From an uncultured Candidatus Saccharibacteria bacterium (lineage in GTDB: Bacteria; Patescibacteriota; Minisyncoccia; Phycocordibacterales; DATDWN01): a DNA stretch of 56,298 bases. The position numbers were made by a program, and so were the translations under genes. Numbering within the stretch: position 1 is the stretch's first letter; each line of letters opens with the position of its first letter. The stretch lies in NCBI GenBank assembly GCA_964428435.1, contig CAYRYA010000002.1, forward strand, positions 43,687 to 99,984, written 5' to 3'. Positions 1 through 56,298 of the stretch are shown one piece after another. The notes beneath the pieces were generated by a model that was given only the letters and a program-made list of their open reading frames with translations, did not search any database and had not been told where the DNA came from.

Positions 1-79
1 AGACAAAACGCTTGGCTTGTCTCGGTCCAATTCCTGGAAATTCTCTGAATAATTCAATTAATTTATTTATACTATCCAT
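1..79 (-). CDS. recR: RecR recombination protein, N-terminal fragment (gene continues past the left edge)
   Basis: The reverse complement of 1-79 starts with ATG and reads MDSINKLIELFREFPGIGPRQAKRFV. This matches the RecR N-terminal helix-hairpin-helix signature (LPGIGPK.A.R). It is absent from the ORF track because the window edge truncates it. Confidence 0.6.
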   Translation of the reverse strand, partial: MDSINKLIELFREFPGIGPRQAKRFV

Positions 80-90
80 TATATTAAGAT

Positions 91-132
91 GCGAATATAC
101 GAATTGAATACTTACGAATGGTTACGAATGAA
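91..132. repeat. Intergenic ACGAAT-word repeat, copy 1 (second copy at 9760-9801)
   Basis: gcgaatatacgaattgaatacttacgaatggttacgaatgaa matches 9760-9801 at 35 of 42 positions by hand alignment. It is built from iterations of (A/G)CGAAT. Confidence 0.7.
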
Positions 133-299
133 GAAAAAATTTTATTCATTTTCTCTTACGAACACTACTTAAATGCTTATGACACAGGGCAGATGGATGC
201 AGTTCGAGGTGCGAAGCTTTGTTTCTGACCAAGCTGTACATGTAGTACTGCGCGGGAAGAAACAAAACGAGCAACGAGGAAATACGCCGTATGAACGTG

Positions 300-1670
300 T
301 CAGAAGTCTGCGAACTCTTTGTCTGCACCTTTGTATTCTGCTTTATCGATTGACTGGAATGTTGCTTTTTTGTCATTAAAGAACAAGTCCACTTTTCCGG
401 TCTCTCCGTTTCGGTGCTTTTCAATCAAAATCTCGGCGATGTTGGTGCGCTCTGACTCATCTTTATATTTGTCTTCACGGTGAATAAACATTACCACGTC
501 CGCATCCTGCTCAATAGACCCGGAGTCTCGAAGGTCTGAAAGGCGAGGGCGGCCTCCACGTTGTTCCACTGCACGCGAGAGCTGTGAGAGTGCGAGTACA
601 GGCACTTCGAGCTCACGAGCGAGTTGTTTGAGGGATCGTGAAATTTCTGTTACTTGCTGTACGACGTTGTCAGACTTTGCATTGGTTGGCGCCATAAGCT
701 GAAGGTAGTCCACCATGATCATACCAAGACCATGCTCAGACTTGAGTCGGCGAGCTACTGATCGCATCTTGATGATGTTGTTTGCTGGTTGGTCGTCGAT
801 AAAGATAGGTGCTTTAGAAAGTTTGTCGAGAGATTCGCGAATAGATGCAAAATCTTGTTCCTGTGTGAGTTTACCTGTACGGAGTTTCCATGCATCTACA
901 TTTGCTTGTGCTGCAAGCATACGATCCACGAGCTGCTGCGAGCTCATTTCAAGAGAGAAAATACCTACAGGAATATTGTGCTCCACTGCTGCTTGTCGGG
1001 CAATATCGAGCGCAAGGGAAGTTTTACCCATTGAAGGTCGGGCAGCAAGGATGATAAGGTCTGCTTTTTGAAAACCTGCGAGTTTCATATCGATATCTCT
1101 AAAACCAGTAGGGATTCCACGCATCTCTTCTTTTGAATTATGAAGACGGTCGAGACGTTCCCATGCTTCTGTAAGTTCGTCCTTGAGGGGGACAAATTTG
1201 TGGTGTGTGGATGTGTTTGTAACCTCAAAAAGTTTTTTCTCTGATTGGTCGAGAATCTCTTCGAGCTCACCATCTTCTGCATATCCTAACCCTCCGATAT
1301 GGTCTGACGCTTCGATAAGTCGACGCATTAAATACTTTTTTTGTACAATCTGCGCATAGTAGGTTGCATTTGATGACGAAGGTACAATATTTACAAGTTC
1401 AGCAAGGTATGAGCTACCGCCGACTACTTCGAGTTTATTGGTTTCTTTAAGGCGCGATGAAAGAGAGAGGAGGTCGACTGGCTGGCGTTTGTTGAAAAGC
1501 TCAAGCATCATATCGTATATAGTACGGTGTCGCTCTGAATAAAATGACTCATTTTTAATGAGATCCATAATATCGTACAGAATTTCTGGACGAAGAAGAA
1601 TGGAACCAAGGAGTGCCATTTCTGCATCTATGTTTTGTGGTGGTATGCGGAGTCCGCGAATATCTGCCAT
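300..1670 (-). CDS. dnaB: Replicative DNA helicase DnaB
   Basis: 456 aa. It has the N-terminal DnaB signature PPQNIDAEMALLGSIL, the Walker A motif ARPSMGKTS and a RecA-like C-terminal domain (IMVDYLQLM, SQLSR). Confidence 0.95.
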   Translation of the reverse strand: MADIRGLRIPPQNIDAEMALLGSILLRPEILYDIMDLIKNESFYSERHRTIYDMMLELFNKRQPVDLLSLSSRLKETNKLEVVGGSSYLAELVNIVPSSSNATYYAQIVQKKYLMRRLIEASDHIGGLGYAEDGELEEILDQSEKKLFEVTNTSTHHKFVPLKDELTEAWERLDRLHNSKEEMRGIPTGFRDIDMKLAGFQKADLIILAARPSMGKTSLALDIARQAAVEHNIPVGIFSLEMSSQQLVDRMLAAQANVDAWKLRTGKLTQEQDFASIRESLDKLSKAPIFIDDQPANNIIKMRSVARRLKSEHGLGMIMVDYLQLMAPTNAKSDNVVQQVTEISRSLKQLARELEVPVLALSQLSRAVEQRGGRPRLSDLRDSGSIEQDADVVMFIHREDKYKDESERTNIAEILIEKHRNGETGKVDLFFNDKKATFQSIDKAEYKGADKEFADF

Positions 1671-1852
1671 GAGGATATTGTATCACTCACGATAGAATGG
1701 CGACTACTTGAAAAAAGTTTATATTCTGTTGAAAAGGTGGGGAAAAAATAAGTTGACTTTTAGATTTACAAAATATATCAAAAAGGGCGCTGCAATACAG
1801 GTGTTGCGGCGCCCCCAGGTCTCTTTCCGATATTTCAATTTACTTGGCAATA

Positions 1853-3241
1853 CTATCGTTTCTCCACTTTCGTTCCTTCAGGAGTATCGAGTACTTCAAA
1901 ACCAAAGTTTTCAATTTGGGTCCGGAGAGAGTCAGAGAGCGCAAAATCTTTGTTTTCTCGAGCAGTGTTACGTGCAAGAATAAGCTCTTGAACTTCGAGA
2001 GGAATTTCTATCTCAGTATACGCATGAAGGTTCAATCCAAGTACCATATCAAAAGAAAGAATAAGTGCTTTTTTGTCGTGTATATGTATCTTTGGATTTT
2101 TAACAATGTCCCATATGAGCGCGATAGCTTTTGGTGTATCGAGATCCGTGTTGATGTATTGAGTAAACAATTCTCGCTCAGGGAATAAATGGTCTTGGGT
2201 ATTCAAAGGTTGATTATCAGAATACTCGTGAATATAGCGGCGGAGTCGTTTTAATGCAGTGTGTGCACTTGATAATGCATCCCAACTGAATTCCATTGGA
2301 GAAGAATAATGTGAGGTAAGGAGGAGGTAGCGGTAGGCAAGTGGATCAACTCCTTTTTCAATCAATGTTGAAACTTTAATAAAATTGTCTCCAGACTTTG
2401 CCATCTTGTCTCCTGAAGTATTTAAAAATGCATTATGCATCCAGTAGTGTACAAACGGATGCCCCGAACATACTGACTGAGCGATTTCATTGTTGTGGTG
2501 TACGGGGATGTGATCGATACCACCGGTGTGAATATCAAATTCATCCCCAAGGTATTTGATCGACATTGCTGAACACTCTATGTGCCAACCAGGGAAGCCT
2601 ACTCCCCATGGACTCTCCCATTCTTGTTGTCTTTTCTCACCAGATGGAGAAAATTTCCAGAGCGCAAAGTCGGTCAGATTTCTCTTTTCATTGTTTTCGC
2701 CAATACGTGCACCTTCTTCGAGACCAGCAAGATTGATGTGTCCAAGTTTTCCGTAATCAGGAAATTTTGATGTATCAAAATACACACCGTCTGAGGTTTG
2801 ATACGTAAACCCTTTTGCTTCAAGATCTTGGATCATTGCTATCTGTTCAGGGATATGTTCAGTTGCTTTTGGAAAAGTGATATGTGCAGGATTGATCCCC
2901 AGTGCCTCAAGATCTTTCATAAATGCGTCAGTATAAAAGAGAGTAACTTCAGATGCAGTCATACCTTGAGTGCGAGCCATCTTTTCTACTTTATCTTCAC
3001 CTACATCACCATCACTGGTCAGATGACCTACATCAGTAATGTTCATGATTTGTTTGACAGCGTATCCATTCCATTCAAACATCCGTCTGAGTAGGTCTGC
3101 AAACACAAAACTCCGCATATTTCCTATGTGCGCATAGTTGTAGACGGTCGGTCCACAGTTGTACATCGAAACAAAACCTTTGCGTATCGGGACAAATAAC
3201 TCATCTTTATTAGTGTATGTGTTGTGAAGATAGATATCCAT
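1853..3241 (-). CDS. cysS: Cysteine--tRNA ligase
   Basis: 462 aa. It carries the class I HIGH motif (HIGNMRS), the KMSKS variant KMAKS, and typical CysRS blocks (GWHIECS). Confidence 0.95.
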   Translation of the reverse strand: MDIYLHNTYTNKDELFVPIRKGFVSMYNCGPTVYNYAHIGNMRSFVFADLLRRMFEWNGYAVKQIMNITDVGHLTSDGDVGEDKVEKMARTQGMTASEVTLFYTDAFMKDLEALGINPAHITFPKATEHIPEQIAMIQDLEAKGFTYQTSDGVYFDTSKFPDYGKLGHINLAGLEEGARIGENNEKRNLTDFALWKFSPSGEKRQQEWESPWGVGFPGWHIECSAMSIKYLGDEFDIHTGGIDHIPVHHNNEIAQSVCSGHPFVHYWMHNAFLNTSGDKMAKSGDNFIKVSTLIEKGVDPLAYRYLLLTSHYSSPMEFSWDALSSAHTALKRLRRYIHEYSDNQPLNTQDHLFPERELFTQYINTDLDTPKAIALIWDIVKNPKIHIHDKKALILSFDMVLGLNLHAYTEIEIPLEVQELILARNTARENKDFALSDSLRTQIENFGFEVLDTPEGTKVEKR

Positions 3242-3247
3242 AAAATC

Positions 3248-4153
3248 TTAAAGCCATTTCTTGTGTTTTGCCACAGTATAAAATAAAAATGAAAGAAAAC
3301 ACATAAGGCCAAACATCATATAAAAACCAAAAGGATGTTCAACAAGAGGTCTTCCTCCAAGATCCATTGTAAAGAGTGCAGAAAGAAGCATAAACGGAAA
3401 ACTAATCATAGTCACCACAGTAAGTGTTTTGATTGTCTCATTTTGTTTTGTAGAGAGGAGGGAGTTGTTGGTTTCTCGAAGTTCTCTGAGTATTTCAATA
3501 TTGGCATGAATAGTATCTCGAATACGATGATATTCAAGCAAGATGGCTTCAATCTCTTCTGCAAATTCCTTGCCGAGGATATGACTACTGCCATCTTTAA
3601 GAAAATCAAGAATCTCTTTGTGTGAGTCAGTTGTTTTCTTGAATTCAAGGAGAGTACGGATCGCTTCAGAGATTTCAAATACCATTTCTTTTTCATTTCC
3701 ATCAAATATTTCTTCAGTGATACTTTCACTCCACGATTCAATATACGCAAGTTCATCGCCGATAGCAGCGTATAGTTCACGGAATAGTACACCAAAGACA
3801 TGTTGACCATCATGTGGTTTTGCCAGTATCTCTTCTACCTCAATTTGTTTAGAGAGTTTGTGGAGTGCATCGATGGTGTTGTAGTGGGTGGTGATCAGAA
3901 AATCTTTTCCAATAACAAAATCAATTTCTTGTTTGAGCTCGGTGCCTCGTGTGTGTTTAAAAACGGGAAAATGAAGAATAAGATAGATGTATTCTTTGTG
4001 GAATTCAATACGTGATTTTGGGGTAGGTGAACTGATTTCCTTTGCAACGTATGGGTCAAGGTCGTATTCACGAACAATATTCCCAAATTCTTCTGGTGTA
4101 CCGTGGTCAATATCAACCCATGTCTCTTTTCCCCATATGTGTTTTTGTATCAT
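3248..4153 (-). CDS. CorA-family divalent cation transporter-like protein with a non-canonical pore motif
   Basis: 301 aa. A soluble N-terminal domain is followed by two C-terminal TM helices and a KKWL-type tail, as in CorA. FTMD occupies the position of the canonical YGMN motif. Confidence 0.75.
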   Translation of the reverse strand: MIQKHIWGKETWVDIDHGTPEEFGNIVREYDLDPYVAKEISSPTPKSRIEFHKEYIYLILHFPVFKHTRGTELKQEIDFVIGKDFLITTHYNTIDALHKLSKQIEVEEILAKPHDGQHVFGVLFRELYAAIGDELAYIESWSESITEEIFDGNEKEMVFEISEAIRTLLEFKKTTDSHKEILDFLKDGSSHILGKEFAEEIEAILLEYHRIRDTIHANIEILRELRETNNSLLSTKQNETIKTLTVVTMISFPFMLLSALFTMDLGGRPLVEHPFGFYMMFGLMCFLSFLFYTVAKHKKWL

Positions 4154-4245
4154 ATGATTAAGTATACCAAGACATTATATTCATTAAAAGGTTTTCAACA
4201 TTGATATTCGCCAAAAGGTAAACGACTGTGTCATAATAGAAAACA

Positions 4246-5466
4246 ATGAAAGAAAAACTTTTTGGACATTGGCGAGTTATTAGTGTAGCTGTTTTTATTT
4301 TTATTATTACTTTTTTCTTGGGATTTAAAACAGGTGAATACAAAGTATCTCAAGTAGCTCTCGTATCAGGTGTTGATCATAAGAGTGGACCTAAAAATGT
4401 TGACTTTGAAGCATTTTGGAAAGCATGGAATGTTATCAATGAAAAATACGTACCAACTACATCAAGTACAACTCCAACAAATCAAGAAAAAGTCTGGGGA
4501 GCAATCCAAGGCCTTGCCGCATCAACAGGTGACCCATACACCGTCTTTTTTCCTCCAGTAGAAGCAAAAGCATTTGAAGAACAGATCAGTGGCTCATTTG
4601 AAGGGGTAGGTATGGAAGTAGATATAAAAGATGGTGTACTTACGGTTATTGCACCACTCAAAGACACTCCAGCATACAAAGCAGGTATAAAAGCAGGGGA
4701 CAAGATTATCGGTATCGACAAGAAAACAACACAAGGTCTTGATACTGGAGAGGCGATCAAACGGATCAAAGGTCCAAAAGGAAGTACGGTTTTGTTCACG
4801 ATTGTGCGCGGAGGAAGTAGTGAGCCGATTGAAATCTCAGTGGTACGTGATGTGATTGTTGTACCTGCAATGAAGATAGAGATTATTGATGATGTATTCG
4901 CTATTCACATGTATTCATTTTCTGCACAATCAGCAGATGAATTTAGAAAGGCACTTCGTCAGTTTGTAGAATCAGGTAAGCATAAACTTATTCTTGATCT
5001 TCGAGGAAACCCTGGCGGATATCTCGAGGCAGCGGTAGATATGGCAAGTTGGTTTTTGCCATCAGGTAAACTTATTGTTGCGGAACAGTCAAAAAATCTC
5101 ACGTTCTCTCAGGAATATAGAAGTCGAGGGTATAATATTTTCAATGATAAACTCAAGTTTGCTATCCTGATCGATGGAGGTTCTGCATCAGCGTCAGAAA
5201 TTTTGGCAGGAGCACTTTCTGAACATGGTAAAGCTTTTCTTGTTGGAAAGAAAACATATGGTAAAGGTTCAGTACAAGAGCTTGTAGAAATTACACCAGA
5301 AACATCACTCAAAGTAACTATTGCAAAATGGCTTACTCCAAATGGTCACTCAATCTCTAAAGCAGGTATTGATCCCCAGATTGATATTGATTTGGATGTG
5401 GAAAAATTTAGAACAACAGGGGAAGATACTCAGCTGAAGCGTGCCATTGAAGAACTTGACAAGTAA
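4246..5466 (+). CDS. ctpA: Carboxy-terminal processing protease (S41) with PDZ domain
   Basis: 406 aa. It has an N-terminal TM helix, a PDZ block (GDKIIGIDKK), the catalytic-Ser block GGSASASEI and the Lys block TYGKGSVQ. Confidence 0.9.
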   Translation: MKEKLFGHWRVISVAVFIFIITFFLGFKTGEYKVSQVALVSGVDHKSGPKNVDFEAFWKAWNVINEKYVPTTSSTTPTNQEKVWGAIQGLAASTGDPYTVFFPPVEAKAFEEQISGSFEGVGMEVDIKDGVLTVIAPLKDTPAYKAGIKAGDKIIGIDKKTTQGLDTGEAIKRIKGPKGSTVLFTIVRGGSSEPIEISVVRDVIVVPAMKIEIIDDVFAIHMYSFSAQSADEFRKALRQFVESGKHKLILDLRGNPGGYLEAAVDMASWFLPSGKLIVAEQSKNLTFSQEYRSRGYNIFNDKLKFAILIDGGSASASEILAGALSEHGKAFLVGKKTYGKGSVQELVEITPETSLKVTIAKWLTPNGHSISKAGIDPQIDIDLDVEKFRTTGEDTQLKRAIEELDK

Positions 5467-5504
5467 GAGCGTTGCTCGGTAAGCTCTGAAACAGGAGGAT
5501 TGGT

Positions 5505-5648
5505 ATGACAGCGTACTGGTGTTTTTTTCTGGTGGTAACAGTGATCTGGGCAGTGATTATTCAGGACTGCGTGTGGACCAGAGTGAGTTATATCGAGAAT
5601 TTGTTTGTGTTCTGTTTCCGCTTCGTAAAAGCCCATCTAAGAACATAA
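5505..5648 (+). CDS. Small hydrophobic protein (47 aa), unannotated short ORF
   Basis: A strong SD (acAGGAGGattggtATG) precedes MTAYWCFFLVVTVIWAVIIQDCVWTRVSYIENLFVFCFRFVKAHLRT. The stop codon lies in the loop of an intrinsic terminator. It is too short for the ORF track. Confidence 0.4.
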   Translation: MTAYWCFFLVVTVIWAVIIQDCVWTRVSYIENLFVFCFRFVKAHLRT

Positions 5649-5671
5649 GATGGGCTTTTAGCTTGTTTTTT
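5627..5671 (+). terminator. Intrinsic terminator
   Basis: A 12-bp stem (aaaagcccatct / agatgggctttt) with a 9-nt loop is followed by a T-rich tail (tagcttgtttttt). Confidence 0.7.
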
Positions 5672-5717
5672 AAAATGAAGAGGTGTGATATAGTAGAAAA
5701 ATACTAAGAAAAAATAT

Positions 5718-6164
5718 ATGAAAATAATATTACTGAAAGATGTTGCCAAAGTCGGCAAAAAACACGAAATTAAAAATATTGCAGATGGACATGCGCAGAA
5801 CTTTATTATTCCTCGAGGACTTGGTATTCCTGCAACAGATGCAAATGTTAAAAAAATAGAAGCACTTAAAAATGCATCAGATGCTGATAGACAAGTACAA
5901 GAAGCACTTCTCGCAAAGAATCTTGAAACAATTTCTTCAGTAACTATTTCTGTATCTGGTAAAGCCAATGAAAAAGGACACCTCTTTGCAGGTATCCATA
6001 AAGATGAGATCGTAGAAGCGGTAAAAAAACAAGTGAACATAACAATTCATCCTGATTTTATTATGCTCGATAAGCCACTCAAAGAAACTGGTGAACATAT
6101 GGTACTTATTGAAGCAGGTGGTAAAAAAGCAAACTTGAAACTTGTAATTGAAGGAGTGAAATAA
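5718..6164 (+). CDS. rplI: 50S ribosomal protein L9
   Basis: 148 aa. The N-terminus [36 protein letters not shown] is the classic L9 signature. Confidence 0.95.
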
Positions 6165-6211
6165 TTATGTACACATCAAAGATGCGCTTTGATGTGTAAA
6201 ATTAGATAAAA

Positions 6212-6736
6212 ATGGAATATTTATATCATCGTGTGCCCAAGCATATGACCGGTACGGTTCTGTATCCATTGAATACTTTAAAAGAAACTCATCCTGAAAT
6301 TTACGTTGAGTATATTAAAAAGTATACAGGGAGGGAGATGCTTCTCACTGCGGAGGTTCCACCTCTGAACTGTCTCTGGAATGATGTTATTCATTTGACT
6401 GCTGTTTCGCCATATGAACTTAAAGCAAATCTAGCTCAAGCTGAATTAGAATATCCACCGCAAGCGTGGTTTAAAATCCCCGTATCAAAAATAAAACAAG
6501 ATAAAAGTATTGCATTTGTATACAGGAGAGATATAGGACTAAAACCAGAGTTTAAACAGTATGAAAAGTTTGATCCTGCACGGATGGATGTGTATCGCAC
6601 AGTGCCTCCCGAGACAATTGAACAATACAAGCGAAAAAAAGCAGAAGGGTTGACTCCACTGATGTTTTCATTGGTGGCGCATATTTTGTATAAAGGGGAG
6701 ATTGATATTGCAGATTGTGAAGTTGTGGTTGTTTGA
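6212..6736 (+). CDS. Hypothetical protein (174 aa)
   Basis: A long ORF with coding-like composition and no motif I can assign. Confidence 0.6.
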   Translation: MEYLYHRVPKHMTGTVLYPLNTLKETHPEIYVEYIKKYTGREMLLTAEVPPLNCLWNDVIHLTAVSPYELKANLAQAELEYPPQAWFKIPVSKIKQDKSIAFVYRRDIGLKPEFKQYEKFDPARMDVYRTVPPETIEQYKRKKAEGLTPLMFSLVAHILYKGEIDIADCEVVVV

Positions 6737-6782
6737 CAAATCATATTTTCAGTGTATGTTTATTTTTAGGAGATTAACATAA

Positions 6783-7049
6783 ATGGCGCTTGCAAAAGAT
6801 TGCTTTTTTCAAGAAGAACTCACTGAACAGCAGCAGCAGGCTGTGAAGGAAGTTGAACAGATGATTGATGATCATCTGGCTAAAACGTATAAAGGTGAGC
6901 AGGTGGAGGTGCGAGTTCGGCAATGGGAATTATCTAAAGAAGATCAGCGGTGCAAAGTTGAAATCTTGCGTCGGTATACCGCTGCTGGGTGGAGATTTAG
7001 CTGGTATGAGGATTCGAGGGACGGTGATCTTCATGCTATCTTGAGTTAG
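6783..7049 (+). CDS. Hypothetical protein (88 aa)
   Basis: An ORF with an ATG start, followed by a 13-bp-stem terminator at 7062-7098. GC looks higher than in the neighbouring genes. Confidence 0.5.
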   Translation: MALAKDCFFQEELTEQQQQAVKEVEQMIDDHLAKTYKGEQVEVRVRQWELSKEDQRCKVEILRRYTAAGWRFSWYEDSRDGDLHAILS

Positions 7050-7061
7050 AAACATCGATAA

Positions 7062-7098
7062 CTTCCGTAGATCCTTTAAAGGGTCTACGGGAGTTTTC
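7062..7098 (+). terminator. Intrinsic terminator
   Basis: The hairpin cttccgtagatcc-tttaaa-gggtctacgggag has 13 pairs, including G-U pairs, and is followed by tttt. Confidence 0.65.
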
Positions 7099-7104
7099 TA
7101 TATG

Positions 7105-7135
7105 AAAACACCTCACATTTCTGTGAGGTGTTTTT
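7105..7135 (-). terminator. Intrinsic terminator of rpmA
   Basis: The palindrome aaaacacctcac-atttct-gtgaggtgtttt lies just downstream of the rpmA stop on the minus strand and has A/T runs on both sides. Confidence 0.65.
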
Positions 7136-7145
7136 GTTGAAGTTA

Positions 7146-7418
7146 TTAGATTACGTGAACGATTTTCTTTACTACGATACTGTCATCGAAGTGAGTTTTT
7201 CGTTTTGTACCGAAAGATACAGTACCATCCTTGAGTGCAAAGAGAGTATGGTCTTTACCCATTCCTACATTTTTACCAGGCAAAACATCTGTCCCACGCT
7301 GTCGGATGATGATAGAACCTGTTTGTGCTGATTGGCCTTCAGTCAACTTTACTCCGAGATACTTTGGATTCGAATCTCGGCCGTTTTTAGTTGAACCTCC
7401 GGCCTTTTTGGTTGCCAT
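7146..7418 (-). CDS. rpmA: 50S ribosomal protein L27
   Basis: 90 aa. [24 protein letters not shown]...IIIRQRGT is the canonical L27 signature. Confidence 0.95.
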
Positions 7419-7480
7419 AGTGTTTTAGTGTGATTTCTCTGATAAAATATTGGGGTCTACTAAGAATTTAATGCCTTGAA

Positions 7481-7580
7481 AAAATTTTCAAATTTCGAGC
7501 GAAAATTATGAAGTCCGACGAAGCATATCGAGATACGCTGAGGAGGAATGAGTAATTTACAGCCGAAATTTGGAAATTTT
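7481..7580. repeat. Roughly 100-nt imperfect intergenic palindrome (relative at 47239-47358)
   Basis: The outer arms are aaaattttcaaatttcg (7481-7497) and cgaaatttggaaatttt (7564-7580). They are reverse-complementary apart from one T/C difference. Confidence 0.6.
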
Positions 7581-7641
7581 AGCAGGCAAGCTGTTTCTTG
7601 TGTGCTATAATTAAGCGGTTAAATTCTTATGTAGACCCGCA

Positions 7642-8007
7642 ATGCCTAGTATAAAAGACTTTGCCTTAAAAATCAAGCCCTTTTTTACACTCCTTGCGTT
7701 TATCCTCGGAGGACTCCTCTTTTTTGGCCTGGGAAGGCTTTCGGCACTGCAAAAAGACCATTCTCCCGTATCTATAATAAAAAGCCAGGTTTCAGCACCA
7801 GAGACTATAGAAGTGCCATCTGTAGCAACTATAGAGCCAGCCTCAAGCGGGGAAGTGATAGGGTCTAAAAATGGCACAAAATATTACCTGCCGTGGTGTG
7901 GAGCACTGAGCCGTATTAAACCTGAAAATAGGGTAGTCTTTGCCTCTGCGGCACTGGCTCGTGAAAAAGGGTATACTCCGGCGGCGAATTGTAAGGGAAC
8001 GAAATGA
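7642..8007 (+). CDS. Membrane-anchored protein with a C-terminal Ada-like / sunset-type Cys motif
   Basis: 121 aa. An N-terminal TM helix (FFTLLAFILGGLLFFGLG) is followed by the C-terminal motif YYLPWC...FASAALAREKGYTPAANC. Confidence 0.6.
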   Translation: MPSIKDFALKIKPFFTLLAFILGGLLFFGLGRLSALQKDHSPVSIIKSQVSAPETIEVPSVATIEPASSGEVIGSKNGTKYYLPWCGALSRIKPENRVVFASAALAREKGYTPAANCKGTK

Positions 8008-8016
8008 GTGGAAGAA

Positions 8017-8046
8017 GGATTAAAGATTAAGGATTAAAGAATAGGA
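8017..8046. repeat. GGATTAAAGATTAAGG repeat, left arm (copy A)
   Basis: ggattaaagattaaggattaaagaatagga matches 24855-24884 at 27 of 30 positions. Its first 14 nt are perfectly complementary to 8405-8418. Confidence 0.75.
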
Positions 8047-8076
8047 AAAAAGCCGGCGATTGTCTCGCCGGCCTTT
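8046..8076 (-). terminator. Intrinsic terminator (mainly for the minus-strand small gene; possibly bidirectional)
   Basis: An 8-bp GC stem (gccggcga / tcgccggc) with loop ttgtc. On the minus strand a T6 run follows it. Confidence 0.7.
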
Positions 8077-8112
8077 GAGAGTCTATTTGTAGTTTATACT
8101 CCAGTTTGAGTC

Positions 8113-8334
8113 CTATAAGAAGAGGTGGTTGAGGGCGGCATGCGCATCGGCAAACAAAACCCCTTCTTCAAGAGTTACAACCACCCTGTCTTTTTCAAAC
8201 TGTCCATCAACAGGCCCTATCCATCCATCTCTCAGTAGGATGGATTCTACAGCCTCTGATGTTCCAGTGGTGTATGCCTCAGTCTGGTTTGGGTTGTTCC
8301 TGTTAGTGAGAATAATACGCGTGATGTGATCCAT
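8113..8334 (-). CDS. Hypothetical small protein (73 aa)
   Basis: A GGAGGA SD sits 3 nt upstream of the ATG and the gene has its own terminator. It lies between inverted repeat arms at 8017-8046 and 8395-8418. Confidence 0.55.
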   Translation of the reverse strand: MDHITRIILTNRNNPNQTEAYTTGTSEAVESILLRDGWIGPVDGQFEKDRVVVTLEEGVLFADAHAALNHLFL

Positions 8335-8394
8335 TGATCCTCCATGTGGAATACTAACTATAAATTCATGGGCTAGTCAAGTATTTTACTTCAA

Positions 8395-8418
8395 TTCTTA
8401 TTCTTTAATCTTTAATCC
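8395..8418. repeat. GGATTAAAGATTAAGG repeat, right arm (copy A)
   Basis: ttcttattctttaatctttaatcc matches 24888-24911 at 21 of 24 positions and is inverted relative to the left arm. Confidence 0.75.
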
Positions 8419-8476
8419 AATTACTTTAATCTACTTTTTATACTGTTGATATGTTAACTGTTTGTGGTAATATAAA

Positions 8477-9751
8477 GTGATGGAACACATTGCTCCAAAA
8501 AGCACACTTAAGACCTCACTTTCACTTGGTCTCTTTTTAGCTCTTCGACAAGTGCGACGTTCAAGTATTGGAACCACCGCATTGATTATTTTTGTAATGA
8601 TGCTCACGTTTTTGAACCTTGTGGTGGTAAGAGGAGTACTTGTGGGATTGATCCAGTCTTCTACCAATGTATTTAAAGAAAAGTACGCAGGAGATATTTT
8701 TATTTCTAATCTGCCAAAACATACCTATATAGAAGGTAGTACAGAGATTATCAGTATCGTTCAAAACCTTCCGTGGCTTCTTTCGTATTCTCCTCGATAT
8801 GCAGAGAACGGTCAGCTTGAGGGTACATATAAAGAACGTATTGATTTTACTGAAGAAGCAAATATTACAGGTGGTGTGGTGACAGGTATCAATCCGGTAC
8901 TGGAAGATAAAACCACAGGTATATCTTCAGCTATTGTAGAGGGTCGATTTTTGAGACCAGATGATACAGACTCTATTGTTGTTGGTGCAAACTTGTTGAA
9001 AACATATTTGCCGATTGAAGCTCCTGGCCTATCACTTCTTGAAAATGTGGGAGTGGGTGATCGTGTACGTCTTAAAATAAATGGATATACAAAAGAAGTG
9101 ACTATTGTCGGTATTATCAAAAACAAAGGTGAGTTTGATCAGCGTATTGTGATGCTCGATAGTGCACTTCGAACACTTATCGGACGTTCTGATTACAATG
9201 TTGATGAGATTGCAATTAAAATTAAGCCAGGAGTTGATCCTCAAGTGGTGAAAAAAGCACTGGTAACAAGTGGGGTGGCAAAAAATGCCCGCGTACAAAC
9301 TACCGATGAAGCACTTCCAAAATTCCTCAAAGATATTCAAGACACCTTTGCATTGCTCGGCAATGCAGTCGGTTCTATTGGGCTAGTAGTTGCGTCAATT
9401 ACAATTTTTATTGTGATTTATATCAATGCGATTACTCGTCGAAAATTTATCGGTATTTTGAAGGGTATCGGCATTGATTCAAAAGCGATTGAATTTTCGT
9501 ATATTCTCCAATCTGTTTTTTATGCATGTATGGGTATCATTCTCGGATTTATAATTTTATATGGACTTCTCGTGCCATTTATTGATGCCCACCCGATAAA
9601 CTTCCCATTTTCAGATGGTATCTTGGTGGCAGAGATCCCGAACACGATTAACCGTGCATTGTTGCTGATTGTTGCAACCATTTTTGCTGGATATATACCC
9701 GCGCGGTTGGTGGTAAAGGGAAATACACTGGATGCGATACTGGGCAGGTAA
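8477..9751 (+). CDS. ABC transporter permease, FtsX/MacB family
   Basis: 424 aa. One N-terminal TM helix is followed by a large extracytoplasmic loop and three C-terminal TM helices (the FtsX fold). An ABC ATPase and an HlyD adaptor follow it. Confidence 0.9.
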   Translation: MMEHIAPKSTLKTSLSLGLFLALRQVRRSSIGTTALIIFVMMLTFLNLVVVRGVLVGLIQSSTNVFKEKYAGDIFISNLPKHTYIEGSTEIISIVQNLPWLLSYSPRYAENGQLEGTYKERIDFTEEANITGGVVTGINPVLEDKTTGISSAIVEGRFLRPDDTDSIVVGANLLKTYLPIEAPGLSLLENVGVGDRVRLKINGYTKEVTIVGIIKNKGEFDQRIVMLDSALRTLIGRSDYNVDEIAIKIKPGVDPQVVKKALVTSGVAKNARVQTTDEALPKFLKDIQDTFALLGNAVGSIGLVVASITIFIVIYINAITRRKFIGILKGIGIDSKAIEFSYILQSVFYACMGIILGFIILYGLLVPFIDAHPINFPFSDGILVAEIPNTINRALLLIVATIFAGYIPARLVVKGNTLDAILGR

Positions 9752-9759
9752 ATATATAT

Positions 9760-9801
9760 ACGAATATACGAATTGAATGCTTGCGAATAACTACGAATAA
9801 A
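9760..9801. repeat. Intergenic ACGAAT-word repeat, copy 2
   Basis: acgaatatacgaattgaatgcttgcgaataactacgaataaa lies between the permease stop and the ATPase start. Confidence 0.7.
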
Positions 9802-9805
9802 TACA

Positions 9806-10489
9806 ATGATACAAGTTACAAACCTCATCAAATCATTCAAAAGTGGAGAGTCAGTCCTGACTGTGCTTAAAGGATTAAATTTAACTGTGCCAGAAGGACA
9901 GTTTCTTTCTATTACAGGACGATCTGGTTCTGGTAAATCAACATTGTTGTATCAACTTGGATTACTTGATCATCCAAATGCAGGAGATATTAGAATTGAC
10001 GGAGTAGATGTAAGTAAACTATCCCACGATGCGCGAACACAGTTCAGACTCAATAAGCTCGGATATGTATTTCAAGATTATGCATTGATTCCTGAACTGA
10101 CTGCACTTGAAAACGTACTTATACCACTGTTGATGCAAGGTCAAAATCCTGCACAAGCAAAGATTCAAGCAATCGAAGCACTCGAGAAACTAAAACTCGC
10201 TGATAAGGTATATAACCTTCCAAGTCAGCTTTCGGGAGGACAACAACAGCGTGTATCGATCGCTCGAGCAATTGCACATAATCCAAAAATTATCTTTGCG
10301 GATGAACCTACTGCAAACCTCGATACTGAAACGTCTGACGCGGTGCTCGATGCGTTTATCGAACTTCATAGACAAGGACAGACGATTATTATGGTGACGC
10401 ATGAACCAGAATACGCACGACTGACTGATCGAATGATTACATTAAAAGATGGAGTGATTACAGAGGATATAATACATAAAAAAAATTAA
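9806..10489 (+). CDS. ABC transporter ATP-binding protein (MacB/LolD-type)
   Basis: Walker [10 protein letters not shown], signature LSGGQQQR, Walker B IIFADEPT and an H-loop (VTHE). Confidence 0.95.
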
Positions 10490-10509
10490 TAACAGATACA
10501 CACAGATAT

Positions 10510-12048
10510 ATGATAAAAAAAATAACACAATATATACGAGATAATAAAAAGACGAGCCTCATCGTGGGAGGTATCGTACTTCTTGTCTTGTTTTTTGTAT
10601 TCCGAAATGGAAGTACAGCAAAAGAAACAATGACTGTAGAACGAGGGGACGTTGTTGAAAAAGTGATCCTCACAGGTAAGGTTAAGCCTGCAGATGAAGT
10701 TGAGCTTGCGTTTGATCGATCAGGTAAGGTTGCTCAGGTATTGGTGCAGGTAGGAAGCCAAGTGCAATCAGGTCAAACACTCGTATCTTTGGATTCAAGT
10801 GAGACATATGCTGACTACCTCAAAGCTCAGGCAAATGTCGCATCAGCAGCTGCACGGCTTGATGAGTTGAAACGAGGTTCTCGTCCAGAAGAAATTGCGA
10901 TTTCAGAGAGTGAAGTATCAAATGCAACAATTGCACTTGAAAATGCAGAAGACAAATTGCGTTCGGCATTGTATGAAAGTTATGTAAAAGCAGATGATGC
11001 AGTACGAAATTATGTTGATACACTCTTTTCAAATCCGCGAACAAATAATCCACAAGTGACTTCAGCAGTAACTGATGTTGCTCTTGCAAGTGAGCTCAAC
11101 ACAAGACGATACGCAATCGAACAAGTACTTCTTGGTTGGGAAAAAAATCCACAGACTACCTCTCGAGAAACTATCGTGAAGATTTCAGCAGATCTCGGTC
11201 AGGTCAAGATGTTTGTAGATAAGATGGCAATTGCAGTGAATGGGTTTACTTCAAACTCTTCTATGTCAGCATCTGTGGTGGAAGGTCATAAAGCATCTAT
11301 CTCTACTGCTCGTACAGGTTTGATCGCTGCACAAAGTAGTATTTCGTCTGCTGAAGAGAAACTCAATACTGCAAAATCAACACTTCTTATTGCACAGAAA
11401 AACCTTGCATTGAAAAAAGCAGGTACTTCAGAAGAGGAGGTTCGTGCTCAAGAAGCTCAAGTGCTCCAGTATGAAGCGCAACTCCAAGCGGTTGCAGCTC
11501 AACTTTCAAAGATGACTATGCGGTCACCATTGACAGGTATTGTTACTAAACAAGATGCAAAACGAGGCGAGATTGTTTCTGTTGGAACACCAGTTGTTTC
11601 AGTTATTTCAGGAAGTAATCTTGAAATAGAAGCAAACGTATCTGAAGTAAGTGTAGGTAAAGTATCAGTTGGGAATGAAGTACGTATCACCATGGATGCA
11701 TTCCCTGAGAAAACATTTGAAGGAACAGTTACGTATATAGAACCAGGAGAAACTATTGTAGATGGAGTGGTGAACTTCAAAGTCACCATCGCATTTACAG
11801 AAGATTATCCTGAATTGAAAACAGGACTTTCTGCAAACCTAGAGATTGTCACTGCACAAGTTACTGATGTTGTCCGAGTAGCAGAATACGCTATTGTAAC
11901 AAAGGATGACAAGCGATATGTACTCAAAAAAGAAGGTTCACAAGAAGTTGAAGTGGAGGTGACTACAGGGTTCAAAGGATCAGATGGTTTTGTAGAGGTG
12001 GTTTCTGGTTTGGTGCCAGGTGACGTGGTTGTATTGTCTTCAGAATAA
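10510..12048 (+). CDS. HlyD/MacA-family periplasmic adaptor
   Basis: 512 aa. It has an N-terminal TM helix, a long Ala/Gln-rich coiled-coil hairpin and barrel-sandwich/beta-barrel ends (SPLTGIVT..., VSVISGSNLEIEANVSE). Confidence 0.85.
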   Translation: MIKKITQYIRDNKKTSLIVGGIVLLVLFFVFRNGSTAKETMTVERGDVVEKVILTGKVKPADEVELAFDRSGKVAQVLVQVGSQVQSGQTLVSLDSSETYADYLKAQANVASAAARLDELKRGSRPEEIAISESEVSNATIALENAEDKLRSALYESYVKADDAVRNYVDTLFSNPRTNNPQVTSAVTDVALASELNTRRYAIEQVLLGWEKNPQTTSRETIVKISADLGQVKMFVDKMAIAVNGFTSNSSMSASVVEGHKASISTARTGLIAAQSSISSAEEKLNTAKSTLLIAQKNLALKKAGTSEEEVRAQEAQVLQYEAQLQAVAAQLSKMTMRSPLTGIVTKQDAKRGEIVSVGTPVVSVISGSNLEIEANVSEVSVGKVSVGNEVRITMDAFPEKTFEGTVTYIEPGETIVDGVVNFKVTIAFTEDYPELKTGLSANLEIVTAQVTDVVRVAEYAIVTKDDKRYVLKKEGSQEVEVEVTTGFKGSDGFVEVVSGLVPGDVVVLSSE

Positions 12049-12066
12049 TGTAATACGTGCATAATT

Positions 12067-12492
12067 ATGGACAGAAATCCAATACTTAAAATTCACAAGT
12101 TTGTATTTCTCGCTGAAAAAGCGCTTGATCGTCGTCTACAGCATGACGTCGGTCTTTCGTTTTCTCAATGTATGATATTGGTCCATGTTGCACATCATCC
12201 ACAGATTTCTCAGCGACATGTTGCATATGAACGTGATATCACTCCTGCTGCGGTGTCTCGACATATCGAAGCTTTAGTTGCTTCAGGTCTCATATCTCGC
12301 TTTGATCGCGAACATAATAAACGTGAGCATGTACTCGAAGTAACTATTCATGGAAGAGGTGTAGTAAAAACAGCTGAAGAAGCACTCGAAGAAGAGATTG
12401 AATTATTGATGAAGCAACTTTCACTCGATGATGTGAGACGTGTTGATTCGGTATTTGATCGACTCCTTTCACGATTAAAAGATTCGTTGTAG
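12067..12492 (+). CDS. MarR-family transcriptional regulator
   Basis: 141 aa. It has a winged-HTH pattern (LSFSQCMILVHVAHHPQISQRHVAYERDITPAAVSRHIEALVASGLI). Confidence 0.85.
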   Translation: MDRNPILKIHKFVFLAEKALDRRLQHDVGLSFSQCMILVHVAHHPQISQRHVAYERDITPAAVSRHIEALVASGLISRFDREHNKREHVLEVTIHGRGVVKTAEEALEEEIELLMKQLSLDDVRRVDSVFDRLLSRLKDSL

Positions 12493-12503
12493 TATACAGT
12501 TAT

Positions 12504-13397
12504 ATGAAAGATACATTTACCATTTTACTATTTTATAAATATGTTCGTATTGATAATCCTGAAGAAGTGCGGGACTGGCAACGACATATCTGTGAACAAC
12601 TCAATCTCAAGGGTCGTCTCATTGTGGCGCATGAAGGTATCAATGTAACCCTCGAAGGAACTACAGAGCATGTAGAGAAATATATAGAAGAACTTCAAAA
12701 AGATGATCGTTTTCTTAGTATTCATTTTAAGAAAAGTGTTGGAACAGGGGATGCATTTCCTAAACTTTCAGTGAAGGTGAGAAAAGAAATCGTGTCACTT
12801 CACCTAGAAAATGATATTGACCCAAATCAGATTACAGGAAAACATCTTACTCCAGAAGAGTTAAAACAATGGTATGAATCAGGTAAAGAATTTTATGTGA
12901 TTGATATGCGTAATGACTATGAGTTTAGAGTTGGTCGCTTTAAGGATTCAGTATTGATGCCGATACAAAACTTTCGAGATATTCCGAGTGCATTGTCGTA
13001 TATTGAACATTTGAAAGACAAAACCGTGCTTCCTGTATGTACCGGTGGCGTACGATGTGAAAAGGCTTCAGGGTTGTTGGTGCGAGAAGGTTTCAAGGAT
13101 GTGTACCAGCTCTATGGCGGAATCGTGAATTATATGGAAAAATTCCCCGCACAAGAATTTGAGGGTACACTCTATGTGTTTGATCGACGTATTACTATGG
13201 ATTTTGATCCAAAAGAAAAACATACAGTGGTGGGTACATGCGATAAATGTGGCGTACACACAGAAGCATTTGCAAACTGTCGAAACAAACAATGTAATAA
13301 ACATATTCTCTGTTGCGACGATTGCCGAATGGAAGATGGGACCGCATTCTGTAGTGAGGAATGTGAACAGAAAATCCTTTCATTAAATAATTTCTAA
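12504..13397 (+). CDS. trhO: Rhodanese-domain protein, UPF0176/TrhO (tRNA U34 hydroxylase) family
   Basis: 297 aa. It has the YceA-like N-terminus (FYKYV...), the rhodanese active-site loop CTGGVRCEKAS and a Cys-rich C-terminal tail. Confidence 0.85.
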   Translation: MKDTFTILLFYKYVRIDNPEEVRDWQRHICEQLNLKGRLIVAHEGINVTLEGTTEHVEKYIEELQKDDRFLSIHFKKSVGTGDAFPKLSVKVRKEIVSLHLENDIDPNQITGKHLTPEELKQWYESGKEFYVIDMRNDYEFRVGRFKDSVLMPIQNFRDIPSALSYIEHLKDKTVLPVCTGGVRCEKASGLLVREGFKDVYQLYGGIVNYMEKFPAQEFEGTLYVFDRRITMDFDPKEKHTVVGTCDKCGVHTEAFANCRNKQCNKHILCCDDCRMEDGTAFCSEECEQKILSLNNF

Positions 13398-13399
13398 CC

Positions 13400-13666
13400 A
13401 TGATAGATCCAACAAAAATAGATTTGAATCAATTACCAAAAAAAATTTGCGATGGAGCAATTGGTGCGTTTGGTAAATAAATTTTCACCTTGATTTTTAC
13501 GTCAGGTAATAGTCTTGATGCATTCGCAACCACTCCTCAGGTTATGAAAAGTATTAGTGTGTGGATGAATAAACAGGTGGAGAATTACGAGAAACAATTT
13601 GGAGAAATTGATATGACACCTTCTGCGATCCAGAGCCCGATTCAGATGTCTGATTTGAAGAAATAA
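13400..13666 (+). pseudogene. DUF3467-like small gene interrupted by an in-frame TAA
   Basis: ATG at 13400 sits 2 nt after the trhO stop. One frame reads MIDPTKIDLNQLPKKICDGAIGAFGK*IFTLIFTSGNSLDAFATTPQVMKSISVWMNKQVENYEKQFGEIDM..., with TAA at 13478-13480. The tail ...YEKQFGEI resembles DUF3467, from memory. Confidence 0.4.
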
Positions 13667-13679
13667 TAAGAGATCTGTA

Positions 13680-14010
13680 TATACTTCTGGTCTGTGCCAG
13701 TTCCCCTTTCGAGGTTTTGATTTCATCGAGTGTTTTTGTAATCATCTCCGATGACGGAGAAAAGTACTTCGGTATTCTCATTCACATACCAGCAGGCTTG
13801 ATCGCATACTATTTGTACGGATTAAGCTTTTGTCCGCTTGAGGTACTCCAGCAGCCCTTGGATACATTTTGGCATGTACGCCAGTGTTTAATGTCAAATG
13901 GTGTTGACACCGAAGGTACTGTCGATATAGTGGACTTATCACCATTCTCCATTCTTTTCTTCCCATTCCCTCCAATCCTCATTCCCATAAAGTATTTTCT
14001 GCGGTAACAT
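13680..14010 (-). pseudogene. Possible decayed gene remnant
   Basis: The minus-strand ATG at 14010 opens MLPQKILYGNEDWREWEEKNGEW*. Readable peptide continues in another frame and is broken by TAG and TGA (…KLNPYK*YAIKPAGM*MRIPKYFSPSSEMITKTLDEIK…). Confidence 0.25.
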
Positions 14011-14058
14011 CTAGTTGGATATTGTTAACTAATCGTCAGAAAATGAGGTGACTAAGAT

Positions 14059-14778
14059 ATGAACGAGTTGGTAAAAAAGTACTGACAGACATCGAAAATC
14101 AAAAAGACATCCGAGCAAATAAATTTGCTCAAATCTTTCTTGAAAATTCCCATTACCTTAAGAAAGTGCCAGACAAGGAAATTGAATGGGCTATGACTAA
14201 CGGAGCAGAAGCCGTATATTTGTTCTTTAGAAGCGATTGAGTATCGTACTAGAACTAATATTAGACATGTTCCGAAGGGAAAAATTTCCCCGTGGAAGTC
14301 AATTCTGACAGGAGGATTGACTAATACATATTTGTATAATCAAGTCAGTCATTTGTATTACATTGGAACGTGGTCCAGGTATTTTATTAGAAATACTTGT
14401 TTTAACATCAATCCTGAGAACCATAAAGTCAACCTTGTTGCCTTACTACTTGAATTCTTTGGATTTTCTGAGCCTGTCAGGACAGACGTCTTTCTTCATG
14501 AGGACTTCTTGAGGCGTTGGAGCTCGATTAATCTTGAGAATTAAAGTTTGGAGCTTTGTTCTCCTGAGGATGCGTATCAACTAAGGCAGTGTTATGATAA
14601 TCAGCCTTGTGGAGAAATCCTTTGGACAGCCATAAGACCGCTCGAAGACTTGAAAGGAAATCATCGAATACTCTGTGTTCGCCGGCGCAACCACGGTAGA
14701 CGATGGATTGATGTATGTTCCGCTCGATCCACAGCGCGCTGGTCTTTAGGTGTAAAATTTATCCTTAGGTTTGTCTAA
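14059..14778 (+). pseudogene. Decayed gene of unknown family (about 240 codons) with two frameshifts and one in-frame TAA
   Basis: The SD gaggtg precedes ATG at 14059 (MNELVKK). The frame is lost in the A6 run at 14073-14078 and resumes as VLTDIENQKDIRANKF...AVYLFF. A 1-nt shift falls near 14229, after which it reads EAIEYRTRTN...SSINLEN. TAA at 14542-14544 is in frame with the following ORF (SLELCSPEDAYQL...). Confidence 0.45.
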
Positions 14779-14842
14779 AACTTCTGATATTCACATTCCT
14801 CACTTAATGTGGCATACTACAATAAGCCACATTATTTTATAT

Positions 14843-15508
14843 ATGAAATTTAATACCCCTACACATCAGCGAATCTGTGAATTTATAGAGAGGTACAACC
14901 CTCAATACATTATCATTGATTGTGATGGGACATTGTATCCAAACATTTTCGAGGCTCGAAGTGTTTTTTATGAATCGCTCTATAATTTCTTCAGTAAAAA
15001 ATTTAACTATTCAAGGAAAAATACTGACATTTTTTTAAGAGAGCAAAAAGAAAAATATGGTACAGTTTCTGAGATTGCAGCTTGTCTATTATCAGGTATA
15101 GACGAGGTTGAGTTTAATACTGAGGTTATTAAGTCTATGGACTTAGAAGATTTAGACATCGGAACTTCATCCCCTTGGTGTATATTATTAGAATATAATA
15201 TTCCAATAATCATTTTTACAAACAATTCCTCTTTTTTTGCTTCTTTGATTGCAAGGAAAGTGGGGATCATTCATAATGTTGAACATATTTTTGGAGAATC
15301 GGAGCTACATTTTGTGCGGAAACCATCTAAAGAGGTGTTTAAAGTGGTCACGAATTTTCTGCCAAAAGATTCAAGGATTCTATTTTTTGATGACGATGAG
15401 TTATGTGTTAAAATGGGTAATAATTTTGGGTGGAAATCTGTCCAGGTTGTATATAGTAAAAAACATTTGACGGATGTAAAGGGTGAGCAAGTCTTAATCA
15501 TAAATTAA
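14843..15508 (+). CDS. HAD-superfamily phosphatase (pyrimidine 5'-nucleotidase/SDT1-like)
   Basis: DxDxT motif IIIDCDGTLY and the late motif FFDDDELCVKMGNNFGW. The start is trimmed from the ORF-track TTG at 14771 to Met25. Confidence 0.75.
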   Translation: MKFNTPTHQRICEFIERYNPQYIIIDCDGTLYPNIFEARSVFYESLYNFFSKKFNYSRKNTDIFLREQKEKYGTVSEIAACLLSGIDEVEFNTEVIKSMDLEDLDIGTSSPWCILLEYNIPIIIFTNNSSFFASLIARKVGIIHNVEHIFGESELHFVRKPSKEVFKVVTNFLPKDSRILFFDDDELCVKMGNNFGWKSVQVVYSKKHLTDVKGEQVLIIN

Positions 15509-15509
15509 T

Positions 15510-16223
15510 ATGGATTACCAAGACGAATATCTCACACTTAACAAGGATTTACACGATTCTGATTCTCAAACTAAAAGTCGATCAATATTACATATATTAC
15601 CTAAGGATTTTAGGCCAAATTCAATAATTGATATTGCGTCCGGATCAGGTAAGATTTTGATAGAGGTTTCAAAAAAGCTCCATGTTCAAAAGGTTGTTGG
15701 TATTGATGTTTCATACAAAATAATCGACATCGCAAGACAGAATGATAAAGGCAAAATCGCTAGCTGGATACCCATAAGTATTTTTGATTACCAACAATCA
15801 GGTTTTGATTTGGTTTTGGCAATCGATATTGTTGAGCATATCGAAAATGATAGGAAACTTTTAGATCAGATTTCTTCACTTGGATCTCTTGCTGTGATTA
15901 AGGTACCAATTGAGGATAATCCTATAAACAGGTTTATTATGTGGATATCAAGAAGAACGATTGATCCATGGAAAGAAACAGAGAAGCGTTATGGACATAT
16001 TCATCATTATAGTCTGGAATCTTTTATTAATTTGATACAAGGATCTGATTTGCAGATAGAGAGGGTTGAGTATATTCATTTACCTAGGAGAAATAAGTTA
16101 TTTTGGGAGGTACTGCGAATATTGTTTCTTCCTCTGTGGTTTATTTCGAAAAAAAAGTATATTCAATTTAACGGTGGCTTCGTAGTTACATTAGTTAAGA
16201 GTAAAAAATATGGAAAAACTTAG
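15510..16223 (+). CDS. Class I SAM-dependent methyltransferase
   Basis: Motif I IIDIASGSGKIL and a post-I acidic residue (GIDVS). The start lies 1 nt after the upstream stop. Confidence 0.8.
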   Translation: MDYQDEYLTLNKDLHDSDSQTKSRSILHILPKDFRPNSIIDIASGSGKILIEVSKKLHVQKVVGIDVSYKIIDIARQNDKGKIASWIPISIFDYQQSGFDLVLAIDIVEHIENDRKLLDQISSLGSLAVIKVPIEDNPINRFIMWISRRTIDPWKETEKRYGHIHHYSLESFINLIQGSDLQIERVEYIHLPRRNKLFWEVLRILFLPLWFISKKKYIQFNGGFVVTLVKSKKYGKT

Positions 16224-17103
16224 ATTTGAACAAAATTTAGAAATGGACAAGGTGCTTGTCGGAAGACATTTCGAAGATGTAGATGATTTGACTGGTGGCA
16301 TGGACACCGATCTTAAAGAGGTTGATGAAAAATCGTTGGAGATAATATCCGCAAATGCGCAGATGGTCATCGATGATACACATGCTAAAGGTATGGATAA
16401 AGTCCTGATCATATCATCTCCTCGTAAGAGGGCATATTCGACCGCATCCTTGCTGAAAGAGACTGTTGAGGAAAAAGACGAGGACTTGAAGGTTGCGGTA
16501 AGGAAGGATGATCGATTCACGGAGCTTTCACATGGAGAAATAGTACTGCCTCCGGATTATGTCCCAGGAAGAAGGATAGGGTTCTTGAAGAGTGCATGGA
16601 AAGTTTTTTGGGCAGAAACCTTCAATGAGAATGGTGATTATAATAATCCGAATTATCGCTTCGGTGATCCGGTCGCCCTTGAGACAGGTGGATATAAACA
16701 TCCAGAGCTCAGGGAGAGCTTTACTTCTTATGGAGAAAGTTACCGAGAATTAAGTCAAAGATATTATGATGCAATTCTAGATTATCTTGAGCATAGGAGC
16801 GGGGTTAAATCTAGAGGTATAAATGTAGTCTTACTTGCTCACTCGGCTACCTTGGCGATTCTTGGAGAACTTTCGTGTGTGGCGAGGGAGATGTCGCAAG
16901 GTTATATCATGGTAAAGAAGGGGGATTTGATGAAAACATGCTGGAAAAATTATCTCGATAGAATGAAACGAGACGATTATGTTGAGGCTGATTTTGGTGG
17001 AATGAAGGCTTTTTCTCTAGAGGACATCGATGATGAGCTAATTTTGTTTATGAGAGAGGAGTTGTCATTTGTAAGTGATCCAAAAAATTATGAAAAGTCA
17101 TAA
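16210..17103 (+). CDS. Histidine-phosphatase superfamily (phosphoglycerate-mutase-like) protein
   Basis: It has GRHFE (RHGE-like), SPRKRAYSTA (SPLxRAxxTA-like) and LLAHSATLAIL (the second His block). It overlaps the upstream gene by 14 nt. Confidence 0.6.
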   Translation: MEKLRFEQNLEMDKVLVGRHFEDVDDLTGGMDTDLKEVDEKSLEIISANAQMVIDDTHAKGMDKVLIISSPRKRAYSTASLLKETVEEKDEDLKVAVRKDDRFTELSHGEIVLPPDYVPGRRIGFLKSAWKVFWAETFNENGDYNNPNYRFGDPVALETGGYKHPELRESFTSYGESYRELSQRYYDAILDYLEHRSGVKSRGINVVLLAHSATLAILGELSCVAREMSQGYIMVKKGDLMKTCWKNYLDRMKRDDYVEADFGGMKAFSLEDIDDELILFMREELSFVSDPKNYEKS

Positions 17104-18652
17104 GAAAAAATACCTGATTAAAAAAGATTACCTTCAAGACCTGCTTGTTATTTTGGTCGGTAAGTATGGACTTCCAAGAGCCAGGTCTTCGCTCGGAATG
17201 TATTCCGAGCATCAAGAGAAAATTATAGAGGTGACCTTTAAGGATTCTTCATGCTATATGCAACGACATGATACAAATTCTGAGCTCAATAAAAAATTCA
17301 TTGAGGTTTTTAGCGCCACTCCGCCAATAGGGATACAGAATAAGAATATAAAATACTTCCTTCGAGTTATAAATGATCTTGGTTTCTCGGAGGCATATAT
17401 AAGCGATACAGTTGTTCAGATGGAATTTGGACGAATGGATGATGTGATCTATCACGTCAAAGTTGATATTGGTACACCAATTGGAAACCTCTTGACCGTA
17501 GGCGAAGACGTCTCAAATGATTTGATTGTGCAGTGTCAGGAATTTGTTGATCGAGAATTATCTTCGTCTGATATCGGTAAGAAATTTGAAGGTGTAGGAA
17601 AAGAAGTATTGTTTGATGGATCGAACATCCTCAACCAGAAAGTGCTACGATATGGGAACGAATTCGGTATAGACCTCATGTCTTCAGGAAGTGCCAGCAT
17701 TAAATCGAGCTTAAGCAATAAGTCAAATGATTATTCGATTTTTTCGAACTATTACAATGAGCTTATGAAAGTGGTCACAAGGATAATTCGCCCAATATCG
17801 ATTATCGTTCCGGCGTTTAACTCGGAAGATACAATTCTACAGGTTCTGTTGTCGATTGAGGGTCAAGATTTAAGTCTTGAAGAAAAGCGCACAGTTGAAG
17901 TTATTGTTGTTGATGATGGTAGTACGGTCTTAGTCTCTGATGTACTGAAAGATCGAATGAATTCGTTCTCATTCAGGTTGAAGGTGATTCGGCTTGAAAC
18001 CAGATCTGGACTTTCTGCCGCACGAAACATCGGAGTGGCCGCAACGACAAATGAACATCTCTTGTTTATTGATTCCGATATATTGCTTTCCAAAAATTAT
18101 CTAATCGAGCATTCTAGTCGACTAAGGTTTTACCCTGAAGCAGTTTTTGTATCAATGAAGAAAAATATCGAAAGGGATTCTGAAATCAATAATCCAGAAT
18201 ATATCAGGCGAGGGCTTGATGTGCCCTCGAAATATGATGATAAGAGAATTGCAAGGGTTTCTACAAAAGGACAAAGTTGGATCAATAAAATAGATCTTGA
18301 TGGTGTATATGAGATATTGAGCGATACGAATGTGTTTAAGGATTTTGGCTATGGGAGAACCGTAAATGGCTATGATCTGCCTTCGATGGTGGTAGGTCAC
18401 AATATAAGCTTGAAAAAAGACCTATTCATAAAGTCTGGAGGTTTTTCCGACAGGTTCATTGGTTGGGGACTTGAGGATACGTATTTCGGGGCGCGCTTAA
18501 TATCGGGAGGTTGTTTTGTGATTCCTGTTTTGGAATGCGGGGTGTATCATTTAAATCATCCGCCTCGGTCCGGAAGCATAGAACAGCAAGAGAAGGAATA
18601 TATCGAAAATTTAAAAACATATGAGAGGCTTATAAACAAAAACCATGAATAA
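17090..18652 (+). CDS. Two-domain protein: unknown (possibly CYTH-like) N-terminal domain fused to a GT2 (GT-A) glycosyltransferase
   Basis: The C-terminal half carries IIVPAFNSE, VIVVDDGS, a DSD motif and GWGLEDTYFG. The N-terminal ~230 aa have no firm assignment. The start could instead be 17075. Confidence 0.8.
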   Translation: MKSHKKKYLIKKDYLQDLLVILVGKYGLPRARSSLGMYSEHQEKIIEVTFKDSSCYMQRHDTNSELNKKFIEVFSATPPIGIQNKNIKYFLRVINDLGFSEAYISDTVVQMEFGRMDDVIYHVKVDIGTPIGNLLTVGEDVSNDLIVQCQEFVDRELSSSDIGKKFEGVGKEVLFDGSNILNQKVLRYGNEFGIDLMSSGSASIKSSLSNKSNDYSIFSNYYNELMKVVTRIIRPISIIVPAFNSEDTILQVLLSIEGQDLSLEEKRTVEVIVVDDGSTVLVSDVLKDRMNSFSFRLKVIRLETRSGLSAARNIGVAATTNEHLLFIDSDILLSKNYLIEHSSRLRFYPEAVFVSMKKNIERDSEINNPEYIRRGLDVPSKYDDKRIARVSTKGQSWINKIDLDGVYEILSDTNVFKDFGYGRTVNGYDLPSMVVGHNISLKKDLFIKSGGFSDRFIGWGLEDTYFGARLISGGCFVIPVLECGVYHLNHPPRSGSIEQQEKEYIENLKTYERLINKNHE

Positions 18653-19613
18653 GTATCAAACAGAAGAAAACGGAATAAAAACAGAATACATCTTTTTTGA
18701 AGGAAGTCATCTGCCTGAAAATGTGCCTATATCGACTCCATTAACCTTTGCTTTTATTGGAGAAAACCTTGTCATTGTGAAAAAAAAGAATGGTTGGTGG
18801 GATGTGGTAGGCGGAAAGATTGAGCAAGGTGAGACATGGCAAGATGCATTGAAAAGGGAGGCTTATGAAGAGGCCGGCATTTTAATCGATAATATTGAGA
18901 CTATCGGGTACGTTCTGGTTACAAATAGTGGTAATGAGAGTAAGTTTAGATTTCCTAAAGAAAATGTGATTCCTGTAACTTTTTCGTTTGTAAAAGAGGT
19001 TGATCAATCGTGGCAACCTAGAGAGACTTTTGAGAGGGATGCGTTGCAGAAAGATGAGGTAAGAAAGCTGTTCGCTTTGAGATCTGATAATAACCAGCTT
19101 CTCAATATGTATAATTTCGTATTATCGGAATACAAAAAAAGGGGGTATGACTACACTTTCACCTATTTGCCTTATAGGTCTAATCCTGTTCAATATCCAA
19201 ATACTCAATCCGTCACATTCGTTAAAACACCAGAAGATCGATTCATTGTTGTCCGAGAAGTTGATGCTGCGGCATATACATTGCCTGGAGGCGGCTGTCA
19301 TATGGACGAATCTCCTTTGGATTGTGCAGTGCGCGAGGTGCGAGAAGAGGCACAATTGGAGATAAGCAATACGCGGCTCCTTGGTGAGGTCGTTGTCAAG
19401 GTCATCCTACATGGAGAAACTCTTTCGATCTCAAAGCAGAGCCGCTTTATTGCGGATATGATTGGTAAAAATGAATTTATTCCTGAGAAAGACGGATTTG
19501 AGACTGTGGAAAGGAAAGAGATTTCATTCGAAGGGTTGTCAGATATTGAATTATTGAAAAATGATACAGGAATAGCAATATTAGCTGATTTGAAAAAAAA
19601 ATATGAGAATTAG
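18645..19613 (+). CDS. Tandem Nudix hydrolase (two Nudix domains)
   Basis: Nudix box 1 is GGKIEQGETWQDALKREAYEEAGI, a perfect GX5EX7REX2EEXGU. Box 2 is GGGCHMDESPLDCAVREVREEAQL. It overlaps the upstream gene by 8 nt. Confidence 0.85.
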   Translation: MNKYQTEENGIKTEYIFFEGSHLPENVPISTPLTFAFIGENLVIVKKKNGWWDVVGGKIEQGETWQDALKREAYEEAGILIDNIETIGYVLVTNSGNESKFRFPKENVIPVTFSFVKEVDQSWQPRETFERDALQKDEVRKLFALRSDNNQLLNMYNFVLSEYKKRGYDYTFTYLPYRSNPVQYPNTQSVTFVKTPEDRFIVVREVDAAAYTLPGGGCHMDESPLDCAVREVREEAQLEISNTRLLGEVVVKVILHGETLSISKQSRFIADMIGKNEFIPEKDGFETVERKEISFEGLSDIELLKNDTGIAILADLKKKYEN

Positions 19614-20733
19614 TATAGTACAGCCCAGAGTTTCGTATTATATAGGTGGAAGCGAAAAGGTGTGTATGATGCATGCAGAACTCCTCTCTCGTCTTAATAA
19701 TAAAGTTGTCCTTTATACGATACAGCCTATTGATGGGGTTTATTCGGCTCAATACAAGACATTTATCCAGAACAATCCGACGATAAAAATCATAGAAATG
19801 ACCATTCCTGACGCGTATCGTTATATTTATGACGAGGTGCCTGAATCAAACCAAAGTAGATGGGATCGCGAGACGATATTATTTTCAGTATTGATTCACA
19901 GTAAGTTAAGGGATGAACTACCTGATATTGTTCTCAGCTATTATATAGTCGATTCTGTTTTCCGAAACCTAGATATACCAAATGCCGTATATCTTGGAGG
20001 GCACCCTGAGAATGAGATTGAAATCTATAATGCTTTCCTCTCATTTTGCGATGCTACTATTTCTAATAGCGAAAATGTTAAAAAACGATGGCAGCAGAAG
20101 ATTGACAGAAATAAGGTTCCTCTTAACTATGTGATTCAAAAAGGAGCTGAAAAACCAGCGATATTGAATCGTGTTCTTCCGGAAGGGGTAAACATAGTTT
20201 TTGCAGGAAGGTTGATTTCGGGAAAGGGTGTGGAAAATCTAATATGTAGTTTTGCAAGTATAAAGAAAGGTTTTCCCGAAGCGTCGCTGTGGATTTTAGG
20301 TGATGGTCCTGAAAAGGAAAATCTCGCCAAGCTTGCAGCAGTTGCTGGAGTCGAGGATTCCGTGCATTTCAAGGGTTTTGTTGAAAATGTTCAGGATTAT
20401 CTCTATTCTTCGACGTTGTGTGTCTTTCCATCCGTATATAAGGAAGGTCTCATGACAGTTGTGGTTGAGGCTATGGCCGTCGGTGCATGTATAGTTGCAT
20501 CTGAAGGGATGGGAAACGAAGAGTTGATAATGAATGAGGTAAGCGGGATCTTAATCAAGCCTGATGACATAGATTTGTTGACTACAACAATCAAAGGATT
20601 ACTACTTGATGAAGGAAAAAGGAAAGAGATGGGTAAGCAAGCTGATATTTTTGCTTCAAATAATTTGTCCTGGTCGAGTGTAGGAAAAAAACTCAATGCA
20701 ATTTTAGAGGAGATAGTTAGAGAACGCAACTGA
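19603..20733 (+). CDS. GT4-family (GT-B) glycosyltransferase
   Basis: 376 aa. It has MRISIVQP, GKGVENL and the E-x7-E block EGLMTVVVEAMAVGACIVAS. It overlaps the upstream gene by 11 nt. Confidence 0.85.
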   Translation: MRISIVQPRVSYYIGGSEKVCMMHAELLSRLNNKVVLYTIQPIDGVYSAQYKTFIQNNPTIKIIEMTIPDAYRYIYDEVPESNQSRWDRETILFSVLIHSKLRDELPDIVLSYYIVDSVFRNLDIPNAVYLGGHPENEIEIYNAFLSFCDATISNSENVKKRWQQKIDRNKVPLNYVIQKGAEKPAILNRVLPEGVNIVFAGRLISGKGVENLICSFASIKKGFPEASLWILGDGPEKENLAKLAAVAGVEDSVHFKGFVENVQDYLYSSTLCVFPSVYKEGLMTVVVEAMAVGACIVASEGMGNEELIMNEVSGILIKPDDIDLLTTTIKGLLLDEGKRKEMGKQADIFASNNLSWSSVGKKLNAILEEIVRERN

Positions 20734-20902
20734 GTCTTTTCGTTAATATTTGTTGCTTCCTATAATACATCCTTATGACTCAATACGCAGAAAATCAGTT
20801 TCTTCAGTATTCTTTTGTTCATGCTATGTTTGTGGTTCTCTTACCAACCTCACCCTAATTCAAATATGGACTTTATGCTAAAAAAGATGTATTAATAAGT
20901 TT

Positions 20903-21586
20903 ATGTATTATATACCAGTATTTCTCCAAAAGGTGATTTATGTACTGTTTTATCCGTTCCTAAAAATATTTTTACGTTTAGAGATTAAAGGTCAGAATCA
21001 TTTAAATTCCGTAAGAGGGCCTGTGATATTAGCAATGAATCATACCAGCGAGTTAGATCCTTTTGTAGTTTTGCTTGCTTTACCTTTTTTTTCTTCGTTG
21101 TTTCCTGTTCATGCGGTAGCGTATCAATTCGATGAGTACACAAAACCAAGTTTCGGATTACGTAGATTTCTGTATCAAAAAGAGTTTTTTAAATTACTAG
21201 GAGCAATTCCTGTAGAATCAGGTCATCATAGTTATGAGTATGCGTTACATAAACATATAGAGTTATTGAAGAAAGGTGAAACAGTGGGAATATTTCCAGA
21301 GGGTAAAGTTACTCAAGATGGAAAAATTGGCTCGGCTCGAGGAGGTTTGGGGTATCTATCTTATAGTACCAAAGCGGTCGTCATTCCTATTGGGATTAAA
21401 ACATTATTTAATATAAACATTTCAGATTTCATTATGCGAAAAAGAAAACTCACTATTGTAATAGGTGCTCCACTCTCACCTCAAGACATCGTTGATATTA
21501 AGAATGATAGATTAACTCAAGATGATTTTCGCGCAGCTTCACAAAAAGTCCTCTCTGGTATAGATAATATGATACAAGGCTTTTAA
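20903..21586 (+). CDS. PlsC-type lysophospholipid/1-acylglycerol-3-phosphate acyltransferase
   Basis: N-terminal TM helix, HX4D motif NHTSELDP, and FPEGKVT. Confidence 0.8.
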   Translation: MYYIPVFLQKVIYVLFYPFLKIFLRLEIKGQNHLNSVRGPVILAMNHTSELDPFVVLLALPFFSSLFPVHAVAYQFDEYTKPSFGLRRFLYQKEFFKLLGAIPVESGHHSYEYALHKHIELLKKGETVGIFPEGKVTQDGKIGSARGGLGYLSYSTKAVVIPIGIKTLFNINISDFIMRKRKLTIVIGAPLSPQDIVDIKNDRLTQDDFRAASQKVLSGIDNMIQGF

Positions 21587-21625
21587 TTTTGTTTTTAATT
21601 GACCTTGGCTTACAATACAGACTAT

Positions 21626-23236
21626 ATGATATCTCAGCAGACTTATCAGAAGATACTCGGAATTGAAGGTGATATTGCAATAGATCCAACTGCTATGGCA
21701 GATAAGATGAATATTACGTTTTATCCAAATATTGGTACTGGTATAAATAAGGATACGTTACGTTTTAAAAAATTACTTGAAGAGACGTTTTTGCAATTAG
21801 GTGTCAATATTGTCCCCATTGATGAAGCTTTTGGATATGTTCCATGGAGGAAATACATTACAGCTATTGCTAAAGCGTTCATAGGTGTTATCGTGTCTTT
21901 TCTACATAAGGTTATAGGTAAGGTTGAAGATGATTTCATTTTTGATTTTTCTGCACTTAAGTACTCGTTTGTTAGAAAAAAAATAAAAAAAAATATTTCC
22001 ATTGTGTGTGTAGGTGACTTTGACAGTAATGATTTGCCTATGAGGTACATTACAAGTTTTAAAGATAGTTCTATTATAACTATTGTCGACTTTCCGGCAG
22101 GTATTGATGAGCAAACTCCGTTTGATATCCATTTTAAGACTTCAATGAAGTTATTTGTGCATCACATGACAAATATTATTATCGGTGTTTCGGAAGATAA
22201 ATGGATACTGTACAATTTTAATGCTTCGCACCCTATATATCCAATCGATGGTTCATTCAAGGATCAGGTTCTAAATGCTTTAATCCCTAAAATTGTCGCA
22301 CCAATTCGCCCGTATAAACTAGATGAGTTTCAGTTAAGTGTAAAAGGTTTTTCTGTGCATGATCATGTGCATCATAGAGCTGCATCTGATGTGCAGCTTG
22401 GGGCACAAAAGATTAGTGCATTAGATTTATATCCACCTCCAATCAAACTTAAGGATTTATCGTTTAGAGATAATTTTTGTCGCTGGCTTGTGGATCTGCA
22501 TCTAGATAGTAGAAAAGGTATGAGTTTTGGCTTCCTTGCTCGTCAATTACCGACAACACTTGGTATGGTGTACGAAGTTGATACGGATAGAGATTTTTTT
22601 GTTCAAGAGAGTAAGTATTTCTTGGTATTAAATCTAAAAAATAAAAAATACGCAGTTGAAGTCCCTGAGGTGTGGGTATTAACTCAAAAATCAGGGACAA
22701 ATAAAGTCAACGTTAACATAGAAAAAGATTTTGTTAAGTTGGGACTTTATCAAGGTCAAATGAAGATGCAAATTGGCGAAGGTTCTCTTGTCGATGTGAC
22801 TCAGAAGCCCTCCTTTGATACAAAAGTAATCCTTGCACACGCGTTAGGTAATCTTATTATTGCGTCATTGTTAAATCACTTTAATCCAGAACATGACTTT
22901 GTGACACAGTTTACGTCAGAGGGAATTGCTATTGTGCATTGGCATGGGTATTTTCATCCAGAAAATATTCCAACAGGAATGCATATTCATGGTTTACATA
23001 ATCCCCATGTTGCATGCTCTTCTCCACAGTCAGCATTATATGCACTATCAGGTAAACTTGATGTATTTAAAAAAGCATTTGATGAAGATAAATATTATAA
23101 AGGTGATATACACGTAGAACCTCATCATGGAATTAATGTAAATTACTTTTCAATAGAAAGTCTTGCTGACTATTTAGTTGAGAATCCACAGGCGTCTGTC
23201 CTTGGTAATAAATACCTTTACCTTTATAATAAGTAA
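21626..23236 (+). CDS. Hypothetical protein (536 aa) with a His-rich C-terminal region
   Basis: A long, clean ORF with the start trimmed to the first ATG. No family motif is recognised. The C-terminal segment reads HWHGYFHP...HIHGLHNPHVAC...HVEPHHG. Its stop lies 1 nt before the histidine-kinase ATG. Confidence 0.7.
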   Translation: MISQQTYQKILGIEGDIAIDPTAMADKMNITFYPNIGTGINKDTLRFKKLLEETFLQLGVNIVPIDEAFGYVPWRKYITAIAKAFIGVIVSFLHKVIGKVEDDFIFDFSALKYSFVRKKIKKNISIVCVGDFDSNDLPMRYITSFKDSSIITIVDFPAGIDEQTPFDIHFKTSMKLFVHHMTNIIIGVSEDKWILYNFNASHPIYPIDGSFKDQVLNALIPKIVAPIRPYKLDEFQLSVKGFSVHDHVHHRAASDVQLGAQKISALDLYPPPIKLKDLSFRDNFCRWLVDLHLDSRKGMSFGFLARQLPTTLGMVYEVDTDRDFFVQESKYFLVLNLKNKKYAVEVPEVWVLTQKSGTNKVNVNIEKDFVKLGLYQGQMKMQIGEGSLVDVTQKPSFDTKVILAHALGNLIIASLLNHFNPEHDFVTQFTSEGIAIVHWHGYFHPENIPTGMHIHGLHNPHVACSSPQSALYALSGKLDVFKKAFDEDKYYKGDIHVEPHHGINVNYFSIESLADYLVENPQASVLGNKYLYLYNK

Positions 23237-23237
23237 T

Positions 23238-24848
23238 ATGGATTTTGGTCTCGATTATTACAGTATATCTTTGCTCATTGGTGGTTTTATTGCGTTAATC
23301 TCCGGATTTGCTGTATACCTGCATAGTGTTAGAAGTGTAGAAAATACGAGTTGGTTTATATTTAATATATCTTCGGCTGTTTGGAGTTTTGGTTATTTTG
23401 CTACTATTACGGCACCAACCAAAGAATTTGCTTTTATTGCTGACTGGGTTTTACATCAAGCAGCTATTATTGTGCCTTTATCTTATCTGGTTTCAGTGAT
23501 CTTTCTTACTGGTTCATATGGTCAACGAAAAATAGAAATTGCTATAATCTCTGTAATTAGTGCTTTTTTTTTGATTATTACACCAACAGAGTTATTTGTT
23601 CGAGATGTTGTACCAAAAGCGAATTTTAATTTTGTACCTGATGCTGGACCGCTGTATATTTATTTTACAATTTATTTTTTCTTTTTAGTTTTGTATATTC
23701 TTTATATACTGATTGAAAAGCTACAGTTAATAACAGATAAATTAGATCGTGTACGGTATAAGTATATGATTTTATTTACAACGGTCGGTTCTATTGGGGG
23801 AGGTAGTGTGTTTTTCTTAACTTTCAATATACCTATATTGCCGTATCCAATTATTCTATTTTCTCTATTTCCAATAATTAGTATTTATGCAATCTTTCGG
23901 TATAAGTTGTTTAATGTTAAGGTTATTACCACCGAGCTTATCGTTTTTATACTCTGGATTTTCTTGTTACTTAGAGTATTTTTGTCTGTAAGTTCAGTTG
24001 ATAGGTTTGTTAATATAGGTTTACTGGTTTTTATGGTTATAGTGGGTATCTTTTTGATAAAGAGTGTGCTGAAGGAAGTGTCTCTTCGCGAAAAATTGCA
24101 AAAAACTACAGCAGATCTCGAGCATGCAAACGAGCGTTTGAAAGAAGTAGATCAGTTAAAATCAGAGTTTCTTTCACTTGCGACTCATCAGATCCGTGCA
24201 CCGCTCACAGCTATCAAAGGGTATGCATCACTTATTCTTGAGGGTGACTATGGGGAGGTCTCAGAACCCGTATTTAAAGCTGTGGATGTGATTTCTAAGT
24301 CATGTCAAAACCTTGTGATGATTGTAAATGATTTTCTTAATATTTCTCGTATCGAACAAGGAAGAATGAAATACGATCTGTCTGAGTTTGATTTACGTGC
24401 AATTACAGAGCAGGTTTTAACTGAATTGAAACCAAATATAGAAAATGCAGGTCTTACGTGTACGTGTGTAGGATCAGCAGAACAACATATGCCTGTGATG
24501 GTGTATGCTGATAGTGGTAAAGTAAGACAGGTGATCGGAAACCTGGTTGATAATGCAATCAAATATACACCGCAGGGAGGTATTACAGTGGATGTTTCTC
24601 ATCACGATGCAATGGCACGTTTAACGATTACTGATACTGGTATTGGTATTGCCAAAGAAGATATTGGTAAACTTTTTAATAAGTTTACTCGTGCAAAAGA
24701 CGCCAATAAAACAAACGTGATTGGTACAGGACTAGGTTTGTATGTTGCAAAACAGATGGTTGAAGCTCAAGGTGGAAAAATATGGATTGAATCAGATGGT
24801 GTTGGCAAAGGAACTACATTTATTGTGGAATTGCCACAAAAAATGTAA
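23238..24848 (+). CDS. Membrane sensor histidine kinase (multi-TM N-terminal domain)
   Basis: About 8 hydrophobic helices are followed by a coiled coil, the H-box THQIRAPLTAIKGY, the N-box NLVDNAIKYT, G1 DTGIGI and G2 GTGLGL. No response regulator lies nearby. Confidence 0.9.
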   Translation: MDFGLDYYSISLLIGGFIALISGFAVYLHSVRSVENTSWFIFNISSAVWSFGYFATITAPTKEFAFIADWVLHQAAIIVPLSYLVSVIFLTGSYGQRKIEIAIISVISAFFLIITPTELFVRDVVPKANFNFVPDAGPLYIYFTIYFFFLVLYILYILIEKLQLITDKLDRVRYKYMILFTTVGSIGGGSVFFLTFNIPILPYPIILFSLFPIISIYAIFRYKLFNVKVITTELIVFILWIFLLLRVFLSVSSVDRFVNIGLLVFMVIVGIFLIKSVLKEVSLREKLQKTTADLEHANERLKEVDQLKSEFLSLATHQIRAPLTAIKGYASLILEGDYGEVSEPVFKAVDVISKSCQNLVMIVNDFLNISRIEQGRMKYDLSEFDLRAITEQVLTELKPNIENAGLTCTCVGSAEQHMPVMVYADSGKVRQVIGNLVDNAIKYTPQGGITVDVSHHDAMARLTITDTGIGIAKEDIGKLFNKFTRAKDANKTNVIGTGLGLYVAKQMVEAQGGKIWIESDGVGKGTTFIVELPQKM

Positions 24849-24854
24849 GATATT

Positions 24855-24911
24855 GGATTAAAGATTAAGGATTAATGAATGGAATTTTTCTCATTCTTTA
24901 ATTTCTAATCC
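24855..24911. repeat. GGATTAAAGATTAAGG repeat, copy B (left and right arms nearly adjacent)
   Basis: The arms ggattaaagattaaggattaatgaatggaa and ttctcattctttaatttctaatcc are separated by only 3 nt (24885-24887). They are homologous to the arms at 8017-8046 and 8395-8418. Confidence 0.75.
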
Positions 24912-24934
24912 TGCTATATTAATCATTCTTTTAT

Positions 24935-25618
24935 ATGGATCAAAAATTGGCCTGGGAAAAAGAATACAAAAACCCTACTTTTCTAACTAAAGAAATGGAA
25001 CCTCAAGCGGACACGGTCCGTTTCTTTAAATTTCTTAAAAAAGAAGAAAAGTTTGCGTTTGAAGGGAAGAAATTAATTGACCTTGGGTGTGGCACAGGGA
25101 GAAATTCTTTTTATGCAACTGAACTCGGACTTGAGGCTACCGGTATCGATATTTCTAAAACTGCCATTGCTGAAGGTGCAGAGTATGCAAAAGCACATAA
25201 TATCAAGGTTAATCTCAGTGTTGGTTCTATAGGTGAAAAGCTGACTCAAGAAGATGAGAGTTTTGATGTTGTTCTCGACGTCACCTCATCCAACTCGCTC
25301 ACAGAGCAAGAGCGAGAAATATATTTTGAAGAAATGCATCGAGTATTAAAACCAGGTGGGTATGTGTATGTGAAAGCATTGTGTAAAGATGGTGATAGTA
25401 ATGCAAAAGAGCTCCTCAAGCGCTTCCCAGGACCGGAAAAGGATACGTATGTGTTACCAGAACAAAAGATAGTAGAGCGAGTGTGGACAAAAAAAGATAT
25501 CTCAGATTTTTATGCTCGAAAATTTAACATACGTAATCTGGAAATGAAAGAAAGTTACACCACTATGGGGGATAGACGATACAAACGACGATTTTGGATT
25601 TGCTACATGCAAAAATAA
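24935..25618 (+). CDS. Class I SAM-dependent methyltransferase
   Basis: Motif I LIDLGCGTGRNS, GIDIS and VLKPGGYVYV. Confidence 0.8.
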   Translation: MDQKLAWEKEYKNPTFLTKEMEPQADTVRFFKFLKKEEKFAFEGKKLIDLGCGTGRNSFYATELGLEATGIDISKTAIAEGAEYAKAHNIKVNLSVGSIGEKLTQEDESFDVVLDVTSSNSLTEQEREIYFEEMHRVLKPGGYVYVKALCKDGDSNAKELLKRFPGPEKDTYVLPEQKIVERVWTKKDISDFYARKFNIRNLEMKESYTTMGDRRYKRRFWICYMQK

Positions 25619-25621
25619 CTA

Positions 25622-25649
25622 TTGACACATTAAAAATAACATGTACTAT
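25622..25649 (+). promoter_or_regulatory. Sigma70-like promoter
   Basis: TTGACA (25622-25627), a 16-17 nt spacer, then TACTAT/ACTATA (25644-25650). Confidence 0.55.
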
Positions 25650-25685
25650 AGAAACTACATGAAAAATACATGTAATCAACTAAAT

Positions 25686-25787
25686 ATGGGAGTCAACGGC
25701 CGAAAGGGGCTTGCTTCTTTTGCTGTGCGACCAATTTCATACCACTTTGCCACAACATGGTCAGGTGGTCGATTGCGCTGTGTATAA
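25686..25787 (+). CDS. Candidate 33-codon leader peptide / small ORF upstream of the ABC exporter
   Basis: The ATG ORF reads MGVNGRKGLASFAVRPISYHFATTWSGGRLRCV. It sits between a promoter and an intrinsic terminator. There is no clear SD. The stretch is visibly GC-richer than its surroundings, so it may be structured RNA instead. Confidence 0.3.
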   Translation: MGVNGRKGLASFAVRPISYHFATTWSGGRLRCV

Positions 25788-25816
25788 AGTATTTAACCCT
25801 CTGTTAAATCCTTTGA

Positions 25817-25849
25817 ATACCGCGTAATACGCGGTATTTTTGTTCTTTT
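25817..25849 (+). terminator. Intrinsic terminator / attenuator upstream of the ABC exporter
   Basis: An 8-bp stem (ataccgcg / cgcggtat) with loop taata, followed by ttttgttctttt. It lies 40 nt upstream of the 25890 ATG. Confidence 0.7.
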
Positions 25850-25889
25850 GCTCTTTTACATTAATTCACATTAGGAAAGGTAAGGTTAG

Positions 25890-27689
25890 ATGAAAAACAA
25901 TCCACTGGTTAGCCTTTTTACGGCTCTGTGGCACTACTCGGCAGGAAACAGAAGGACAGTTGCATTATTTTGGTTGATGTTTGTACTCAATGAGGCAGTT
26001 AACATTGTGGTGCAACCGTTACTGACAGCGAAAATCCTTAATTCCATTCAGACCCATCAAGGGGTCAATGAGGGTAATCTTTTAACTCTTTTCGGGTATC
26101 TTGGACTCATGCTTGGAGCAACTCTGTTTTTCTGGATGCTCCATGGTCCGGGAAGAATCTTGGAGCGCAGTAATGCATTTAAGGCCCGAATAGAGTATCG
26201 AAAGTTTTTACTTAGTGGAGTGATGAATCTTCCATTGGAGTGGCAGGCAGAACATCATTCTGGTGACACGATCGAGAAGATCAAAGAGGGTACAGGTGCA
26301 CTCTTTGATTTTGGAAGTGGTACCTTCGTTATTCTGTATTCGTTGACTCGACTGTTAGTTTGCTTCGGTATACTGGCATATCACAGTCATCTTGCGGTGC
26401 TCGTTGCACTCTCAATGATGCTCGTGAGTGCTTGGATCATCATGCGTTTTGATCGGGTATTGATACCTCAGTATCGTGACTTGTCACGTGCTGAGAATAA
26501 GATATCTGAGAGCGTGACGGATGCCACGGGCAACATCTCGACAGTAATAATCTTGCGGGTTGAGAAAGTGGTGTTCAATGCGATTGTCAAAAAGCTTGAA
26601 AAGCCTTATGACATGTTCGTAACGAATATAAAGTTGAGTGAGTGGAAATGGTTTCTCACAAACTTTTGCTGCAGAGTAATGGTCTGTCTCTCGCTCGGTG
26701 TATACTTCTGGCAACAAAGCCGTAGTCATGCTGTCTTTGAGATTGGTGTGTATTACCTTCTTCTCAGTTATCTGGAGAAGGTGAGTGAACTGTTCAATCG
26801 TTTTTGTGAGTTGTACGGAGATATTGTGATACGGAGAACTCGAGTGATGAATGCCGAAGTGCTCTCAAAGGATTTCAAAGAAACCACAAACTTCACCAAT
26901 CACGTGCTTCCGGAAAACTGGCAAAAACTCGAGATCAGAGATCTCTCTTTTTCATACCATGGAAAAGATGGTGATATGCATCTCAATAAGATTTCACTTT
27001 CTCTCAAACGAGGTAAGAGGTACGCTTTTGTGGGGGAGAGTGGAAGTGGAAAAACAACACTCCTTAAGTTAATACGAGATTTGTATCATCCACAAAAACT
27101 CACGCTTTCAGTCGATGGAGTGGTAATACCCGATGGTTTCGAAGGTATCAGTCGAGCAATCGCACTGATACCACAAAATCCTGAAATATTTGCCACGACG
27201 ATTTTGGAAAACATCACTCTTGGAGTTGAATATTGTCTTTCTTTCGTCCTTCGATTCACCGACATGGCTTGCTTCACAGACGTGTTGAAAAGTTTACCTC
27301 AGGAAGATAACGATGGTATTAATCATGGAGGTTTTGGTTGCTCAATTAAAGAAAAAGGAGTCAATCTCTCCGGCGGTCAACAGCAGCGCTTGGCGCTCAC
27401 TCGAGGACTGCTCGCCTGTCACGATAAAGCTGTTGTTCTTCTTGATGAACCAACGAGTAGTCTCGATGCCGCCACAGAAATGGATGTGTATCAGAATATT
27501 TTTGAAGGTATGGCAGGGAAAACGATCATCTCGTCTATTCATCGGTTGCATCTGCTCCCACTTTTCGACACAATCTATCTCTTCGATAAAGGGGAGATTA
27601 TTGGAGAGGGGACATTGAGAGAGTTGCTCGCTACTTCTCCTGAGTTTCAACAACTCTGGAGCAAGTACAACAAGTTTCAGGAAGTATAA
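25890..27689 (+). CDS. Fused ABC exporter (TMD-NBD, type I exporter)
   Basis: 599 aa. Six hydrophobic segments are followed by Walker A GESGSGKTT, signature LSGGQQQR and Walker B VVLLDEPTS. Confidence 0.9.
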   Translation: MKNNPLVSLFTALWHYSAGNRRTVALFWLMFVLNEAVNIVVQPLLTAKILNSIQTHQGVNEGNLLTLFGYLGLMLGATLFFWMLHGPGRILERSNAFKARIEYRKFLLSGVMNLPLEWQAEHHSGDTIEKIKEGTGALFDFGSGTFVILYSLTRLLVCFGILAYHSHLAVLVALSMMLVSAWIIMRFDRVLIPQYRDLSRAENKISESVTDATGNISTVIILRVEKVVFNAIVKKLEKPYDMFVTNIKLSEWKWFLTNFCCRVMVCLSLGVYFWQQSRSHAVFEIGVYYLLLSYLEKVSELFNRFCELYGDIVIRRTRVMNAEVLSKDFKETTNFTNHVLPENWQKLEIRDLSFSYHGKDGDMHLNKISLSLKRGKRYAFVGESGSGKTTLLKLIRDLYHPQKLTLSVDGVVIPDGFEGISRAIALIPQNPEIFATTILENITLGVEYCLSFVLRFTDMACFTDVLKSLPQEDNDGINHGGFGCSIKEKGVNLSGGQQQRLALTRGLLACHDKAVVLLDEPTSSLDAATEMDVYQNIFEGMAGKTIISSIHRLHLLPLFDTIYLFDKGEIIGEGTLRELLATSPEFQQLWSKYNKFQEV

Positions 27690-27721
27690 GAAGTAAACAT
27701 TTCCTGTGTGAATTAAATTCG

Positions 27722-27754
27722 ACTCCATCGCTTAACCGGCGATGGAGTTTTTTT
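27722..27754 (+). terminator. Intrinsic terminator of the ABC exporter
   Basis: A 10-bp stem (actccatcgc / gcgatggagt) with a 7-nt loop, followed by T7. Confidence 0.8.
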
Positions 27755-27789
27755 GAAGATTTTTGATTATGTATTTACAAAAAAAGCAA

Positions 27790-28165
27790 TTTAAAAGACC
27801 GGGACAAACCGGTCTTTGTGCTATTTTGCCGTGACGAGGATAGCTCCTCCGGTTTTTTGTTTTGGCTGTACCTTGAAGAGTTTCCTGTCTCTCCTTTTTT
27901 ATTTATTCCATCTTTCCTTCACTTTCTCACTTCTCTCATGACTCTTCATCATTACCTGATGGGGTTTGTCGTAAGGTTCGTGACATCTTACGCTCGTTTC
28001 ATTTTCTGTTTAGCGTCGAAACGATAACGCTTTTCTAGATAACCATGCTTGGCTCCTTTTTTGATCTTGATCTATGTAGGATTTTACCTTTCATAGATCG
28101 TGTTTGCCCCAATTTATCCTGCGCCAAAGGGGCGGGCGCACTCATCTAAATTTTTGTTGCATCCT
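27790..28165 (-). ncRNA. Candidate novel ~375-nt non-coding RNA (ORF-less transcription unit)
   Basis: The minus-strand promoter is TTGACA (28199-28194), 16 nt, TATAAT (28177-28172). The minus-strand terminator is agaccgg/ccggtct (27796-27815) followed by a T-run. The longest ATG ORF I read is 19 codons. Several local hairpins and a ~70-nt purine-rich tract with 9 GGA motifs are present. Confidence 0.45.
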
Positions 28166-28290
28166 GGGTATATTATAGCACTATATATAAACTTGTCAAG
28201 TATTTTTTAAACTCTTTTCTAACCCTGTAAATTAGTCTCAAACCCTTCATTTTCCTAAAAGACGAGTATAAGTGACAAAAAACAAGATAT

Positions 28291-28318
28291 TTGCATGATT
28301 TTTTATATGTGGTATTAT
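28291..28318 (+). promoter_or_regulatory. Sigma70-like promoter for the 28513 gene
   Basis: TTGCAT (28291-28296), a 16-17 nt spacer, then TATTAT (28313-28318). About 195 nt of leader follow. Confidence 0.5.
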
Positions 28319-28449
28319 TAGATGGTAATGATACGAATCAAAAATCAGTCAGCTTCATGGCATTATTATATGCACACCGTCTCACAGAGGGCTGATTTTT
28401 GCGCTATAGAAAACATATAATACTCATTTTCTTCAATACCTAGAACGCA

Positions 28450-28482
28450 AATACCAGTCCTTTCGGGCTGGTATTGTTCTTT
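28450..28482 (+). promoter_or_regulatory. Terminator-like hairpin in the 5' leader (possible attenuator)
   Basis: An 11-bp stem (aataccagtcc / gggctggtatt) with a UUUC loop, followed by gttctttg. It lies 30 nt upstream of the ATG at 28513. Confidence 0.5.
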
Positions 28483-28512
28483 GTAAAATCTATTGAAAAG
28501 GAAAAGATTTCT

Positions 28513-29784
28513 ATGTTTACGAGTTTGTCGATCAAACCCTGTGCGGATATTACACTTCGCCAGCTTATCGAGCTAAAGAACCAAGGGCATTCGGTGTATC
28601 GGACGTCTCATGCCGGTAACTGGAATCTTTACAAGCTTATCTTGTCAGAACTCGGACTGCCGGATTGCATCTGGGATGTCACCTGTATGCACAAGGATGT
28701 GAATAATCAACCAAAAGTTCAACTGGTTGGTGGTCGTCAAATTTCTCTCGTAAGTCCTGACAGTTATTCTGTCCCGACTCTCGGAGAAAAACATCTCACG
28801 GCGTATCAGAAACCAAGAGAGTATCCGAATGATACTCTTTCCAGTTTCCATGTTCATCCGCTGAGGAGGTTGTTTCCAGGGGTCATCACGACACAATCGG
28901 AAGTACTTCTTGAGTATAAACATGAATTGGAGATCATTTTCGACATTGTAGAGCGGTATCATCCACAGTGGCTTGGACGCTATACCTTGCCGTGTGGGTG
29001 TATGGTTGAAATAAAATCCAGATTCTCAGTACGATATGCAGAATGTATACATTCGAGAGTTGAGATTAAGCCGCGCATCCTTGGGGAATCGGCGATCAAC
29101 ACTCTGGAAGAACTCAGAAGACTTGTTTTGGATCCGTCAGGCTACATACCTCGTGGCGGTGTAGTCTACTCGTTTGAGCTGGTTGTTACATGTTATTACT
29201 TGTGGTGTTACTGGAAATTTGGGGATAAAACAATCTACCAATTATCTGGTCCCGACATGATTGGGTATGCGACAAAGCCAGACTTCATTCGAAGAGTGAC
29301 TGCTGTTCTCAGGCTTGTTGGGGATCATGCTCCGCAGCTTGTTCCACGGCATGTGGATGTAAAAATTGTTCCCGCTACCTATATGCGATTTGGATATGTG
29401 GAAGGGGACAGCGGTGTTTCAAAAAAGGTGATGGACGCTCACTACGAGGTCTTTACATTGCAAGAACGTAAACGTCAGAACAGAGGTAGCGTTCAAGTAA
29501 TAAATGAAGCGGATGCTGTGTTAAGAGAAGTTATCCCTATAATTGACCAATACGGTTCTTCATGGGATTTATTTCACAATCCGGCAAAAGATGCTTTCTA
29601 TTCTCAACACGATATGGCTCAGACAGGAGGTCGAGTCAAGATAATGGATGGATTTTTGGATGTCTCATTTCAAGCCATGGGGGAAATTTTACGGACATTA
29701 CCCCAAATCGAAGCAAGTCTTCGAAGTAAATTCTTGTGGAAAGGGTCTTGTAGCCAACCAATCATGGAAGATTCTTTTCGATAG
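28513..29784 (+). CDS. Hypothetical protein (423 aa), orphan, visibly higher GC
   Basis: A clean long ORF with the start trimmed to the first ATG. It is rich in Cys, Trp and Arg and has no recognisable motif. It has its own promoter, leader and terminator. Confidence 0.7.
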   Translation: MFTSLSIKPCADITLRQLIELKNQGHSVYRTSHAGNWNLYKLILSELGLPDCIWDVTCMHKDVNNQPKVQLVGGRQISLVSPDSYSVPTLGEKHLTAYQKPREYPNDTLSSFHVHPLRRLFPGVITTQSEVLLEYKHELEIIFDIVERYHPQWLGRYTLPCGCMVEIKSRFSVRYAECIHSRVEIKPRILGESAINTLEELRRLVLDPSGYIPRGGVVYSFELVVTCYYLWCYWKFGDKTIYQLSGPDMIGYATKPDFIRRVTAVLRLVGDHAPQLVPRHVDVKIVPATYMRFGYVEGDSGVSKKVMDAHYEVFTLQERKRQNRGSVQVINEADAVLREVIPIIDQYGSSWDLFHNPAKDAFYSQHDMAQTGGRVKIMDGFLDVSFQAMGEILRTLPQIEASLRSKFLWKGSCSQPIMEDSFR

Positions 29785-29793
29785 AGGAGGTTT

Positions 29794-29824
29794 GTGGCAA
29801 GTCTTTTACTTGCCACCATTTTTC
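29794..29824 (+). terminator. Intrinsic terminator
   Basis: A 9-bp stem (gtggcaagt / acttgccac) with loop cttt, followed by catttttc. Confidence 0.7.
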
Positions 29825-29884
29825 TACTTTGAATACGATATTAAAAGTAGAAGTATGGTGTGTTACTATTAATTATATAAAAAA

Positions 29885-30817
29885 ATGAATCCAATTATTG
29901 ATTTACATCAAGACTTGATCTTGTATGTCTCTCGACCTGAATTATATAAAGACACAGGACAGACAAGTTTTGAAAAATTAAAAAATAATAATATAAAAGT
30001 GACTGTTGTCTCAGCTTTTGTCGTACCTTCCGATGGTGATTATAAAAGTGATCAGATGAATGGGTTTATAGAAAAAGCTTTGAAAGACTATGTGATGTAT
30101 TGTGATAAAAATCCATCTTTTCGTATTATCAAAAATAAAGATGATCTCAATACAGTTATGTCTACAGAAGGGCTCTGTGGCCTCATACTGCATATCGAAG
30201 GGCTCAATACATTTAATGAAATTACCGGGTGGGATACACTTGAGCAGTGGTATGAGCTTGGTCTTCGATCAATTGGTCCACTGTGGAATATAAATAATCC
30301 TTTTGGGGGAGGTACGCTCGATCCTTCTCTTGGTTTAAGTGAGCTCGGTAAGAAATTGATTACATGGTGTGAACAAAAAGGGGTATTGTTTGATTTTGCT
30401 CACATGAATGAAAAGACATTTTGGAATGCATCACAGGTTGTTTCTCGGCCAATTTTCGTGAGTCATGGTAATACGTCTGCACTCTGCAAGAATGTAAGAA
30501 ACTATACGGACGAACAAATAAAAGTTATTGGAGAAAGTGGTGGTGTTATCGGAGTATTTTTCTCAAAGAAATTTATTTCCGCAGATGAGAACCCCACTAT
30601 TGATGATGTGTTAAAACATATTAATCATATTGTTACTGTAGTCGGTGAAAATGCTGTTGCAATTGGCTCGGATTTTGGAGGGATTACTTCTGGTTTTGCA
30701 AAGAAATTGGAATCTATAGATGATGTCCAAAATCTAATTACGAGTCTTCCGTATGATATACAATCAAAAATATCCTACGAAAATGCTTTACGGATTATTA
30801 AAGCTCATTTGGTTTAA
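29885..30817 (+). CDS. Membrane dipeptidase family (peptidase M19)
   Basis: 310 aa. It has IDLHQD (the HxD metal site), HIEGL, FDFAHMNE, VSHGN and IGSDFGG, which are typical renal-dipeptidase blocks. Confidence 0.8.
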   Translation: MNPIIDLHQDLILYVSRPELYKDTGQTSFEKLKNNNIKVTVVSAFVVPSDGDYKSDQMNGFIEKALKDYVMYCDKNPSFRIIKNKDDLNTVMSTEGLCGLILHIEGLNTFNEITGWDTLEQWYELGLRSIGPLWNINNPFGGGTLDPSLGLSELGKKLITWCEQKGVLFDFAHMNEKTFWNASQVVSRPIFVSHGNTSALCKNVRNYTDEQIKVIGESGGVIGVFFSKKFISADENPTIDDVLKHINHIVTVVGENAVAIGSDFGGITSGFAKKLESIDDVQNLITSLPYDIQSKISYENALRIIKAHLV

Positions 30818-30835
30818 TCCGATTAAATTGTTAAT

Positions 30836-31795
30836 ATGAATTATATGAAAAAAACCTTGCTTTCTGGTGTAAAACCAACAGGACGACCACATATTGGGAA
30901 TTATTTTGGGGCAATGAGACAGTTTGTTGATATGCAGGATGAGTATACTGCTCTATACATGATTGCAGACTATCATGCACTTAATTTTATTCAAGATGGT
31001 TCAGAAATGAAACAGCAAATTATTGATCTAGCTCTCGATTATCTCGCCTTAGGACTTGATCCAAATAAATCCTTGATATTTAAACAATCAGATGTACCTG
31101 AACATACAGAATTTGCATGGATTTTTGATACTATTACCACAATGCCGTACCTTATGCGTGCTCATGCCTACAAAGACGCGGAAGCAAAAGATAAAGAAAT
31201 TAGTGTAGGAACATTCAATTATCCAATGCTTATGGCTGCTGATATTTTACTCTATGATACTGATGTGGTTCCTGTAGGGCAGGATCAGAAACAACATGTA
31301 GAGTATGCACGAGATACTGCACTTAAATTTAATCATACGTTTAAATCTGAAGTGCTGAAGTTGCCTGAAGCTAAAATCATTACTGAGGTTTCAGTTGTAC
31401 CAGGAATTGATGGGCGAAAAATGTCAAAAAGTTATGGAAATACGATTCCACTTTTTGCGAGTGATGCAGAAATAGAAAAAGCAGTTATGTCTATTGTGAC
31501 AGACTCTGGTTCTGAAAGACCAGAAAATGTATATGCGATACATAAGCTATTTAAAACCGAAGCAGAACTCACACCTCTTTATGAAGAAAACAAAGGAAAA
31601 TATAAAATTCTGAAAGAAGCCTTAATTTCCGACCTTAAAGCGTTTATTGGTCCACTTCGTGAAAAACGAGCTCAGCTCGCATCAGATACAGACTATGTGC
31701 TTGATGTACTCAAAGAAGGTGGTCAACGTGCCCGAGAAAAAGCAATACGAAAGATGGATGAAGTAAAAGAGGTGATAGGGGTGAAGTTATACTAA
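30836..31795 (+). CDS. trpS: Tryptophan--tRNA ligase
   Basis: HIGH-type motif GRPHIGNYFG, KMSKS and GQDQKQH. The start may be Met4 (30845). Confidence 0.95.
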   Translation: MNYMKKTLLSGVKPTGRPHIGNYFGAMRQFVDMQDEYTALYMIADYHALNFIQDGSEMKQQIIDLALDYLALGLDPNKSLIFKQSDVPEHTEFAWIFDTITTMPYLMRAHAYKDAEAKDKEISVGTFNYPMLMAADILLYDTDVVPVGQDQKQHVEYARDTALKFNHTFKSEVLKLPEAKIITEVSVVPGIDGRKMSKSYGNTIPLFASDAEIEKAVMSIVTDSGSERPENVYAIHKLFKTEAELTPLYEENKGKYKILKEALISDLKAFIGPLREKRAQLASDTDYVLDVLKEGGQRAREKAIRKMDEVKEVIGVKLY

Positions 31796-31802
31796 TTTCT
31801 TA

Positions 31803-33590
31803 ATGAAAAATATAAAGGAATATCTCAAAAGTGTTCAATTTTCACTTAGCTATGCTTTTCGTTTTGTACCAAAAGAAACTCTAGCGATGATGTTAATTGT
31901 GATTATGGCCGGAGCATTACCATATGGAAGTGCATGGTTTTTAGGTAGATTGGTAAACGCGATTGTGATGGGGGCAAAAATGGCTTCATATGAAGGTATT
32001 TGGATTCTCCTTTTTTTATATGCCACTGTTAACGCACTTCCACATATTCTTGGAAATATTCGATTATTTATCAGTCGACACTGGAAACTTAAGTATTCCA
32101 AAGAATTAGAGTTAGATTTATTTGTACATCGAGAGAGAATTGATATTGCTACGTATGAAGATCCAAAATTTCAAGATTTACTCCAAAGAGCTTTTAGAAA
32201 AGGTCCATGGGTAGTCTTTGAACTTGCTTATTTTCAATTTGACTTTGCTCAAGAAGTTGCAGCGCTTATTATCGGTACTATTCTGGCAGTGCATTTCAAT
32301 CCAATTATCTATCTTGTTGTAATTATTTCAGCATTCCCAAGTTTTATTATTGATACTAAGTATGCTACTCGCGGATGGAGTATTTGGGCTAAGGATTCTC
32401 CGGAACAAAGAAGGTTTTCAGATTTGAGGCATTATATTATGAATCGAACTCCACTGATCGAGACAAAACTTTTGCAATCAGGAGGGAAATTGATTAGTTG
32501 GATGCGCAAAATTCTTAGTGGTTTTATGCATAAACAACTTCAGTTGGAAAAGTCTCGAGTGTGGCAGACGACAGTAGCAGGGCTTATTGCATACATTGGT
32601 TTTGGAACAGCTCTGGTTATTTTAGTTAGGCAAATTATAAATGGAGATCTGGAAGTTGGTAGTTTAGTGTATATGATGGGTACTCTTGCAGCCGTTCGAA
32701 GTTCGATCGCTCGAATCATGTCTACGCTTGGATCACAATATGAAACCCATTTAACTGTCAAAGATGTTCGAGAGGTAGTGGAAACAGAATCAGTTATCGT
32801 AGATCCTATAAATCCTACTCATCTTAATCTCTCTTCTGCACCAGAAATTATATTTGAAAATGTGAGTTTTAAATATCCTCATTCTGATACATGGACTCTT
32901 CGTGAACTAAATATGAAGCTTGTTCCGGGTAACAAAATAGGTCTAGTAGGCAACAATGGTGCTGGAAAAACTACTTTTGTGAAATTACTGTGTCGAATTT
33001 ATGATCCAACCGAAGGGCGGATTTTAGTAAATGGAGTAGATTTGCGTGATATTTCTACAAAAGAATGGTGGTCTTATCTTGGAATTATGTTTCAAGATTA
33101 TGCAAGTTATGATTTTGTTGTTAAAGAGGCGATTGCTATTGGACGACCTGATTCAAACCTTAAACTCGACAAGGTGGTTGAAGCTGCACAAACTGCTCAA
33201 GCTCATGAATTTATTGAAGAGTGGAAAGATACCTACAACCAACAACTTGGGGTTGAGTTTGGAGGAAAGGAACCATCAAAAGGTCAGCGTCAGAAACTTT
33301 CAATCGCTAAAATTATTTATCGAAATGCATTTGTAATGATCTTGGATGAACCGACTGCTTCAGTTGATGCAGAGTCAGAAGCAAAAATCTTCGATTCACT
33401 AGAAGGTCTTTCAAAAGATACTACCGCTTTGCTTATTTCACATGATTTTTCAACAATACTTCAATGTAATCAAATTTTTGTATTTGAAAAAGGTAGGCTT
33501 ATTGAGGAAGGTAGTCATGATATTCTTATTAAAAAGAAAGGTGTATACGCACACCTTTATGAATTGCAAGCAGAGCGATTTAGAAAATAA
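31803..33590 (+). CDS. Fused ABC exporter (TMD-NBD)
   Basis: 595 aa. It has multiple TM segments, Walker A GNNGAGKTT, the degenerate signature PSKGQRQKL and Walker B MILDEPTAS. Confidence 0.9.
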   Translation: MKNIKEYLKSVQFSLSYAFRFVPKETLAMMLIVIMAGALPYGSAWFLGRLVNAIVMGAKMASYEGIWILLFLYATVNALPHILGNIRLFISRHWKLKYSKELELDLFVHRERIDIATYEDPKFQDLLQRAFRKGPWVVFELAYFQFDFAQEVAALIIGTILAVHFNPIIYLVVIISAFPSFIIDTKYATRGWSIWAKDSPEQRRFSDLRHYIMNRTPLIETKLLQSGGKLISWMRKILSGFMHKQLQLEKSRVWQTTVAGLIAYIGFGTALVILVRQIINGDLEVGSLVYMMGTLAAVRSSIARIMSTLGSQYETHLTVKDVREVVETESVIVDPINPTHLNLSSAPEIIFENVSFKYPHSDTWTLRELNMKLVPGNKIGLVGNNGAGKTTFVKLLCRIYDPTEGRILVNGVDLRDISTKEWWSYLGIMFQDYASYDFVVKEAIAIGRPDSNLKLDKVVEAAQTAQAHEFIEEWKDTYNQQLGVEFGGKEPSKGQRQKLSIAKIIYRNAFVMILDEPTASVDAESEAKIFDSLEGLSKDTTALLISHDFSTILQCNQIFVFEKGRLIEEGSHDILIKKKGVYAHLYELQAERFRK

Positions 33591-33676
33591 AGGACTCAGT
33601 AACTATTCTTGGAGCAAAATGATAGTGAATATACTCCCAGTTTACTTCTCGTTTGTTAGAAAAAAATTGTGTAGTT

Positions 33677-33885
33677 ATGCCACAAGGGCACTTCTTGTTT
33701 TCTAAGAAGATTACTTCTAAGAAAACAATGTCGTACCACAAGGGCACTAATTGATCTCAACAGTAGTTGATACCCGAGAGCGGTACTAAAACGGATTACC
33801 GTTAAGAGCTCAATGTTGTACCACAAGGGCACTAATTGATCTCTAAGACGGATTACCGTTAAGAGCTCAATGTTGTCCACAGATC
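33677..33885. repeat. Four diverged tandem units (~57 bp) each containing a hairpin
   Basis: The core ccacaagggcac recurs at 33680, 33737 and 33822, with a degenerate copy near 33877. Exact 26-mers lie at 33733-33758 and 33818-33843, and exact 28-mers at 33791-33818 and 33848-33875. Confidence 0.8.
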
Positions 33886-33927
33886 TTTTTTAATTAGATT
33901 TTTATATGAGCTATACTATAGGCATCT

Positions 33928-34287
33928 ATGAAAGTGCTTTCTCCACATCGTGTCGAACGTCCTTGGGGATCTTTTGATGAGTTTGTTAAAAATACTCCAT
34001 GCACAGTAAAAATAATTACTGTCAATCCAGGTGAGGCAATCAGTCTTCAGCATCATACACACAGAGTTGAGTTTTGGGTTGTGTTGAAAGGTACAGGTTT
34101 TATTACAGTAGGTGATGTACGAACTGAAGCTCATGAAGGTGATCGGTATAATATCGATGTTGGTACAAACCATCGTGCAGAAGGAGGAGAAACTGCGCTT
34201 GTATTTTTGGAAATATCAACAGGTGATTTTGATGAAGATGATATCGTGCGAGTTGAGGATAAGTATGGACGTATAGATAACATATGA
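33928..34287 (+). CDS. Cupin-domain protein (type II mannose-6-phosphate isomerase-like)
   Basis: 119 aa. RPWGSF...KIITVNPGEAISLQHHTHRVEFWVVLKGTG is the ManC C-terminal cupin pattern. Confidence 0.8.
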   Translation: MKVLSPHRVERPWGSFDEFVKNTPCTVKIITVNPGEAISLQHHTHRVEFWVVLKGTGFITVGDVRTEAHEGDRYNIDVGTNHRAEGGETALVFLEISTGDFDEDDIVRVEDKYGRIDNI

Positions 34288-35369
34288 TTTTCTTTTATAC
34301 ACTCGGTCTTATATTAGTTCTTACAATCATCGTATTTTTCTACGTCACACATTCTCGGACAACATCTACACATAAACATCATAAAACACAAGCGGGCTTA
34401 CGGAGACATCATAGCAATCCCTTACTATCTCCTCGTCCGTATACACACTGGCAGGCAGGAGGCACATTTAATCCAACTGCATTTACGGATGATGATGGTC
34501 GAGTACACATCATCTATAGAGCTGTAGGGGGAGATGGTGTCTCTCGTCTCGGATATGCTTCAAGTAAAGATGGTCTCCATTTTGATGATCATGAAAATTA
34601 TCCTGTATTTTCAATCGAATATCCTGAGCAATCACTCACTCCACGACGATACGATCCAGTGTTGTATCCTTCGGGAGGTAGTTTTGGTGGATGTGAAGAT
34701 CCTCGAATGGTTTGTATTGATGAAAGAATATATGTAACCTTTAGTGCATTTGATAATTGGGGATCAATCCGCATCGGTGTGATTTCTATTTTAAAACATG
34801 ATTTGGTGAATAAGCGATGGAACTGGAGTGCTCCAATTCTTATTTCACCTGAAAAAGATGTGCATAAAAACTGGGTACTATTTCCTGAAAAAATACACGG
34901 AAAATTTGCAATCATACACAGCATTGTGCCTGAGATCATGATTGAGTACGTAGACTCTCTCGATGCTCGACTCAAACCGATTAGTAGTCCACGAAAACCA
35001 GGTCCTCAACCAGGTAGAGAGGAATTTTGGGATAACCAGATGCGCGGAGCTGGTCCACCACCAATTAAAACTAAAGATGGTTGGTTGTTGCTTTACCATG
35101 CATGTAGCCACGGTGATCATCGATATAAACTTGGCGCAATGCTTCTTGATCTCGATAATCCTACTCGGATTATTGGACGGTCTTCTCAGCCAATACTTAC
35201 TTCAGATGAATGGTATGAAAATGATTGGAAACCGGGTGTGGTGTATGCATGTGGTGCAGTGGTGAGAGGGGATGTACTTCATGTGTACTACGGTGGAGGA
35301 GACAAACATATTTGTGTAGCCCAAACATCATTACCAGAATTACTCGTTTCTTTACGTAACAGTTATTAA
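34284..35369 (+). CDS. GH130/DUF377-family glycoside phosphorylase/hydrolase-like protein with an N-terminal TM anchor
   Basis: TM helix FFYTLGLILVLTIIVFFYV, then FNPTAF, YRAVG, LGYASSKDGLHF, GCEDPR and YYGGGD blocks. Confidence 0.8.
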   Translation: MIFFYTLGLILVLTIIVFFYVTHSRTTSTHKHHKTQAGLRRHHSNPLLSPRPYTHWQAGGTFNPTAFTDDDGRVHIIYRAVGGDGVSRLGYASSKDGLHFDDHENYPVFSIEYPEQSLTPRRYDPVLYPSGGSFGGCEDPRMVCIDERIYVTFSAFDNWGSIRIGVISILKHDLVNKRWNWSAPILISPEKDVHKNWVLFPEKIHGKFAIIHSIVPEIMIEYVDSLDARLKPISSPRKPGPQPGREEFWDNQMRGAGPPPIKTKDGWLLLYHACSHGDHRYKLGAMLLDLDNPTRIIGRSSQPILTSDEWYENDWKPGVVYACGAVVRGDVLHVYYGGGDKHICVAQTSLPELLVSLRNSY

Positions 35370-35381
35370 TTATTATCGCAT

Positions 35382-37280
35382 ATGTTTACACTGAATCGTT
35401 TTGAGTATAATCCGCTCTTATCTCCCAAAAAAGAACATCCATGGGAAGCGTACGCAGCATTTAATCCATCTCCAGCACAACATGGTGATAAGAAGTTTTT
35501 GATATACCGAGCGATGTCTGAACCAGATGAATTGCGAGAACCTCATATACAACTATCGGTGATTGGAAGTGCATCGTCATCAGATGGTGTGTTGTATACA
35601 GACCGAAGTGTTTTAGTGGCACCACAAGAATCGTATGATCAGTATGGATGTGAAGATCCTCGAGTAACAAAACTCGGAGATACATATTATGTGTTTTACA
35701 CAGCTCTCGGAGGTGTGCCTTTTAGTGCTGACAATATTCGAGTTGCAGTAGCACTCACAAAAGATTTAAAGAATATAGACGAACGTCATAAAGTGACTCC
35801 GTTTAATGCGAAGGCGATGACGATGTTTCCTGAAAAAATAAATGGGAAAGTTGCAGTATTGTTGTCGTACCATACAGATGTTCCACCTTCAGATATATGT
35901 TATGCAGAATGCGATCAAGTTGAAGATTTATGGAGTGAATCGTATTGGAGTGAGTGGCAAAAGACACTTGATTCACATAAGTTGTCACTTAGACGTACCG
36001 AACGCGATCATTTGGAACTCGGTTCAACTCCAGTTAAAACAAAGGAAGGGTGGCTTGTAGTATATTCTCATGTTCAAAATTACAATAATGGAGCACCTGT
36101 ATTTGGTGTGGAAATTGTACTACTTGATCTCGAGAACCCTCGTAAAGTTATCGGAAGAACAAAAGGTCCATGTATGGTACCTGAAGCATACTATGAAAAG
36201 GTTGGACAAGTTGCACATATTACATTTCCTACTGGTGCAGAAATAGAAGGAAGTAATTTTGTTATTTATTATGGAGCGTCTGATACTCATTGCTGTAAAG
36301 CAACCATACCACTCGATAATCTGCTGACGAGTTTGATCAATCCACACATGGACTCTATTGTGCGATATCCAGGTAATCCAATCATTATTCCTCGTCCGGG
36401 TATGGTATTTGAAGCAGGGGGAACACTGAATCCTGGTGCGGTGGACATAGATGGTACTGTGCATATTTTGTATCGTGCAGTTGCAGAAGGGAATATATCA
36501 ACAATAGGCTATGCTACGTCACGTGATGGGTTGTCGATAGACTATCGCCATGATACACCAGTGTATGTTCCACGAGCGCCGTTTGAGATGAATGAAACAG
36601 GTGGTGCTCATGGGTGTGAAGATCCTCGACTGATACGGATCGGAGATACACTGTATATGTTGTATACAGCATACAATGGTGTAACTCCGAGAGTTGCACT
36701 TACTTCAATTTCAATAGAACATTTTTTGGCTCATGCATGGGATATGTGGGAGATGCCTCGAGCGATTAGTCCTGAAGGGGTTGTTGATAAAGATGCTATT
36801 TTCATACCAGAACCTATTAATGGTGCATATATGGTTATTCATCGTATTGGCAATCATGTGTGTGCGGATTTTGTACCGAGTCTACATCTCGATGAGGTTG
36901 TGTTGAAAGAATGTATTGATATTATTTCTCCCCGAAAAGGTATGTGGGACGGTGGTAAAGTAGGTATCTCTACACCTGCAATCAAAACAAAACAAGGATG
37001 GCTTGTGTTGTATCACGGTGTTTCTTCGAGTACAACATACCGTGTAGGGTGTGTATTGTTAGATCTTGAAAATCCAACAATTGTGAGAGCGCGAACAGCT
37101 ATACCATTTTTTGAACCAATTGAAGAATATGAACAAAAGGGCGTTGTAGCACATGTTGTGTTTCCATGTGGGATTATTGAGCGAAATGGTGAAGTGTATA
37201 TATATTATGGTGCAGCGGATGATAAGGTTGGAGTCGCAACTATTTCACTTGATAAACTATTAGCTATGCTTACTGTATAA
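35382..37280 (+). CDS. Tandem (double) GH130/DUF377 protein
   Basis: 632 aa. The block set occurs twice: FNPSPA...YRAMS...GSASSSDG...GCEDPR...YYGASD, then LNPGAV...YRAVA...IGYATSRDG...GCEDPR...YYGAAD. Confidence 0.85.
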   Translation: MFTLNRFEYNPLLSPKKEHPWEAYAAFNPSPAQHGDKKFLIYRAMSEPDELREPHIQLSVIGSASSSDGVLYTDRSVLVAPQESYDQYGCEDPRVTKLGDTYYVFYTALGGVPFSADNIRVAVALTKDLKNIDERHKVTPFNAKAMTMFPEKINGKVAVLLSYHTDVPPSDICYAECDQVEDLWSESYWSEWQKTLDSHKLSLRRTERDHLELGSTPVKTKEGWLVVYSHVQNYNNGAPVFGVEIVLLDLENPRKVIGRTKGPCMVPEAYYEKVGQVAHITFPTGAEIEGSNFVIYYGASDTHCCKATIPLDNLLTSLINPHMDSIVRYPGNPIIIPRPGMVFEAGGTLNPGAVDIDGTVHILYRAVAEGNISTIGYATSRDGLSIDYRHDTPVYVPRAPFEMNETGGAHGCEDPRLIRIGDTLYMLYTAYNGVTPRVALTSISIEHFLAHAWDMWEMPRAISPEGVVDKDAIFIPEPINGAYMVIHRIGNHVCADFVPSLHLDEVVLKECIDIISPRKGMWDGGKVGISTPAIKTKQGWLVLYHGVSSSTTYRVGCVLLDLENPTIVRARTAIPFFEPIEEYEQKGVVAHVVFPCGIIERNGEVYIYYGAADDKVGVATISLDKLLAMLTV

Positions 37281-37287
37281 TATATCT

Positions 37288-38037
37288 ATGTCTTTTACAG
37301 AAGCGAAACTTATTATATTTGATTTAGACTCAACGCTTGCAGAGAGTAAATCAACACTTACGCATTCAATGGTTGAGATATTAGAGCGGTTAATGAGTAT
37401 TAAAAAAGTAGCAATTGTTTCTGGAGGTAATTTTCCTCAATTCGAAAAACAAGTTCTCACTCCGTTCACTCATCATGAGTGTTTTCGAAATCTGTATTTG
37501 ATGCCAACTTCAGGTACACGTCTGTATGTGTACGAAAATAATATGTGGACATGTGTATTTTCAAGAGATCTCACTCCCGAAGAAAAACAAAAAATTACAA
37601 ATGCTTTTTCTACTGTGCTCAATCATGTGCCTATTGTTTTTCCTGCAGAAATGTATGGAGAGCGCCTTGAAGACCGAGGGTCACAAATGAGCTTTTCTGC
37701 TCTTGGGCAAAATGCACCTGTTTCTGTAAAGGCGTTGTGGGACTCCGATCACAAAAAACGGGAAGAAATAGTACGAGAGCTCAAGAAAATAATTCCCGAA
37801 TTTAATATTCAAATCGGAGGTATGACTACTATCGATGTAACTGCACTGGGTGCCAACAAAGCAACTGCTATTGATCGATTGCAAGAGTATTTAAAATTAA
37901 CCGATGAAGAGGTGATTTTCGTAGGAGACGCTTTGTTTCCTGGAGGGAATGATTATCCTGCGATTTCTACAGGAGTGGAGTGTATCAAAGTCCAAAATCC
38001 CGCTCATACTGAAAAACTCATACAATCTTGGTTTTAA
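37288..38037 (+). CDS. HAD-IIB hydrolase (phosphomannomutase/sugar-phosphatase-like)
   Basis: IIFDLDSTLA (DxD), VAIVSGGN and VGDALFPGGNDY. Confidence 0.75.
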   Translation: MSFTEAKLIIFDLDSTLAESKSTLTHSMVEILERLMSIKKVAIVSGGNFPQFEKQVLTPFTHHECFRNLYLMPTSGTRLYVYENNMWTCVFSRDLTPEEKQKITNAFSTVLNHVPIVFPAEMYGERLEDRGSQMSFSALGQNAPVSVKALWDSDHKKREEIVRELKKIIPEFNIQIGGMTTIDVTALGANKATAIDRLQEYLKLTDEEVIFVGDALFPGGNDYPAISTGVECIKVQNPAHTEKLIQSWF

Positions 38038-38062
38038 CCCATCTCTGTGGTATATTTTTTGT

Positions 38063-39409
38063 ATGAATCGAACATATATTGGGGAACTAAGCTCACATGT
38101 AGGTGAGACCGTATTAATCAAAGGGTGGGTAGCTGTACGTCGAGATCAGGGAAAGATGGTCTTTATGGACTTTCGTGATATGTCAGGAGTAGTGCAGTGT
38201 GTCGTATTACCAAACCATATTGAAGCAATTAGTGCTATAAAAGATGTGCGCCTCGAATGGGCACTCAGTATTACTGGTATTGTAAACAAACGTCCAGAGA
38301 AAAATGTAAAAACAGGAGTACTTAATGGAAATGTTGAGCTCGAGGTTACTGGGCTTGAAATTTTAGCAGAAGCTGCACCACTTCCGTTTGATATGTCTGT
38401 TGATGGGTATAACCTTGATCTTACGACAGAACTTGATAATAGGGCACTTGTGCTACGTCAGCCAAAAATACAAGCTATCTTCAAAGTACAAGAAACAGTT
38501 ATTGATTCATTTAGGGAGTTCATGAAGCAGAATAAGTTTTTTGAATTTCAAGCTCCTGCCATAACTCCTGCAACAGCAGAAGGAGGGGCGGAGGTTTTTC
38601 AAGTTGATTATTTTGATAAAAAAGCATACCTCTCTCAGTCGCCACAGTTGTATAAGCAGATTGTAATGTCAGCATTTGAACGATGTTTTTCTGTAAACAA
38701 AGTGTTCCGTGCAGAACCTTCATCAACAACAAGACATCTTACTGAAATTGTTTCCTTGGACGCGGAAATGGCTTTTATTGATTCGTGGAAAGATGTGCGA
38801 GATATGGCAGAAGAAACAGTGCGTTTTATCTTGAAACAAATTGAGCTCAAAAATTCTGAACATATCAAGACTCTTGGAGCAACTCTTCCTGTTATGATTG
38901 AAAAAACACCAACACTTTCTCTTTCAGAAGTTCAGGAGAAAATATTTCAGAAATTTGGTCGTGATGTGAGAGGGGAGAAAGATACAAATCCACAAGATGA
39001 AAGAGAGATATGTGAAATCATAAAAGAAGAAACTGGTTCTGATTTTGTCTTTATTTATGGATATCCAACAAGAAAGAAACCTTTTTATGTTTATCCAAAC
39101 CCTGAAAATCCTGAATTCAATGAGGGTATGGACCTAATTTGTCGAGGGGTTGAATGGCTTTCAGGCGGTCGACGTATTAATAACTACGAGCAGCTCATGA
39201 AGCATGTCGAGCTGTGGAATATGGATCCAGAGAAAATAAAAATGTTTCTTCAGGCGTTCAAGTATGGAGTGCCTCCTGAAGGTGGTTTTGCTTTTGGTGC
39301 GGAACGCATTACAATGCAAATTCTAGGTCTTAAAAATGTTCGTGAAGCTTCAATGTTTCCACGTGATATGAATAGAATAGATGAAAAATTAAGTGCGGAT
39401 GGATTTTAA
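38063..39409 (+). CDS. aspS: Aspartate--tRNA ligase, short archaeal/eukaryal type
   Basis: 448 aa from Met39 of the ORF-track entry. It has an OB-fold N-terminus (GWVAVRRDQGKMVFMDFRD), motif 2 FRAEPSSTTRHLTE and motif 3 GFAFGAERI. Confidence 0.9.
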   Translation: MNRTYIGELSSHVGETVLIKGWVAVRRDQGKMVFMDFRDMSGVVQCVVLPNHIEAISAIKDVRLEWALSITGIVNKRPEKNVKTGVLNGNVELEVTGLEILAEAAPLPFDMSVDGYNLDLTTELDNRALVLRQPKIQAIFKVQETVIDSFREFMKQNKFFEFQAPAITPATAEGGAEVFQVDYFDKKAYLSQSPQLYKQIVMSAFERCFSVNKVFRAEPSSTTRHLTEIVSLDAEMAFIDSWKDVRDMAEETVRFILKQIELKNSEHIKTLGATLPVMIEKTPTLSLSEVQEKIFQKFGRDVRGEKDTNPQDEREICEIIKEETGSDFVFIYGYPTRKKPFYVYPNPENPEFNEGMDLICRGVEWLSGGRRINNYEQLMKHVELWNMDPEKIKMFLQAFKYGVPPEGGFAFGAERITMQILGLKNVREASMFPRDMNRIDEKLSADGF

Positions 39410-39538
39410 CTGTGATCTTATTTGCTAAAACAGGTGAGGGAAGAGATCCGATGATGCAGTCTCCGGCAGAAATCTCTCCAGAGCAACTCCTTGAACTCAA
39501 CATTTCACTGATGCAAAAGAAAAAAATATAAGATTGTA

Positions 39539-39567
39539 AAAACTACAGGGTGCTCTCTGTAGTTTTT
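39539..39567 (+). terminator. Intrinsic terminator
   Basis: A 10-bp stem (aaaactacag / ctgtagtttt) with an 8-nt loop, followed by a T-run. Confidence 0.6.
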
Positions 39568-39573
39568 ATATAT

Positions 39574-39604
39574 ACAAAATGCCGGTGACCAAAAGGTCAC
39601 CGGC
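39574..39604 (-). terminator. Intrinsic terminator of the minus-strand orphan gene
   Basis: A 10-bp GC-rich stem (gccggtgacc / ggtcaccggc) with loop aaaa. On the minus strand, cattttg follows it. Confidence 0.7.
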
Positions 39605-39614
39605 TCTTCATTTA

Positions 39615-40532
39615 CTACAGGTAGCGTTTAACTTCATCATCTTTGGACCACCACTCCTGTGGTGGCCCAAAGGGCATGTTTCTTTGATCAGGTTGTTCTG
39701 GCAGATCGATAATCTGCCTTCGAAAAACCTCCCTCGCCTCCCAAATTCCCATCACGACATATATCGTCGTGTGTGGGCCGTAAGGAGCCCGACCGTCTTT
39801 TGACTGGACGCACAGTACTACACATTTTCTTCCGTGACTATCCTGGATTTCCTTCTCCAGGAATGCCGTGTAGTCCGGGGCAAAATTGCCCACGACTGTC
39901 ACAGCTAGGTTTCCACCAAAATACTCGGTCGATTTCTGACACGGTTTTCTTTTCAATTGTGGCAGTTTGCGTCCGGTGTGAGACATAAGTATTGCATCAC
40001 ACAGGTTGTAAAACAACGACACTGCTTTTGGATCATCGATGGTGTAGCCATCGATGATCACACACTGCTTCTCCCCAGTCAGCTTAATATCCCAAGGTAC
40101 CCCTTTCGGGATACTAAAGATTAGTGCAGGGGAACCATCGTACCTCTTCCCTACACTAAGGTATTTGCTGAAATGCTCCACCGCCGCAAGTGTTTCTTCG
40201 GGATACGGCGGTATTGCTACCGCAAACTCGTCGTTATTTTGGTATCGTTGTCGTAATAGTTCCTTGTCTTTCTCGTGGTAAGACAAATCATAGGAGCTTC
40301 TCTCCTCTTTATCCGCTTTCTCAATTTCAAGAAATTGGATGATTTCTCCTTCGGTGACATCAGCTTTATACTTCCGGCCGAAGTCCCACGTCTTTTGCTT
40401 ATTTGTTATTTTCTTTGCCAAAGGGTACCCCTCGGCATAGCCCCTAGTACCGTTCAGCTCAAACGTTCTGCCGTCGGCACATTCTCCGGCCATCCCGGAG
40501 TTACTGCTATAAATACAAAATTTCACAAGCAT
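39615..40532 (-). CDS. Hypothetical protein (305 aa), orphan, visibly higher GC
   Basis: The start is trimmed to Met17, which is preceded by the SD AAGGAGGGG (MLVKFCIYSS...). No recognisable motif. Confidence 0.7.
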   Translation of the reverse strand: MLVKFCIYSSNSGMAGECADGRTFELNGTRGYAEGYPLAKKITNKQKTWDFGRKYKADVTEGEIIQFLEIEKADKEERSSYDLSYHEKDKELLRQRYQNNDEFAVAIPPYPEETLAAVEHFSKYLSVGKRYDGSPALIFSIPKGVPWDIKLTGEKQCVIIDGYTIDDPKAVSLFYNLCDAILMSHTGRKLPQLKRKPCQKSTEYFGGNLAVTVVGNFAPDYTAFLEKEIQDSHGRKCVVLCVQSKDGRAPYGPHTTIYVVMGIWEAREVFRRQIIDLPEQPDQRNMPFGPPQEWWSKDDEVKRYL

Positions 40533-40662
40533 TTTCCCCTCCTTAAGGGTTTTTACTACACATACGTGTGCCTGCCACAAAGTGGTTCAGGTGTATGTGT
40601 AGTTACTGCATTTTTCAGACCCCTTCGCATCGGGGAAAATGTCTTACCAAAGGTATTTCTAC

Positions 40663-40720
40663 CATGGAAGACGATGTGTGTAGATAGGGAAGTATATACC
40701 TCCACACATCGTCTTCCATG
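40663..40720 (-). promoter_or_regulatory. Perfect 18-bp inverted repeat inside the 5' leader of the orphan gene
   Basis: catggaagacgatgtgtg (40663-40680) and cacacatcgtcttccatg (40703-40720), with a 22-nt loop. Confidence 0.7.
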
Positions 40721-40750
40721 AACGGGTATATCAATGAACTGTATGGTTAT

Positions 40751-40816
40751 ATTATATACCATATACATATATTTGTCAAGTAGTTAGTTGACAAATATAT
40801 ACATATTATTTACTAT
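40751..40816. promoter_or_regulatory. Divergent near-consensus promoters embedded in a 13-bp-arm palindrome
   Basis: Minus strand: TTGACA (40779-40774), 17 nt, TATAAT (40756-40751). Plus strand: TTGACA (40788-40793), 17 nt, TACTAT (40811-40816). The palindrome is atatatttgtcaa / ttgacaaatatat (40767-40800). Confidence 0.6.
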
Positions 40817-40956
40817 AAAAAAGTAATGGAAAATTGTGCAACACAGCTGAATATGCGAAAAACCCACCGAGATACATCAATCTTCGGGTATTTTACCTAT
40901 ATTTCTGTGTTGCCACGGCTCCTGTAGCTGACTATACAATCTTTAATCTCCTAAAG

Positions 40957-40990
40957 AATCCGTGGCTTTACAGAAGCTACGGATTTTTTG
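40957..40990 (+). terminator. Intrinsic terminator / attenuator upstream of the GNAT gene
   Basis: Stem aatccgtggc / gctacggatt, followed by T6. It lies 30 nt upstream of the 41022 ATG. Confidence 0.65.
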
Positions 40991-41021
40991 TAAAGCATGT
41001 TGTTCTTTCAAAGGAGAAGAA

Positions 41022-41618
41022 ATGTCCAACACTATCGAAGAAAAAGAACCTGTTGTGTTTTTGATGGGTAAACGCATTTACATGCGCCCCGTTGAACTCG
41101 CTGACGCCCCTGTTTTGCAGCGGTATGCAAATGACCCTGGGGTAAGACGAATGGTTAGTAACCAGTTTCCACACTCTTTGATTTCTGAAGAAGAGTGGAT
41201 CAAAAAGTTATCGAAGGATAGTACGAAAGAAGTTGTTCTCGGTATTGTACTCAAGGATACTGATCAGGTGATCGGTGTCATGGGTTTACATCACATCAAT
41301 TGGAAAGATCGTACCGCTACTACCGGCGCAATTATCGGAAAAGAAGAGTGGCGAGGAAAAGGGTACGGTACTGAAGCAAAGATGCTTTTTCTTAACCATG
41401 CGTTCAACGAACTGAACTTACGAAAAATTTGTTCAGTTGCTCTTGAATTTAATCAGTTGAGTTTAGGTTTCAATGCTAAATGTGGGTACAAAGAAGAAGG
41501 TCGCCAAAAAAAGCATGTGTTTGTAAATGGTGACTATGTCGACGTAGTTCTCACTGCAGTGTTTCGAGAAGATTTTCTTCCTTTATGGAAAGTATACAAA
41601 GAAAAGTATCCTTCCTAG
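41022..41618 (+). CDS. GNAT N-acetyltransferase (RimJ/RimL-like)
   Basis: 198 aa from the Met preceded by the SD aaaGGAGaag. It has LRPVELADAP..., GKGYGTEA and the NxxSxxxxxKxGY-like block NQLSLGFNAKCGY. Confidence 0.8.
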   Translation: MSNTIEEKEPVVFLMGKRIYMRPVELADAPVLQRYANDPGVRRMVSNQFPHSLISEEEWIKKLSKDSTKEVVLGIVLKDTDQVIGVMGLHHINWKDRTATTGAIIGKEEWRGKGYGTEAKMLFLNHAFNELNLRKICSVALEFNQLSLGFNAKCGYKEEGRQKKHVFVNGDYVDVVLTAVFREDFLPLWKVYKEKYPS

Positions 41619-41621
41619 AAC

Positions 41622-41657
41622 AATCGTCCAAGGACTCCCCTTGGACGATTATTTTTT
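41622..41657 (+). terminator. Intrinsic terminator built on the TCCAAGGACTCCCCTTGGA palindromic repeat
   Basis: A 12-bp stem (aatcgtccaagg / ccttggacgatt) with loop actcc, followed by T6. The same 19-mer recurs at 54883-54901 and inverted at 54917-54935. Confidence 0.75.
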
Positions 41658-41670
41658 AACATCGTGGCAC

Positions 41671-41764
41671 AAAAAAAGGAGGATCACGCAACAACACCAG
41701 CATTAGGTTGTTGAGATATCCTCCAAAAGCAAGAGTGTCAGTACAAGAGACTGTAATGTCTTCT
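41671..41764 (-). ncRNA. Candidate small RNA (~94 nt)
   Basis: The minus-strand promoter is TTGAGC (41799-41794), 17 nt, TATAGT (41776-41771). The minus-strand terminator is ggaggat..caacaac / gttgttg..atcctcc (41678-41724) followed by T7. Confidence 0.3.
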
Positions 41765-41856
41765 TTATATACTATATACGCTACAGTGCATGTGCTCAAG
41801 CGCATCTGGGGACAGTCGTTATAGAGTGTCTCGGTGTTTTACGGTATGATACATGA

Positions 41857-42588
41857 GTGGATACAATCGATTATAATGTCAAAACAGATGTGTTCGAAGG
41901 ACCGCTCGATGTCCTGCTATCAATGATTGAAAAAAGAAAACTTTCAATTAGTGATATTTCTCTTGCAAAAGTGGCGGATGATTATGTTGAATATGTACGC
42001 AGTCAAACAGATTTTCCTCTTTCAGATTCGGCTTCATTTATCTTGATTGCATCAACATTGGTACTCATTAAGTCAAAGTCTCTTCTCCCAACCCTTTCAC
42101 TTTCGGAAGAAGAAGAAAAAAATATTGATGATTTGGAAACACGACTCACACTTCATCAGTACTATAAACATAAGGCTGCTTTACTTAAGCGTATGTTTGG
42201 GGCGAGTATTCTTTTTTCACAGGTTCCTAAAAAACAAACCACAATAGTGTTTACACCAGATAAAAAAACAAACCTTGCTTCACTGAAAGAGGTGATTGTG
42301 AATGTTATCTTGAACATGCCTCAACCTAAAGTTGTGGCACATACCACAGTGCGTAAAGTTATGAGTTTAGAGGAAGCGATCGTGAGTTTAACAGACCGTA
42401 TTGGTCGTCATCTCAAACTCAATTTTAAAGAATTTGCGGGTGTGGGAAAACAAGAAAAAGTTGCGGTAGTGGTGCATTTTTTGGCAATGCTCGAATTGGT
42501 TAAACAAGGAGTAATACAGGTGCATCAAGAACGACCTTTTCATGATATCCAAATGGAAAGTAGTATTGTGGGGGTTCCTCGTTACTAA
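41857..42588 (+). CDS. scpA: Segregation and condensation protein A
   Basis: GTG start. FEGPLDVLLSMIEKRKLSISDISLAKVADDY is the ScpA signature. Confidence 0.9.
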   Translation: MDTIDYNVKTDVFEGPLDVLLSMIEKRKLSISDISLAKVADDYVEYVRSQTDFPLSDSASFILIASTLVLIKSKSLLPTLSLSEEEEKNIDDLETRLTLHQYYKHKAALLKRMFGASILFSQVPKKQTTIVFTPDKKTNLASLKEVIVNVILNMPQPKVVAHTTVRKVMSLEEAIVSLTDRIGRHLKLNFKEFAGVGKQEKVAVVVHFLAMLELVKQGVIQVHQERPFHDIQMESSIVGVPRY

Positions 42589-42615
42589 GCTTTTATATGT
42601 AACATTCATCCTATT

Positions 42616-43155
42616 ATGATTGAACAAAAAATAGAATCAATATTGTTTTATAAAAATGAACCTGTAGCACTAAAAGATTTGGTGGAGTGGCTTGAAGTGT
42701 CTGAGGAAGAAGTACGTCGAGGGCTCGATATGCTTAGACAAAATTTGTCACACAGAGGTATCCTTTTATTAGAGAATAAGGAAGAATACTCACTAGTTAC
42801 TCATCCAGACAGTGCGCCACTTATTGAAAAAATAGTAAAAGATGAATTATCTAAAGATTTGTCACAAGCATCTCTCGAAACATTGGCGATAGTGGCATAT
42901 AAAAGTCCAGTCACTCGAAAAGAAATAGAGTATATTCGAGGAGTAAATGCGGGATTTTCAATTAGAAATCTCTTGTTGCGTGGGCTGATAGAAAAAATTC
43001 CAAGTAAGCTTGATGAGAGGATTTACCTGTACACACCCACCTCCGATGCGTTAAAATACTTAGGTATCACATCTGTACAAGAATTACCTGAATACGAGGC
43101 GGTCAAAAAAGAAATTGATCACCGCAGTAGTGCACTTCAACAAACTGAAGAATAA
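42616..43155 (+). CDS. scpB: Segregation and condensation protein B
   Basis: IESILFYKNEPVALKDL and LETLAIVAYKSPVTRKEIEYIRGVN (a tandem winged helix). Confidence 0.9.
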   Translation: MIEQKIESILFYKNEPVALKDLVEWLEVSEEEVRRGLDMLRQNLSHRGILLLENKEEYSLVTHPDSAPLIEKIVKDELSKDLSQASLETLAIVAYKSPVTRKEIEYIRGVNAGFSIRNLLLRGLIEKIPSKLDERIYLYTPTSDALKYLGITSVQELPEYEAVKKEIDHRSSALQQTEE

Positions 43156-44099
43156 TGGAACAACAGACAGAAAAAAACGATATAAGCATACCGTTATTTG
43201 CTTTTAATATTGTCCTTGTGGGGCTCGTGATTGGTCTTGGTTTTTTGATATACCAAGTGGATGCACGCAAGGAGCGTATTACAGGAGATCAAAAGTCTAC
43301 AACTCAGGTTTCTTTTTCTGTTCCAGCAGTTCAAGCACAGTCGTTTATAGTGTGGGATATTGTAGATCAAAAAGTGATTGCTGAAAAAAACTCAAACGTC
43401 TCACGTCCGCTTGCATCACTTACCAAAGTGATGTCTGCACTCGTGGCACGCACACTGCTTCCTGAGCATAGTACAGTTACGGTAAAAAAAGAATTTCTCA
43501 CCGAAGAGGGTGATACAGGTCTACGGGATGGGGAAGTGTTTGCATTGTCAGACCTCCTTGATTTTTCACTCATTGTTTCTTCCAATGATGGTGCACGGTC
43601 AATCGCGTCTGTTGCGGGTGCATTTAAGCTCGGTACAAAAGATTACACACTCGGAAGAAAGGAATTTATTGATGAAATGAACGTGTATGCAAAACGTCTT
43701 CAACTTTCAACAATGTCTTTTTCGAATGAAACTGGTCTGGATATGAATGAAAAACTGGCAGGTGGATATGGGTCTGCAGAAGAGGTGGCACTTTTATTTG
43801 GATATATTCTCGATCAATATCCAGAACTTCTCGAAGCAACACGGATTCCAAAAGAAACGGTGTATTCAACTCAATATTCACATGAAGCAGTCAATACAAA
43901 CGATAGGTTAAGCGATATTCCCAATGTTATTGCATCAAAAACCGGTTTTACAAATCTCGCAGGTGGAAATCTTGCTGTGGTATTTGATGCAGGATTTGGT
44001 AGACCGATTGCGATTGTGGTACTCGGATCAACAGCAGAAGGGAGGTTTGGTGATGTAGTAGCTCTTGCATCTTCAACACTGCAGTATCTGAAGCAGTAA
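43155..44099 (+). CDS. D-alanyl-D-alanine carboxypeptidase (S11, PBP5-like)
   Basis: N-terminal TM helix, SxxK (SLTKVM), SxN (SSND) and KTG (KTGFT). Confidence 0.85.
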   Translation: MEQQTEKNDISIPLFAFNIVLVGLVIGLGFLIYQVDARKERITGDQKSTTQVSFSVPAVQAQSFIVWDIVDQKVIAEKNSNVSRPLASLTKVMSALVARTLLPEHSTVTVKKEFLTEEGDTGLRDGEVFALSDLLDFSLIVSSNDGARSIASVAGAFKLGTKDYTLGRKEFIDEMNVYAKRLQLSTMSFSNETGLDMNEKLAGGYGSAEEVALLFGYILDQYPELLEATRIPKETVYSTQYSHEAVNTNDRLSDIPNVIASKTGFTNLAGGNLAVVFDAGFGRPIAIVVLGSTAEGRFGDVVALASSTLQYLKQ

Positions 44100-44170
44100 G
44101 AAAATAATTGAATATATAAGGATTATTATTCAATTTTGGATAAAAAACGCTTTTCGGCTATACTTTGATT

Positions 44171-46036
44171 ATGTGTGGAATCGCAGGCGTCATAGGCGCA
44201 CAAACAGCAGAAAAACGAGCTCTGATTAAGAAAATGACAGAGGTGATTCATCATCGTGGTCCAGATCAAGATGGTTTTTTTTCTGATGACCGAGTGGCGC
44301 TTGGTATGCGTCGCCTTTCGATTATTGATATCTCTGCAGGGAAGCAACCTATCGAAAATGTTGATGGTAGCCTCCTCATCTTTTTCAATGGAGAAATTTA
44401 TAACTACAAAGAACTTCGGGCAGAACTGTTGGCAGAAGGACGTATTTTCAAAACACATTCTGATACTGAAGTGATCCTGCAGATGTACGAAGCTCATGGT
44501 CCAAAGTCCGTTTCTCGGCTTCGGGGAATGTTTGCGTTTTCTATATACAATAAAGAAACTGGAAAAATATTTATTGCCCGCGACTTTTTTGGTATTAAGC
44601 CGTTGTACTATTGGAAACAGGGAAATGAAATCAAAGCGTTTGGCTCTGAGATTAAAAGTATTCTCGAACATCCTGAATACAAAAAACAAGTCAATCATGA
44701 AGCCGTTTTTAATTATTTACGGTTTCAGTACAATCCAATAGAAGAAACATTCTTTAAAGATATTTTTGTACTTAAGCCAGGTCATACACTTACTATTGAT
44801 ACAAAAAAATGCACCCATCAGATCGAGCAGTACTGGGACTTTGACTTTGCGCCTGAAACCACAAGAAATTTTGAAGAGACAAAGAAAGAAATTGTCGATA
44901 CGCTTCGGGACTCAGTTGCTCATCACATGATCAGTGATGTGCCCGTCGGTTCATTTCTTTCTGGGGGAGTGGATTCATCCATCATAGCTTCGCTTATGAA
45001 TGAAGTTATAAGTCATGAGTCAATAGTCAATAGTGAAAAGAAAAGAATACTCAAAACATTCACTGTAGGTTTCGATGTTTTAACTGAGGGTAAAGAAGCA
45101 TTGACCACATCAAGTTTTCTCGGTACGGACCACACAGAAATAACCATTGATCCTGAAACGTATTTTGATGTATTACCAAAACTCGTATGGCATTTCGATG
45201 AGCCTGTAGCAGACCCGTCTGCGATAGGGTTGTATTTTGTTGCAAAAGAAGCTCGTAAAAAGGTTACTGTAGTACTTTCTGGAGAAGGAGCAGATGAGTT
45301 GTTTGGAGGATACAATATCTACTTACAACCAATTGATCAAAAGAGATTAGCCTGGGTCCCTCAGTGGTTTTTGAAGATGTTGACTCGTATACCGTTTGAA
45401 TTCTGGGGTAAGAACCATGCAAAACGAGCGCTGCAAAAACTTGAAGATTGGTATATTGGCAATGCTTCTATCTTTACGAGTGAACAAATACACCGATTGT
45501 GGAAAAGTACTCGTCCGCAGGTACACTCACTTGCTCCATTGTATGCGAAAGCAACAGGAAGTGATTCGCAGAAAATGCAATACATAGATATCCACACATG
45601 GCTTGTTGGTGATATTTTGGCAAAAGCGGATAAGATGACGATGGCAAATTCTCTTGAGCTTCGAGTACCTTTTCTCGATATTGAAGTAGCAAAACTGGCG
45701 CGTACTCTCCCTGATACGTTCAAATGGAAAGGTTCAACGACTAAGCATATACTTCGAGAAGCATTTAAAGGAATTATTCCGGAAGAAACACGTCATCGAC
45801 GTAAGCTTGGTTTCCCGACACCGATACGAACCTGGCTTCGTGACCCGATGTGTCCGGTCTACAAAGCAATTAGAGAATCAGAGTACATCAAAGAGCATCT
45901 CGATACATTCTTTATTGAAAACCTTATCTCAGACCATATCGAACATAAGAAGGATAATGCAAGACATATTTACATTCTCTATATGCTTGCTCTCTGGTAT
46001 AATATTTTCATAGCTGGAAATCCCATATCTGACTAA
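44171..46036 (+). CDS. asnB: Asparagine synthase (glutamine-hydrolysing) family amidotransferase
   Basis: N-terminal MCGIAG (Ntn Cys), the SGGVDSS PP-loop and the SGEGADELFGGY block. Confidence 0.9.
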   Translation: MCGIAGVIGAQTAEKRALIKKMTEVIHHRGPDQDGFFSDDRVALGMRRLSIIDISAGKQPIENVDGSLLIFFNGEIYNYKELRAELLAEGRIFKTHSDTEVILQMYEAHGPKSVSRLRGMFAFSIYNKETGKIFIARDFFGIKPLYYWKQGNEIKAFGSEIKSILEHPEYKKQVNHEAVFNYLRFQYNPIEETFFKDIFVLKPGHTLTIDTKKCTHQIEQYWDFDFAPETTRNFEETKKEIVDTLRDSVAHHMISDVPVGSFLSGGVDSSIIASLMNEVISHESIVNSEKKRILKTFTVGFDVLTEGKEALTTSSFLGTDHTEITIDPETYFDVLPKLVWHFDEPVADPSAIGLYFVAKEARKKVTVVLSGEGADELFGGYNIYLQPIDQKRLAWVPQWFLKMLTRIPFEFWGKNHAKRALQKLEDWYIGNASIFTSEQIHRLWKSTRPQVHSLAPLYAKATGSDSQKMQYIDIHTWLVGDILAKADKMTMANSLELRVPFLDIEVAKLARTLPDTFKWKGSTTKHILREAFKGIIPEETRHRRKLGFPTPIRTWLRDPMCPVYKAIRESEYIKEHLDTFFIENLISDHIEHKKDNARHIYILYMLALWYNIFIAGNPISD

Positions 46037-46169
46037 TTTCGTTGTTGGACTGCAAAAAATAATTTCCGCCGTACAGTGAGTATGTCTACAATTATTTTTC
46101 TGGTCCGCCTAGAAATTAGTTCAGCTCTGTGATTCCCTCATCAAGTAATCAAAGAATTTCAAAATAACC

Positions 46170-47234
46170 ATGAACATCGACGTACTTAAAGTTCTTATTC
46201 CGAGTATTCTCTCCTTTGTTATCGGTATCGCGATAACACCATTTTTTACGCATTATTTTTATGCGTATAAGATGTGGAAGAAAAATCCTCGAACAGCATC
46301 TGACAATCCCGAATCTACATCACAAGAATTTAATCGAATTCATAATACAGCAAAAGAAGTCAGTACTCCGCGGGTAGGGGGTGTGATCATATGGTTTTCT
46401 GTGCTCTGTACTGTTGCGGTTATGTTTGTATTGGCGGCACTTTTCCCAAATAGTCTCACGGAAAAATTGAACTTTCTTTCACGTAATCAAACATTAATCC
46501 CACTTGCTACACTCGTTCTCACTGCGCTTATCGGTCTTGTAGATGATATGCTTCAAATATCAGGCAAAGGATCATATGCAAAAGATGGTTTAGCATATAG
46601 AAAAGTAAAAATCATTTCAGTTATACTGATTGGACTCGCTATTAGTTTGTGGTTTTATATTAAACTTCAGGCAACAACGATTCATATACCATTTGGAGGT
46701 GAGTTTGAGCTTGGATTGTTCTTTATACCATTTTTTATTGCAGTTATGCTTGGTACGTTTTCGACAAGTGTGATCGACGGTATGGATGGGCTTGCAGGAG
46801 GCATTATGGCAACGATTTTTACTGCATACAGTGTGATTGCGTACTTCAATAACCAAATCGATCTTGCTGCATTCTGTGCGGTTGTGGGCGGTGCGACACT
46901 TGCCTTTTTGTGGTTCAATATTCCACCTGCTCGATTTTATATGGGAGAAACAGGTATTTTGAGTCTCACAGTCACACTCTCTGTTGTGGCATTTCTCACA
47001 AACTCAGTGTTATTTTTGCCGATTATCGCTGTCCCACTTGTTGCCACAACTCTTTCTGTGATTATTCAAATTTTTGTGTATAAAAATTTTAATAAAAAAC
47101 GTGTGTTTCGAGTTGCTCCACTCCATCACCATTTCGAGGCGCTTGGGTGGTCACGGGAGAAGATAGTGATGCGATATTGGGTGATTGGGGTAGTGTGTGC
47201 AATATTGGGTACGATATTAAGTATGGTGGGTTAA
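46170..47234 (+). CDS. mraY: Phospho-N-acetylmuramoyl-pentapeptide transferase
   Basis: A polytopic membrane protein with GLVDDML, VIDGMDGLAGG and APLHHHFE. Confidence 0.9.
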   Translation: MNIDVLKVLIPSILSFVIGIAITPFFTHYFYAYKMWKKNPRTASDNPESTSQEFNRIHNTAKEVSTPRVGGVIIWFSVLCTVAVMFVLAALFPNSLTEKLNFLSRNQTLIPLATLVLTALIGLVDDMLQISGKGSYAKDGLAYRKVKIISVILIGLAISLWFYIKLQATTIHIPFGGEFELGLFFIPFFIAVMLGTFSTSVIDGMDGLAGGIMATIFTAYSVIAYFNNQIDLAAFCAVVGGATLAFLWFNIPPARFYMGETGILSLTVTLSVVAFLTNSVLFLPIIAVPLVATTLSVIIQIFVYKNFNKKRVFRVAPLHHHFEALGWSREKIVMRYWVIGVVCAILGTILSMVG

Positions 47235-47238
47235 TAAT

Positions 47239-47358
47239 CGACTTTCAGATTTGAGCAAAGTTCGCGAAGGACAAGAAAAATAATTGGAGGCGTATACTTA
47301 TACGGTGAGAATTATTTTTTGAAGTCTGACAAAGAAATTTGCCAAATATGGAAGTCAG
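47239..47358. repeat. Roughly 120-nt imperfect intergenic palindrome (relative of 7481-7580)
   Basis: The outer arms are cgactttcagatttgagcaaa and tttgccaaatatggaagtcag. Inner AT-rich arms (aaaaataatt / aattatttttt) flank the tip cgtata..tatacg. Confidence 0.55.
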
Positions 47359-47382
47359 AATAGTACATGTCACAAAATTTAA

Positions 47383-48492
47383 ATGTTTAAAACTGGAATA
47401 AAAGTTGATATACCCTTTCTTGTTTCTCTGATCATCTTAGTGGTGGCTGGTTTTCTTATATTTAGTTCAGCGTCATTGGGTTTGCTGTCAAAGAATAGTA
47501 TTAAATATGCAAATGTTGCATTCAACCAAACTTTTTTTGGTCTATTTCTCGGATCTTTGGCATGTTTAGTGACATCAAAAATCCCGTTTCATTTTTACAA
47601 AAAGAATGCATTTTTTATTTTCATTGTAGGTGTTGCACTTACATTGCTTGTATTTGTACCAGGTCTGAGTCTCAGTCATGGAGGTGCAAAACGATGGGTT
47701 ACATTTAAAGTTATTTCATTTCAACCTGCTGAATTTTTGAAAATTGCATATGTGATTTATTTTGCTGCATGGGTAGCGCGTGCAAAAGAAAACATAAAAA
47801 CAATTACACATGGACTCTTACCGTTTGTGGTAGTTACAGGAATTGTCGGAACGGTACTGCTTGCACAACCTGACACAGATACGCTGATTGTTGCTGTATC
47901 GGCGGGACTCGCAGTATTTCTCGCTGGAGGTGGGCGATGGAGACATGTACTTCTGTTAGGTATTATTGGTGTAATTGGTTTGGGTGTGGTGGCATATACA
48001 CGTCCATACGTCAAAGCACGTATTACTACGTTTATGAGTCCGCAAGATAATGCTCAAGGAAGTGGATATCAGATACAACAATCGCTTATTGCGGTTGGTT
48101 CTGGAGGGTTGTATGGGAGAGGGTTCGGTCAAAGTATTCAGAAATTTAATTTTTTACCTGAACCGATTGGAGATTCGATTTTTGCGGTTTCCGCAGAAGA
48201 ATTTGGTTTTATTGGGAGTACACTGCTGGTGTTACTGTTTGTGTTTTTTGCATTACGTGGACTCAAGATTGCTGTTTCCGTCCCAGATCCGTTCGGTAGA
48301 CTTTTGATTGTAGGAATTGTTATACTCATCATATCTCAAGCATTTGTAAATATAGGGGCAATGGTTGGTATTTTACCACTCTCGGGTATTACGTTACCGT
48401 TCGTAAGTCACGGAGGAACTGCATTATTTATTACACTTGCTCAAGCGGGAATTATTTTAAATATTTCTAAAACAGCACATAAACGCAAGTAA
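47383..48492 (+). CDS. ftsW: SEDS-family peptidoglycan polymerase FtsW/RodA
   Basis: 369 aa, about 10 TM helices. It has QPAEFLKI, PDTDT and LPLSGITLPFVSHGGT. Confidence 0.9.
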   Translation: MFKTGIKVDIPFLVSLIILVVAGFLIFSSASLGLLSKNSIKYANVAFNQTFFGLFLGSLACLVTSKIPFHFYKKNAFFIFIVGVALTLLVFVPGLSLSHGGAKRWVTFKVISFQPAEFLKIAYVIYFAAWVARAKENIKTITHGLLPFVVVTGIVGTVLLAQPDTDTLIVAVSAGLAVFLAGGGRWRHVLLLGIIGVIGLGVVAYTRPYVKARITTFMSPQDNAQGSGYQIQQSLIAVGSGGLYGRGFGQSIQKFNFLPEPIGDSIFAVSAEEFGFIGSTLLVLLFVFFALRGLKIAVSVPDPFGRLLIVGIVILIISQAFVNIGAMVGILPLSGITLPFVSHGGTALFITLAQAGIILNISKTAHKRK

Positions 48493-48500
48493 TTTATCAT

Positions 48501-49631
48501 ATGAAAATTTTATTTACCGGTGGAGGTTCAGGTGGTCATTTTTATCCAATCATTGCGATTGTTGAAGAAATAAACCAACTGGCAAAAGAAAATAAACTTA
48601 TTGGTCTTGAGCTTTTTTATATGTCACACTCTCCGTACAACGAAGGGTTGTTGTTTGAACATGGTGTAACATTTAAGAAAAATACCGCAGGTAAACTACG
48701 GGTGTATTTTTCACTGATGAATATTGTTGATATGTTTAAGACAGCGTGGGGAGTGATTGTGTCACTATGGGCAATCTTTACTATCTACCCTGATGTTATT
48801 TTTGGTAAAGGTGGATACGCAAGTTTTCCGGCGCTTCTTGCAGGTAAACTGCTGAAGATTCCTGTAGTGATCCATGAATCAGACAGTGTTCCTGGTAGAG
48901 TAAATGCATGGGCGGGGAAGTTTGCTGCACGTATAGCGATTTCGTATCCGGAATCAGCAACATATTTCCCACAAGGAAAGACTGCCTATACAGGCAATCC
49001 TATTCGCAAAGATATTATGCATGCGCTCTCATCGGGTGCACATGAATATCTCGGACTTGATCCACATATTCCTACGATTCTCGTTATCGGTGGGTCTCAA
49101 GGTGCACAGCTTATCAATGATACTGTAGTGGATGCATTGCCACGGTTGGTTCAGAAATATCAGATTATTCACCAGACAGGAAAAAATAATTTTAATATGG
49201 TCAAAAACACAGCGGATGTGGTGTTGCTCACCAATGAATTTAAAAAACGATATCAGCCGTTTGATTATCTCAACAATCTTGCATTACGAATGTCTGCTGG
49301 AGCAGCGAGTTTGGTTATATCTCGAGCAGGGTCGTCGTTGTTCGAGATCGCTTCCTGGGAAAAACCTGCTATTGTTATTCCAATTACCAAATCAAACGGA
49401 AACCATCAGCGGATGAATGCATACGCATATGCACGCACAGGAGCTGCTGTTGTCCTTGAAGAAGCTAATCTTTCTGGTAATATCTTGAGTGCAGAGGTTG
49501 ATCGGCTACTTGATAACCCTTCAGTACTCGCGCAGATGTCTGAAGCAACCAAAACTTCACAGCATCCAGATGCGGCACGAAAGATTGCAACAGAAATTTT
49601 AAATATTGCACTCGATCACCAGAAGTCATAG
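48501..49631 (+). CDS. murG: UDP-GlcNAc--undecaprenyl-PP-MurNAc-pentapeptide GlcNAc transferase
   Basis: GGGSGGHFYP, HESDSVPG and RAGSSLFE. Confidence 0.9.
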   Translation: MKILFTGGGSGGHFYPIIAIVEEINQLAKENKLIGLELFYMSHSPYNEGLLFEHGVTFKKNTAGKLRVYFSLMNIVDMFKTAWGVIVSLWAIFTIYPDVIFGKGGYASFPALLAGKLLKIPVVIHESDSVPGRVNAWAGKFAARIAISYPESATYFPQGKTAYTGNPIRKDIMHALSSGAHEYLGLDPHIPTILVIGGSQGAQLINDTVVDALPRLVQKYQIIHQTGKNNFNMVKNTADVVLLTNEFKKRYQPFDYLNNLALRMSAGAASLVISRAGSSLFEIASWEKPAIVIPITKSNGNHQRMNAYAYARTGAAVVLEEANLSGNILSAEVDRLLDNPSVLAQMSEATKTSQHPDAARKIATEILNIALDHQKS

Positions 49632-49697
49632 TCCATCAAGTTCGTAAAGTCCGTAAAGTCGAAAGTAAATGCATTTGAAGCGGACTTGATGGACTTT
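49630..49697. repeat. GGACTTGATGGACTTT palindromic repeat (copy 1)
   Basis: agtccatcaagttcg (49630-49644) is inverted relative to cggacttgatggact (49681-49695). The 17-mer cggacttgatggacttt is identical at 53521-53537. Confidence 0.75.
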
Positions 49698-49739
49698 ATA
49701 GACTTTAAGGACTTTTGACTCAACAATCACTTAATTATC

Positions 49740-51206
49740 ATGAATAACAAAAATCAACCTATTGTTACTCGTTTCGCACCGTCACCAACGGGTTTTATGC
49801 ATGTAGGTAGTGTGCGTACTGCGCTCTATGCGTGGCTCTGGGCTCGAAAAAACAACGGAACATTTATTCTTCGTATTGAAGACACCGACAAAGAAAGAGA
49901 AGTTGAAGGTTCTGTAGTACATATCCAAGAGTCATTGAAATGGCTCGGGCTTGAGTGGGATTTTGGTCCAGGTGTTCCGGGTCCTGCAGGTTCGTATATT
50001 CAGTCTGAGCGTCTTGATATATATCGCAAGTATGCACAGATATTGATTGACAAAGGTTTTGCGTATGCAGATCCGTACTCTGAAGAAGAGCTCGAGGTAT
50101 TACGTCAAAAAGCTGAAGAGGAAAAACGTCCTTTTTTGTATCGTGAACATCGAAAAGAAACTACCGAAAGCTGGGATGGAAGTAAACCGCTTCGGTTCAA
50201 GGTGCCTGTGCTCAAACGATATGAGTGGAATGATGCAGTGTGGGGCAGTCTCTCAGCAGGAGAAGAAGCTCTGGATGATTTTATTTTGATAAAGTCAGAT
50301 GGATATCCGACCTACAACTTTGCGCATATTGTTGATGACATTGAAATGAAGGTGACACACGTAATGCGTGGACAAGAGTTTATTTCTTCGACTCCAAAGT
50401 TTCTTTCCTTGTATGAAGCACTGGGAATAGAGGCTCCTGTTTTTGCAACACTTCCGCCGATCATGGCTCCTGATGGAAAGAAAAAGCTTTCTAAACGAGA
50501 TGGTGCAAAAGATTTACTTGAATACAAAAAAGAAGGGTATATTGCCGATGCATTTATAAACTTCCTTGCGCTTTTGGGATGGAATCCTGGCACTGATCAA
50601 GAGATATTTTCACGTGATGAATTAATTAAAGCATTTGATATTACTAAAATTCAGCATTCAGGTGCAGGACTCAATGAGGAAAAACTCAATTGGATAAATC
50701 GAGAACATATTAAGAAATTGAGTGTTGAAGAGCAATTTGAAACGCTTACTCGTTTTGTACCGGAAAACATCACCTCACTTCCGCACTATACAGAAGGAAT
50801 GCTTAAAAAAGTTGCGCATTTGATTATTGAGCGTATCGAAAAATGGAGTGATGTGGAGAAACTTTTTGCAGAAGGTGACTTTGCGTATTTCTTTAGACAA
50901 CCAACATATCAAAAAGAAATGTTGTATTGGAAAGATGAAAAAGATGCAGAAGTAACAAAAAAGCGACTACAAAAAGTGCTCGAGCTTATTTCTGATGCAG
51001 GTGATGAGCATTTCAAGGATGCAGAAACGACAAAAGCCTTGATTTGGGACTATGCAAATACAGAAGGACGGGGACAGGTCCTCTGGCCGACACGTGTAGC
51101 ACTTTCAGGACGTGAAAAATCTCCCGATCCGTTTAATCTCCTGTCTCTTCTCGGAAAGGAAGAGTCTATTTCGCGCATTAGAAAGGTTATTGAACTCCTA
51201 AAGTAA
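49740..51206 (+). CDS. gltX: Glutamate--tRNA ligase
   Basis: RFAPSPTGFMHVGSVRTALY (HIGH) and KLSKRDG (KMSKS). Confidence 0.95.
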   Translation: MNNKNQPIVTRFAPSPTGFMHVGSVRTALYAWLWARKNNGTFILRIEDTDKEREVEGSVVHIQESLKWLGLEWDFGPGVPGPAGSYIQSERLDIYRKYAQILIDKGFAYADPYSEEELEVLRQKAEEEKRPFLYREHRKETTESWDGSKPLRFKVPVLKRYEWNDAVWGSLSAGEEALDDFILIKSDGYPTYNFAHIVDDIEMKVTHVMRGQEFISSTPKFLSLYEALGIEAPVFATLPPIMAPDGKKKLSKRDGAKDLLEYKKEGYIADAFINFLALLGWNPGTDQEIFSRDELIKAFDITKIQHSGAGLNEEKLNWINREHIKKLSVEEQFETLTRFVPENITSLPHYTEGMLKKVAHLIIERIEKWSDVEKLFAEGDFAYFFRQPTYQKEMLYWKDEKDAEVTKKRLQKVLELISDAGDEHFKDAETTKALIWDYANTEGRGQVLWPTRVALSGREKSPDPFNLLSLLGKEESISRIRKVIELLK

Positions 51207-51232
51207 TACAATATTTTTATAATCATTCAATA

Positions 51233-51260
51233 TTGACATTCTGTCTATTATATGTAATAT
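51233..51260 (+). promoter_or_regulatory. Sigma70-like promoter upstream of the SPFH gene
   Basis: TTGACA (51233-51238), 16 nt, TAATAT (51255-51260). Confidence 0.5.
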
Positions 51261-51307
51261 AGTGGGAAGTAGTTCGTTGTAAAATAAGACCTAAGAAAAG
51301 GTAAAAG

Positions 51308-53350
51308 ATGGAATTCAAAGAATTCTGGAATCAGTACAGCTGGGTAATTCTCGCTGCACTGTTCGTATTGTTTCTGACTCTCTACAAGTGGACCCTCCGG
51401 TTGCTTGGGGTGTATATTATCCCAGACAATTGCATCGGCACCGTCGTCAAAAAGTTTGTGCTTTTCGGTGCGAACAAACAACTGCCCCCGGGCAAGATCG
51501 TCGCTCTCAAGGGCGAGGCCGGCATTCAGGCCGATACGCTTGCCCCCGGTCTACACATTGGCCTCTGGCCGTGGCAGTACGATGTCACCATTGAAGAACA
51601 ATGGGTCGTCGAACCCGGACATGTTTGTGTAATTGAAAGTTGTGATGGTCAACCACTTCCTCCCGGGCGAATCATCGCGCGGCAAGTGAACTGTGACAAC
51701 TTCCAGGATGCGCGTGCATTTTTGGAAGGTGGCGGTGAACGTGGTCCACAGATGGGGCTACTATCACCAGGTACCTGGCGCATAAATACGCTCGTCTTTT
51801 CTGGAACCGATGTGGAAATGACAACTATCGAAGCGGGGGAGATCGGCGTCGTCGAGGCGCGTGACGGAAAGCCGCTTACCGGTGGCCGCATCATCGGCCA
51901 AACCGTCGAGTGCGACTCGTTTCAAGATGCCCGCGCCTTCATCGAAGGTGGCGGCGAACGCGGCCCGCAAATGGCAATCATTCCACAGGGAACCTATCGG
52001 ATCAACACGGTATTGTTCCATGTGGAAAAGGCGAAGGTTACTGACGTGCCCGATGGCAAAATCGGCATCATCACCACCCGTGAAGGTACTCCGCTCAAGA
52101 CTGGCGACATCGCTGGTCCGGAAGTTCCGGGACATAACATGTTCCAGGATCCTATGGCTTTCGTCAAAAATGGCGGAAACAAGGGTCTGCAAGAACAGGT
52201 GCTCCTCAACGGCCGTTACTTCATCAATCCGAAGTTTGCAACCGTCGAATTCGTCGATCAGACGAACGTCCCGATTGCGAATGTCGGTGTCGTGGTGGCG
52301 TATGTTGGACGAGATGGAAAAGATGTCACCGGCGAGAATTTCCGTCACGGCAACCTTGTTGCGACTGGTGAAAAGGGTGTCTGGGTCAACCCGCTTGACC
52401 CGGGCATGTACCCGATCAATCCGCACACCCACAAAGTGAAGATTGTGCCGACGGCGAACGTGGTCCTCAACTGGGCCACCGGGCGCACCGAAAGTCACAA
52501 TCTGGATGCAAAGTTGTCCACGATTACCGTCCGATCCGCGGATGGCTTCTCGTACAACCTCGACGTCTCGCAGATCATCCATATCCCGCGCAACGATGCC
52601 CCTCGGGTCATCGCTCGTTTCGGGAGCATGGAAGCGCTCGTCACTCAGGTGCTCGAGCCGACCATTGGCAACTACTTCCGTAATACGGCGCAGGGTTCAG
52701 ATGTCATCGATTTCCTGACCAAGCGCACCGAGCGGCAGAAAGAAGCAAAAGAGGCCATCGCTCGTGCCCTCGCCGACTACAATGTCGGTGCTGTGGAAAC
52801 CCTCATTGGCGACATCAATCCGCCCGCGGAATTGATGAAGCCTTTGACCGAACGTAAGGTTGCAGAAACGCAAAAGCACACCTTCGAAGTGCAGACCGAA
52901 GCCCAGGCGCAACGCCAGCAGCTCGAACAAGCCAAAGCCCTCGCCGATACGCAGCCCGAAGTCGTGGCTGCGGAACGGAAAGTTGCCATTGCCAAGTTCA
53001 ACGCCGAGTCGGCTGTTGCTGAAGCTAAAGGTCACGCTGAGTCCAAGACCATCAATGCCAAGGCCGACGCCGAAGTGACCCGTGTCACCGGTGACGCCGA
53101 AGCGAGCAAAGTGCTCGTGATTGGTGAGGCTGAGGCAAAGGTCATCAAGCAGAAGATCGAGTCCATGGACGCGGGCAACTATGCTGTCGTCCAGGTCGCT
53201 CAAGCTCTGGCCACGGCTGGGGAAAAGGGGATGAAGATCGTCCCCGACGTCCTCGTCAACGGTGGCAGTGCCACTGGCGGCAATGGTGGCTCGATCGTTG
53301 ATGTCCTGATGGCGAACCTGATTCGGGACAATCTGAAACCACGCAACTAA
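51308..53350 (+). CDS. SPFH/Band-7 (flotillin/YqiK-like) membrane protein with five tandem N-terminal beta-modules; GC-rich, probably foreign
   Basis: 680 aa. An N-terminal TM helix is followed by repeated modules (…DG.PL..GRII….V.CD.FQDARAF.EGGGERGPQ…GT.RINT…), an SPFH core, and an Ala/Glu/Lys-rich flotillin-type coiled coil. Shadow ORFs on the opposite strand are typical of high-GC coding sequence. Confidence 0.85.
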   Translation: MEFKEFWNQYSWVILAALFVLFLTLYKWTLRLLGVYIIPDNCIGTVVKKFVLFGANKQLPPGKIVALKGEAGIQADTLAPGLHIGLWPWQYDVTIEEQWVVEPGHVCVIESCDGQPLPPGRIIARQVNCDNFQDARAFLEGGGERGPQMGLLSPGTWRINTLVFSGTDVEMTTIEAGEIGVVEARDGKPLTGGRIIGQTVECDSFQDARAFIEGGGERGPQMAIIPQGTYRINTVLFHVEKAKVTDVPDGKIGIITTREGTPLKTGDIAGPEVPGHNMFQDPMAFVKNGGNKGLQEQVLLNGRYFINPKFATVEFVDQTNVPIANVGVVVAYVGRDGKDVTGENFRHGNLVATGEKGVWVNPLDPGMYPINPHTHKVKIVPTANVVLNWATGRTESHNLDAKLSTITVRSADGFSYNLDVSQIIHIPRNDAPRVIARFGSMEALVTQVLEPTIGNYFRNTAQGSDVIDFLTKRTERQKEAKEAIARALADYNVGAVETLIGDINPPAELMKPLTERKVAETQKHTFEVQTEAQAQRQQLEQAKALADTQPEVVAAERKVAIAKFNAESAVAEAKGHAESKTINAKADAEVTRVTGDAEASKVLVIGEAEAKVIKQKIESMDAGNYAVVQVAQALATAGEKGMKIVPDVLVNGGSATGGNGGSIVDVLMANLIRDNLKPRN

Positions 53351-53410
53351 AAATTGCTCTCAAAAATTAAAAGTTGTCTTGGTTTGCAGGACAATTTAGT
53401 ACAAATAAGC

Positions 53411-53446
53411 AAAAGCCTCGGGACGGTTGTCCCGAGGCTTTTTTCG
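53411..53446 (+). terminator. Intrinsic terminator of the SPFH gene
   Basis: A 13-bp stem (aaaagcctcggga / tcccgaggctttt) with loop cggttg, followed by a T-run. Confidence 0.8.
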
Positions 53447-53508
53447 TATCTAGAAAGCAACAGAAAAAATCAAAAGTTTTTAAAGTTAAGAATGTGTTTT
53501 TATATTTA

Positions 53509-53537
53509 CTTTGGACTTTACGGACTTGATGGACTTT
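53509..53537. repeat. GGACTTGATGGACTTT repeat (copy 2)
   Basis: ctttggactttacggacttgatggacttt. The 17-mer 53521-53537 is identical to 49681-49697. 53509-53527 matches the reverse complement of 49645-49666 at 18 of 19 positions. Confidence 0.75.
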
Positions 53538-53572
53538 CGACTAAAACTCTAATTTTTTGGTATACTTACCAT

Positions 53573-54859
53573 ATGCGTATTCGTCCCTCGTACAGTCTTT
53601 TTCTGTTAGTGGTTTATTTCCTCTCCGGATTCTTTTTCATCTCACCTGTATTTGCTCAAAACAAAGCAGAAGAGCTTCAAAGTAAAATTGAAGAACGTAA
53701 TAACCAAATCAAGGCACTTGAAGCAGAGATAAATCTATACAATAAAGAAGTAGAGCGAGTGGGAAAGGAAGCAAAAACACTCCAGAATACTATTAAAACC
53801 CTCGATGTTACTCAAAAAAAAGTAACTACGGATTTGACGTTGACCGAACGAAAGATAAGTAAAAGTAGTCTTACGATCGATGAGCTTGGAAGTACTATTA
53901 AAACGACAGCAGAACAGATCGATGCAAATACAGAAGTGATTCGCAACCTTATTAATGAGATATACCAAACAGAAATAGAAACTCCTGTTGAAAATTTTCT
54001 ACAGTATAAAACGTTTACGGATATGTGGAATGGTTTGGATTCGATCAAGCAAGTACAAAAGCAAATCAAAATAAAAACAGAAGATCTGGTTGACCTTAAA
54101 GGTAATCTTGCTGACAAAAAAACTAAAACAGAAGCAGAGAAAGAACGTCTTAAGTTGTTACAAGATAATCTTGAAGATCAAAAAAAAATAGTTGAATACA
54201 ACAAACAAGAAAAAGCAAAAATACTCGCTCAGACAAAAAACACTGAGGCTGCATACAAAACACTGCTCAAACAAAAAGAAGAACAAAAAGCTGCATTTGA
54301 AAAGGAGTTGTTTGCGTATGAGTCACAGTTGCAACTTGAAGTTGATCCGACACGTCTACCGGGTTCTCGACCAGGGATACTTTCATGGCCACTTGATAAG
54401 GTAATTATCACTCAACGATTTGGTAAAACATCAGCATCAAAACGTCTCTATGTGTCTGGTTCACACAATGGTGTAGATTTCGGTGCATCAGTAGGTACTC
54501 CAGTTAAAAGTGTTCTTGAGGGTGTGGTGATAGGAACAGGGAACACTGACTTGGTAAAAGGGTGTTATTCATTTGGAAAATGGGTAATGGTCAAACATCC
54601 AAATGGACTTTCGTCCGTGTATGGGCATCTTTCGATAATTAAAGCAGTTGAGGGGCAGAGTGTGGCAACAGGTGATGTGATTGGTTATAGCGGAAATACA
54701 GGTTACTCTACTGGACCACACCTTCATCTTGGCGTGTATGCGTCTCAGGGTGTGCGTATTGAAAATCATGTGAATAGTCGTGCATGTAAAAGTGCAAAAA
54801 TGCCTATCGCTGATATCAAAGCATATCTCGATCCATTCGAATATCTCCCTGAGCTATAA
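53573..54859 (+). CDS. M23/LytM peptidoglycan endopeptidase with N-terminal coiled coil (EnvC-like)
   Basis: 428 aa from Met74 of the ORF-track entry. It has a signal/TM helix, a long Lys/Glu/Gln coiled coil and a C-terminal LytM domain (SHNGVDFG, GPHLHLGVY). Confidence 0.85.
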   Translation: MRIRPSYSLFLLVVYFLSGFFFISPVFAQNKAEELQSKIEERNNQIKALEAEINLYNKEVERVGKEAKTLQNTIKTLDVTQKKVTTDLTLTERKISKSSLTIDELGSTIKTTAEQIDANTEVIRNLINEIYQTEIETPVENFLQYKTFTDMWNGLDSIKQVQKQIKIKTEDLVDLKGNLADKKTKTEAEKERLKLLQDNLEDQKKIVEYNKQEKAKILAQTKNTEAAYKTLLKQKEEQKAAFEKELFAYESQLQLEVDPTRLPGSRPGILSWPLDKVIITQRFGKTSASKRLYVSGSHNGVDFGASVGTPVKSVLEGVVIGTGNTDLVKGCYSFGKWVMVKHPNGLSSVYGHLSIIKAVEGQSVATGDVIGYSGNTGYSTGPHLHLGVYASQGVRIENHVNSRACKSAKMPIADIKAYLDPFEYLPEL

Positions 54860-54881
54860 TCATCAAATCTCCCAACCCCCT

Positions 54882-54936
54882 ATCCAAGGACTCCCCTTGG
54901 ATGGGGAAGCGGTTCATCCAAGGGGAGTCCTTGGAT
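54882..54936. repeat. Two inverted copies of the TCCAAGGACTCCCCTTGGA palindromic repeat (probable terminator)
   Basis: atccaaggactccccttggat (54882-54902) and its exact reverse complement atccaaggggagtccttggat (54916-54936). Each copy is also a hairpin on its own. Confidence 0.8.
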
Positions 54937-54952
54937 TGATCATTTGGTGTGT

Positions 54953-54982
54953 AAAAAAGGGCGCCCGGTTGTGGGCACCCTT
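54953..54982 (-). terminator. Intrinsic terminator of the STAS gene
   Basis: Stem aagggcgccc / gggcaccctt (9 of 10 pairs). On the minus strand a T6 run follows it. Confidence 0.6.
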
Positions 54983-54998
54983 GATGTCGACAGTGCGG

Positions 54999-55340
54999 TC
55001 ATGTGAAGCTTGCAAGCGCATTGTCGCGGTTATCAAACAAGAGCTTTTGTGGAATGCCATTCGTTTGAAACGAATGTCTTACGAAGCGTTTTGTGTTGTA
55101 AAACGCAATCTTGATTCCACTTATTTGTTTTATATACTCCGCGATTTTGTTTGCGGAGGTGTTGTCGACGGTATGGACTTTATCCATATCAATCAAAATT
55201 GAGCGTCCTCCTTCATGTAGCTCCTTGATTGTGTTACAAAGACGTGTGCAGATAAGATCATTTTTTTCCCAGTTCTCTCCTGGTCCGTAAAACAGGATTT
55301 CGACAACCGTTTGTCCTATGTCTCTTACGCTAAGTAGCAT
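54999..55340 (-). CDS. STAS-domain protein (anti-sigma-factor antagonist / SpoIIAA-like)
   Basis: 113 aa from the Met preceded by the SD AGGAGG. The pattern ILIDMDKVHTVDNTSANKI...GIKIAFYNTKRFVRHSFQTNGI matches the STAS beta-alpha layout. Confidence 0.55.
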   Translation of the reverse strand: MLLSVRDIGQTVVEILFYGPGENWEKNDLICTRLCNTIKELHEGGRSILIDMDKVHTVDNTSANKIAEYIKQISGIKIAFYNTKRFVRHSFQTNGIPQKLLFDNRDNALASFT

Positions 55341-55386
55341 ATACCTCCTATATATTAAAAAACATTTTTTCAATTTTTTGTCAAAC

Positions 55387-55409
55387 AAAAACGCCGGGGG
55401 TGCCGGCGT
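55387..55409 (-). terminator. Intrinsic terminator
   Basis: A 7-bp GC stem (acgccgg / ccggcgt) with a 5-nt loop, followed by a T-run on the minus strand. Confidence 0.6.
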
Positions 55410-55425
55410 CTAAGGTAAATCTTCT

Positions 55426-55692
55426 TTAGGCTCGAGTGTGTGCGAGCCCGGGGTGCATCTGTCCTGTCTGTTGAAAGTGTAACAGGTGTAACGCACCGGT
55501 TGTGATATCGTGAAGTCGGTGCCCCACAACATTCAGAGTGTCATCGTCGACATCTGTGATCTGTTTCGCAAGAATCTCAGGACATCTTCTCTCAAAAATC
55601 TCGAGAATTTTTTCTGAATCAAGTGATACGTACGGGTGTGCTGCCCGTACGACATCTTCTACATATCGCTTTGCCCACTCATGCATAACCAT
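55426..55692 (-). CDS. Hypothetical protein (88 aa)
   Basis: An ORF with an ATG start, followed by its own terminator. No motif recognised. Confidence 0.45.
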   Translation of the reverse strand: MVMHEWAKRYVEDVVRAAHPYVSLDSEKILEIFERRCPEILAKQITDVDDDTLNVVGHRLHDITTGALHLLHFQQTGQMHPGLAHTRA

Positions 55693-55762
55693 GCTTCGTC
55701 CGCCTCCATGTAAAAAGTATAATAAAGATTTGTTTTAGTCAAGGATTCTAAATAGAGACATA

Positions 55763-55993
55763 ATGTTGTATAGTAAGTACATGAATAACATCTCTTCTGT
55801 ATCACAAAATGGTTTTATTGCTACGTTTGTGTTGGTGATCATCGCACTGCTCACACTTCAGTTTGCATTTCATATTGATGTGTTGTCGATTCTCAAGTCT
55901 CCACCAATGCTCACTATCTCGTATGCAATTATTAAATACGCGTTGATTGCATGGGATGGTATTGTAAACCTCTATCACTTTATCTTTTCGTAA
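55763..55993 (+). CDS. Small membrane protein (76 aa)
   Basis: Two hydrophobic helices (FIATFVLVIIALLTLQFAF, ISYAIIKYALIAW). The next ORF starts 4 nt after its stop. Confidence 0.45.
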   Translation: MLYSKYMNNISSVSQNGFIATFVLVIIALLTLQFAFHIDVLSILKSPPMLTISYAIIKYALIAWDGIVNLYHFIFS

Positions 55994-55996
55994 TCT

Positions 55997-56298
55997 ATGA
56001 ACTGGGACAAGAAATTTACACAATGGGTTGGCTCAAAATCTTCTGTAGTCGCTCATACAGTCTTTTTCATTGCAATGTTTGCATTGTATTTTTTTGGTGT
56101 GGCCTTTGATACGATATTGCTTGTACTCACTACACTTGTATCACTTGAAGCTATCTACCTCGCTATTTTCATTCAAATGACGGTCAACCAAAACACACAA
56201 AGTCTCGAAGAGGTTGAAGGAGATATTGAAGAGATTAAAGAAGACGTGGATGAAATCCAGGAAGATGTCGAAGGTATTGAAAAAGATATTGATGTGAT
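55997..56298 (+). CDS. Membrane protein with acidic coiled-coil tail (DUF1003-like), truncated by the right edge
   Basis: The ATG at 55997 opens MNWDKKFTQWVGSKSSVVAHTVFFIAMFALYFFGVAFDTILLVLTTLVSLEAIYLAIFIQMTVNQ...EEVEGDIEEIKEDVDEIQEDVEG. The reading frame stays open to the end of the window. Confidence 0.5.
   Translation, partial: MNWDKKFTQWVGSKSSVVAHTVFFIAMFALYFFGVAFDTILLVLTTLVSLEAIYLAIFIQMTVNQNTQSLEEVEGDIEEIKEDVDEIQEDVEGIEKDIDV

Follow-up and report, generated by a model that had tools for sequence, protein, structure and literature searches.

A candidate family of structured, independently transcribed non-coding RNAs in a small group of CPR bacteria

Bacterial RNAs that titrate regulatory proteins are represented by the Csr/Rsm systems, in which the GGA sites of CsrB, RsmY and RsmZ sequester CsrA dimers. 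Other trans-acting sRNAs pair with mRNAs, and a conserved unpaired stretch next to the terminator is typical of their seed regions. For the CPR/Patescibacteria, a literature search for regulatory or structured RNAs found no described family. Two published observations bear on what such an RNA might do in these bacteria. In ultra-small prokaryotes from groundwater, csrA is reported to be one of the highly expressed genes (PMC9938205), and a survey found the anti-Shine-Dalgarno (anti-SD) motif in only 48% of Parcubacteria (PMC9297842).

The RNA described here was found in a window of DNA of 56,298 nt, this being the whole stretch that was analysed. Judged by its proteins, the host is a CPR/Patescibacteria bacterium of a Zambryskibacteria/Paceibacterota-like kind, since the closest named relatives of the proteins encoded around the RNA belong to Candidatus Zambryskibacteria, Paceibacterota, Parcubacteria and Minisyncoccota MAGs. 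On the minus strand, positions 28165 to 27790 appear to hold a real ncRNA gene of about 360-376 nt with its own promoter and terminator (Table 1). The promoter proposed in the initial annotation was confirmed: its two hexamers match the sigma-70 consensus at 12 of 12 positions across a 16-nt spacer, with an additional TG ahead of the -10 element, and no other such site occurs between 25000 and 31000. Transcription probably starts at A28165, about 7 nt past the -10 element. The hairpin and T-run proposed as terminator were also recovered, as a G+C-rich GACCGG/CCGGUC stem (27817-27794) followed by UUUU, so that the unit ends at about 27790. TTGACA-N16-TATAAT with TG and the terminator are present in all full copies of the RNA. 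The minimum free energy (MFE) of the 376-nt RNA is -94.4 kcal/mol (z = -3.9), and none of 100 shuffled sequences folded equally well. A run search found no RNA-seq runs containing the stretch.

Table 1. Features of the RNA locus, in window coordinates
Feature	Position	Strand	Sequence and remarks
-35 element	28199-28194	minus	TTGACA; 16-nt spacer downstream
Extended -10 element	28180-28172	minus	TGcTATAAT; TG 28180-28179, TATAAT 28177-28172
Sigma-70 promoter	28172-28199	minus	Architecture retained in L021, L022 and the X35 contig
5' end	28160-28165	minus	AGGAUG; AUG at +3/+4 in all variants
PK1, probable H-type pseudoknot	28106-28139	minus	S1 GCGCC/GGCGC, S2 GCCCC/GGGGC, A-rich L3 AGGAUAAAUU
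36-codon ATG ORF	28145-28035	minus	
Hairpin H2	28069-28099	minus	GAUCUAUG...CAUAGAUC with apical AGG/CCU stem
Purine box and mini-ORF	28035-28058	minus	AAGGAG, 6 nt, AUG GUU AUC UAG; purine box and AUG in five variants
PK2, probable second H-type pseudoknot	27995-28030	minus	S1 (H4) GCGUU/GACGC, S2 CGUUUC/GAAACG, A-rich L3 UAAACAGAAAAU
Hairpin H5	27970-27992	minus	CGUAAG...CUUACG
Hairpin H6	27947-27961	minus	CAUCA-GGUAA-UGAUG; hairpin retained, sequence replaced
Purine-rich tract	27881-27939	minus	Contains invariant GUGAGAAAG
Hairpin H7	27875-27894	minus	GGAGAG-ACAGGAAA-CUCUUC; G.U to G-C in X35 and X34
Near-invariant 3' domain	27820-27867	minus	AGCCAAAACAAAAAACCGGAGGAGCUAUCCUCGUCACGGCAAAAUAGC; 48 nt, identical in window and L021
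Hairpin H8	27849-27836	minus	GAGGA-GCUA-UCCUC; inside the 3' domain
Intrinsic terminator	27790-27817	minus	AAAGACCGG-UUUGUC-CCGGUCUUU, then U run; predicted, called on both strands
ABC exporter gene	25890-27689	plus	Convergent to the RNA

Homologues of the RNA were found in wastewater, activated sludge, freshwater and soil metagenomes, and the exact window sequence occurs in wastewater metagenomes. One homologous locus, L021, was reached through P0052, a partial homologue of the ABC protein, and is 81% identical to the window over 27601-28282. Another, L022, came from an exact-pattern scan of JGI metagenomes, and L023 carries the same RNA. X35 is a further full-length variant, and X37, X34, X12, X19, X22 and X9 are partial ones; parts of the unit occur in the freshwater or aquatic runs X9, X22, X12 and X19 at 81-98% identity (metagenome contigs against the window). 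X35, X37, X34, X12 and X19 were rebuilt from difference lists, in which a few changes may be missed. Overall identity to the window is 74-78%, with 70-80% in the 5' domain and 55-70% in the purine-rich linker. In the 3' domain, from H7 to the terminator, identity rises to 87-91%; adjacent coding DNA reaches 72-85%.

Wider searches added no further copies. In GTDB genomes, an exact scan with a 20-mer from the conserved leader next to the RNA gave no match, and a scan anchored on the ABC protein returned only relatives of at most 55% identity, none with the RNA. Contigs carrying the closest ABC homologues (P0027-P0031) are syntenic and the RNA is absent from them. Viral contigs scanned with two RNA patterns gave no match, and blastn against phage and plasmid collections showed no similarity. 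Run over 202 kb, a covariance model of the 3' domain recovered the four known copies and one further match of 19.7 bits at 53336-53443, which was taken as noise. As far as is visible, the RNA family is confined to a small set of related CPR bacteria of the Paceibacteria type.

The surroundings of the RNA are partly conserved. In the window, the order is histidine kinase, methyltransferase, ABC exporter (plus strand), the RNA (minus strand), a conserved leader, a 423-aa protein that matched no Pfam family, an M19 dipeptidase and tryptophanyl-tRNA synthetase (TrpRS). Positions 27757-27790 carry a leftover of the methyltransferase 3' end. Relatives retain the kinase, methyltransferase, ABC and TrpRS genes and differ in what separates ABC from TrpRS. 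In L013, L015 and L019, this slot is occupied by a gene for a 605-aa ABC protein on the minus strand; in L016 and L018 it is empty. L001 has no ABC gene there and carries a minus-strand tRNA-Phe(GAA) exactly at the position of the RNA. In L021, L022, L023 and X9, the RNA sits directly between the convergent ABC gene and the divergent TrpRS gene (trpS), which indicates that the 423-aa/M19 cassette of the window is, on this comparison, a later insertion beside the RNA promoter. Since the RNA is absent at the same locus in the close relatives L013, L015, L016, L018, L019 and L001, it is dispensable, or encoded elsewhere, in those bacteria.

In a variable slot of this kind, the unit might be a non-functional remnant, for instance a decayed gene or a recombination scar. 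The range of occupants in relatives (the 605-aa ABC gene, nothing, or the tRNA gene) and the methyltransferase remnant would fit such an origin. It is nevertheless very improbable, given that promoter and terminator are perfectly kept, that stems have been altered on both sides, and that conservation is higher in the 3' domain than in the genes next to it. Derivation from the 605-aa ABC gene of the L013 slot was considered and dropped, as the RNA has no similarity to that gene or its flanks.

The two-sided changes in the stems deserve a closer look. Base pairs were tallied across the homologues on manually defined strands, because MAFFT misaligned H2, H6 and the second stem of the first pseudoknot (PK1-S2) in the L022 group. 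All four hairpins named in the initial annotation were located in the sequence. In PK1, the loop of S1 pairs with a downstream segment; S1 is invariant among the variants. The window and L021 share GCCCC/GGGGC as S2, and L022 and X35 have AUCCC/GGGAU instead, a difference that alters two pairs on both sides. The stem of H2 is largely replaced in L022, where it reads GAUGAAUGC/GCAUUCAUC with many two-sided changes. A C-G pair of the same hairpin becomes U.G in X35, and the apical pair G78-C87 becomes A-U in X12. In L021, read manually, PK2-S2 is CCUUCU/GGAAGG, with G-C turned into C-G and U-A into C-G, and a U.G pair in PK2-S1 (H4) becomes C-G. H6 is GGUGA-GCAGGA-UCACC in L021 and CACU-AAACUGC-AGUG in L022, X35 and X37.

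Pairing is therefore kept through two-sided changes in PK1-S2, H2, the H2 apical stem, PK2-S2 and H6. In H7, H8 and the terminator, the only exchanges are between G-C and G.U or between A-U and G.U; the terminator of the L022 group, for instance, has an A-U pair turned into G.U, with pairing retained. H5 is less clear: it shows one two-sided change and two breaks across the homologues, and its CUUAC strand has a rival partner in the invariant GUGAG (about 27931-27927), with only one-sided consistent changes. RNAalifold on the MAFFT alignment recovered PK1-S1, H4, H7, H8 and the terminator and offered two alternatives, CUUAC/GUGAG against H5 and UGGUU/AGCCA against a 3-bp H7b. A long-range helix between the 5' and middle parts, UUUAGAU/AUCUAGA, appears in the MFE fold and was rejected as a family feature, as L022 and X35 cannot form it. 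The initial annotation had suggested looking for covariation in relatives, and compensatory changes were indeed seen in several helices, within few lineages. Taken together, the evidence for structure is consistent across helices and supportive; it comes from few lineages and few independent events, the base for covariation being only about four full-length variants that are 74-78% identical to the window.

These changes also bear on whether the unit encodes a peptide. Stops interrupt all six frames of all three locus-derived homologues, and no conserved small coding frame was seen in relatives. The initial annotation had stated that no ATG ORF exceeds 19 codons, which is wrong: a 36-codon ATG ORF is present in the window (Table 1). 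This ORF is not conserved, its start being ACG in L021 and the whole frame being absent in L022. The AAGGAG box reported ahead of a three-codon MVI ORF is present as described.

Two AUGs are conserved, and on them rests the idea that the unit is an mRNA, leaderless or with a short leader, that encodes a micro-peptide, or else an RNA with two functions; the ORF concerned would be the one that begins MQQKFR or the MVI* mini-ORF. An AUG at +3/+4 in all variants would suit a genome in which most genes look leaderless. In X19, the 5'-proximal ORF carries three differences, each of them synonymous and at a third position, L022 differs from the window by an in-frame 9-nt indel, and the purine box with AUG GU(U/C) recurs in five variants. 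However, neither length nor sequence of the products is conserved. The 5'-proximal ORF encodes MQQKFR* in the window and X19 and MQQRFR* in X12 (6 aa), with 25 aa in L021 and 14 aa in L022; the ORF behind the purine box has 3 codons (MVI*) in the window, L021 and X12 and 11 in L022 and X35. Moreover, the 5'-proximal ORF leaves about 350 nt of conserved structure uncovered, and the changes in PK1 keep RNA pairing and are radical at the amino-acid level. A peptide-coding role is accordingly improbable. Because the peptides are not conserved and PK1 evolves in this manner, the conserved AUGs are read here as probable features of the RNA, or of its contact with the ribosome, rather than as genes.

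Known RNA families provide no better home for the unit. Nothing in the window reached the gathering score of any Rfam 15 model, in line with the novelty proposed at the outset. At E<=10, the region and its counterparts in L021 and L022 gave sub-threshold matches only, and among these there was no RNase P RNA, tmRNA, SRP RNA or 6S RNA and no T-box, riboswitch or ribozyme model. ARAGORN found no tRNA or tmRNA in the RNA region and no tmRNA in the window, L021 or L022. The initial annotation had likewise noted no hallmarks of tmRNA, RNase P RNA or SRP RNA, and the Rfam and ARAGORN searches agree for those families. A housekeeping RNA too diverged for Rfam (RNase P RNA, tmRNA, SRP RNA or 6S RNA) would match in size in the case of RNase P RNA or tmRNA, and the pseudoknots and short ORF are superficially tmRNA-like. 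But besides these negative searches, the ends of the RNA form no tRNA-like domain, its 3' end is a terminator, and close relatives lack it at this locus. Inspected by eye, the sequence shows neither of the RNase P RNA motifs CR-I and CR-V. A diverged housekeeping RNA is thus scarcely credible, the least probable of the readings considered. The proposal of a candidate novel ncRNA holds up well, with no Rfam family, a conserved promoter and terminator, compensatory changes and stops in every frame; the RNA is a clade-restricted bacterial structured sRNA outside Rfam.

The composition of the RNA had suggested a more specific role. The initial annotation described it as rich in GGA and purine tracts and proposed that it might titrate CsrA/RsmA. 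Its count of nine GGA triplets is correct, but 8.3 +/- 1.9 are expected from dinucleotide shuffles (P=0.46), so GGA richness is not a signal in itself. The homologues carry 11 against 9.8 expected (L021) and 10 against 7.5 (L022). AGGA is enriched, with 7 observed against 3.3 expected (P about 0.03), and GGAG is likewise modestly enriched. Relative to the 56-kb window, the unit is an outlier both in purine content (top 0.15%) and in AGGA count (top 0.3%), and the longest purine tract of the window lies within it. This tract, given initially as about 70 nt and almost free of pyrimidines, is 59 nt long with at most 12% pyrimidine. Its composition is constant and its sequence and length vary (55-70% identity; X12 has 76 different letters). 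As the GGA count matches the expectation from composition, the GGA density is a by-product of purine richness.

Several observations are compatible with a CsrA/RsmA-titrating sponge acting as CsrB, RsmY and RsmZ do. The RNA forms a unit of its own between a strong promoter and a terminator, and CsrB is of similar length. The ACAGGARA loop of H7 is conserved in all variants, CAGGA motifs occur in PK1-L3 and, in L021, in the loop of H6, and there are the AGGA enrichment and the csrA expression reported for ultra-small groundwater prokaryotes. Against this stand not only the GGA count but also the fate of the individual sites: the H7 loop holds the sole loop GGA conserved in all variants, and the sites in the 5' AGGA, PK1-L3 and H6 are lost in L022, X12 or X19. 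An RsmY match (RF00195, clan CL00106) over 27794-27919 was rejected as noise, as it reached 18.4 bits against a cut-off of 57 (E=0.04, local) and had no counterpart in L021 or L022 at E<=10. The initial annotation had also asked whether the genome encodes csrA. In the window and 179 kb of related contigs, short of a whole genome, tblastn found no credible match to csrA, fliW, hfq or khpA; the best scores were E=0.024 over 26 aa for KhpA and E=0.42 for FliW, and because the query sequences were approximate, these negatives carry little weight. Upstream of the -35 element, no TGTAAG-N6-CTTACA-like palindrome was seen by eye; this is the GacA/UvrY-type box, and that of a CPR regulator may differ. 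Csr/Rsm sponges are not known to contain pseudoknots, nor is any sRNA sponge known from FliW-type CsrA systems. All things considered, a CsrA sponge is quite unlikely, about as much so as a micro-peptide gene; the RNA is probably neither a classical sponge for CsrA nor an mRNA.

The SD-like repeats had also been thought to sponge other factors, an idea that is weakened by how translation seems to start in this genome. A Shine-Dalgarno purine box is missing from 37 of the 44 gene starts in the window, which indicates that translation initiation in the host largely proceeds without Shine-Dalgarno pairing. Many window genes have a -10-like hexamer 5-8 nt ahead of the ATG and therefore look leaderless. 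Because the genome barely uses SD sites, and given the low frequency of the anti-SD motif in Parcubacteria, the GGAG/AGGA motifs of the RNA are unlikely to be ordinary ribosome-binding sites. Any recognition of these motifs would probably involve something else.

The conserved 3' end invites another explanation. The RNA could be a base-pairing, trans-acting sRNA that contacts target mRNAs either through its purine tract or through an A/C-rich stretch (CCAAAACAAAAAACC) that is single-stranded and invariant. In favour, the most conserved part of the RNA, the 3' domain, includes an apparently unpaired stretch beside the terminator, as in the seed regions mentioned above. Yet 360-376 nt and two pseudoknots make a long and ornate molecule for an sRNA of the seed type. 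A duplex scan against the 44 gene starts did no better than shuffled controls and gave unrealistic duplexes, and tblastn with an approximate query found no Hfq in the window or related loci. Base pairing is therefore an unlikely main mode of action, if less so than the sponge or peptide readings. Binding or sequestering a protein fits better than seed pairing because of the length of the RNA, its modular hairpins and pseudoknots with A-rich linkers, a linker conserved in composition, and the invariant 3' domain.

On balance, the explanation that is somewhat favoured is a new structured sRNA family of a small clade, acting as a stable trans riboregulator that likely binds or sequesters an RNA-binding factor. 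Within this joint reading, confidence that the unit is a real structured ncRNA is high, and confidence in the specific mode is low, as protein binding is suggested by anatomy alone. The RNA would be transcribed alone from the sigma-70 promoter and end at the intrinsic terminator, folding into a string of local elements: PK1 and PK2 with their A-rich third loops, H2, H6, H7, H8 and the terminator hairpin. It would then act in trans as a stable riboregulator, most likely by binding or sequestering an RNA-binding factor. Such a factor might recognise the invariant 3' domain together with an A/G-rich platform formed by the AGGA/GGAG motifs and the ACAGGARA sequence of the H7 loop. The 5' pseudoknot could shield the RNA from 5'-end-dependent decay. 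It may, like the two conserved AUGs near the 5' end and downstream of the purine box, contribute to the stability of the RNA or to its contact with the ribosome.

A bolder version, held only tentatively and doubtful in its full extent, would make this RNA the founding member of a class of pseudoknot-bearing CPR riboregulators: an abundant RNA of about 370 nt that would use its two H-type pseudoknots, its purine platform and its invariant 3' domain to bind and titrate an RNA-binding factor or the ribosome itself. Whichever version applies, a conserved, strongly promoted, pseudoknot-containing RNA is a concrete candidate for post-transcriptional control in the CPR/Patescibacteria, uncultured bacteria with tiny genomes and, in this case, largely SD-less, leaderless genes. 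The RNA could join RNA family libraries, allowing its annotation in MAGs. If its partner were found, this would reveal what type of RNA-binding regulator is retained by reduced genomes. For now, the narrow distribution of the RNA limits its importance.

How does this RNA compare with described systems? With CsrB, RsmY and RsmZ, it shares the layout of a stand-alone gene (strong promoter, intrinsic terminator), an architecture of hairpins and A-rich linkers, and one conserved hairpin loop carrying ACAGGA. Unlike them, it shows no over-representation of GGA and little conservation of most GGA sites, has no family-level Rfam match, contains two probable pseudoknots, and comes from a CPR bacterium that hardly uses SD sites and in which no csrA was found in the window and 179 kb. 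Like tmRNA, it is about 360 nt long and has pseudoknots flanking a very short reading frame. It differs from tmRNA in having no tRNA-like domain or CCA-type 3' end, since it ends in a terminator, in being negative with ARAGORN and Rfam, and in that its ORF encodes no conserved tag peptide. The dual-function sRNAs RNAIII, SgrS and SR1 also combine a structured, regulatory-type RNA with small ORFs, here with conserved starts, but the putative peptides of this RNA are not conserved in length or sequence. Finally, the RNA differs from the raiA motif RNA, OLE, ROOL and GOLLD in that no Rfam model matches it and in its much narrower range, a handful of variants, and it is shorter than OLE, ROOL and GOLLD. 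With all four it has in common that it is transcribed alone, is longer than a typical sRNA, and is built from several conserved helices and pseudoknots.

The gene encoding a 423-aa protein is preceded by a leader that is conserved far above the level of the surrounding coding DNA. Identity to the leaders of two related metagenome loci (L001 and L002) is 92%, and 151-nt contigs from the freshwater runs X3, X4 and X7 match it at 96-98%. The leader has, in order, a promoter, a long hairpin that ends in GAUUUUUGCG and, immediately 5' of the start codon, a terminator-like hairpin and its T run. The long hairpin carries compensating changes (UACC/GGUA to CACC/GGUG), and the same layout recurs upstream of homologues with only ~50% identity (L003 and L007). 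An Rfam search with the leader returned no match. The leader may be a new cis-regulatory element, either an attenuator or a riboswitch, for the 423-aa gene and the M19 dipeptidase.

The 423-aa protein was assigned to no family in Pfam, and only 26 relatives were found among 5.8 billion proteins searched, all apparently from CPR-type metagenomic contigs. An M19 dipeptidase gene lies downstream in every locus read (the window, L001, L003-L005 and L007); the downstream ORF in L002 and L006 is partial.

Features of the window and of related loci L001 and L021
Feature	Position	Strand	Remark
ORF MQQKFR*	window 28145-28165	-	5'-proximal in 375-nt RNA; X12 and X19 variants compared
Methyltransferase 3'-end remnant, short	window 27757-27790; L021 ~1310-1345
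Leader, ~220 nt	window 28291-28512	+	upstream of 423-aa gene
423-aa protein gene	window 28513-29784
Band_7/SPFH protein gene, 680 aa	window 51308-53350		G+C rise falls inside
tRNA-Phe(GAA)	L001 4524-4603	-	own promoter and terminator

The intergenic slot between the ABC exporter gene and trpS is a hot spot of gene-content change among close relatives. It holds a 605-aa ABC gene in L013, L015 and L019, nothing in L016 and L018, the 375-nt candidate RNA in L021 and L022, and this RNA together with the 423-aa/M19 cassette in the window. With respect to the 423-aa gene, the closest relative is L001, where a tRNA-Phe occupies exactly the place that the 375-nt RNA has in the window; the methyltransferase terminator lies on one side of it and the conserved leader on the other. 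A methyltransferase remnant, reading ...FWIMYLQK* in L021, sits just past the ABC gene terminator and ahead of that of the RNA. This suggests that a methyltransferase/RNA/trpS arrangement existed first and later received the ABC gene by insertion, and that the RNA terminator once served both the methyltransferase gene and the RNA.

Within the 375-nt RNA, the MQQKFR* ORF of the X19 variant differs from that of the window at three sites, all synonymous third positions, and L022 has a 9-nt in-frame deletion. These changes may be due to chance or may hint at translation.

Elsewhere, G+C content reaches 0.50-0.56 between window positions 51000 and 53000, compared with ~0.39 in the remainder; this segment may be foreign or compositionally odd.

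A Shine-Dalgarno-like box is missing from 37 of the 44 gene starts in the window. A TATAAT-like hexamer lies 5-8 nt upstream of many of the ATG codons, so the mRNAs appear to be mostly leaderless. The scarcity of Shine-Dalgarno boxes agrees with the frequent loss reported for the anti-Shine-Dalgarno sequence in Parcubacteria (PMC9297842).

Follow-up and report, generated by a model that had tools for sequence, protein, structure and literature searches.

The question raised by this locus is what kind of leader stands in front of a GC-rich gene of no recognised family, and how such a unit comes to lie in the chromosome of an uncultured Candidatus Saccharibacteria bacterium. The window, by which we mean the whole stretch of DNA analysed, comprises 56,298 nt (contig CAYRYA010000002.1, positions 43,687–99,984 of the forward strand, assembly GCA_964428435.1; GTDB lineage Bacteria; Patescibacteriota; Minisyncoccia; Phycocordibacterales; DATDWN01), and its genome is labelled G000. 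On its two sides the locus has a gene for a GNAT acetyltransferase and one for a tRNA synthetase of the class II Asp/Lys/Asn type (aspS). The original prediction had placed on the minus strand a consensus promoter, a leader of ~212 nt, an 18-bp hairpin, a 305-aa orphan of GC-rich composition and a 10-bp GC terminator, and all of these elements are present.

The regulation of rRNA and lambdoid phages by boxA and the Nus factors is textbook knowledge, and to our knowledge only a few mRNA targets of boxA/Nus have been found. Judging from the sequence elements described below, we lean towards the reading that this locus carries a Nus-factor (nut/rrn-like) leader on an insertable expression module whose cargo can be exchanged. 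A leader copying the boxA of the rRNA operon suggests that CPR bacteria have a so far undescribed means of expressing acquired genes.

Promoter and Terminator of the Module

The whole module, consisting of promoter, leader, cargo and terminator, occupies about 39540..40788 on the minus strand. Its sigma-70 type promoter, TTGACA-N17-TATAAT (40751..40779, minus strand; −35 at 40779–40774 and −10 at 40756–40751), is the sole site with a 12/12 consensus score among six promoter-like sites in 39300–41100, a region for which shuffled sequences gave a mean of 3.8 sites. The transcript is predicted to start at ~40744, about 7 nt past the −10, giving a leader of 212 nt, so the promoter and leader length first proposed stand as described. 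The apparent palindrome upstream consists of two back-to-back promoters, which the original prediction did not recognise. Its left arm is the −35 of a divergent promoter of the GNAT gene (TTGACA-17-TACTAT, 40788..40816, plus strand), and this arm is kept in the sister species G005, whose genome lacks the module.

At the other end, an intrinsic terminator (39571..39604, minus strand) forms the 3′ frame of the module. Its stem (39604–39581) has 10 pairs, eight of them G-C, closed by a 4-nt loop and followed by the T-rich tail ATTTTGTATA, in agreement with the GC stem expected there; this 3′ frame is a perfect 24-nt palindrome.

A boxA-Like Element in the Leader

The original prediction had missed a boxA-like 12-mer, AGTTCATTGATA, at the 5′ end of the leader (40729..40740, minus strand). 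It starts 10 nt past the −10 of the 12/12 promoter, in sense orientation, and would cover about +5 to +16 of the predicted transcript. The 12-mer (40740–40729) is identical at 10 of 12 positions to AGTTCGTTGACA, the boxA of the 16S leader of the same genome (G000 C13:592), and the 16S gene of G005 has the same leader as that of G000. In PMC5725501, the boxA consensus is GYTCTTTAANA with critical positions C4 and T6. Against this, GTTCATTGATA matches at 9 of 11 positions and retains C4 and T6, the mismatches being A for T at position 5 and G for A at position 8.

A box of the form AGTTC[G/A]TTGA[C/A]A was found downstream of a promoter in six of the ten family 16S leaders examined (three by script, three by eye), and was not seen within 420 nt in the other four. 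A relaxed form of the 12-mer occurs five times in the genome, while about two occurrences are expected by chance on a rough estimate; the box sequence alone is therefore weak evidence, and the case leans on placement and recurrence. NusB (PF01029) is encoded in G000 (C3:33960–34349, 118 bits), as is RNase III. Rho was found neither in G000 nor in any of the seven genus genomes searched, so the classical anti-Rho role is inapplicable. No intrinsic terminator lies between box and cargo, which leaves antitermination with no visible target.

These last points also suit a plain strong-expression cassette, in which the 12-mer would belong to the initial transcribed region, act like an operator or bind some other protein with RNA affinity, the hairpin that follows would stabilise or process the message, and Nus factors would be uninvolved: there is no terminator to overcome and Rho was not found. 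The box lies within a few nucleotides of the predicted start, where promoter-proximal elements occur. The extended promoter sequence of the module, which has blastn matches in 21 of 63 family genomes, is also widespread ahead of small GC-rich ORFs lacking a box. On the other hand, the closest match of the 12-mer in its own genome is the 16S leader box, and the 12-mer is non-palindromic with a fixed orientation to the promoter. This fixed orientation was visible when the pattern TATAWT-N3-22-AGTTCWTTGATA was searched in 401 sampled genomes of the order, which gave 26 matches in 23 genomes against four for the reversed control. We consider the plain cassette rather unlikely.

At the family level the pattern gave 13 matches in 10 of 63 genomes, against two for the control. 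The shared order is promoter, boxA, ~8–12 nt, a long hairpin and a GC-rich ORF without a family, and a second copy in G000 (C1:71263) stands ahead of a 160-aa membrane orphan. Among 34 box loci, a scripted −35 was found in 24, and in 30 a stem of 10 or more pairs began no further than 25 nt from the box; 21 combined −35, stem and an ORF no shorter than 100 aa whose GC was 0.45 or higher. No rRNA lay downstream in the 20 box loci examined. The mean fold z-score was −4.4 over 25 loci, and in the commonest leader class both sides had changed at 17 of 22 pairs across 16 sequences. The hairpin of the window is unlike that class in sequence, so homology between them is unsupported. What recurs is thus an rrn-type box heading the leaders of unrelated, GC-rich genes that vary between strains, in a large order of seemingly Rho-less, ultra-small bacteria; neither this recurrence nor the interchangeable cargo featured in the original prediction. 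No literature was found on boxA in Saccharibacteria, on boxA, antitermination or NusB in Patescibacteria/CPR, or on the anti-SD in CPR, in a search that took in few subscription journals.

Structure of the Leader RNA

Folding of the leader RNA gives −81.1 kcal/mol (z = −7.43), a stability that none of 200 shuffles equalled. Hairpin 1 (40663..40720, minus strand) starts 8 nt past the box and has the perfect 18-bp stem and 22-nt loop described before; its arms (40720–40703 and 40680–40663) extend to 24 nt at 92% in a repeat search, and only one other perfect inverted repeat of like length occurs in the 56-kb window (54882–54936). Next comes a C-tract (40620..40641, minus strand) with two alternative pairings. 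The RNAalifold consensus contains a local CCCC/GGGG hairpin with the loop GATGCGAA; this hairpin had been predicted, with coordinates off by one, and its correct position is 40635–40620. In the single-sequence MFE and centroid structures, the C-tract CAUUUUCCCC (40641–40632) instead pairs over 10 bp with GGGGAAAAUG (40539–40530), which includes the end of the Shine–Dalgarno (SD)-like element and the AUG. Hairpin 3, ACACATAC/GTATGTGT (40556..40602, minus strand), has inner CCTG/CAGG and CCAC/GTGG stems and is the third stem expected just upstream of the SD, its paired part lying at 40600–40558. The SD-like element AAGGAGGGG itself (40536..40544, minus strand) has its GGAGG core 5 nt 5′ of the ATG, which is at 40532.

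Comparison of the leader was limited to three sequences, two of them nearly identical, so that covariation amounts to one comparison. In genome G003, the only diverged homologous locus, four pairs of hairpin 1 are altered on both sides with pairing kept, and several G-C or A-U pairs have become G·U, which pair only on the sense strand. The covariation check proposed in the original prediction thus came out in its favour, and the compensatory changes and sense-only wobbles argue for hairpin 1 acting as an RNA structure. Hairpin 3 is nearly invariant in G003 and G004 and is therefore neutral on covariation; a 31-nt pattern derived from it had no matches in metagenome contigs.

An RNase III site in the leader is plausible, as the predicted 18–24 bp duplex suits as a substrate and the enzyme is encoded. 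Processing at a duplex of this length would serve the plain cassette equally. The stabilising role that the cassette allows the hairpin fits less well, as the hairpin starts ~25 nt from the 5′ end, which is too distant for 5′-end protection.

Switch-like control through the alternative pairing of the C-tract is plausible from the predicted folds. Taken further, a riboswitch or RNA thermometer would gate initiation by ligand or temperature, the C-tract pairing either to GGGG or to the SD end and AUG. The 10-bp complement (40641–40632 with 40539–40530) competes with the CCCC/GGGG hairpin of the consensus fold, and the leader is strongly conserved (98.4% identity between G000 and G004), as such a device would be. 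In G003, though, the long-range helix is down to seven contiguous pairs with no compensatory change, and no conserved junction resembling a ligand pocket is visible. The Rfam scan of the leader, foreseen when the locus was first described, matched no family at the gathering threshold: the best match, to a pestivirus UTR, reached 33 bits where the gathering score is 90, and the others were microRNA models, all of which is hairpin noise. Unrelated cargo behind the same leader, described in the next section, would also be unusual for a metabolite sensor. We regard a riboswitch or thermometer as quite unlikely.

Insertion and Cargo Exchange

The presence or absence of the module among relatives, another point raised by the original prediction, proved to be polymorphic. 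The sister species G005 has an empty site, where homology ends at window position 40788 and picks up again ~41 nt further on, in the flank towards aspS; the site shows no sign of a target duplication. The exact leader is single-copy in G000 by blastn, and a full leader is present in only three of 63 family genomes. G003 keeps the leader, which is 82% identical as far as the ATG, and the 38-nt terminator, around a different cargo, an ORF of 76 aa. Similarly, in the metagenome contig X4 positions 39604 and 40533 are linked by 454 letters of other sequence. In both cases, the cargo has been swapped exactly between ATG and terminator. Between G000 and G004, the promoter and leader are 98.4% identical against 93.3% for the CDS (pS 0.143); to judge from this identity, the leader is under constraint.

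Such exchange may suggest that the inverted repeats are DNA recombination sites of a cassette system comparable to integron attC. Different cargo does stand in the same frame in G003 and X4, the 3′ frame is palindromic throughout, and the entire unit is missing from G005. The boundaries of exchange, however, are at the ATG and the terminator, away from hairpin 1, and the wobbles of hairpin 1 fit the sense RNA, the other strand of which would have C·A mismatches; the recombination-site option of the original prediction is thus unsupported. No recombinase was found among the eight neighbouring ORFs scanned, the empty site shows no duplication, and homologous recombination between conserved frames would explain the exchange without dedicated sites. 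We consider recombination sites very improbable here.

Comparison with Known Systems

Phage morons and integron cassettes are single genes with their own promoter and terminator, with presence varying among close relatives and with interchangeable cargo, and the module is like them in these respects. It differs in that no phage context was found, nor an integrase among the eight neighbouring ORFs scanned, and in that its conserved frame is an RNA leader, not attC.

The rRNA operon leader (boxB-boxA-boxC with NusB/NusE/NusA/NusG/SuhB) is comparable in that the box of the module is near-identical to the 16S leader boxes of the lineage, a hairpin follows the box in those leaders too, and NusB is encoded. 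Unlike an rRNA leader, the module precedes a protein-coding gene, and an Rfam scan of 38000–43000 found no rRNA. The module lacks the small hairpin that stands ahead of the box in the 16S leaders, and its −10 is TATAAT where theirs is TATACT.

In phage lambda, according to the portions of PMC5725501 that cite Wilson 1997 and 2002, nutL is separated from N by ~200 nt of structured leader that is sensitive to RNase III, and translation of N is governed by this remote nut site, with RNase III as a modulator. The module resembles this pL-nutL-N arrangement in its strong promoter, its boxA near the 5′ end followed by a short spacer and a hairpin, and, as far as that source describes the phage, in its ~200 nt of highly structured leader with a long duplex before the SD of the first gene. 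It differs in the hairpin, which measures 58 nt (18-bp stem, 22-nt loop) in the module and 15 nt in lambda boxB. No N-like protein was recognised for the module, which ends in a terminator after its one gene and so has no downstream operon for read-through; it is chromosomal, with no phage context, in a host with no detectable Rho. It may function like a nut site, yet outside the lambda-type nut family.

Baniulyte et al. 2017 (PMC5725501) reported that a boxA in the 5′ UTR represses suhB in E. coli and a ParE-like toxin gene in Citrobacter koseri. There, as in the module, boxA is upstream of a protein-coding gene, one case being accessory and of toxin type, and the regulation described bears on translation, not rRNA. 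The boxA elements in that account are no more than 50 nt from the start codon and work with Rho, whereas the box of the module is ~200 nt upstream and precedes a long hairpin, in a host in which Rho was not found.

Proposed Role of the Leader

In the Nus-factor reading, the consensus promoter would yield a transcript with a boxA of rRNA-operon type in its first 20 nt and a hairpin 8 nt on, then a structured leader able to hide the start codon, the AAGGAGG box, the cargo and the strong terminator. NusB–S10 would bind boxA on the nascent RNA, and an rrn/nut-like complex would form on RNA polymerase. This complex may tether the leader to the polymerase and so guide its folding or tune translation, in the manner of lambda nutL and the N gene ~200 nt downstream. 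It would probably not be countering Rho, since Rho was not found in the genus. The long duplex would be a likely RNase III cut site that frees the message from the tethered control. Nus binding, RNase III cleavage and the effect on expression are all inferred from sequence elements. If Nus factors do act here, their role is something other than anti-Rho, and Rho-independent functions such as tethering, folding and translation control would become testable on a one-gene unit.

The SD-like element adds a puzzle of translation, as it stands in a lineage whose 16S tail lacks the complementary sequence. GGAGG occurs within −20..−4 of only 11 of 578 G000 ORFs (fewer than 2%), and the 3′ tail of the G000 16S has no CCTCC (CCUCC). 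The AAGGAGG element would accordingly be unable to pair with the 16S tail. The complement of this odd tail (GAATT and similar) was not enriched upstream of genes.

A broader proposal would join these features: in CPR bacteria, acquired GC-rich genes may be served by a dedicated and portable platform made of promoter, rRNA-mimicking boxA, processing hairpin and AAGGAGG, with anti-SD-independent initiation coupled to a Nus-modified polymerase, and with cargo exchanged by recombination between leader and terminator frames. We put this forward tentatively, as a speculation that is probably too broad. In the platform reading, the inability of AAGGAGG to pair with the 16S tail would imply a second, anti-SD-independent route of translation initiation. 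The module could also serve as a marker for fast-changing accessory genes, in organisms whose host-interaction genes are almost all unknown, and, as genetic work on Patescibacteria emerges, as a naturally occurring expression cassette.

The Cargo Gene and Its Product

The cargo CDS (39615..40532, minus strand) is an open reading frame for a family-less protein of 305 aa, P0001. GC content is 0.44–0.49 along the CDS against 0.36–0.41 in the flanks. The GC3 value of 0.51 is in the 97th percentile (genome 0.306 ± 0.072, 389 ORFs of at least 200 aa) while GC1 and GC2 are ordinary, so the gene is GC-richer as had been noticed. One run filed as RNA-Seq and flagged as probably DNA (X9) contained a single 151-nt contig within the CDS (39822–39971), which is no evidence either way on expression.

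Family profiles gave no match to P0001 in Pfam, NCBIfam or PADLOC, and PHROGs gave one noise match (E = 0.29); the best E value of a PDB profile search was 0.42. An AF2 model from a three-sequence alignment had a pLDDT of 44.9, and Foldseek against the PDB returned nothing at E ≤ 0.001 (TM ≤ 0.16). The ESM Atlas gave no feature match, with structure TM ≤ 0.28. Structure-based homology searches having given no significant match, P0001 is still an orphan, and with the hairpins conserved in G003 both parts of the original prediction stand. By hhalign, its family reached a probability of at most 0.6% against ten other cargo families. As for a phage origin, PHROGs gave no significant match for P0001 and none for ten other cargo or neighbouring proteins, and cargo family A was absent from viral contigs.

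A von Willebrand A domain, suggested by way of P0004, was considered and rejected. The match (E 7.8e-7) consisted of five near-identical repeats of a eukaryote-like VWA protein against residues 112–170, the motif is not retained in P0003, and Pfam VWA misses P0001.

A search of 5.8 billion proteins with P0001 returned itself alone, and an alignment-based search added only P0003. No homologues were found in metagenome contigs or viral contigs, and one was found in genome contigs, a G004-type record. P0003 is the one distant full-length homologue (35% identity, E = 8.8e-33), and its 979-nt contig holds no gene context. The dN/dS of P0001 against its G004 orthologue is 0.27. With no long hydrophobic stretch recognised by eye, P0001 appears to be a cytoplasmic accessory protein under purifying selection.

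Architecture of the module

The window (G000:C2:43687-99984) lies in an ultra-small Patescibacteria/CPR genome, G000, whose assembly comprises 738 kb in 27 contigs and is 97% complete. The metagenome runs that contain this stretch were obtained from wastewater and sludge. All of the elements named in the original prediction were found on the minus strand. The promoter TTGACA-N17-TATAAT (40779-40751, score 12/12) is followed by a leader of about 212 nt, which contains hairpin 1 (40720-40663; a perfect 18-bp stem closed by a loop of 22 nt), a CCCC/GGGG hairpin (40635-40620), a composite stem ACACATAC/GTATGTGT (40600-40558) and the SD-like AAGGAGGGG (40544-40536) ahead of the ATG at 40532. The cargo CDS of 305 aa ends at 39615, and a terminator with a 10-bp stem, including 8 G-C pairs, is located at 39604-39581. 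The element that had been overlooked is a boxA-like box, AGTTCATTGATA (40740-40729), 10 nt past the -10 hexamer.

The leader RNA was predicted to fold at -81.1 kcal/mol (z = -7.43), more stably than any of 200 shuffles; the antisense strand folded nearly as well (z = -6.2), as expected for hairpins. The orphan CDS was indeed GC-richer, with a GC3 of 0.51 versus 0.306 +/- 0.072 across the genome's 389 long ORFs; its GC1 and GC2 were ordinary. Taken as a whole, the original interpretation was partly supported: the elements, the GC bias and the orphan status of the protein stood, and the box had been missed.

The apparent palindrome near the -35 hexamer consists of two divergent promoters of one consensus. 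Its plus-strand half (40788-40816) is the promoter of the flanking GNAT gene and is retained in the related genome G005.

Identity of the box

The 12-mer resembles boxes in front of 16S genes. Six of ten 16S leaders in the family carry AGTTCGTTGACA, AGTTCATTGAAA or AGTTCATTGACA (three found by script and three by eye), with a promoter and a small hairpin ahead of the box and usually another hairpin behind it; the other four had no such box within 420 nt. The G000 copy, AGTTCGTTGACA, stands where contig C13 ends and the 16S gene, left unassembled, would start; it is identical to the window box at 10/12 positions. The window box also matches the boxA consensus GYTCTTTAANA, described for gamma-proteobacteria in PMC5725501, at 9/11 positions with C4 and T6 kept. 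According to the same paper, mutation of C4 or T6 abolishes boxA function.

The rRNA genes are fragmented in the G000 assembly. The 23S rRNA gene (G000:C7:38300-39065) has its own promoter-like site, and no boxA-like box was found at this gene by pattern search. The 16S and 23S genes appear to be unlinked in the assembly, since about 39 kb of non-rRNA sequence lies upstream of the 23S gene.

Conservation of the leader

When hairpin 1 was compared with that of the related genome G003, differences were observed at several positions, among which four pairs had changed on both sides and were still paired. Several other pairs became G.U on the sense strand, which are C.A mismatches on the opposite strand, and G004, from the same genus, showed one additional sense-strand wobble. 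These compensatory pairs and sense-only wobbles, in what is essentially one independent comparison, favour hairpin 1 as a structure of the sense transcript. The leader is under tighter constraint than the cargo: G000 and G004 were identical at 98.4% of positions over the promoter and leader, 93.3% over the orphan CDS (pS 0.143) and 97.1% over the GNAT CDS.

Both the MFE and the centroid fold of the single sequence paired CAUUUUCCCC (40641-40632) with GGGGAAAAUG (40539-40530) in a 10-bp helix without mismatches, spanning the AUG and the end of the SD. This helix competes with the local CCCC/GGGG hairpin, which was the choice of the consensus fold, and 7 contiguous pairs of it are left in G003. 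The alternative pairing over the SD end and AUG may be a lead to a switch.

Some 200 nt of leader also precede the GNAT gene (40817-41020, plus strand), and this leader is better conserved than the GNAT coding region, with 99.4% identity to G004 and retention in G003 and G005. A terminator-like hairpin (40965-40996) closes it just before the start codon, and a weak preQ1-II match (24 bits; gathering score 47) was found at 40928-41024 on the plus strand. This leader is a candidate attenuator or riboswitch.

Modularity and exchange of the cargo

Comparison with related genomes suggested that the unit behaves as a module. G005 lacks the entire unit (about 39540-40788) and has a simple terminator in its place; homology between G005 and the window ends at 40788 and, some 41 nt further on, restarts in the flank on the aspS side. 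G003 retains the promoter, the leader as far as the ATG, and the terminator of 38 nt, with an unrelated 76-aa ORF between leader and terminator. A 2297-nt contig of sequencing run X4 spans 40533-41100 as well as 39420-39604, with 454 other letters linking 39604 to 40533; these letters are a third cargo within this frame. Run X3 held a G004-like version of about 95% identity. The G003 and X4 junctions indicate that, in these sequences, the cargo has been exchanged exactly from the start codon to the terminator, and homologous recombination between the conserved frames is the simplest explanation. At the G003 locus (L013, 1845-2883), an additional acidic ORF of 230 aa lies on the opposite strand between terminator and aspS; neither this ORF nor the 76-aa one had a Pfam or PHROG match.

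Recurrence of promoter-box-hairpin leaders

In a DNA search of the family, the full leader was found only in G000, G004 (97% identity) and G003 (73%), and the promoter part in 21/63 genomes, mostly ahead of small GC-rich ORFs. A second module is present in the same genome (L036, G000:C1:71263-70554, minus strand), with the same promoter type, the box AGTTCTTTGATA, a 13-bp hairpin unrelated in sequence to that of the window module, a leader of about 215 nt, AAGGAG and, as cargo, a GC-rich membrane orphan of 160 aa. Among 401 sampled genomes of the order, the pattern TATAWT-N3-22-AGTTCWTTGATA gave 26 matches in 23 genomes versus 4 for the reversed control, and among the 63 genomes of the family a relaxed pattern matched 13 times, in 10 genomes, versus 2 control matches.

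A -35 hexamer was located by script in 24/34 distinct loci and by eye in three more, where the script had taken an upstream TATAWT. In 30/34 loci a stem with 10 or more pairs began at most 25 nt from the box, and 21/34 combined a -35, such a stem and an ORF of 100 aa or longer, with a GC content of 0.45 or higher, that starts within 260 nt. No such ORF was found at L032, L033 and L053, and L088, L092 and L094 resemble leaders of the rRNA type. No rRNA was found downstream in 20 box loci. When folded, the box and the following 115 nt showed a mean z of -4.4 (25 loci).

Leader classes were described from loci that lie in further genomes of this order (L031-L056 and L089-L097). In the commonest class, the box is accompanied by a TTGCGA-like word and by a hairpin of the form CATAGC...GCTATG that encloses an inner stem-loop; over 16 sequences, 17/22 predicted pairs had changed on both sides with pairing kept. 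The second has a GAGACTAGTG-type hairpin and a conserved second hairpin. No Rfam family reached threshold on the recurrent leaders, including the commonest class. The sole Rfam match at these loci was a LOOT RNA (RF03000, 88 bits) in another genome (L034, 1238-1362, minus strand), on the strand opposite the box module, just upstream of it and divergent from it.

Cargo proteins and the orphan P0001

The cargo proteins of the modules fall into at least 10 unrelated or weakly related groups, which had no Pfam or PHROG match. The commonest group had 2153 homologues (E <= 0.001) in many CPR lineages, and the named ones are all annotated as hypothetical. Its model (pLDDT 76) gave consistent but weak C-type-lectin/FGE-fold matches (best Z 5.7), among them the diversity-generating-retroelement variable proteins TvpA (4.7) and Mtd (3.4). 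This predicted fold would bear on the typical cargo and not on P0001, the 305-aa protein, to which no other cargo group was related.

P0001 had been called an orphan, and it had no Pfam, NCBIfam or PADLOC match and a single noise match in PHROGs. A search of 5.8 billion proteins returned nothing beyond P0001 itself, there called from Met14 (292 aa). Exhaustive HMMER search found a single relative over the full length, P0003 (300 aa, E = 8.8e-33), with 35% identity; a VWA protein also matched, spuriously, with a score inflated by repeats. The predicted structure (pLDDT 44.9) gave no usable model, and the structure-homology check that had been proposed gave no fold match in Atlas and PDB. A 92% orthologue was present at the same place in 1/60 related genomes, G004. 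The dN/dS between the two was 0.27, indicating that the orphan frame is under purifying selection.

The SD-like sequence is unusual for this lineage. In the 16S 3' tail of G000 (L057, G000:C6), GGA[T/A]TAATT... stands at the expected CCTCC position, and the same CCTCC-less tail was found in 10 further distinct family loci (11 other rows, L074 and L079 being one place). Words complementary to this tail were not enriched upstream of G000 genes. GGAGG occurred within -20 to -4 of 11/578 non-overlapping ORFs (control windows, 2 and 11); these 11, the orphan among them, had a mean GC3 of 0.44 versus 0.31 overall. An AGGAG-type box was present 4-14 nt ahead of an in-frame start in 12/19 module cargos.

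Possible mechanism

The closest described system to the window leader is the lambda pL-nutL-N leader. PMC5725501 describes boxA and a hairpin near its 5' end, followed by some 200 nt of structured leader in which an RNase III site lies, and N translation that is repressed from nutL and relieved of this repression by RNase III. NusB and RNase III are both encoded in G000. By analogy with lambda, we infer a three-step mechanism, in which the box would be loaded by NusB-S10, this complex would tether the leader to the polymerase and set cargo folding or translation, and cleavage of hairpin 1 would then free the message from the leader-tether control. An anti-Rho role for the box is unlikely, because Rho was not found in G000 (two models) or in 7 genomes of the genus and the leader has no terminator.

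Control of mRNA by boxA-type sequences is already known for suhB and a ParE-like toxin gene. New features are the recurrent promoter-boxA-long hairpin leader, its service to exchangeable GC-rich orphan cargo, the occurrence of a boxA-type leader in CPR bacteria with no detected Rho and the SD-like box in a lineage without an anti-SD. No literature on this class of module was found among open-access papers and bioRxiv.

The sole other long perfect hairpin in the window is a 22-bp inverted repeat with an 11-nt loop (54882-54936), directly after a gene ending at 54859 and with no box before it. An overlapping palindromic array of GACTT/AAGTC-type repeats was also observed at 49630-49713.
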